From Acidobacteriota bacterium (GTDB lineage Bacteria > Acidobacteriota > Terriglobia > Bryobacterales > Bryobacteraceae): a stretch of DNA of 10,251 bases. The position numbers were made by a program, and so were the translations under genes. Positions within the stretch are counted from its first letter, which is position 1; every line of letters begins with the position of its first letter. The notes beneath the pieces were generated by a model. The model worked only from the letters and a program-made list of their open reading frames with translations, ran no database searches and had not been told where the DNA came from. Positions 1-10,251 of this stretch are shown here, in pieces. The stretch is taken from the NCBI GenBank assembly GCA_016871095.1, contig VFZS01000136.1, positions 1 to 10,251 of the forward strand, read 5' to 3'.

Positions 1-273
1 GTAGATCTCGGCGTTGCCGGCGGCGGCCTCGCCGATCTCGCTGCGGACCTTGCCGGGCAACTGGATCGTCTCCTTCCATACCTCCTCGCGGATCTGCTTG
101 CCGCCCCCAAACACCCTGACCTTCTGGACCAGCTCGAGGTTGGAGTACCACTTGCCCTGGTAACGCTGGTACATGGCCCGGATCACATCCGCGCCGCTGG
201 CCGGCGCCGGGGGAGGGCTGCCAGAAAGGGCCGCCGTCAGGAGCAGAGTGAATGTGCTGGTCTTCATGGTCAT
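1..273 (-). CDS. Hypothetical exported protein, partial. The N-terminus is at 273 and the C-terminal part runs off the left edge of the window.
   Basis: The reverse complement of 1-273 is an open frame starting ATGACCATGAAG and translating to MTMKTSTFTLLLTAALSGSPPPAPASGADVIRAMYQRYQGKWYSNLELVQKVRVFGGGKQIREEVWKETIQLPGKVRSEIGEAAAGNAEIY. The N-terminus is signal-peptide-like (hydrophobic stretch followed by small residues). The gene is divergent from nfeD. It is absent from the ORF track, probably because it lacks a stop codon in the window. The codon usage is GC3-rich like the real genes nearby. Confidence 0.5.
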   Translation of the reverse strand, partial: MTMKTSTFTLLLTAALSGSPPPAPASGADVIRAMYQRYQGKWYSNLELVQKVRVFGGGKQIREEVWKETIQLPGKVRSEIGEAAAGNAEIY

Positions 274-339
274 TGGGAACCGGTTCACCATTGTCGAACA
301 CTCCAGGTATGGATGTGTAATCGCGGCGTGTGCCCGAGG

Positions 340-398
340 GTGTATACTGTGAAGGGCCGCGAAGCCGCATGCCGGCCCGCTAGACTGCGCGCGCGGAG
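340..398 (+). promoter_or_regulatory. Upstream region of the nfeD-flotillin operon, with a Shine-Dalgarno sequence and a candidate -10 element
   Basis: GGAGGTG lies at 386-392, 6 nt before the nfeD ATG at 399. TATACT at 343-348 is a plausible -10 hexamer, but no convincing -35 was found. The 125-bp divergent intergenic region (274-398) separates nfeD from the partial exported-protein gene. Confidence 0.3.
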
Positions 399-968
399 GT
401 GCCGCCGATGGCTGGATTCTTCACGCAGTTCTCCGCCCTGAGCATCTTCCTGGGGATCGCCGCCATCGGCTTTCTGTTCCTGCTGATCTCGCTGGTGTTC
501 GGCGAGATCTTCGAGCACCTGGGAGGCGGATTCGATCACGACGGCGGGCTGGATCACGCCCTGGACCACGGGGGTCCGGGCATCTTCAGCACCCGCATCC
601 TGGCCGTTTTCGTGACCGCGTTCGGAGGCTTCGGGGCCATCGGAACGCATTACGGAATGGGCCCGCTGCCTGCCTCGGGCCTGGGATTCGGCAGCGGCGT
701 GGTCTTCGCGTCCATCATTTATGCCTTTGCGCGCTTCCTGTGGGGCCAGCAGGCCAGCACCGAGGTGCGCACCGCGGACCTGGTGGGGCAGACCGCCCGG
801 GTGGTGGTGGGCATCCCGGCGGGCGGAATCGGCCAGGTGCGTTGCCGGCTGGGCGAGGGGCTCATCGACAAACTGGCCCGGGCTCAGGCCGACGAGGCCA
901 TTCCGGAGAACGCTGTGGTGCGCATCGAAGAGGTGCTGGGGGAAACCGTGATTGTCCGTAGACCTTAG
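399..968 (+). CDS. nfeD: NfeD-like membrane protein. It is the short YuaF/YqiJ type, with an N-terminal transmembrane region and a C-terminal OB-fold domain.
   Basis: The 189-aa ORF has three hydrophobic helices (FSALSIFLGIAAIGFLFLLISLVF; ILAVFVTAFGGFGAIG; GLGFGSGVVFASIIYAFARFLW). These are followed by a soluble C-terminal segment, VGQTARVVVGIPAGGIGQVRCRLGEGLIDKLARAQADEAIPENAVVRIEEVLGETVIV, typical of the NfeD C-terminal beta-barrel. It lies immediately upstream of an SPFH/flotillin gene, the canonical nfeD-floT pairing. There is a good SD. Confidence 0.8.
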   Translation: MPPMAGFFTQFSALSIFLGIAAIGFLFLLISLVFGEIFEHLGGGFDHDGGLDHALDHGGPGIFSTRILAVFVTAFGGFGAIGTHYGMGPLPASGLGFGSGVVFASIIYAFARFLWGQQASTEVRTADLVGQTARVVVGIPAGGIGQVRCRLGEGLIDKLARAQADEAIPENAVVRIEEVLGETVIVRRP

Positions 969-1004
969 CGTGCGGTTGTGGTTCTCAAAGGAGGGTTGCC
1001 CGTG

Positions 1005-2585
1005 ATGGAAGAGACGCTCTTCACCGAGTTTTCCCGCTTGTTGCTCCCGGTAGTGGTCCTGCTGGTGGTGATGGGTCTGTTCATTGCCGCCTGGCTGTTC
1101 AGCCGGAACTACCTGAAAGTATCGCCGAACGCCGTGGCCGTGCTGAGCGGCCGCAAGCGCAAGCTGGCGGACGGGCGGGTGGTGGGGTATCGCATGGTCA
1201 AGGGCGGAGCGGCCTTGAAGTTCCCGCTGCTGGAGAAGGTCGAGTATCTCTCCCTGAACGTAATGACCATCCCGCTGGAGATCAAGCGGGCGTATACGCT
1301 CAAGGGCGTGCCGGTCTCGGTCAAGGCGGTGGCCAACGTCAAGATCCGCAGCGACGACACCTCGTTGCAGGCCGCCGCCGAGCGCTTCCTGAGCATGACC
1401 CACGATCAGACTCAGAAGGTCATCTACCAGACGCTGGAAGGCCACTTGCGCTCCATCCTGGGAACCCTCACGGTGGAGGAGATCAACTCCGACCGGCAGA
1501 GCTTCGCGCAGAAGCTGACCAGTGAGGCGGCGGTGGATCTGGAGAAGATGGGCATCGGGGTGGACGTGCTGACCATCCAGGAGATCAGCGACGAGGAAGG
1601 CTACCTGGACGCGCTGGGCAAGCGCCGCACCGCCGAGGTCAAGCGCGATGCCACCATCGGCGAGGCCGAGGCCACCCGCGACGCCAAAATCAAATCCGCT
1701 CAGGCCCTCCAGGAAGGTGAGCGCGCCAAGTTCGCCGCCGACGCCGAGATCGCCCAGGCGGAGCGCGATTTCCAGATCCGGCAGGCCCAGTATCGAGCGG
1801 AAGTGGATACGCAGCAGGCGCGCGCCAAGCAGGCGGGTCCCTTGTCGGAGGCCCAGGCGCGCCAGGCGGTCGTGGCCGAGGAGGTCAAGGTCGAGTGCAC
1901 TCGCACGCAGGAATTGATCTCCGTGCAGGAGCAGGAGGTCCAGCGCAAGCAGAAGGAACTGGAAGCCACCGTCATCAAGCCCGCCGACGCCGAGCGGCAG
2001 GCCGCCATCGTCCGCGCCGAAGCCGCCAAGCAGGCCGCCATCCTCGAGGCCGAAGGCCGCCGTTCCGCGCTCATCGCCATGGCCGAGGCCGAACAGGAGA
2101 AACTGCGCAAGGAAGGCTTCGGAAGGGCCGCCGCCGTTGAGGTCGAAGGCAAGGCCGAGGCGTCCAGGATCGAGGCTGTGGGCCTGGCCCAGGCCAAGGC
2201 CATCGAAGCTCAGGGCGTCGCCGAAGCCGCCGCCATCCTGCGCAAGGCCGAAGCCTGGCAGCAGTTCAACGAGGCCGCCAAGCTCCAGACCATTCTGGAT
2301 AAGCTGCCGGCCATCTTGCAGGCTTCCACAGGCATCTTCGGAGCGGTGGCCGCGCCGCTGGGCAACATCGACAAGCTGGTGGTCATCGACCAGGGCGGTG
2401 GCGACGGCGGTGGCAGCGGAGCCGCGCGCCTGGCCAAGACCGGTCCGGCCATCGTGTTCAACCTGCTCCAGCAACTGGAGGCCCTGGGACTCAACCTCCC
2501 CGCCGTCGCCGCGCAGCTCGGCCTGAACATGTCCACCGGCGCCGCCAAGGAAGCGGAAAAACCGGAGCAGAAGACCGCCGGATGA
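1005..2585 (+). CDS. floT: Flotillin-like SPFH/Band-7 domain protein (FloT/YuaG-like)
   Basis: The product has an N-terminal TM helix (LLLPVVVLLVVMGLFIAAWLF), then an SPFH domain (VVGYRMVKGGAALKFPLLEKVEYLSLNVMTIPLEIKRAYTLKGVPVSVKAVANVKIRSDD...). A long Ala/Glu-rich coiled-coil (flotillin 'EA repeat') region follows, then a C-terminal tail. AGGAGG at 989-994 precedes in-frame GTG 1002 and ATG 1005. The track's GTG 978 start is less likely because it would overlap the SD. The gene lies 34-37 bp downstream of nfeD, consistent with an operon. Confidence 0.9.
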   Translation: MEETLFTEFSRLLLPVVVLLVVMGLFIAAWLFSRNYLKVSPNAVAVLSGRKRKLADGRVVGYRMVKGGAALKFPLLEKVEYLSLNVMTIPLEIKRAYTLKGVPVSVKAVANVKIRSDDTSLQAAAERFLSMTHDQTQKVIYQTLEGHLRSILGTLTVEEINSDRQSFAQKLTSEAAVDLEKMGIGVDVLTIQEISDEEGYLDALGKRRTAEVKRDATIGEAEATRDAKIKSAQALQEGERAKFAADAEIAQAERDFQIRQAQYRAEVDTQQARAKQAGPLSEAQARQAVVAEEVKVECTRTQELISVQEQEVQRKQKELEATVIKPADAERQAAIVRAEAAKQAAILEAEGRRSALIAMAEAEQEKLRKEGFGRAAAVEVEGKAEASRIEAVGLAQAKAIEAQGVAEAAAILRKAEAWQQFNEAAKLQTILDKLPAILQASTGIFGAVAAPLGNIDKLVVIDQGGGDGGGSGAARLAKTGPAIVFNLLQQLEALGLNLPAVAAQLGLNMSTGAAKEAEKPEQKTAG

Positions 2586-2614
2586 ACCGGGGCCTCGTCC
2601 CCGCTGCTTACCGG

Positions 2615-2636
2615 GTCCGCGGACCGCTCCGCGGTC
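2615..2636 (+). terminator. GC-rich hairpin downstream of the floT stop. It is a candidate intrinsic terminator with no T-tract.
   Basis: The sequence ccgcgga-ccgc-tccgcgg (7-bp perfect stem, 4-nt loop) lies at 2617-2634, 30 nt after the floT stop codon. There is no U-run after it, so it is weak by the E. coli model, though T-tracts are often absent in high-GC genomes. Confidence 0.2.
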
Positions 2637-2646
2637 GGCGTGGGCC

Positions 2647-2775
2647 TCACCCCGCCTTCAGCATCCCCACCACGGCGTTCACCAGGATGACCGCCATGCC
2701 CAGGGGGATCAGCCGCTTCCAGCCCACCTTCATGAGCTGGTCGTAGCGCAGGCGCGGCCAAGCGGCGCGGAAGCA
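2647..2775 (-). repeat. nuoH 3'-end copy A. It is the most complete copy (~125 bp) and has its own TGA stop.
   Basis: Copy A (2650-2770) aligns with the nuoH end (5089-5205) with only a few mismatches, most of them synonymous or conservative: ...cttcagcatccccaccacggcgttcaccaggatgaccgccatgcccagggggatcagccgcttccagcccaccttcatgagctggtcgtagcgcaggcgcggcca.... On the minus strand it encodes ...AAWPRLRYDQLMKVGWKRLIPLGMAVILVNAVVGMLKAG*, compared with the authentic ...ATWPRFRYDQLMNVGWKRLIPLGMAVILVNAVVGMLKG*. Confidence 0.8.
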
Positions 2776-2809
2776 GATCCCTCGGGAACGTTGGCGGGAT
2801 GCGGTTCGG

Positions 2810-3127
2810 CTACTGCTGTGGAAGACGCCGCACCACCCCATCCACCACCGTGATCAGCGCGTTCAGGCGCTCGTCGGTGTGTTGTTGCGTCTCGGCCAGC
2901 GTCAGCAGGGCAGCTCTCGTCTCCTGCTGGAACTGATCGAAGTGCTGGGCCAAACCTAGCTGATGCTCGGCCAGGCGCACCACCAAAGAACGCAACTCGG
3001 CGTGATCCTGCCGCAAGGCCGCCTGCTCCTTCTGCGTGGCCGCCTGCTGCTCTCTCATCTCCTGGAGGCCCGCCCAGAACTTGGCCTGCTGTTCCAGGAT
3101 GAACTCCATGGTGCGCTCGACATCCAT
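2810..3127 (-). CDS. Hypothetical 105-aa Q/E-rich helical (coiled-coil-like) protein. It is cargo of cassette 1.
   Basis: The ORF translates to MDVERTMEFILEQQAKFWAGLQEMREQQAATQKEQAALRQDHAELRSLVVRLAEHQLGLAQHFDQFQQETRAALLTLAETQQHTDERLNALITVVDGVVRRLPQQ. It lies cleanly between repeat copies A and B, in the same orientation as nuoH. An extended -10-like TGGTAGACT on the minus strand (3137-3145) sits 9 nt upstream of the ATG, so the mRNA may be leaderless. There is no SD. I do not recognise a family for this protein. Confidence 0.5.
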   Translation of the reverse strand: MDVERTMEFILEQQAKFWAGLQEMREQQAATQKEQAALRQDHAELRSLVVRLAEHQLGLAQHFDQFQQETRAALLTLAETQQHTDERLNALITVVDGVVRRLPQQ

Positions 3128-3136
3128 CGTGGTTCC

Positions 3137-3145
3137 AGTCTACCA
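3137..3145 (-). promoter_or_regulatory. Candidate extended -10 promoter element (TGgTAGACT) for the 105-aa gene
   Basis: The reverse complement of 3137-3145 is TGGTAGACT, which fits the TGnTAnnnT pattern. It is positioned so that transcription would start at about the ATG (3127). Confidence 0.25.
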
Positions 3146-3168
3146 CGCGGCGCACGCCGGCTGAGGCC

Positions 3169-3258
3169 TTACCACCCCTTCAGCATCCCCACCACGGCGT
3201 TCACCAGGATGACCGCCATGCCCAGGGGGATCAGCCGCTTCCAGCCCACGTTCGCCAC
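3169..3258 (-). repeat. nuoH 3'-end copy B. It is ~80 bp long, has a TAA stop, and diverges abruptly after the NVGWK codons.
   Basis: 3174-3250 (accccttcagcatccccaccacggcgttcaccaggatgaccgccatgcccagggggatcagccgcttccagcccacgttc) is identical to copy A over ~75 nt, apart from one position (acg versus acc). It then diverges abruptly. It encodes ...NVGWKRLIPLGMAVILVNAVVGMLKGW*. Confidence 0.8.
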
Positions 3259-3456
3259 CTGGAACGAGCCGCTGACCGCGCACGTGACCATCGGCGCGGC
3301 AATCAGGAGGACAAGAAGGATTGAATCGTTCTCGGCGCCATCCCCTCGGGGCTTCCCTGGGGGCAGGCCGGCCCCTGCTGAGGCCGCTCCAAACGGTGAT
3401 TCCACCAGGGTGCGGATCCTGGCTGGGCCCGAACCCCTGCCGTGCGGCTCCCAATC

Positions 3457-3465
3457 TGGTAGTCT
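3457..3465 (+). promoter_or_regulatory. Candidate extended -10 promoter element (TGgTAGTCT) for the coiled-coil gene
   Basis: TGGTAGTCT lies 23 nt upstream of ATG 3489. An SD-like AGGTGA (3478-3483) lies 5 nt before the ATG. The sequence is the same nonamer as on the minus strand at 3137-3145, differing at one position. Confidence 0.3.
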
Positions 3466-3488
3466 ATGCCGTTAGGCAGGTGATACGT

Positions 3489-4517
3489 ATGGCTGCGAAA
3501 ACCGTGAAGGCCCCCGCCCGCTCCAGGCGGTCTAAGACCGATGTTGCTGAGGAGTTCTCCGGCATCCGAAAGGAGGTCGAAGGCGCCCGGCTGGTTGCGG
3601 ACGCCAAGGCCGCGGAAGCAGCCGCCCTCCGCGAGACTGAAATCCGCCAGGCGGTCGAAGGACTCTCGGTCGAAACCGTAGTCCAGCGCATCTCCGGTCT
3701 CGGCCTTGAGATCTCGAGAGCCTTGTCGGAAGTCTCCTCCCGGCTGGCCGAGGAAGTGGAGCGTCTGGCCGCCGTGCGTGAGGCCGTCGCCATCGAGCGC
3801 AAAGAACTCGAGCGGCTGCATAAGATCGATGTCGCCGCCACCGCGCTCGATCAGATGGTGCAGGATTTCGTTCGCGAGAAGGAGCGGCTGGAGGCCGAGA
3901 TCGCGGCCGGGCGCACCGCGTGGGAGGAGGAAACCCGCGCTGCGGAGCGTGAGCGCCGCGAGCAGGAAGAAAGCCTGAAGAAACAGCGCCAGCGCGAAAT
4001 CGACGAGTACGAGTACAAGAAGACCCTCGAGCGCAAGAAGGCCCAGGACAAGTACGAAGAAGACCTGCGGCTTCTGGAAAGGAAGAATAAGGAGAAGCAG
4101 GAAGCTCTCGAGAAGGACTGGCAGCAGCGCGCGGCGGCTCTCCACGAAGGGGAACAAGAGCTGCTCGCTTTGCGCAAGGAGGTGGCGGAATTCCCGGCGC
4201 GTCTGCGGGCCGAGGTCGATCAGGCGGTGGCGCGGGCCCTACGGGAGACCGAAGCAAAGTCCCAGCAAGAGATTGTGCTTCTCAAGAGAGACGCCGAGTC
4301 GGAAAAGCGGCTGGCCGAATTGCGGGTTAATACGTTCGAGGAGTTGGTCGCCCGCCAGGCCACGCAGATTGCGGCACTCCAGAAACAGCTCGATGAGGCC
4401 AAGCAGCAGGTCCAGGACATCGCCCTGAAGGCCATCGAGGGCGCCTCCGGCGCCAAGGCGCTCGCCCACATCAACCAAATCGCCATGGAGCAGGCCAAGA
4501 GCCGCCCGCAAACTTAA
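3489..4517 (+). CDS. Hypothetical 342-aa coiled-coil protein, rich in K, E and R. It is cargo of cassette 2.
   Basis: The protein begins MAAKTVKAPARSRRSKTDVAEEFSGIRKEVEGARLVADAKAAEAAALRETEIRQAVEGL.... It continues through EEETRAAERERREQEESLKKQRQREIDEYEYKKTLERKKAQDKYEEDLRLLERKNKEKQEALEKDWQQR and ends ...QLDEAKQQVQDIALKAIEGASGAKALAHINQIAMEQAKSRPQT. There is heptad-like helical character throughout and no TM segment. The start is taken at ATG 3489 because it has an SD. The track's 3321 start would add 56 Pro/Gly/Arg-rich residues typical of off-frame GC-rich translation. GC is locally lower (about 52-60% around 3960-4140) because of AAG/GAG codons. Confidence 0.6.
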   Translation: MAAKTVKAPARSRRSKTDVAEEFSGIRKEVEGARLVADAKAAEAAALRETEIRQAVEGLSVETVVQRISGLGLEISRALSEVSSRLAEEVERLAAVREAVAIERKELERLHKIDVAATALDQMVQDFVREKERLEAEIAAGRTAWEEETRAAERERREQEESLKKQRQREIDEYEYKKTLERKKAQDKYEEDLRLLERKNKEKQEALEKDWQQRAAALHEGEQELLALRKEVAEFPARLRAEVDQAVARALRETEAKSQQEIVLLKRDAESEKRLAELRVNTFEELVARQATQIAALQKQLDEAKQQVQDIALKAIEGASGAKALAHINQIAMEQAKSRPQT

Positions 4518-4590
4518 GCGGGGCGGAGAACTGCACGGTGGTCAGGCCGACCCGAGCCGCCTGCCGTTCGCATCGGCGCGCACATGTGCA

Positions 4591-4692
4591 TGGCAGCCCC
4601 GTTCACCAGGATCACCGCCGTGCCCAGGGGGATCAGCCGCTTCCAGCCCGCGTTCATGAGCTGGCCGTAGCGCAGGCGCGGCCAGGTGGGCC
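4591..4692 (-). repeat. nuoH 3'-end copy C. It is ~100 bp long, more diverged, and lacks the stop-proximal ~25 bp.
   Basis: The copy reads cgttcaccaggatcaccgccgtgcccagggggatcagccgcttccagcccgcgttcatgagctggccgtagcgcaggcgcggccaggt. It shares the gatcagccgc and gcgcaggcgcgg variants with copy A rather than with the gene-attached end. It encodes ...WPRLRYGQLMNAGWKRLIPLGTAVILVNGAAM and then loses homology. It has no stop-proximal MLKG segment. Confidence 0.7.
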
Positions 4693-4699
4693 ACTGGCA

Positions 4700-4705
4700 T
4701 ATACT
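4700..4705 (+). promoter_or_regulatory. Candidate -10 hexamer (TATACT) upstream of the UPF0175-like gene
   Basis: TATACT lies ~55 nt upstream of ATG 4761. A strong SD, GGGAGGG (4747-4753), sits 7 nt before the ATG. No clear -35 was found. A sigma54-like TGGCAT..TGCA overlap was considered and rejected. Confidence 0.25.
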
Positions 4706-4760
4706 GGGTGCAGAACCACCCCCAGGCACGCGGGTTGCCTGAGGCAGGGAGGGCCCAGCG

Positions 4761-5021
4761 ATGAGCACGTTGACTGTTGAACTCGACCCGGAACTCGTGA
4801 CGCTGCTCGAGGGCCTTGAACGTCCGATCCAGGAGACCGCGCGCGAGCTGATCGTGCTGGAACTCTACCGAAGGGGAGCGGTCTCCAGCGGAAGGGCGGC
4901 CGAGTTGCTGGGGCTGTCACGGGAGTCCTTCCTCGACCTGGCCTCGCGGCTCGGCGTCCCGTATTTCCGCTTGACTGAGGCCGAACTGGAGCAGGAAGGC
5001 CGTCACAGCAAGTCCCTCTGA
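4761..5021 (+). CDS. UPF0175-family antitoxin-like small protein (86 aa). It is cargo of cassette 3.
   Basis: The translation is MSTLTVELDPELVTLLEGLERPIQETARELIVLELYRRGAVSSGRAAELLGLSRESFLDLASRLGVPYFRLTEAELEQEGRHSKSL. The segment ELYRRG-x-S-x-GRAAELLGLS-x-xxFLDLLxxxGVP matches the UPF0175 signature as I recall it (canonically ...LYRRGKISLGKAAELAGMSRWEFLELL..GIP). There is a strong SD. The gene is convergent with nuoH, and its stop lies 63 bp from the nuoH stop codon. Confidence 0.7.
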   Translation: MSTLTVELDPELVTLLEGLERPIQETARELIVLELYRRGAVSSGRAAELLGLSRESFLDLASRLGVPYFRLTEAELEQEGRHSKSL

Positions 5022-5084
5022 CAGGTTGCTCTGAGCGGCCGGCGAGAGAGGGGCTGGTGCCCGCGATCGAAGCGGCGCTGCCCA

Positions 5085-6263
5085 CTACCCCTTCAGCATC
5101 CCCACCACGGCGTTCACCAGGATGACCGCCATGCCCAGGGGGATGAGGCGCTTCCAGCCCACGTTCATGAGCTGGTCGTAGCGGAACCGCGGCCAGGTCG
5201 CCCGGAACCAGATGATGGCGTAAACCACCACCGCCACCTTGAGGAAGAACCAGAACAGGCCGATGACCGCGGCGTTCACCACCGGCACCACGAAGACCAG
5301 TCCCAGGAACACCAGGGCCAGCCCCACCAGGCGCAGGAACATGGCGTTGAGCCGGCTCTTGAGCCGGCCCGCCAGCGGGAAGCACATCACCCCGGAGCCT
5401 GCCATCAGCGCCAGCGGCAGGCCGTAGTTGAGCGGATACTCCAGCCACCCCACGCTGGGGAAGGGCCGCAGCCACCCGCCCCAGAACAGCGTCACCGCCA
5501 CCGCGGAGACCACGAAGATGTTGACGTACTCGGCCAAAAAGTACAGCGCCCAGCGGAACCCGCTGTACTCGGTCATGAAGCCGGCCACCAGCTCGGACTC
5601 GGCCTCGGGCAGATCGAAGGGCGCGCGGTTGGTCTCGGCGATGGCCGCGATCAGGTAGATCACGAAAGGCAGCAGCATCAGCCCGTAGTTCTCGAAGGCA
5701 AACCACACGCCGCGCTCCTGCTGCGCCCGCACGATGCCGGCCAGGCTGAGCGTGCCCGCCATCATCACGCCGTTGAGCAGGCCAAACGCCAGGGCCACTT
5801 CGTAGCTGATCAACTGCGCGCCGCCGCGCAGCGTCCCCAACAGCGCATAGTGGCTGTTGGCCGACCAGCCCCCCAGCACGATGCCCAGCACGCCCACCGC
5901 CGACATCGAGGAAATCACCAGCAGCCCCACGTTCACGTCGGCCACCTGGACGTGCTGGCTGAAGGGCAGCACCGAGAGCGCGGTCAGCGCGGTGAAAGTC
6001 GAGATGCAGGGCGCCATCCAGTACAGGAAGCGGTCGGAGTCCGCCGGCATCAGGTCTTCCTTGAGCAGCAGCTTGAGGGCATCGGCCAGCGGTTGCAAAA
6101 TCCCGTGCGGGCCTACCCGCATGGGCCCCAGCCGCGCCTGGAAGTCGCCCAGCAGCTTGCGCTCGGCCAGCACCATGTAGCCGGCGATCAAGGGAAAGGC
6201 CACCACCATCACGCCCGACAGGACCAGCGCGATCACCAGCGGATGCAGGAGGAAGTTCAGCAT
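5085..6263 (-). CDS. nuoH: NADH-quinone oxidoreductase subunit H (complex I ND1 homologue)
   Basis: The 392-aa product carries hallmark NuoH motifs. These are the N-terminal ...AERKLLGDFQARLGPMRVGP, EYSGFRWALYFLAEY, and the C-terminal RATWPRFRYDQLMNVGWKRLIPLGMAVIL. Its start lies 6 bp after the nuoN stop. Confidence 0.95.
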   Translation of the reverse strand: MLNFLLHPLVIALVLSGVMVVAFPLIAGYMVLAERKLLGDFQARLGPMRVGPHGILQPLADALKLLLKEDLMPADSDRFLYWMAPCISTFTALTALSVLPFSQHVQVADVNVGLLVISSMSAVGVLGIVLGGWSANSHYALLGTLRGGAQLISYEVALAFGLLNGVMMAGTLSLAGIVRAQQERGVWFAFENYGLMLLPFVIYLIAAIAETNRAPFDLPEAESELVAGFMTEYSGFRWALYFLAEYVNIFVVSAVAVTLFWGGWLRPFPSVGWLEYPLNYGLPLALMAGSGVMCFPLAGRLKSRLNAMFLRLVGLALVFLGLVFVVPVVNAAVIGLFWFFLKVAVVVYAIIWFRATWPRFRYDQLMNVGWKRLIPLGMAVILVNAVVGMLKG

Positions 6264-6269
6264 AGCAAG

Positions 6270-7739
6270 TTACCGCGCCAGGGAAGTCTGCGCCAGCCGC
6301 AGAAACGGTTCCGGATAGACTCCGATAACCAATGTAAGAATGCCGGTTATGCCGAGCGCCAACCGCAACCCATAACTGGAAGCCACCGGCACGCGGTCGG
6401 CCTCCTCGCCGGCGAACATGCTACGCACCACCCGGAAGTAGTAGTACACCGCCACGGCCGCGTACAGCGTCCCGATCACCGCCAGCACGTAATGCCGGGT
6501 CTCGATCAGCGCCAGGAAAATGTAATACTTGCCCAGGAAGCCCGCGGTGGGCGGGATGCCGGCCAGCGACACCAGGAAGATCAGCATCAACACCGCGTGC
6601 ATGGGGCTCTTCTTCATCAGCCCGCCCAGATCATCGAGGTCCTCCCCCAACAACTCCTCGCGCCGCAGCGCCACCACCACCAGGAACGCCCCGAGCGTCA
6701 TGAAGGTGTACACCAGCACGTACACCGCGACGCCCTTCAGGCCGGTGGGATTGCCCGCCACCACCCCCAGCAGAATGTAGCCCGCGTGCGAGATCGAGCT
6801 ATAGGCCAGCAGCCGCTTGATGTTGGTCTGAGTGATGGCCGCCAGATTGCCCAGCGTCAGCGTGGCCACCGCGATGACGGCCAGCAGCGGCTCCCACACC
6901 TCCCGCAGCGTCCACAGCGGCCCGGTGAAGAGCCTCATCAGCAGCGCGAAGGAGGCCGCCTTGGAGCCCACCGCCAGGTAGGCGGTCACCGGCGTGGGCG
7001 CGCCCTCGTAGGCGTCCGGCGCCCACATGTGGAAAGGCACGGCCGAGACCTTGAAGAGCAGCCCCACCATGGTGGTGGCCAGCGCCAGGAACACCAGCGG
7101 ATCCCAAAGGTCGCGCGCCTGTATGGCCAGCGCCACGTCCCGCAGCCGCGTCGAGCCGGCCAGCCCGTACATCACCGAGAAACCGTAGGCCAGAAACCCG
7201 CTCGAAAACGCGCCCAGCAGCAGGTACTTCATGGCCGCTTCGTTCGAGCGGCGGTCGGCTCGCAGGAAGCCCACCAGCACGTAGAAGCACAGGGCCATCA
7301 GTTCCAGGCCCACGAACACCGTCACCAGGTCCGTGCCCGTGGCCAGGAAGAACATGCCGCAGTTGGCCAGCAGGATCAGCCCGTAGTACTCGCCGTGGTG
7401 CTCGCCTTCGATCTCCAGGAAGCGGTAGGACACCACCGCCACGATGAAGGACGCCGCCAGAAACACCCAGTTGAAGAACAGCGAGAAGCCGTCGATGGTG
7501 AGAGCGCCCTGGAAGGCGCTGATCTGGGTCAGGCCCTGCTGCGCCAGGTAGCTCTGCTGCCGCCACAGCCCCAGTCCGGTGAAAGCCTGCCCGATCACCA
7601 CGAACACCAGCAGCCAGCGGCGGTGACGGAGGCCGGGCGCCAGCAGGAAGTCGAACAGCAGCACCGCGCAGCCGAACAGCGCCAGCATGATGGCGGGCAC
7701 CAGCGCGAAGTGGTCCAGGGAGGTGTAGTACTGGCTCAT
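6270..7739 (-). CDS. nuoN: NADH-quinone oxidoreductase subunit N (ND2 homologue)
   Basis: The 489-aa polytopic membrane protein begins MSQYYTSLDHFALVPAIMLALFG.... It has typical antiporter-like NuoN helices. Its ATG overlaps the nuoM stop (ATGA, 7736-7739), indicating translational coupling. Confidence 0.9.
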   Translation of the reverse strand: MSQYYTSLDHFALVPAIMLALFGCAVLLFDFLLAPGLRHRRWLLVFVVIGQAFTGLGLWRQQSYLAQQGLTQISAFQGALTIDGFSLFFNWVFLAASFIVAVVSYRFLEIEGEHHGEYYGLILLANCGMFFLATGTDLVTVFVGLELMALCFYVLVGFLRADRRSNEAAMKYLLLGAFSSGFLAYGFSVMYGLAGSTRLRDVALAIQARDLWDPLVFLALATTMVGLLFKVSAVPFHMWAPDAYEGAPTPVTAYLAVGSKAASFALLMRLFTGPLWTLREVWEPLLAVIAVATLTLGNLAAITQTNIKRLLAYSSISHAGYILLGVVAGNPTGLKGVAVYVLVYTFMTLGAFLVVVALRREELLGEDLDDLGGLMKKSPMHAVLMLIFLVSLAGIPPTAGFLGKYYIFLALIETRHYVLAVIGTLYAAVAVYYYFRVVRSMFAGEEADRVPVASSYGLRLALGITGILTLVIGVYPEPFLRLAQTSLAR

Positions 7740-9301
7740 CGAGCGGCCTCCATGGCGGGCGCGCGGTTAGAGGCGGCGGGCGGGTGGAGGGCCGCCGCCC
7801 TGCCAGCGAAGTAACCCGGGCGGACGCGCTCGACGATCTGCGCCACCGGCTTCTCCAGCACGTCAAAGTACGGCTTGGGATACACGCCGATCCAGACGGC
7901 CCACGCGATAAGCGGCAGGAAAGTCGCCAGCTCGCGCAGGTTCAGATCGGGCAGCCGCCGGTTCTTCTCGTTGGTGACCTCGCCCAGCATCGTGCGCTGA
8001 TAGAGCCACAGCAAGTAGGCCGCGCCCAGGATCACCCCGGTGACGGCCAGCGCCGCCCAGGTCCGGCTGGCCTCGAAGGCCCCTTGCAGGATGGTGAACT
8101 CCCCGATGAACCCGTTCAGCAGCGGCAACCCGGCGGAGCTAAGCATGGCAATGGCGAAGACCACCGCGTACACCGGCATCACGTGGCCCAGTCCGCCGTA
8201 GTCCTTGATCTCCCGGGTGTGCCGCCGCTCGTAGATGATGCCCACGATCAAGAACAGCATGCCGGTCGAGATCCCGTGGTTGATCTGCTGGATCACGCTC
8301 CCGGCCAGGCCGTTGGGGTTGAGCGCGAAGATGCCCAGCGTGCAGAAACCCAGGTGACTTACCGACGAGTAAGCGACCAGTTTCTTCCAGTCCTGCTGCA
8401 TCAGGCTGACCAAGGCCCCGTAGATAATGCCGATGATCGACAGCGCGGCCAGCACCTGCACGATGACCACGTTGGCGGAAGCCTGAGGCAACAGCGGCAG
8501 CGAGAAGCGGATGAACCCGTAGGTCCCCATCTTCAGCAGGACGCTGGCCAGCACCACCGACCCGGCCGTGGGCGCCTCCACGTGCGCGTCCGGCAGCCAG
8601 GTGTGGAAGGGGAACATGGGCACCTTGATGGCGAAGCCGATGAAGAAGGCCCAGAAGACCCACTGCTCCAGGCCGGGCGAGAGGTTGAGCTTCATCAGCT
8701 CCGAGATCTCGAAAGTGTAGAAACCCCGCTGCTGAAAGTGCTGCAAGTACAGCGTCAGGATGCCCAGCAGCATCAGCGTGCCGCCCGCCAGCGTGTACAG
8801 AAAGAACTTGATCGCCGCGTACAGCTTCCGCGGCCCGCCCCACACCCCGATGATAAAGTACATCGGCACCAGGACCACTTCCCAGAACACGAAGAACATG
8901 AAGAAGTCCAGGGCCACGAACACCCCGATCATCCCGGTCTGCTGGAGCAGGAACATGGCGTAGTATTCCTTGACCCGCTCCTGGACCGCGCTCCAGCTCG
9001 ACAGGATGGCCAGCATGCCCACCAGCGTGGTGAGCATCACCAGCAGCAGGCTGATGCCGTCGATGCCGATGTAGTATTTCACTCCCAGGGCGGGAATCCA
9101 GTCCGCGCGCTCGACAAACTGGAAGCCGTCGGCGTGCTTGTCGAAACGGAATACCAGCGGCAGCGAAACCAGGAACCCGGCCAGCGCGGCCAGGTTGGCC
9201 CACCACCGGATCAGGTTCTTCTTCGAGGCGGGGAGCAGCAACAGCACCGCCATGCCGACCAGCGGCGTGAACAGAACCCAACTCAGCCAGTGAGAGCCCA
9301 T
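7736..9301 (-). CDS. nuoM: NADH-quinone oxidoreductase subunit M (ND4 homologue)
   Basis: The 521-aa product begins MGSHWLSWVLFTPLVGMAVLLLLPA.... It contains ...YYIGIDGISLLLVMLTTLVGMLAILSSW..., VLVPMYFIIGVWGG, and other NuoM/ND4 antiporter-like motifs. It starts 4 bp after the nuoL stop. Confidence 0.9.
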   Translation of the reverse strand: MGSHWLSWVLFTPLVGMAVLLLLPASKKNLIRWWANLAALAGFLVSLPLVFRFDKHADGFQFVERADWIPALGVKYYIGIDGISLLLVMLTTLVGMLAILSSWSAVQERVKEYYAMFLLQQTGMIGVFVALDFFMFFVFWEVVLVPMYFIIGVWGGPRKLYAAIKFFLYTLAGGTLMLLGILTLYLQHFQQRGFYTFEISELMKLNLSPGLEQWVFWAFFIGFAIKVPMFPFHTWLPDAHVEAPTAGSVVLASVLLKMGTYGFIRFSLPLLPQASANVVIVQVLAALSIIGIIYGALVSLMQQDWKKLVAYSSVSHLGFCTLGIFALNPNGLAGSVIQQINHGISTGMLFLIVGIIYERRHTREIKDYGGLGHVMPVYAVVFAIAMLSSAGLPLLNGFIGEFTILQGAFEASRTWAALAVTGVILGAAYLLWLYQRTMLGEVTNEKNRRLPDLNLRELATFLPLIAWAVWIGVYPKPYFDVLEKPVAQIVERVRPGYFAGRAAALHPPAASNRAPAMEAAR

Positions 9302-9305
9302 GGAA

Positions 9306-10251
9306 TCAACGCATCAGATAGTAACCGAAAATCAGCGCCACGCCCAGCACAAATACCAGCGCATAGACCTGCACATATCCGGTCTGTAACACCCGCGCCG
9401 GGAAGGAAGACATCTTAACGAGGAAGGAGGACAGGCGCACCGCCCCGTCCACGATCCAGGTGTCCCACCAGATGCTCACCCGCGAGGCGAAGCGCGTCAG
9501 CCAGCCCGTGCCGTTCACCCCGCCGTCCACCACGGCGTTGTCGAAGGCGGCCAGGGCCGAGCCGCCGCCCTTGGACAGGCCGTTCACGAAAAGCAGGTCG
9601 TACAGCTCGTCCACGTACCACTTGTTGTAGGCCCAGGTGTAGACCCGCCCGGCGGCCTGCTTCAGCGCTTCAGCCTGCTCCGGGCGGCGCTGGTAGAGCC
9701 GCCAGGCCAGGGCGATGCCCGCACCCGCCACAACCACCGAAAGCAGCATGAGCAGCCACTCCAGCGAGGCCGAGTGCGCGTGCTCTTCCGCGCCGTGCGC
9801 GGCGTGCCCGCCCACCACCGGCTCGAGCCAGTGTTCGAAGGTGCGGAACGCCTCCGGGAACGCGCTCCACAGCTTGGGAACTCCTATCCAGCCGGCCACG
9901 ATGCTGCCCATCGCCAGCGCCACCAGCGGCAGTGTCATCACGCGCGGCGACTCGTGCATGTGCGCGGCTGCCTTCGGCTCCACCCGGCTCTGCCCGTAGA
10001 AGGTCAGCGCCATCAGCCGCCACATGTAAAAGGCCGTCATTCCCGCCGTGGCCACTCCCACCAGCCACAGCCACACCGAGCCACCGCTGAAGGCCTGCCA
10101 CAGTATCTCGTCCTTCGAGAAGAATCCCGCCAGCCCGGGCACGCCGGCGATGGCCAGCGTCCCCGCCAGCATGGTCCAGTGGGTGGCGGGGATCTTGTCC
10201 TTCAAGCCTCCCATGCGCCGCATGTCCTGCTCGCCGGAGAGGGCGTGAATC
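9306..10251 (-). CDS. nuoL: NADH-quinone oxidoreductase subunit L (ND5 homologue). This is the C-terminal portion; the gene continues beyond the right edge of the window.
   Basis: The ORF reads through the window end. The reverse complement of the final bases gives IHALSGEQDMRRMGGLKDKIPATHWTMLAGTLAIAGVPGLAGFFSKDEIL..., the conserved NuoL 'SGEQDMRKMGGL' region. The track's M at 10223 is internal. The C-terminus is ...VLGVALIFGYYLMR*. Confidence 0.9.
   Translation of the reverse strand, partial: IHALSGEQDMRRMGGLKDKIPATHWTMLAGTLAIAGVPGLAGFFSKDEILWQAFSGGSVWLWLVGVATAGMTAFYMWRLMALTFYGQSRVEPKAAAHMHESPRVMTLPLVALAMGSIVAGWIGVPKLWSAFPEAFRTFEHWLEPVVGGHAAHGAEEHAHSASLEWLLMLLSVVVAGAGIALAWRLYQRRPEQAEALKQAAGRVYTWAYNKWYVDELYDLLFVNGLSKGGGSALAAFDNAVVDGGVNGTGWLTRFASRVSIWWDTWIVDGAVRLSSFLVKMSSFPARVLQTGYVQVYALVFVLGVALIFGYYLMR

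Follow-up and report, generated by a model that had tools for sequence, protein, structure and literature searches.

Arrays of small cassettes at the 3' end of nuoH in Bryobacteraceae, and the recombination that may have built them

The 3' ends of protein-coding genes serve as insertion sites for e14 and phage 21 (icd of E. coli) and for streptococcal ICE and IME (fda, guaA and rpsI), among others, and are a less rare kind of target than a sequence-only reading of the locus described here had supposed. Integrons and CALINs hold shuffled one- or two-gene cassettes, each with one site and rich in toxin‒antitoxin modules, and CALINs lack a linked integrase. Accessory genes are also spread by homologous recombination at flanking core genes (integration hotspots). 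Integrase-mediated insertion at the 3' end of a protein gene supplies a replacement end, and such elements accrete in tandem together with CIMEs (PMC5704250). The tycheposons of Prochlorococcus carry tyrosine recombinases, and the partial copies described for them derive from tRNA genes (bioRxiv 10.1101/2020.12.28.424599). The dif (pdif) modules of Acinetobacter have 28-bp XerC/XerD sites in alternating orientation, reside mostly on plasmids, and are moved by a recombinase encoded elsewhere, being shuffled among replicons (PMC13141974, PMC6449649).

The window (the whole stretch of DNA analysed, 10,251 nt, contig VFZS01000136.1 of a member of the Bryobacteraceae) carries an array of cassettes downstream of nuoH, the gene that closes a nuoJ-K-L-M-N-H operon (gene order from contig L001). 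Its features, beginning with nuoH, are:

5085-6263, minus strand: nuoH, on which the array is anchored; an intact gene for 392 aa that matches Pfam NADHdh along the full profile (2.7e-110)
5085-5213, minus strand: copy G, the gene-attached nuoH 3' end, with the 27-nt core GGCTGGAAGCGCCTCATCCCCCTGGGC at 5133-5159
4703-5084, no strand assigned: cassette 1, with an orphan UPF0175 antitoxin gene (4761-5021, plus strand)
4597-4702, minus strand: copy C, a displaced nuoH end, core at 4622-4648
3259-4596, no strand assigned: cassette 2, with the gene of a 342-aa coiled-coil protein (3489-4517, plus strand)
3170-3258, minus strand: copy B, a displaced nuoH end, core at 3220-3246, ending in TAA
2779-3169, no strand assigned: cassette 3, with the gene of a 105-aa coiled-coil protein (2810-3127, minus strand)
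2586-2778, minus strand: copy A (2647-2778, core at 2698-2724, own TGA at its end) and its trailing sequence
399-2585, plus strand: distal chromosomal flank, an NfeD-like gene (399-968) and a flotillin gene (978/1005-2585), convergent with the array

A repeat search of the window returned four direct copies of 131 nt as one family, at 2648-2778, 3170-3300 (74%), 4572-4702 (75%) and 5083-5213 (89%). Self-BLAST aligned 2655-2778 with 5090-5213 (91.1% over 124 nt, E 3e-45), 2643-2731 with 3165-3253 (95.5% over 89 nt), 3171-3253 with 5084-5166 (96.4% over 83 nt) and 2676-2760 with 4600-4684 (94.1% over 85 nt). The similarity is far above chance level, and all copies lie on the minus strand, as does nuoH. 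Repeat search, self-BLAST and alignment thus agree on the three extra direct copies claimed in the sequence-only reading, as well as on the single small gene (UPF0175, 342-aa or 105-aa) in each interval between copies.

The copies differ in how much of nuoH they retain. Copy C ends about 30 nt past the core and, as previously claimed, lacks the stop-proximal part of the gene (the last ~8 codons in the alignment). Its 5' boundary, agtatatgccag / TWPRLRY, also follows type-a UPF0175 cassettes in L091, L110 and L121, and is shared by the UPF0175 copy on the left edge of L093, where the 5' stub TWSRFRYDQL alone survives. In copy B homology 5' of the core is limited to 7 nt; its stop-proximal arm, a 42-nt spacer and the 105-aa gene are likewise contiguous in L133, so that this arm may represent the original end of nuoH. 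Contig L093 lacks a 196-nt block (3175-3370) and has one GCTGAGGCC there, compared with two flanking copies in the window. Copy A has the longest 5' arm in the window (~70 nt), and the 61 nt trailing it carry a perfect hairpin, CCGCGGA-CCGC-TCCGCGG. The copies are polymorphic among relatives, as the claim of mobility had led one to expect: copy A is missing from strain contig L003 and from relatives L093 and L133, and L093 lacks both A and B.

Gene-calling programs place a 64-aa NADHdh ORF on copy A, and assemblies often break at the repeats (L001, L128 and L132, with L128 extending only to the flotillin-copy A junction), observations that would fit functional small membrane-peptide genes derived from the nuoH C-terminal helix, or an assembly artefact. 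Both are very improbable, as displaced copies in relatives contain stop codons or truncations (L092, L110, L121), and independent assemblies from several samples and different MAG studies are concordant. The window arrangement was itself recovered in separate assemblies of five or more other samples (L002, L004, L127, L130, L131) and its copies have diverged by many substitutions; it is therefore not an artefact, as had been argued from the substitutions and differing copy boundaries.

The antitoxin of cassette 1 (Pfam UPF0175, 4.1e-16; PADLOC PDC-S70), whose gene stops just 63 nt from the nuoH stop, is without its DUF3368/PIN-like toxin partner. Since intact pairs with the DUF3368 toxin are present in L091, L093, L110 and L126, the window copy is a decayed type II toxin‒antitoxin module. 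The proteins of cassettes 2 and 3 matched no family in Pfam or PADLOC. A counterpart of the cassette 2 gene, 91% identical, is held by L093, and Logan contig L132 consists of the cassette 2 unit with the core at either end. The 105-aa protein of cassette 3 has 33 homologues, mainly metagenome proteins (one source is an Acidobacteriota MAG), and its gene also occurs at sites away from nuoH. The flank (Pfam Band_7, 2.8e-26, Flot and NfeD) is shared by L093 and L133. A flotillin 'empty site' directly after nuoH, proposed as a check, does not occur in the relatives available, since synteny is lost beyond nuoH. Cassette order is fixed in the window's population; with no cassette-level polymorphism there, and with decay visible in the orphan antitoxin and truncated copy C, the array looks like an old, decaying example, more fossil than active.

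Extra nuoH ends downstream of nuoH were found in three of about 16 species of the GWKRLIP subclade of Bryobacteraceae (L010, L016, L060), in L133 and, through the suggested metagenome search, in at least 11 further contigs; the bearers are related soil and lake Acidobacteria. In all of these, as in the window, direct repeats from the target gene end flank each unit. The cargo comprises HicA/HicB (two types), DUF3368+UPF0175, HEPN+nucleotidyltransferase (HEPN-MNT), BrnT+CopG (BrnTA), an AbiGi-like gene and a nuclease pair including an EEP nuclease. The same architecture with other cargo is what one would expect if, as first proposed, the repeats mark the boundaries of separately acquired small cassettes. 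Orders and combinations vary: UPF|HicAB2|HEPN-MNT in L121, UPF|HEPN-MNT|BrnTA|PIN-UPF in L093 and HicBA1|HicAB2|EEP in L060, and a single cassette with a single copy is all that separates L093 from L121. In five instances of HicAB2, similarity begins at the nuoH stop and always ends in the next copy at RFRYDQ, and type-a UPF0175 cassettes have the common boundary agtatatgccag. The boundary in the nuoH fragment behind the cargo is thus particular to the cassette type, and cargo and fragment together form the unit. Decay is seen here too: toxins are truncated or absent in relatives' arrays, L097 has an internal deletion within a copy, and L124 has lost one copy and half of hicA.

In the body of the HicAB2 cassette L010 and L060 share 93.8% identity, compared with 79.3% in that of nuoH; L010 and L124 share 91.7% (nuoH 77.7%). 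A cassette at 94% in two species with nuoH at 79% has moved horizontally. A purely local history, in which tandem duplications of the nuoH end and unrelated insertions were inherited vertically with no mobility, would suit the fixed cassette order in the window's population and the UPF0175 cassettes, which diverge between lineages about as much as nuoH does. It is contradicted for the array family as a whole by HicAB2, the varying orders and the clean one-cassette indel between L093 and L121, and is quite unlikely as a general account, but it may describe the window's recent history. An identical, invariant arrangement in all close relatives, which would have counted against the sequence-only reading, is not what was found: the arrays are polymorphic, recur and have moved between species.

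The cassettes could instead be what is left of larger prophages, ICEs or IMEs with an integrase, which entered the nuoH 3' end one by one and were then almost wholly deleted. Deletions are frequent in these arrays, and toxin‒antitoxin modules are common stabilising cargo near att sites, from general knowledge and PMC5704250. The roughly 40 cassettes in more than 20 arrays are nevertheless all 0.4-2 kb, without any integrase fragment, and the same cassette with the same two boundaries occurs in different hosts and positions, which independent decay would not produce. We consider this origin unlikely. The earlier suggestion of 'decayed remnants' fits the window's array, which looks old and is decaying, but is disfavoured for the cassettes themselves, as tidy units recur across hosts.

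A recombinase is absent from the window's ORFs (ORF list and Pfam), as first reported, and from the cassette proteins of the arrays. None was among the 25 Pfam families listed, of 84, for 58 downstream ORFs, and a tyrosine-recombinase motif scan of limited sensitivity gave no match in 1.48 Mb of related loci. These searches covered the arrays and related loci. Viral contigs, phages and plasmids yielded no attP-bearing parent element or carrier, and no parent ICE or IME with a nuoH att site was found.

In comparison with integrase-driven insertion, the similarities are that target-end direct repeats flank the inserts, the gene stays intact, the old end is displaced and units accumulate in tandem; like CIMEs, the nuoH cassettes have no integrase of their own. 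However, the units measure 0.4-2 kb, against 10-100 kb for integrase-driven elements; searches of more than 20 arrays gave no integrase in cis or close by, and a parent element is not known. The arms are also of very variable length, the stop-proximal arm tracking the host and not the element. Tycheposon islands likewise have older elements pushed outward, parted only by partial target copies, with degenerated remnants scattered; the nuoH target differs in being a protein-coding end, and the window has no recombinase and no tRNA or tmRNA, both of which were searched for. The arrays share with integrons and CALINs their shuffled one- or two-gene cassettes, their richness in toxin‒antitoxin modules and the lack of a linked integrase. 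The repeat is, however, a piece of coding sequence where integrons have an attC hairpin, intI and attI are both lacking, most of the cargo runs antisense to nuoH and the sites vary in length. No pair of attC R''/R' boxes (RYYYAAC...GTTRRRY) was seen on reading the repeat, and its predicted hairpin (z -2.3 to -3.8) needs lineage-specific codons missing from other lineages' copies (alignment reading). An integron or CALIN was rejected, as the nuo operon, with no integrase, lies upstream of the first cassette and the repeat is nuoH coding sequence. With dif modules the arrays have in common small, shuffled units, often toxin‒antitoxin modules, bounded by repeats, but the nuoH repeats are direct, 25-550 nt long and chromosomal at a gene end. 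Xer dif modules were rejected because all copies are direct and no dif-like sequence was seen on inspection; an 11-6-11 look-alike, CATGGCGGTCA-TCCTGG-TGAACGCCGTG, is not conserved in other lineages. The turnover of defence-type genes at one fixed site, without mobile-element machinery, is shared with hotspots that core genes flank, the difference being that each unit in the nuoH arrays carries its own partial core-gene copy.

Several features of the copies point to homology-driven recombination. The length of their 5' arm varies between 0 and about 550 nt. The displaced copy of L010/L106 contains a 26-nt patch identical to the host gene within cassette-type sequence. Stop-proximal arms track host lineage and not cargo (e.g., L126 and L060 versus L124; nuoH is intact in the window, and the arm beside a given cassette goes with the host lineage), and the displaced copy of L016 has host-specific W-R-R codons. 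The one crossover that was mapped, in a hybrid copy between lineages about 10% diverged, switches parent outside the conserved core, ~40-50 nt 3' of where the core starts. The same architecture occurs in L014 at an aminotransferase gene. Arm lengths, conversion patch, crossover and aminotransferase look-alike make RecA-type recombination at least as likely as an integrase.

Movement of the same arrays by a site-specific recombinase encoded elsewhere, acting within a ~25-27 bp core GCTGGAAGCGSCTSATCCCCCTGGG in the nuoH end, is a possible but less probable alternative. The host itself would encode the enzyme, in the way that Xer serves dif modules, or an unseen helper would carry it, as with CIMEs; the cassettes would then be integrative modules that are not autonomous. 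In array copies, many of them pseudogenes, diversity in the 27-nt core GGCTGGAAGCGCCTGATCCCCCTGGGC is 0.095 against 0.146 and 0.217 in the flanks; in relatives without arrays it is 0.145 against 0.095 and 0.224. A core less diverse in arrays only is expected of a recombinase site, although a shared block of identity would also focus RecA crossovers. Independent truncations end at core edges (L060 copy 2, window copy B and the L010/L106 copy), in a search biased towards copies that retain the core. RecA recombination is inefficient at ~80% sequence identity, which counts against the homology-driven model: a cassette crossed lineages with nuoH just 79% identical, and the longest identical run between L060-type arms and L010 nuoH is ~13 nt (by eye). 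Toxin‒antitoxin mini-cassette arrays are otherwise known from recombinase-driven systems, integrons and dif modules. In architecture and cargo the nuoH arrays are like those of integrons, CALINs and dif modules (PMC13141974, PMC6449649), and in their stacking like tandem integrase-driven accretion (PMC5704250; bioRxiv 10.1101/2020.12.28.424599). Against a site-specific enzyme stand the lack of a recombinase and of an attP-bearing element in the loci and collections searched, the arms, patch, crossover and look-alike described above, a core that is divergent in L016 and lacks obvious dyad symmetry on inspection, and an imperfect palindrome further 3' that is absent from other lineages' copies (alignment reading). 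Of the original proposal of site-specific mobile cassettes, mobility is supported by HicAB2, while site specificity is weakened by the signs of homology and by the absence of an integrase or attP parent from the searches.

Our preferred reading, held with about even confidence, is that cassette arrays accreted on the nuoH 3' end without a recombinase of their own, movement being most likely homology-driven (RecA-type) and not due to a dedicated integrase. A cassette consists of cargo, typically a toxin‒antitoxin or abortive-infection module, usually convergent with nuoH and beginning no more than ~10 nt from its stop, plus the nuoH fragment that follows, with a 5' boundary fixed per cassette type. 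Entry would occur by recombination between the cassette's fragment and the resident nuoH end, keeping the 3' end of nuoH complete and shifting the former end further downstream, where it stays as a pseudogene copy. Stacks would arise by successive entries, recombination between copies would lose or reshuffle cassettes, and later illegitimate deletions would erode copies and toxins. RecA-type crossover and gene conversion in nuoH-derived repeats are the likely route; cassettes may be born at illegitimate junctions, e.g., by tandem duplication or imprecise pop-out.

Should a recombinase be at work after all, Bryobacteraceae may possess an undescribed integron-like capture platform, a speculative and rather doubtful prospect, in which the final codons of the essential nuoH contain a ~25-27 bp site for an unlinked host enzyme. 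Such a platform would capture, stack and exchange one- or two-gene toxin‒antitoxin and anti-phage cassettes that have no recombinase of their own, and might use analogous sites in other genes. A literature search found no description of accessory units that each carry a partial core-gene copy and are stacked as pseudocopies. Under the preferred homology-driven accretion, the nuoH end would be conserved enough to act as a portable homology arm for spread between related genomes, and accessory units, each with its own partial copy of a core gene, would build up a stack of gene-end pseudocopies.

The minus strand of the window carries nuoL (partial), nuoM, nuoN and nuoH, the last of which is intact (nt 5085-6263, minus strand; Pfam NADHdh, 2.7e-110). 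A repeat search of the window returned only one repeat family, made up of four direct copies of the last ~130 nt of nuoH (nt 5083-5213, 4572-4702, 3170-3300 and 2648-2778), and alignment and self-BLAST gave a homology of ~89-96% over 83-124 nt (E-values 1e-28 to 1e-45). The array following the gene-attached copy comprises:

nt 4761-5021, UPF0175 antitoxin gene, between copies (Pfam, 4e-16)
nt 4597-4702, copy C, direct, lacking the last ~8 codons, ~50 nt of homology 5' of the shared core
nt 3489-4517, 342-aa coiled-coil gene, between copies
nt 3170-3258, copy B, direct, reaching its own stop codon, 7 nt of homology 5' of the shared core
nt 2810-3127, 105-aa gene, between copies
nt 2647-2778, copy A, direct, reaching its own stop codon, ~70 nt of homology 5' of the shared core
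beyond the array, flotillin and NfeD genes

The extra nuoH 3' ends in direct orientation that the sequence-only reading described were recovered by the repeat search, the alignment and self-BLAST alike, and each interval carries one small gene. Its view that an assembly artefact is unlikely also holds, as independent assemblies from several samples of the source lake metagenome series (JGI Ga0194110-Ga0194126) contain this arrangement. The repeat arrangement is real, and an explanation by artefact or by peptide genes is scarcely credible. Gene callers also report the displaced copies as NADHdh mini-genes. RNA gene searches of the window gave neither a tRNA or tmRNA gene nor a match to any Rfam family, and a promoter and terminator scan was uninformative. 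A perfect hairpin without a T tract (CCGCGGA-CCGC-TCCGCGG, nt 2610-2635) lies just 3' of the copy A stop codon and may be the old nuoH terminator region. Long antisense ORFs of 544-729 aa (nt 285-2474, minus strand; 5850-7814 and 7784-9418, plus strand) lie opposite real genes; they are typical mirror ORFs of high-GC DNA, not genes.

One genome per species was scanned with NuoH, giving 80 Acidobacteriota loci, of which the closest relatives belong to the Bryobacteraceae and Solibacteraceae (70-85% amino-acid identity). In both families the operon ends with nuoH. The gene order is J-K-L-M-N-H in Bryobacterales (window nt 5085-10223; related locus L001), nuoH having moved to the operon end, compared with H-I-J-K in Terriglobia, which retain nuoH-I-J-K, so that in Bryobacterales the conserved nuoH end adjoins a variable region. 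Flotillin, NfeD and the window cassette genes were absent within 10 kb of nuoH in all 80 relatives, none of which showed downstream synteny with the window, so that none offers the flotillin 'empty site' suggested in the sequence-only reading; among the loci compared, the flotillin/NfeD flank is common only to L093 and L133. L060, L010 and L016 have extra nuoH ends downstream of nuoH, three of them in L060, and all three loci fall within the subclade in which NuoH ends in GWKRLIP, a prevalence of ~3/16 per species. Metagenome contigs scanned for the exact core pattern yielded 39 contigs. Beyond the arrays of these relatives and two contigs of the window's own species, at least 11 contigs carry 2-4 copies, and others have a single copy adjoining a cassette, although these counts overstate prevalence because the scan favours contigs with many copies. 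Comparison of relatives and a search of metagenomes, both proposed in the sequence-only reading, revealed nuoH-end arrays with other cargo.

The cargo of these arrays, assessed by Pfam and PADLOC, includes two different HicA/HicB pairs, DUF3368 (PIN-like) with UPF0175 (the PADLOC candidate PDC-S70), HEPN with a nucleotidyltransferase, BrnT with a CopG-type antitoxin, an AbiGi-like protein, and a 196-aa protein paired with one of the endonuclease/exonuclease/phosphatase family. Several cargo proteins have no family match, and PADLOC returned none for the 342-aa, 105-aa, P396, EEP and P196 proteins.

Layouts of nuoH-end arrays in related loci and metagenome contigs, in gene orientation (r, nuoH-end copy)
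L060: nuoH / HicB1A1 / r / HicA2B2 / r / EEP-P196 / r
L124: as L060, minus one r and half of hicA2 (deleted)
L010: nuoH / HicA2B2 / r / P396
L106: r / HicA2B2 / r / P396 / r
L110: nuoH / PIN-UPF / r / HicA2B2 / r
L121: PIN-UPF / r / HicA2B2 / r / HEPN-MNT / r
L093: UPF / r / HEPN-MNT / r / BrnTA / r / PIN-UPF / r' / 342-aa gene, 105-aa gene, flotillin
L090, L119, L097: nuoH / PIN(decayed)-UPF / r / flank
L126: r / HEPN-MNT / AbiGi / r / PIN-UPF

Given the PIN-UPF pairs in relatives' arrays, the UPF0175 gene of the window (nt 4761-5021, with nt 5022-5084 separating it from the nuoH stop) represents the antitoxin half of a pair that has lost its DUF3368 toxin. In L090, L097 and L119 the toxin is truncated but the antitoxin intact, from which it appears that the toxin decays first.

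Several comparisons indicate that cassettes are units and have moved. Between L010 and L060, identity is 93.8% for the HicA2B2 cassette body and 79.3% for the nuoH body; between L010 and L124 the values are 91.7% and 77.7%. In the five HicA2B2 instances, similarity runs from the nuoH stop codon through the cargo into the next copy, which starts at the identical point (RFRYDQ) after the same cassette sequence in 5/5. Likewise, type-a UPF0175 cassettes always end agtatatgccag followed by (A)TWPR, window copy C included. These fixed boundaries indicate that the nuoH fragment following the cargo is part of the cassette. The difference between L093 and L121 amounts to exactly one cassette and one copy. 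For other cassettes, UPF0175 among them, similarity between lineages is no higher than that of nuoH, so much of the pattern is old or vertically inherited. Purely local duplication, without movement of such units, is very unlikely as the general explanation.

Homology-driven recombination has about an even chance of being what moves the cassettes, judging from the sequence comparisons. Arms 5' of the core span 0 to ~550 nt, stop-proximal arms track the host lineage and not the cargo, and the displaced copy of L010/L106 contains an internal 26-nt patch identical to the host gene. The displaced copy of L016 has host-specific codons within the core, and a hybrid copy in L093 switches parent ~40-50 nt 3' of the core start. 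A further case is L014, where an HTH-antitoxin and toxin-like pair is bracketed by a ~75-nt duplicate of an aminotransferase 3' region, showing that the architecture is not tied to nuoH. The less probable reading is that an unlinked site-specific recombinase acts in trans. In 30 array copies the 27-nt core GGCTGGAAGCGCCTGATCCCCCTGGGC shows less diversity than the sequence on either side (0.095 versus 0.146 and 0.217), which is not so in 14 array-free relatives (0.145 versus 0.095 and 0.224). Transfer has also occurred between lineages sharing little uninterrupted identity, and independent truncations stop at the core edges, an observation that was down-weighted since core-less copies would have escaped the searches.

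Within the stop-proximal arm lies an imperfect palindrome, GATCCCC..CATGGCGGTCA-TCCTGG-TGAACGCCGTG..GGGGAT (approximately nt 5096-5143, 3181-3228 and 2660-2707), which folds as single-stranded DNA better than shuffled sequences (z-score -2.3 to -3.8) in a manner dependent on lineage-specific codons. An Xer or tyrosine-recombinase site of 11-6-11 form was rejected, as the symmetry is missing in other array-bearing lineages, wholly so in the L010/L106 copy; with the symmetry absent from those copies, the palindrome is probably a coding coincidence.

The lack of an integrase in the window, noted in the sequence-only reading, was confirmed by Pfam searches of its ORFs, which found no recombinase; none was found among the cassette proteins either, and the best 25 of 84 Pfam families from 58 downstream ORFs included no integrase. 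Over 1.48 Mb of related loci, a regular expression for tyrosine-recombinase box II had no match and one for serine recombinases gave weak matches only, none adjoining an array. A degenerate core scan of viral contigs was negative, and BLAST of the whole array gave no match to phages and only an unrelated nuoH in plasmids. That the arrays are remnants of large elements is considered very unlikely.

L093 is informative about the window's own array. The flotillin/NfeD flank and the 342-aa gene share 85-91% nucleotide identity between the two, and the 105-aa gene ~70%, but L093 lacks copies A and B, and its copy C is reduced to a stub. Within window nt 3165-3370, a 196-nt block with copy B has a 9-bp direct repeat, GCTGAGGCC, at both ends, of which L093 has one copy; this is consistent with a deletion through microhomology in L093 as well as with an insertion that duplicated its target. 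L133 has the order nuoH, three genes of unknown function, r, 105-aa gene, 151-aa gene and flotillin, and its passage from r into the 105-aa gene is collinear with that from copy B in the window; the stop-proximal arm of copy B may therefore be the ancestral nuoH end, and the 105-aa gene an old neighbour. Most strain contigs have copy A, but L003 does not, and at its junction the final ~35 nt of the 105-aa gene carry substitutions like those of L093. Either the window lineage gained copies A and B or they were lost elsewhere. A cassette order fixed within the lake population, the orphan antitoxin and the truncation of copy C jointly indicate that the window array is old and decaying. A 105-aa homologue (60% identity) occurs away from any nuoH in L136:5607-8330 (ERZ27247320 k141_941767), after genes of 119, 409 and 224 aa without family match, and so the 105-aa gene is not confined to the nuoH locus. 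A 1427-nt contig found in five samples (L132; Logan SRR16108674_460277) equals window nt 3220-4646, exactly the 342-aa cassette with the same 25-nt core at both ends; the assembly graph may have broken at the repeat, or the contig may stem from a circular form.

Further observations concern other positions. In L014:6462-8600 (JBEKLJ010000011.1, a Bryobacteraceae MAG) the aminotransferase piece at 7515-7582 recurs at 8520-8587 (88%), bracketing the HTH-type antitoxin-like gene and a 122-aa toxin-like gene, and the two C-terminal tails beyond the repeat are unrelated. The same locus has a convergent VapC (PIN) and FitA-like VapB pair directly after the nuoH stop (3486-4108), with no nuoH-end copy detectable behind it. 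In L081:12620-14240 (a Terriglobia MAG) nuoK and nuoL are separated by two inserted genes, a putative short-chain dehydrogenase-like ORF (from sequence reading) and a 126-aa gene. A ~60-nt GTAAAG-rich repeat, which takes in the 126-aa gene 5' end and differs in kind from the nuoH copies, brackets each of the two.

Integrase-bearing elements and their CIME derivatives are known to accrete in tandem at gene ends (PMC5704250), and such accretion is also known for tycheposon islands (bioRxiv 10.1101/2020.12.28.424599). The nuoH arrays share this architecture with both, but no integrase was found in those searched. In cargo and unit size they resemble integron and CALIN arrays, although their repeats have no attC structure, and also the dif modules of Acinetobacter (PMC13141974, PMC6449649), from which they differ in having no dif-like site and no alternating site orientation. 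Sequence inspection ruled out both an attC-like and a dif-like reading of the repeat. As far as they were searched, the nuoH arrays differ in defining features from integrase/CIME elements, tycheposons, integrons/CALINs and dif modules. In a non-exhaustive literature search nuoH was nowhere described as an attachment site, and toxin-antitoxin mini-cassettes that hold a conserved-gene fragment or lie between partial gene duplicates did not come up either.

The proposal is that mini-cassettes would use their own piece of a conserved essential gene as a landing handle and stack behind that gene, a process that would proceed without visible mobile-element machinery. The arrays account for spurious 'NADH dehydrogenase' mini-genes in annotations and for assemblies that often break after nuoH. 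Should plain homologous recombination be the mechanism, they are a tidy, incremental example of a recombination hotspot; a dedicated recombinase, if found, would sharply raise their interest. If the proposal is true, the range of cassette systems would no longer stop at integrons and dif modules, the movement of chromosomal toxin-antitoxin modules, a question of long standing, would become directly testable at a defined locus, and a natural landing pad for engineering poorly tractable Acidobacteria would be indicated. It would also provide a route for the turnover of toxin-antitoxin and anti-phage genes in abundant soil and freshwater Acidobacteria.

Follow-up and report, generated by a model that had tools for sequence, protein, structure and literature searches.

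Phage 21 and e14 are prophages of the E. coli icd gene, whose 3' end they replace. Campbell-type insertion-duplication is familiar from laboratory practice with suicide plasmids into which a 3' gene fragment has been cloned. To our knowledge, there is no named natural system in which toxin-antitoxin (TA) cassettes spread by Campbell-type insertion-duplication. Tandem accretion of integrated elements and cis-mobilizable elements (CIMEs) has been described at gene 3' ends, as with ICESt1 and CIME at fda of Streptococcus thermophilus and the tRNA-Lys islands (PMC5704250). Additive flexible genomic islands, or integration hotspots, have been described in Alteromonas (PMC4898812).

In the window (the whole stretch of 10,251 nt analysed here, from a member of the Bryobacteraceae), nuoH was the final gene in a nuoL-M-N-H cluster, and the insertion point was the nuoH 3' end. 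The order read was nuoH, UPF0175 antitoxin, copy C, coiled-coil gene, copy B, ORF105, copy A and flotillin. Three small gene cassettes have been inserted one by one at the nuoH 3' end, each with a spare nuoH end of about 25–45 codons. The 2.5 kb nuoH–flotillin interval is a cassette array, and we consider it an even call that it arose via repeated insertion-duplication at the nuoH 3' end. The features of the interval and its borders were as follows:

5085..6263, minus strand: nuoH, 392 aa (ORF list; Pfam NADHdh, 2.7e-110)
5085..5213, minus strand: resident (gene-attached) repeat copy, nuoH codons 351–392 plus TAG (repeat search and codon alignment)
4691..5084, no strand: cassette 1, 394 bp, bounded by the resident stop and copy C
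4761..5021, plus strand: UPF0175-family antitoxin-like gene of cassette 1, 86 aa (Pfam PF03683, 4e-16; PADLOC PDC-S70, 6.7e-9)
4600..4690, minus strand: copy C, nuoH codons 356–384 only (TWPRLRYGQLMNAGWKRLIPLGTAVILVN), without tail or stop and with three unique replacements
3254..4599, no strand: cassette 2, about 1.35 kb, with a 54-bp overlap at its flanks (nuoH codons 367–384; end of C and start of B)
3489..4517, plus strand: coiled-coil protein gene of cassette 2, 342 aa (PHROG phrog_29668, 5.7e-21)
3169..3253, minus strand: copy B, nuoH codons 367–392 plus an extra Trp codon, then TAA
2779..3168, no strand: cassette 3, 390 bp
2810..3127, minus strand (orientation as nuoH): ORF105 of cassette 3, a helical 105-aa protein of no family
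2647..2778, minus strand: copy A, nuoH codons 351–392 plus one extra Ala codon, then TGA
2610..2635, no strand: GC-rich inverted repeat (CCGCGGACCGCTCCGCGG), found by reading the sequence, in the gap that separates copy A from the convergent flotillin gene; this may be the original terminator region and was unscored by the terminator scan
978..2585, plus strand: flotillin/SPFH gene (Pfam Band_7 and Flot), conserved as the right-hand limit of the array
399–968: NfeD, beside the flotillin gene

The four copies were 85–131 nt long and shared 89–99% identity, far beyond chance. The resident copy carried GATGAGGCGC at 5143–5152, and A, B and C carried GATCAGCCGC at 2708–2717, 3230–3239 and 4632–4641, respectively; GCGCAGGCGCGG was found in A and C, with GCGGAACCGCGG at that place in the resident copy. 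All of the variants quoted in an earlier note on this sequence were present. The different stop codon that it gave to each copy was correct for the resident TAG (5085–5087), the TGA of A (2647–2649) and the TAA of B (3169–3171), with the tails MLKG*, MLKAG* and MLKGW*; however, these were three stops among four copies, and C had none, its homology ending after codon 384, with the final 8 codons and the stop codon missing. Substitutions were counted by the Nei-Gojobori method on a codon alignment. The resident copy and A differed at 11 positions over 41 codons (9 third, 2 first and 0 second positions; Sd 7, Nd 4, pN/pS 0.19, binomial P=0.007), and both of the 2 differences between the resident copy and B were synonymous. 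The claim that the copies differ mainly by synonymous changes was therefore borne out for A and B. It failed for C, which had three unique second-position replacements (D363G, V368A and M378T); the codon-aware alignment, with its synonymous excess for resident versus A, gave a pN/pS of 0.89 for A–C. Frameshifts, which that note had named as a sign of neutral decay, were absent within the homologous stretches. Its interpretation of B as a chimera proved unnecessary: AAG367 and the extra GCG codon were private to A, and the 'GGG T..' tail of B was the state in relatives. The 36 nt upstream of B (3254–3289) matched nuoH codons 355–366 at 20/36 positions. Copy B was orthologous to the L084 copy in front of ORF105, and the tail of A was identical to the resident NuoH tail of L056.

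Changes were assigned to branches using the sequences of relatives. The resident branch had 3 synonymous and 0 replacement changes, and the A branch had about 4 of each, the replacements being W352C, T356A, F360L and N367K. Since W352C, T356A and N367K hit residues that were otherwise conserved, against a purely synonymous resident branch, copy A is decaying now. It is more likely a displaced older end than a newcomer, the gene-attached end more likely arrived later than A, and A, the most distal copy, is probably the oldest displaced end. Copy C is truncated and decaying. The old distal copies L056 c4 and L095 c1 had ratios near 0.9, which is decay.

Comparison with relatives showed that the same four-copy array was present in the independent assemblies L003 (99.84% identical) and L002 (98.1%), and that the junction of nuoH and cassette 1 was present in L001. 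An assembly artefact, in which strain variants past nuoH had been concatenated via the shared gene end during metagenome assembly, would agree with the termination of contigs L001 and L002 in or near repeats and with the different in-repeat placement of variants among assemblies; it is nevertheless highly improbable, as three assemblies from different samples had the same order and spacing over 2.6–4.9 kb, unique junctions lay on either side of each copy, and similar arrays were found in MAGs and metagenome contigs of unrelated studies. In L003, copy B carried the resident-type GATGAGGCGC; the placement of variants on copies is therefore uncertain and reflects either gene-conversion polymorphism or poor resolution by short-read assembly.

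After one another, the window copies were closest to ends in the nearest relatives, L090, L084 and L095 (up to 95%), while identity to the nuoH ends of the 80 species-representative genomes fetched was 86% or less. L084 had the order nuoH, three unknown genes, copy and ORF105; L095 had copy, HigBA, copy, DUF3368-UPF0175 and copy. In L090, the order was copy, HEPN-MNT, copy, BrnTA, a 155-codon fragment, DUF3368-UPF0175, a remnant, the coiled-coil gene and ORF105. L056 had HicB, HicAB and a nuclease gene with 3 extra copies, and L006, L012 and L096 had one extra copy apiece. The cassettes at this site in related Bryobacteraceae thus included HicAB, HigBA, BrnTA and HEPN-MNT, and partial nuoH ends always separated them. 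The window, L084, L090 and L095 shared the nuoH and flotillin borders and differed in their cassettes, and a partial repeat of the target gene lay downstream of the inserted cassette. The nuoH array is a genuine yet fairly ordinary insertion hotspot; what is unusual is that it holds only tiny cassettes and that no recombinase gene lies nearby.

The stretch from UPF0175 through C to the coiled-coil gene was collinear with L090 at 85%, equal to the divergence of the flanking genes, and this part of the array is vertically inherited. The HicAB unit consisted of [codons ~367-stop]-hicA-hicB-[codons 359-377]. It was 92% identical between L006 and L056 (hicA 97–100%), compared with 80% for nuoH, and its right end was also found in L095; as judged by sequence comparison, the HicAB cassette has moved horizontally. 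Two truncated fragments of L090, c2 and c3, differed over 84 codons by 16 synonymous and 3 replacement codons, a ratio that is possible only if both diverged inside working genes. In the three-way comparison of L090, 7/9 variable sites were synonymous (P=0.0013), and the resident end and copy of L084 gave 7 versus 3. The array, its cassette-wise variation, the horizontal movement of one cassette and the derivation of copies from different working nuoH alleles were in this way demonstrated.

These results agreed with the earlier proposal that the copies mark successive insertions, each bringing a replacement nuoH end, as relatives carried other cassettes between like repeats, and that they are not merely local duplicates decaying in place. 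Import of functional ends was proven only in L090; A and C of the window are now decaying. Different donor lineages were not supported: separate comparison of each copy placed it closest to the other copies, then to the nearest relatives, with no foreign donor taxon visible. The copies had also been called element-borne; no usual integrative element was found, and an integrase gene lay neither in nor beside any array. A local tandem duplication of the nuoH end with plain decay, unrelated genes having been inserted between the copies later, would account for the higher identity among the window copies than to the 80 representative nuoH ends and for the replacements at conserved residues in A and C. 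It is very unlikely in view of the synonymous excess between the resident copy and A, the stronger excess in the non-resident L090 fragments, the differing cassette content of close relatives, and the occurrence of one cassette with its flanking half-repeats in genomes whose nuoH identity is 80%. The least credible reading was that the NuoH C-terminus is switched in a programmed way from silent cassettes, on the model of pilin or shufflon systems. The alternative in-frame tails (G*, AG* and GW*) suit it, but the peptide encoded by the copies was essentially identical, all repeats were direct so that recombination means deletion and not a switch, C was truncated, an invertase or recombinase gene was absent, and the cargo was unrelated to respiration.

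The cargo lay on both strands: 4761–5021 (+), 3489–4517 (+) and 2810–3127 (−). Its G+C equalled that of the flanks, and integrase, relaxase and transfer-gene remnants were absent from every cassette. The UPF0175 gene of the window was an orphan, only 63 nt from the nuoH stop; L090 and L095 had a DUF3368+UPF0175 pair, and the neighbouring DUF3368 toxin gene was absent here, leaving in cassette 1 an antitoxin-like gene alone and not the adjacent toxin and antitoxin of a type II system. The 342-aa coiled-coil protein had no significant Pfam, PADLOC, NCBIfam or PDB match (FAM184, E=0.007, was below its cutoff), and phrog_29668, of unknown function, was the sole phage link of the cargo. The coiled-coil gene had a 91% identical ortholog in L090, and cassette 2 was 100% identical in strain L002. 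None of the 76 homologs of ORF105 had a Pfam domain; in L084, L090 and related contigs, ORF105 adjoined the flotillin gene.

For the mechanism, single-crossover insertion-duplication through homologous recombination was the favoured reading, at roughly even confidence; we infer a circular intermediate and host homologous recombination, not a dedicated site-specific recombinase. The incoming DNA would be a small circle of a nuoH 3' fragment and one to three cargo genes, mostly TA parts. One crossover within the nuoH homology would place the cargo directly behind an intact nuoH, whose tail would thereafter be the one supplied by the incoming DNA, and the former end would be displaced downstream, truncated on its 5' side. 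Successive rounds would give nuoH, UPF0175, C, coiled-coil gene, B, ORF105 and A, and the displaced copies, free of selection, could decay (A and C), be trimmed, or be patched by gene conversion from neighbours.

Homologous recombination was favoured because fragment starts and breaks were variable, a recombinase gene and a conserved fold were lacking, and gene conversion occurred. The retained nuoH fragments ranged from 26 to about 190 codons, their starts from codon ~205 to 367 (205, 238, ~310, 319, 351–359 and 367), and identity broke at several points (codons 367, 377/378 and 384/385). No recombinase gene was found in any of the 8 arrays, on contigs that would not show one encoded elsewhere in the genome, and no integrase family recurred just downstream of nuoH among 96 ORFs of the Bryobacterales loci fetched, in a Pfam survey that reports families with at least 2 ORFs and could let a lone integrase escape. 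The fold of the repeat was neither conserved nor covarying: sense-strand hairpins (z −2.7 and −2.1) were not conserved, and RNAalifold of 57 resident ends returned an energy near 0 kcal/mol without any covarying pair. Within the population, B had resident-type variants in L003 and the C-type ACG/GTG in L002; these switches are seen as gene conversion among copies, and recombination tracts also occurred in nuoM and ORF105. A circular form, an empty site or another cassette order was not seen, the metagenome scan giving two other contigs only.

Against homologous recombination, a RecA crossover between repeats of 85–130 bp with 85–95% identity would be inefficient. Some boundaries also recurred in apparently independent cassettes, which looks more like a defined site: a copy start at codon 367 (window B and L056 c2), a break after GTGAACG (window C and L096), and many starts clustered at codons 351–359. 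Several of the latter shared TGG-to-TGC at codon 352 and may have a common ancestry, and TGAACG, present twice in the repeat, could point to microhomology events. A site-specific recombinase acting in trans is a less probable mechanism; the nuoH end would then be its attachment site, and an integrase carried by a visiting element or encoded elsewhere would move cassettes that have none of their own. Such cassettes would be either decayed islands (CIMEs) accreted in tandem or minimal cassettes resembling those of integrons. The topology matched that of elements in gene 3' ends exactly, attL-cargo-attR with the gene end replaced (PMC5704250). The cassettes were very small, with a single gene or TA as in integrons, the HicAB boundaries were identical in three genomes, those at codons 367 and 384 repeated and those at 351–359 clustered, and the L096 insertion gave back the 8-codon tail exactly at GTGAACGC. 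However, a recombinase gene was absent in and beside the 8 arrays and none recurred past nuoH in the survey of relatives, the site was found in no viral contig, fragment lengths varied as above, break points fell at no fewer than three positions, and the site had no inverted-repeat core or conserved hairpin.

Homologous recombination as in Campbell-type insertion-duplication, in which a single crossover likewise leaves an intact gene, the insert and a copy truncated on the 5' side, would account for the variable nuoH fragments, as the copy has the length of the cloned fragment. In the icd prophages, the substitute end also differs mainly synonymously from that of the host, and the displaced host end lies at the far junction; however, in these prophages, whether complete or defective, an integrase gene lies alongside and crossover is confined to one fixed region. 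Between the nuoH repeats there were 1–3 small cargo genes and no integrase with phage or conjugation genes, and the repeat was not found in the viral contigs searched.

Integrons and CALINs likewise form arrays of very small, mostly one-gene, TA-rich cassettes with recombination sites of 60–140 bp between them, and sometimes an integrase is absent nearby. CALINs lack intI by nature, and missing intI alone leaves a CALIN possible. Their attC sites are imperfect folding palindromes and not copies of a host gene, and integron cassettes are usually co-oriented, whereas the cargo of the nuoH array was of mixed orientation. No integrase-family Pfam match was found in the window or in the L056, L006, L012, L084, L090, L095 and L096 arrays. 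The repeat was nuoH coding sequence, with no GTTRRRY/RYYYAAC pair by eye and no R-box-like inverted core.

As in CIME accretion, direct repeats of the target-gene 3' end lay between successive inserts (PMC5704250), two direct nuoH-end copies flanking each cassette; the insert supplies a new end that leaves the gene intact, and inserts lack integration genes of their own. CIMEs differ as decayed ICEs/IMEs of several kb that use fixed att sites and the integrase of a related element, whereas the nuoH cassettes were 0.4–1.4 kb, the duplicated fragment varied over the above range, and an integrase-bearing partner at nuoH was found in no relative surveyed. The Alteromonas islands are also fixed sites that gather varying cassette combinations (PMC4898812), with a partial repeat of the target gene at some insertions, near-identical cassettes in divergent genomes, and cargo that includes a post-segregational killing (zeta toxin) system. 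Their targets are mostly tRNA/tmRNA genes and their cassettes usually larger, whereas the nuoH target is a protein-coding respiratory gene whose repeats keep a frame with signs of selection.

The displaced nuoH ends are a small fossil record, in which synonymous versus replacement changes tell of recent function and insertion order. If homologous recombination alone suffices, insertion-duplication would be a general route of gene gain; if so, mobile-element surveys based on integrases or transposases would overlook it entirely. It is a doubtful idea that the Bryobacteraceae have an integron-like cassette system without integron parts, with the last ~40 codons of nuoH as a universal docking site for mobile spare-end cassettes. 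If true, tiny cassettes, mostly TA, would carry a working spare nuoH end that makes insertion harmless to the host, selection on this end would be an inherent feature of the mobile unit, and movement between species would need either no more than homologous recombination or a recombinase, as yet undiscovered, whose gene lies elsewhere. For this little-studied uncultured lineage of soil and freshwater, the nuoH end is a safe site for gene gain, with arrays that have no recombinase gene, and TA and small accessory genes are gathered and exchanged there behind an essential operon.

The window, from an uncultured member of the Bryobacteraceae (Acidobacteriota), carries a complex I gene cluster and a convergent NfeD-flotillin pair. 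The interval from nuoH to the flotillin gene contains three additional copies of the 3' end of nuoH, each oriented like nuoH itself. Together with the resident, gene-attached end, the copies separate three cassettes in the order nuoH, cassette 1, copy C, cassette 2, copy B, cassette 3, copy A, flotillin.

Features of the nuoH array in the window
399-968, plus strand, NfeD gene
978-2585, plus strand, flotillin/SPFH gene
2647-2778, nuoH orientation, copy A (nuoH codons 351-392 and one extra codon)
2779-3168, cassette 3, with ORF105 (105-aa protein without a family)
3169-3253, nuoH orientation, copy B (codons 367-392 and one extra codon)
3254-4599, cassette 2, with the gene of a 342-aa coiled-coil protein at 3489-4517
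4600-4690, nuoH orientation, copy C (codons 356-384)
4691-5084, cassette 1, with a UPF0175 antitoxin-like gene at 4761-5021 (Pfam 4e-16)
5085-6263, minus strand, nuoH (Pfam NADHdh, 2.7e-110)
5085-10251, minus strand, complex I genes in the order nuoL (partial)-nuoM-nuoN-nuoH

Among 80 species-representative genomes, the nearest nuoH genes (59-85% protein identity) were in Bryobacteraceae and Solibacteraceae genome bins (MAGs), and a JGI freshwater metagenome contig carried an exact copy of NuoH. The array does not stem from faulty assembly: two contigs from other samples, L003 (4.9 kb, 99.84%) and L002 (2.6 kb, 98.1%), had the copies and spacing of the window, and a third contig, L001, contained the nuoH-cassette 1 junction. 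No integrase, transposase or resolvase gene was found among the window genes, and promoter/terminator, Rfam, tRNA and base composition scans of the window gave nothing informative. A perfect 10-bp palindrome (GCACATGTGC) was located at 4580-4589, at a distance of 11 nt from where copy C meets cassette 2. An 18-nt direct-repeat motif seen by eye near both ends of cassette 2 was dropped; the repeat search did not report it.

The canonical nuo order places nuoH between nuoG and nuoI, whereas in the window nuoH comes last, and the clusters of the related contigs L084 and L093 read 30kDa-49kDa-Fer4(nuoI)-nuoJ-nuoK-nuoL-M-N-H. Because nuoH stands at the operon end, its 3' end is open to insertions. 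On its far side the array is bordered by the conserved NfeD-flotillin pair (399-2585). A gene of 145-151 aa, which in L084 and L095 separates the flotillin gene from ORF105 or the last nuoH copy, was absent from the window; that of L084 had a weak Pro_CA_2 match.

Extra nuoH ends were searched in 80 related genomes, and arrays were found in three (L056, L006 and L012). Closer relatives with the flotillin border were reached through ORF105 homologs and short nuoH-fragment proteins. Of the contigs reached by way of the short proteins, L095 and L096 were informative.

nuoH-end arrays in related contigs
L056: nuoH, HicB, copy, HicA-HicB, copy, EEP nuclease and 196-aa gene, copy
L006: nuoH, HicA-HicB, copy, 396-aa gene
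L012: nuoH, MNT nucleotidyltransferase, decayed copy
L084: nuoM-N-H, three unknown genes, copy, ORF105, 151-aa gene, flotillin
L090: copy, HEPN-MNT, copy, BrnT-BrnA, 155-codon nuoH fragment, DUF3368-UPF0175, 32-nt remnant, coiled-coil gene, ORF105, flotillin
L095: decayed copy, HigB-HigA, copy, DUF3368-UPF0175, nuoH fragment (codons ~205-237 fused to 340-392), 145-aa gene, flotillin
L096 (another lineage): 6.8-kb insert at 622-7440, with nuoH on one side and a copy of codons 319-392 on the other

The insert of L096 encoded a 1099-aa CHAT-TPR protein, an ECF sigma factor, a DUF2283 gene and others, and its bounding nuoH repeat (222 bp) was ~97% identical up to GTGAACGC and divergent over the last 8 codons. 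Since arrays of differing cassettes recur across relatives, the nuoH end is a recurrent insertion hotspot in Bryobacteraceae, with toxin-antitoxin parts dominating the cargo. A recombinase gene was absent from all eight arrays. Among 96 filtered ORFs up to 4.5 kb downstream of nuoH in related genomes, a Pfam scan, the output of which shows only families matched by at least two ORFs, gave no recurrent integrase family; as candidates for an integrase adjoining nuoH, these ORFs offered housekeeping families only (DUF2461, MurB, SpoIIE and others).

Four further contigs were rejected as arrays: L098 was a contig end, and in L093, L094 and L097, which come from error-prone assemblies, nuoH was frameshifted or gapped. 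In these three, nuoH and neighbouring nuo genes were fragmented into numerous short ORFs or contained gaps, very probably through assembly errors; some of the short "NADHdh" proteins in public sets are therefore not genuine fragments. For a viral origin, nothing relevant was returned by an exact-pattern scan with the 48-nt core or by a peptide-based search of viral contigs; one weak match (L092) covered nuoH residues outside the repeat.

In cassette 2, the only significant family match of the 342-aa protein was phrog_29668, a phage family of unknown function (5.7e-21, nearly full length); Pfam gave no significant match, and NCBIfam, PADLOC and PDB gave none at all. In cassette 1 the UPF0175 gene is an orphan, with 63 nt between its stop and the nuoH stop. 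A DUF3368 (PIN-like) toxin gene occupies that position in L090 and L095; it appears to have been deleted in the window and the antitoxin kept.

An earlier note had proposed that the copies evolved as functional nuoH ends in other genomic contexts. The strings it quoted were all found in the window, the three stop codons (TAG, TGA and TAA, after the tails MLKG, MLKAG and MLKGW) were confirmed, and no frameshift was present inside the homologous parts of the copies. Its statement that the differences are mainly synonymous held for A and B and failed for C. By the Nei-Gojobori method, the resident end and A had 11 differences in 41 codons, nine at third and none at second positions (Sd 7, Nd 4, pN/pS 0.19, P=0.007), and the resident end and B had two, both synonymous. 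Copy C carried three private second-position replacements (D363G, V368A and M378T), with an A-C pN/pS of 0.89; its homology stops after codon 384, leaving it without a stop codon.

Changes were assigned to branches with the ancestral state guided by the sequences of relatives. All three changes on the resident branch were synonymous (CGC to CGG at 354 and 359, GCC to GCG at 355), and the lineage to A had about four synonymous changes and four replacements (W352C, T356A, F360L and N367K), three of them at otherwise conserved residues; N367 was variable in only a few relatives. The pooled resident-A ratio masks this asymmetry between branches. Given the replacements on its lineage, three at conserved residues, A looks like a once-working end that is now decaying. 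The distal position of A, its MLKAG tail (also that of the resident end in L056) and the logic of insertion suggest that it is the displaced older end; if so, the gene-attached end would have arrived later. In L056 c4 and L095 c1, which are old distal copies, the ratios were near 0.9, the mark of decay.

Stronger proof that copies evolved as functional nuoH ends elsewhere came from L090, where the truncated fragments c2 and c3 (91.7% nucleotide identity) differed by 16 synonymous and 3 conservative replacement codons in 84. As they cannot both be the working gene, this synonymous excess can only mean that they diverged within working nuoH genes and were recently joined. Across the three copies of L090, 7/9 variable sites were synonymous (P=0.0013). 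The chimeric origin proposed for B was not needed: AAG367 and the extra GCG are private to A, and the tail of B is the state in relatives. The diagnostic pair CGG CTG versus CGC CTC was unstable, with the resident-type pair in copy B of L003, and copy B of L002 bore the C-type ACG and GTG. Either copy-to-copy gene conversion is ongoing or short-read assembly misplaces variants, and in both cases fine-scale inference from repeat variants is unsafe. The feature is real and the earlier reading was right in outline, with several details wrong.

At least one cassette is mobile. The unit [nuoH codons ~367-stop]-hicA-hicB-[nuoH codons 359-377] was 92% identical between L006 and L056 (hicA 97-100%), whereas their nuoH genes were 80% identical and no other surroundings could be aligned. 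The shared segment starts and stops inside the nuoH repeat, as would be expected of a unit recombining there, and its right end recurs in L095. HicA relatives in L099 and L100 (77-81% identity) were rejected as a clue to the vehicle, being at other loci without gene-end repeats. In L099, a 174-aa gene has a 32-nt palindromic element (GAAYTGTAGGGGCATGGCGTGCCATGCCCTCC) on either side (4002-4033 and 4541-4572); this may be a REP-like or terminator element not related to the nuoH array.

Part of the window array is old, since positions 5021-3366 (the UPF0175-C-coiled-coil gene stretch) were collinear with L090 at 85%, equal to the divergence of flotillin and nuoH, and the B-ORF105 linkage was common to the window and L084. 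The sequence after copy A was too weakly similar (~55-60% beyond the stop codon) to be taken as an ortholog of that after the last copy in L095. A donor from another taxon, as had been envisaged, was not borne out: the four copies were closest to each other (89-99%), then to the ends of L090, L084 and L095 (up to 95%), with at most 86% identity to nuoH ends of the 80 species-representative genomes, and cargo G+C (61-67%) was the same as that of the flanks. If there were donors, they were close relatives.

Recombination of the chromosome, by one crossover, with a circle bearing a nuoH 3' fragment and cargo would produce an intact nuoH, the cargo, and then a 5'-truncated copy. The array topology fits such a crossover, and two enzymologies fit. 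A site-specific recombinase acting in trans at a defined nuoH-end site would suit the copy start at codon 367 in both window B and L056 c2, the break directly after GTGAACG in both window C and L096, and the many copy starts at codons 351-359. However, a TGG-to-TGC change at codon 352 is common to several of the 351-359 starts, which may thus be one lineage, and the repeat contains TGAACG at two places with a spacing of 51 nt, which could support microhomology events. Host homologous recombination is favoured because retained fragments begin anywhere between codon ~205 and 367, the points where homology or identity is lost differ (367, 377/378 and 384/385), no array has an associated recombinase gene, the repeat lacks a conserved fold, and the population shows gene conversion among copies as well as recombination tracts elsewhere. 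For a folded attC-like site, the hairpins of the window repeat (z -2.7) vanished in an alignment of 57 nuoH ends, and there was no covariation.

Two such tracts were observed. L001 was 99.6% identical to the window overall, and 20/22 differences fell within 330 nt of nuoM (8570-8899), and this resembles a stretch recombined in from a diverged allele. L002 had 35 differences in 190 nt of ORF105 (2876-3065; ~18% divergence) with identical flanks, a second imported tract, which here lies within a cargo gene. Over the 1437 nt of cassette 2 and copy C, L002 and the window were 100% identical.

The closest named phenomena are tandem accretion with cis-mobilizable elements, additive flexible islands, and phage 21 and e14, which replace the 3' end of icd. 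Tandem accretion involves integrase-less cis-mobilizable elements at gene 3' ends (PMC5704250). In additive flexible genomic islands, inserted cassettes are marked by a partial repeat of the target gene, and divergent genomes can share cassettes that are near-identical (PMC4898812). By description, the nuoH locus qualifies as an additive island or hotspot; it does not fit an integron, having no intI, no attC-like structure and mixed cargo orientation. Its cassettes gave no remnant of integrase, relaxase or transfer genes that would link them to ICEs or IMEs. It differs from known cases in its target, a protein-coding respiratory gene ending an unusual nuoL-M-N-H order, in its very small toxin-antitoxin-type cassettes, in having no recombinase gene and in the variable length of the duplicated nuoH fragment. 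The nuoH array belongs, as a variant, with insertion hotspots of a known kind; its importance would grow if the cassettes move independently of a recombinase or by a new trans-acting recombinase.

What the first reader, a model, noticed from the sequence alone, without database searches (positions are those of the whole stretch)
4761..5021. Orphan UPF0175-type antitoxin-like gene with no toxin partner, wedged against the nuoH stop
UPF0175 proteins normally occur as the upstream member of a two-gene module, with a PIN-like/DUF3368 toxin directly downstream. Here the 86-aa UPF0175-like ORF has an excellent SD and an intact signature, but no partner follows it. After 63 bp the sequence runs into the nuoH stop codon, and the other side is repeat copy C. 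Either the toxin was lost or separated by the integration events that built the array, or this is a solo antitoxin or anti-addiction gene carried as cassette cargo to neutralise toxins encoded elsewhere.
Basis: partly seen in the sequence, partly recalled or inferred. Interest (0 to 1): 0.5.

Follow-up and report, generated by a model that had tools for sequence, protein, structure and literature searches.

The report
Antitoxin gene whose toxin was deleted
This is an intact antitoxin gene left behind after its partner toxin gene was almost completely deleted from a small toxin-antitoxin cassette downstream of the respiratory gene nuoH, which is a common and ordinary way for such modules to decay.

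Summary
Window 4761-5021 (+) is a full-length 86-aa UPF0175 (PF03683) protein (58.9 bits, cutoff 27.9). It has a GGGAGGG ribosome-binding site, sits 63 nt from the nuoH stop, and has a nuoH 3' fragment (copy C) upstream. The window contains no DUF3368 toxin.

The "toxin was lost" reading is supported. Orthologous cassettes in other metagenomes (antitoxin 73-95% identical) carry a 151-aa DUF3368/PIN toxin starting directly after the antitoxin stop and ending about 10 nt from a nuoH fragment. The window's 63-nt gap keeps a relic of toxin codons ~112-124 (16/16 nt identical to one toxin allele; 2 of 2000 shuffles score as well). The toxin was therefore deleted inside the cassette, not displaced by an integration.

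The cassette is a mosaic. Its promoter and first 200 nt of coding sequence are 98.5% identical to a toxin-bearing cassette, but the relic and flanks are much more diverged.

Toxin decay beside an intact UPF0175 gene is common: 11 of 25 non-redundant relatives. Whether this solo antitoxin is selected as an anti-addiction gene or is a neutral leftover cannot be decided from sequence.

The finding is ordinary. The more interesting feature is the surrounding array of toxin-antitoxin cassettes separated by nuoH 3' fragments, with no integrase gene called on any array contig.

The parts
4572..4702 (-). nuoH 3'-end fragment, repeat copy C. It is the left boundary of the UPF0175 cassette. Clear nuoH homology ends at 4687, and its last ~8 codons and stop have been replaced.
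   Evidence: family D1, 75% identical to the reference copy; tblastn, nuoH C-terminal residues 84-115; junction ...GCGCGGCCAGGT|GGGCCACTGGCATATACTGGGT, shared with L011 and, with one substitution (GGGCCCCTGG), L012.
4688..4760 (+). Cassette-specific promoter and 5' UTR region. TATACT (-10-like) is at 4700-4705 and the Shine-Dalgarno GGGAGGG at 4747-4753.
   Evidence: CTGGCATATACTGGGT present in five of the six aligned cassettes, one substitution in L001; L003 keeps only TATACTGGG; 73/73 identical to the toxin-bearing cassette L011. The consensus sigma-70 scan found no promoter, so promoter function is inferred only.
4761..5021 (+). Intact 86-aa UPF0175 (COG2886) predicted HTH antitoxin gene.
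   Evidence: AlphaFold2 model with five helices, mean pLDDT 85.9; PADLOC PDC-S70, E 6.7e-9.
5022..5084 (+). 63-nt remnant of the deleted DUF3368 toxin gene plus the short intergenic tail. A recognisable relic of toxin codons ~112-124 lies at 5035-5069, with an exact 16-mer at 5054-5069.
   Evidence: alignment to L144 toxin nt 336-369 scores 18, against 10.4 +/- 1.5 for shuffles, reached by 2 of 2000; the same toxin position is hit in L001, L011 and L012, and the spacer is homologous to the L007 orphan spacer, with 0 of 1000 shuffles reaching the score..
5085..6263 (-). Intact nuoH gene (392 aa). Its 3' ~120 nt is the repeated unit and the right boundary of the cassette.
2648..2778 (-). nuoH 3' fragment copy A, the left end of the array, next to the flotillin gene.
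   Evidence: It is absent from the sibling contig L005.
3170..3300 (-). nuoH 3' fragment copy B. It lies between the 105-aa cassette (2810-3127, -) and the coiled-coil protein cassette (3321-4517, +).

Best explanation
The ORF is the surviving antitoxin half of a UPF0175-DUF3368 (COG2886-COG2405, PIN-like) type II toxin-antitoxin cassette.

The cassette is one unit in an array of toxin-antitoxin cassettes that lies downstream of nuoH in one Acidobacteriota lineage. Each unit is bounded by a copy of the nuoH 3' end.

In this lineage about 400 nt of the 456-nt toxin gene were deleted from inside the cassette. What remains is 63 nt: possibly the first few nt of the toxin gene (clear only in the related L007 spacer), ~35 nt from codons ~112-124, and the short tail before nuoH.

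Toxin loss is the tolerated direction of decay for these modules, because losing the antitoxin first would be lethal. The antitoxin gene therefore persists with its own promoter-like region and ribosome-binding site.

The present gene is a mosaic. Its promoter and first ~200 nt were recently exchanged with a toxin-bearing cassette (one direction or the other). The toxin relic belongs to an older toxin-less lineage.

Most likely the protein is still made and acts as a small HTH repressor of its own promoter. It has no toxin to control in cis. Any remaining benefit would be neutralising cognate DUF3368 toxins from incoming sister cassettes.

Shown: family membership, former presence of the toxin, the relic, the mosaic structure, and how often this decay occurs. 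Inferred: expression, DNA binding, and any neutralisation in trans.
For: Family and integrity of the gene:
- Pfam UPF0175 hit at 58.9 bits against a cutoff of 27.9.
- Full length and all invariant residues present.

Orthologous cassettes carry the toxin. Each has a 151-aa DUF3368 gene starting directly after the antitoxin stop (TGAGTG) and ending ~9-15 nt from a nuoH fragment:
- L011, antitoxin 95% aa identical.
- L001, 88%.
- L007, L008 and L010, 87%.
- L012-L015, 83%.
- L003, 73%.
- The toxins hit PF11848 and PADLOC PDC-S70 at E 7.5e-40.

The toxin relic:
- Window 5035-5069 aligns to toxin nt 336-369 of L144, including an exact 16-mer; 2 of 2000 shuffles reach that score.
- The same toxin position is hit in L001, L011 and L012.

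Other decay states of the toxin in relatives:
- L144: a 1-nt frameshift.
- L020: an N-terminal deletion plus a 3' truncation.
- L007a: a 62-nt spacer homologous to the window's, with 0 of 1000 shuffles reaching the score.

Mosaic structure, window compared with L011:
- Promoter and UTR 73/73 identical; coding nt 1-200 196/200 identical.
- Left nuoH fragment 77/88 (p 6e-5).
- Right nuoH 110/120 (p 0.0016).
- Relic against the L011 toxin 24/35 (p 8e-9).

Census and selection:
- Of 25 non-redundant UPF0175 loci with enough downstream DNA, 14 have a full toxin, 7 a partial or frameshifted toxin and 4 none.
- The family is under purifying selection, with dN/dS 0.13-0.17.
Against: - There is no direct evidence of expression. 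The consensus sigma-70 scan finds no promoter.
- Selection on the orphan cannot be measured. Window and L011 differ by only 4 synonymous and 4 non-synonymous changes (dN/dS ~0.35, no statistical power).
- The exact deletion endpoints are uncertain, because the relic is short and diverged. The first ~13 nt of the spacer match the toxin start only weakly in the window; they are clear only in L007a (GTGCCTGTCG).
- The mosaic inference rests on a single close comparator, L011.
- The HTH fold assignment is weak. The best Foldseek hits are HTH domains, but all have E >= 0.3.
Confidence: 0.8

Rival explanations
1. Selected solo antitoxin (anti-addiction or immunity gene). The toxin-less cassette is kept because its antitoxin neutralises DUF3368 toxins of homologous cassettes that enter or leave the nuoH array or sit elsewhere in the genome. 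That would let the host lose or resist addictive cassettes.
For: - The ORF, ribosome-binding site and promoter-like region are intact. The promoter and first 200 nt are 98.5% identical to those of a toxin-bearing cassette, so the protein should recognise that toxin.
- The toxin-less form appears old, because its spacer is shared with the diverged L007a and partly with L020. Even so, the antitoxin is intact in the window and in L020.
- Arrays can hold an orphan and a complete pair together, as in L007.
- The orphan is found in at least four independent assemblies plus the MAG contig.
- Trans-acting solo antitoxins have been proposed in the literature (Makarova 2009, PMC2701414).
Against: - No cognate toxin is known in this genome or population. 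The only toxin more than 81% identical to L011's in 5.8 billion proteins is L011's own.
- The other old orphan, L007a, has lost its ATG, its ribosome-binding site and its promoter region, which looks like decay rather than maintenance.
- dN/dS for the orphan is uninformative.
- Damaged or missing toxins next to UPF0175 genes are so common (11 of 25) that neutral decay is a sufficient explanation.
Confidence: 0.2
2. Toxin separated, not lost. An integration or recombination event at the nuoH repeats moved the toxin to another position in the array or genome, and the antitoxin still controls it in trans.
For: - The locus is a recombining array of repeats.
- Cassette order differs between genomes.
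Against: - Both cassette boundaries are in their normal places, and the break is inside the toxin gene.
- A relic from the middle of the toxin remains in place. Separation at a repeat would not produce that.
- There is no DUF3368 similarity anywhere else in the 10.2-kb contig.
- In L001, whose array is syntenic with the window's on the flotillin side, the toxin sits directly after the antitoxin at the corresponding position.
Confidence: 0.03
3. Artefact. The ORF is a chance open frame in GC-rich DNA, a fragment of a larger disrupted gene, or the toxin is missing through mis-assembly across the repeats.
For: - The window is GC-rich and full of spurious long ORFs.
- Repeats can collapse in metagenome assemblies.
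Against: - The Pfam hit is significant and well above the cutoff.
- 421 homologues were found at E <= 1e-3, and those listed are almost all 86 aa.
- The family shows purifying selection.
- The toxin gene is not repeated sequence, so an assembly collapse would not remove it.
- An identical structure is present in four independent assemblies.
Confidence: 0.01

Closest known systems
UPF0175 (PF03683, COG2886) - DUF3368 (PF11848, COG2405 PIN-like) predicted type II toxin-antitoxin pairs; listed in PADLOC as candidate defence system PDC-S70
   Same: - The ORF is a bona fide UPF0175 protein of typical length with the conserved residues.
- Its closest relatives sit directly upstream of a DUF3368 gene, as described for the family. 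Matelska 2017 (PMC5499597) reports UPF0175 exclusively in COG2405 contexts. Makarova 2009 (PMC2701414) describes a predicted HTH antitoxin associated with PIN genes.
   Different: - The toxin gene is absent here apart from a 63-nt relic, so the locus is not a two-gene module.
- As far as my searches show, the pair has not been characterised experimentally and has no solved structure. "Antitoxin" is therefore itself a prediction.
Orphan (solo) antitoxins and anti-addiction modules. Examples: chromosomal ccd of Erwinia chrysanthemi protecting against the F-plasmid ccd (from my own knowledge: Saavedra De Bast et al. 2008), and the solo antitoxins counted by Makarova 2009
   Same: An intact antitoxin gene with its own expression signals and no adjacent toxin, highly similar to the antitoxin of a mobile toxin-bearing module.
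   Different: - Neutralisation in trans and a fitness benefit are not shown here, and no target toxin has been identified.
- The classic anti-addiction example is a complete chromosomal pair, not a toxin-deleted one.
Toxin-antitoxin cassettes in chromosomal integrons, such as Vibrio superintegrons
   Same: Small cassettes of one or two genes, many of them toxin-antitoxin modules, stacked in an array with a repeated boundary element. Each carries its own promoter, and cassette order varies between genomes.
   Different: - The boundaries are copies of the 3' end of a housekeeping gene (nuoH), 80 to over 400 nt long, not attC sites.
- No IntI or other integrase gene is called on any array contig.
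- The array abuts the intact target gene rather than an attI site.
Tandem accretion of integrative elements at the 3' end of a target gene, such as tRNA or tmRNA islands, cis-mobilisable elements (CIMEs) and tycheposon-type islands (from my own knowledge)
   Same: Each unit is flanked by a direct repeat made of the target gene's 3' end, the intact gene sits at one end of the array, and remnants and decayed units accumulate.
   Different: - The units are only 0.5-1.4 kb in the window and none of the called genes on the array contigs is an integrase.
- The target is a protein-coding respiratory gene.
- Repeat lengths differ by cassette type (about 80-130, 162, 238, 255 and at least 400 nt).

Membership tests
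UPF0175 / COG2886 antitoxin family (PF03683) | Profile HMM match above the curated gathering score | tested here: met
   58.9 bits against 27.9, E 4.1e-16, profile positions 11-72 of 75.
UPF0175 / COG2886 antitoxin family (PF03683) | Small stand-alone protein (~86 aa) aligning end to end with family members and keeping the conserved residues | tested here: met
   421 homologues at E <= 1e-3, and nearly all of those listed are 86 aa. In a 99-sequence alignment the ORF carries all invariant columns: L16, E29, V32, L33, E34, L35, S42, E79.
UPF0175 / COG2886 antitoxin family (PF03683) | Helix-turn-helix DNA-binding fold (predicted by Makarova 2009) | tested here: inconclusive
   The AlphaFold2 model has five helices with mean pLDDT 85.9. 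The best Foldseek PDB hits are HTH DNA-binding domains (DeoR, Fis, NtrC), but all have E >= 0.3. No relative has a solved structure.
UPF0175-DUF3368 type II toxin-antitoxin module (PADLOC PDC-S70) | A DUF3368/PIN-like toxin gene directly downstream on the same strand | tested here: not met
   Only 63 nt separate the antitoxin stop from the nuoH stop. tblastn with toxins finds nothing significant in the window.
UPF0175-DUF3368 type II toxin-antitoxin module (PADLOC PDC-S70) | Descent from such a module: orthologous cassettes carry the toxin, and a remnant is present | tested here: met
   Toxin-bearing orthologues. Relic at 5035-5069.
UPF0175-DUF3368 type II toxin-antitoxin module (PADLOC PDC-S70) | The antitoxin binds and neutralises the toxin and represses its own promoter | not testable with these tools
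   This needs co-expression and DNA-binding experiments. No complex prediction was possible with the available tools.
Anti-addiction / functional solo antitoxin | Intact ORF with its own expression signals | tested here: met
   Intact 86-aa ORF, GGGAGGG 7 nt upstream of the ATG, and a TATACT-containing motif present in five of the six aligned cassettes, with one substitution in L001. Promoter activity itself is not shown.
Anti-addiction / functional solo antitoxin | Purifying selection acting after the toxin was lost | tested here: inconclusive
   Window against L011: 4 synonymous and 4 non-synonymous differences. Variation within the orphan lineage is 0-3 nt. The older orphan L007a has lost its start codon and ribosome-binding site.
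Anti-addiction / functional solo antitoxin | A cognate toxin present elsewhere in the same genome or population | not testable with these tools
   The window is the whole contig, and the other contigs of the MAG could not be listed. In the protein database the nearest toxin to L011's is 81% identical, and none could be tied to the window's samples.
Integron gene cassette | attC recombination site at the cassette boundary and an IntI integrase with attI next to the array | tested here: not met
   The boundaries are nuoH 3'-end copies. None of the genes called on the array contigs from the contig look-ups (L001-L015, L144) has an integrase Pfam hit on record. The window's main ORFs are NfeD, flotillin, the cassette genes and nuoH/N/M/L, of which nuoN/M/L are named from their translations only. 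No formal attC model was run.
Tandem site-specific accretion at a gene 3' end (CIME or tycheposon-like) | Units flanked by direct repeats of the target gene's 3' end, with the intact gene at one end | tested here: met
   Four copies in the window. The same architecture occurs in L001, L003, L007, L011, L012 and L020.
Tandem site-specific accretion at a gene 3' end (CIME or tycheposon-like) | A site-specific recombinase encoded in or near the array, and a constant crossover core | tested here: not met
   No integrase gene is called on any array contig, all of which are 10 kb or shorter. Junction positions differ by cassette type: 82, 102-129, 162, 238, 255 and at least 400 nt from the stop. A recombinase encoded elsewhere is not excluded.

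The most novel reading that the evidence does not exclude
The nuoH-proximal array may be an undescribed, integron-like platform without its own integrase. It would capture and shuffle small cassettes, mostly toxin-antitoxin modules, using copies of the nuoH 3' end as the recombination substrate. Within it, toxin-deleted cassettes such as this one would be kept, and kept current by gene conversion with intact cassettes. Their antitoxins would immunise the host against the addictive sister cassettes and so allow cassette turnover.
Probability: 0.15. Interest if true: 0.65.

Novelty: new member of a known kind. Interest (0 to 1): 0.3.

Why it matters
On its own, this is one more example of the usual decay path of type II toxin-antitoxin modules: the toxin is lost first and the antitoxin persists. 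It matters mainly for annotation. The gene should be called a UPF0175 family antitoxin remnant, not a functional toxin-antitoxin system or defence system.

The case is unusually well resolved. Intact, frameshifted, partly deleted and almost fully deleted versions of the same cassette can be lined up across metagenomes, and there is evidence of recombination between orphan and intact cassettes.

The wider value lies in the context. One Acidobacteriota lineage stacks toxin-antitoxin cassettes (UPF0175-DUF3368, HicAB, BrnTA, MNT-HEPN, HigBA) between copies of the nuoH 3' end, with no integrase gene called on the contigs. If cassette gain there proves to be an active process, it would be a new kind of cassette array. 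It would also be a natural system for testing the anti-addiction idea.

Tried and rejected
1. **Genome scan anchored on flotillin.** It returned 80 Acidobacteriota loci with 70-86% identical flotillin. None has nuoH within 10 kb, so the flotillin-nuoH adjacency is specific to this lineage. No empty site and no integrase context was obtained.

2. **Metagenome scan with the antitoxin.** They were useful for the census but added only one close relative (L019, the same contig as L010).

3. **E84K as a sign of relaxed constraint.** This substitution in the C-terminal SESL motif is seen only in the window lineage among close relatives. I rejected it as evidence because K occurs at that column in 14 of 99 family members.

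4. **The second half of the spacer as the toxin's 3' terminus (the MAFFT placement).** The alternative placement at toxin codons ~112-124 is better supported: an exact 16-mer in L144, and the same position hit in four alleles.

5. **A simple recent deletion from an L011-like cassette.** Rejected because the relic is only 24/35 identical to the L011 toxin, while the adjacent promoter and coding sequence are 98.5% identical.

6. **Promoter and terminator consensus scan of 4450-5150.** Nothing found.

7. **Rfam and tRNA scans of the window.** Nothing found.

8. **RNA fold of the spacer.** Not unusual (z -0.7).

9. **Sequence search of solved structures.** Only marginal matches, E >= 0.01, to a Cas9 segment. 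These were ignored.

10. **NCBIfam.** No model matches the ORF.

11. **Literature search for nuoH-targeted toxin-antitoxin arrays.** None of the 15 top-ranked papers listed contains the term nuoH, and none describes such an array.

Full report
**1. Observation**

The ORF is exactly as described. It spans 4761..5021 on the + strand, with an ATG start, 86 codons and a TGA stop.
- GGGAGGG lies at 4747-4753, 7 nt before the ATG.
- The nuoH stop codon reads CTA on the + strand at 5085-5087, so the gap is 63 nt (5022-5084).
- Upstream lies copy C (4572-4702) of a ~131-nt repeat that is the 3' end of nuoH. The window has four copies, at 2648, 3170, 4572 and 5083, the last being part of the intact gene.
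- Pfam assigns the protein to UPF0175 (PF03683) with 58.9 bits against a gathering cutoff of 27.9.
- The protein is full length. Nearly all of the 120 best of 421 homologues are 86 aa, and it carries every invariant column of a 99-sequence alignment.
- An AlphaFold2 model is confident (mean pLDDT 85.9) and consists of five helices.
- Its nearest solved folds are helix-turn-helix DNA-binding domains, but none is significant (E >= 0.3). No relative has a solved structure.
- The window is the entire contig of an Acidobacteria MAG (P0001, 100% identity, longest contig 10,251).

**2. No toxin in the window, but the toxin in the orthologues**

tblastn with DUF3368 toxins finds nothing significant anywhere in the window.

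Contigs carrying the closest homologues show the same cassette with a 151-aa DUF3368 (PF11848) gene. The gene starts directly after the antitoxin stop (TGAGTG) and ends ~9-15 nt before the stop of a nuoH fragment:
- L011, antitoxin 95% aa identical
- L001, 88%
- L007, L008 and L010, 87%
- L012-L015, 83%
- L003, 73%

The toxins hit Pfam DUF3368. Both partners hit the PADLOC candidate defence system PDC-S70: toxin E 7.5e-40, window antitoxin E 6.7e-9.

Published surveys describe UPF0175/COG2886 as a predicted HTH antitoxin. It is found in the context of COG2405/DUF3368 PIN-like genes (Matelska 2017, PMC5499597; Makarova 2009, PMC2701414).

The toxin-less arrangement with the same 63-nt spacer recurs on four independently assembled contigs from JGI samples 3300020603, 3300020083, 3300020084 and 3300020109 (L002, L004-L006). 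It is therefore real and apparently fixed in that population.

**3. What the 63 nt are**

Window 5035-5069 aligns to toxin nt 336-369 (codons ~112-124, LLAAKRRGLLPAVR).
- Against the L144 allele the match includes an exact 16-mer (window 5054-5069). It scores 18, against 10.4 +/- 1.5 for dinucleotide shuffles, and 2 of 2000 shuffles reach it.
- The same toxin position is found independently with the L001, L011 and L012 alleles.

A second, diverged orphan UPF0175 copy in L007-L008 (and its spacer, truncated at the contig end, in L009) is followed by a 62-nt spacer homologous to the window's.
- 0 of 1000 shuffles reach the observed score.
- That spacer still begins with the toxin's first ten bases (GTGCCTGTCG) and keeps a TAA where the toxin stop would be.

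The most economical reading is two internal deletions, of roughly toxin nt 11-330 and 372-453. They would leave, in order:
1. the toxin start,
2. a ~35-nt internal piece,
3. the stop region,
4. the short tail before nuoH.

The exact endpoints are uncertain because the relic is short and diverged. Both cassette boundaries are in their normal places. The toxin was therefore deleted from within the cassette, not cut off by an integration at a repeat.

**4. Stages of decay in relatives**

- L144 (antitoxin 88% identical) has a full-length toxin with a 1-nt frameshift and a GERE-to-GERQ change.
- L020 (66%) has a toxin with an N-terminal deletion and a 3' truncation.
- L016-L018 keep only about the first third to half of the toxin: 44 residues matched, 81.
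- L141 and L143 have an N-terminally truncated UPF0175 next to a transposase and no toxin.

In a census of 25 non-redundant UPF0175 loci with enough downstream DNA, 14 have a full-length toxin, 7 a partial or frameshifted one and 4 none. Toxin decay beside an intact antitoxin is thus common in this family. That fits the general expectation that the toxin can be lost safely but the antitoxin cannot. [quoted passage not shown]

**5. Mosaic structure**

Compared with the toxin-bearing L011 cassette, identity varies sharply along the window cassette:

| Segment | Identity to L011 | p versus the core block |
|---|---|---|
| Promoter and 5' UTR | 73/73 | core block |
| Coding nt 1-200 | 196/200 | core block |
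| Upstream nuoH fragment | 77/88 | 6e-5 |
| Coding nt 201-261 | 57/61 | 0.04 |
| nuoH 3' end | 110/120 | 0.0016 |
| Toxin relic against the L011 toxin | 24/35 | 8e-9 |

Synonymous divergence between the two antitoxin genes is only 0.06. The relic therefore cannot be a recent derivative of an L011-like toxin.

So a ~270-nt tract was recently exchanged between an intact cassette and an older toxin-less cassette. It starts at the cassette's left junction and ends in the last third of the antitoxin gene. The direction of exchange is unknown.

L011 sits in a different array context, with a different upstream gene. The same cassette is therefore found in different arrays.

**6. Function**

Family-wide dN/dS is 0.13-0.17, so UPF0175 proteins are constrained in general. 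For the orphan itself the data have no power:
- Window against L011: 4 synonymous and 4 non-synonymous differences.
- Within the orphan lineage: 0-3 nt differences.

The E84K change seen only in this lineage is not informative, because K is frequent at that column in the wider family.

The older orphan L007a has lost its ATG, its ribosome-binding site and its promoter region. This argues that orphans decay in the end.

The nearest relative of the L011 toxin in 5.8 billion proteins is only 81% identical. I found no evidence for a co-circulating cognate toxin, although the rest of this genome could not be examined.

I therefore commit to decay of a mobile toxin-antitoxin cassette as the explanation (confidence about 0.8). 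The antitoxin is probably still expressed and autorepressing. I rate a selected anti-addiction or immunity role at about 0.2.

**7. Context: the array**

The window's array runs as follows:
1. flotillin
2. copy A
3. a 105-aa ORF on the - strand
4. copy B
5. a coiled-coil protein
6. copy C
7. the orphan UPF0175
8. nuoH

Related contigs have the same architecture with other cargo, nearly all toxin-antitoxin pairs:
- BrnT with a CopG-like antitoxin
- MNT with HEPN
- HigB with an HTH_3 protein
- HicB with HicA
- UPF0175 with DUF3368, sometimes two copies per array

A given cassette type keeps its own junction with the nuoH fragment. For UPF0175 the junction is ...GCGCGGCCAGGT|GGGCCACTGGCATATACTGGGT, about 114-120 nt from the nuoH stop. 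Other cassette types have junctions at 82, 102-113, 162, 238, 255 or at least 400 nt.

None of the genes called on the array contigs is an integrase. All these contigs are 10 kb or shorter, probably because the repeats break assemblies. There is no tRNA gene and no Rfam family in the window.

Eighty Acidobacteriota genomes with a 70-86% identical flotillin lack nuoH nearby. The arrangement is therefore lineage-specific. How cassettes are gained is unexplained.

**8. Verdict**

The interpretation that the toxin was lost is supported, while separation by integration is not. The anti-addiction cargo idea remains an unproven possibility.

The finding itself is an ordinary orphan antitoxin, a new member of a known kind. 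The unusual element is the nuoH-repeat cassette array around it.

Noticed in passing
window 2586-5213; also L001, L003, L007-L015, L020, L144: The region between the flotillin gene and nuoH is an array of small cassettes, each bounded by a copy of the nuoH 3' end. In related contigs the cargo is almost entirely toxin-antitoxin pairs: BrnT with a CopG-like antitoxin, MNT with HEPN, HigB with HTH_3, HicB with HicA, and UPF0175 with DUF3368. Each cassette type has its own junction position in nuoH. No integrase gene is called on any array contig. The mechanism of cassette gain is unexplained.
   Followed up: partly
L007 2229-2489, with L008 and L009, compared with L012 451-936 and with L013 and L015: A second example of toxin loss in these arrays. 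The HicB antitoxin stands alone in L007-L009, whereas the same cassette carries HicB plus the HicA toxin in L012, L013 and L015.
   Followed up: no
window 2586-2790 compared with L005 2569-2700: Copy A of the nuoH fragment, about 205 nt immediately after the flotillin stop, is absent from sibling contig L005. That contig is otherwise from the same population, so the array is polymorphic within the population.
   Followed up: partly
window 2810-3127 (-) and 3321-4517 (+): The two other cassettes of the window encode a 105-aa protein and a coiled-coil protein. The coiled-coil ORF is 398 aa here and is called as 342-365 aa in relatives. Neither has a Pfam, NCBIfam or PADLOC family above threshold. 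Both are conserved in L001, L002 and L004-L006. Their function is unknown.
   Followed up: partly
window 5085-10223 (-): On the - strand the respiratory-complex genes read, from their translations, as nuoL (partial), nuoM, nuoN and then nuoH (only nuoH was checked against Pfam). nuoH is therefore the last gene, instead of preceding nuoI-J-K-L-M-N as in the usual nuo operon.
   Followed up: no
window 4688-4740 compared with 5205-5250 (alignment A5): The cassette's promoter and UTR region (GGCATATACTGG-GTGCAGAACCACC) still aligns weakly with the nuoH coding sequence just beyond the repeat (ACCAGATGATGGCGTAAACCACC). The TATACT box may have evolved from degenerate nuoH sequence, but in L003 the box sits elsewhere, so this may be coincidence.
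   Followed up: no
L007 3-905: The decayed orphan UPF0175 copy in L007 is in frame with an upstream ORF, giving a called 300-aa protein with a C-terminal UPF0175 domain. This is probably an annotation artefact of decay, not a real fusion.
   Followed up: no
L003 1897-2727: An AbiEii-family gene, with neighbours that have no family assignment, lies upstream of the NfeD-flotillin pair in a related MAG. Further toxin-antitoxin or defence genes therefore flank the locus.
   Followed up: no
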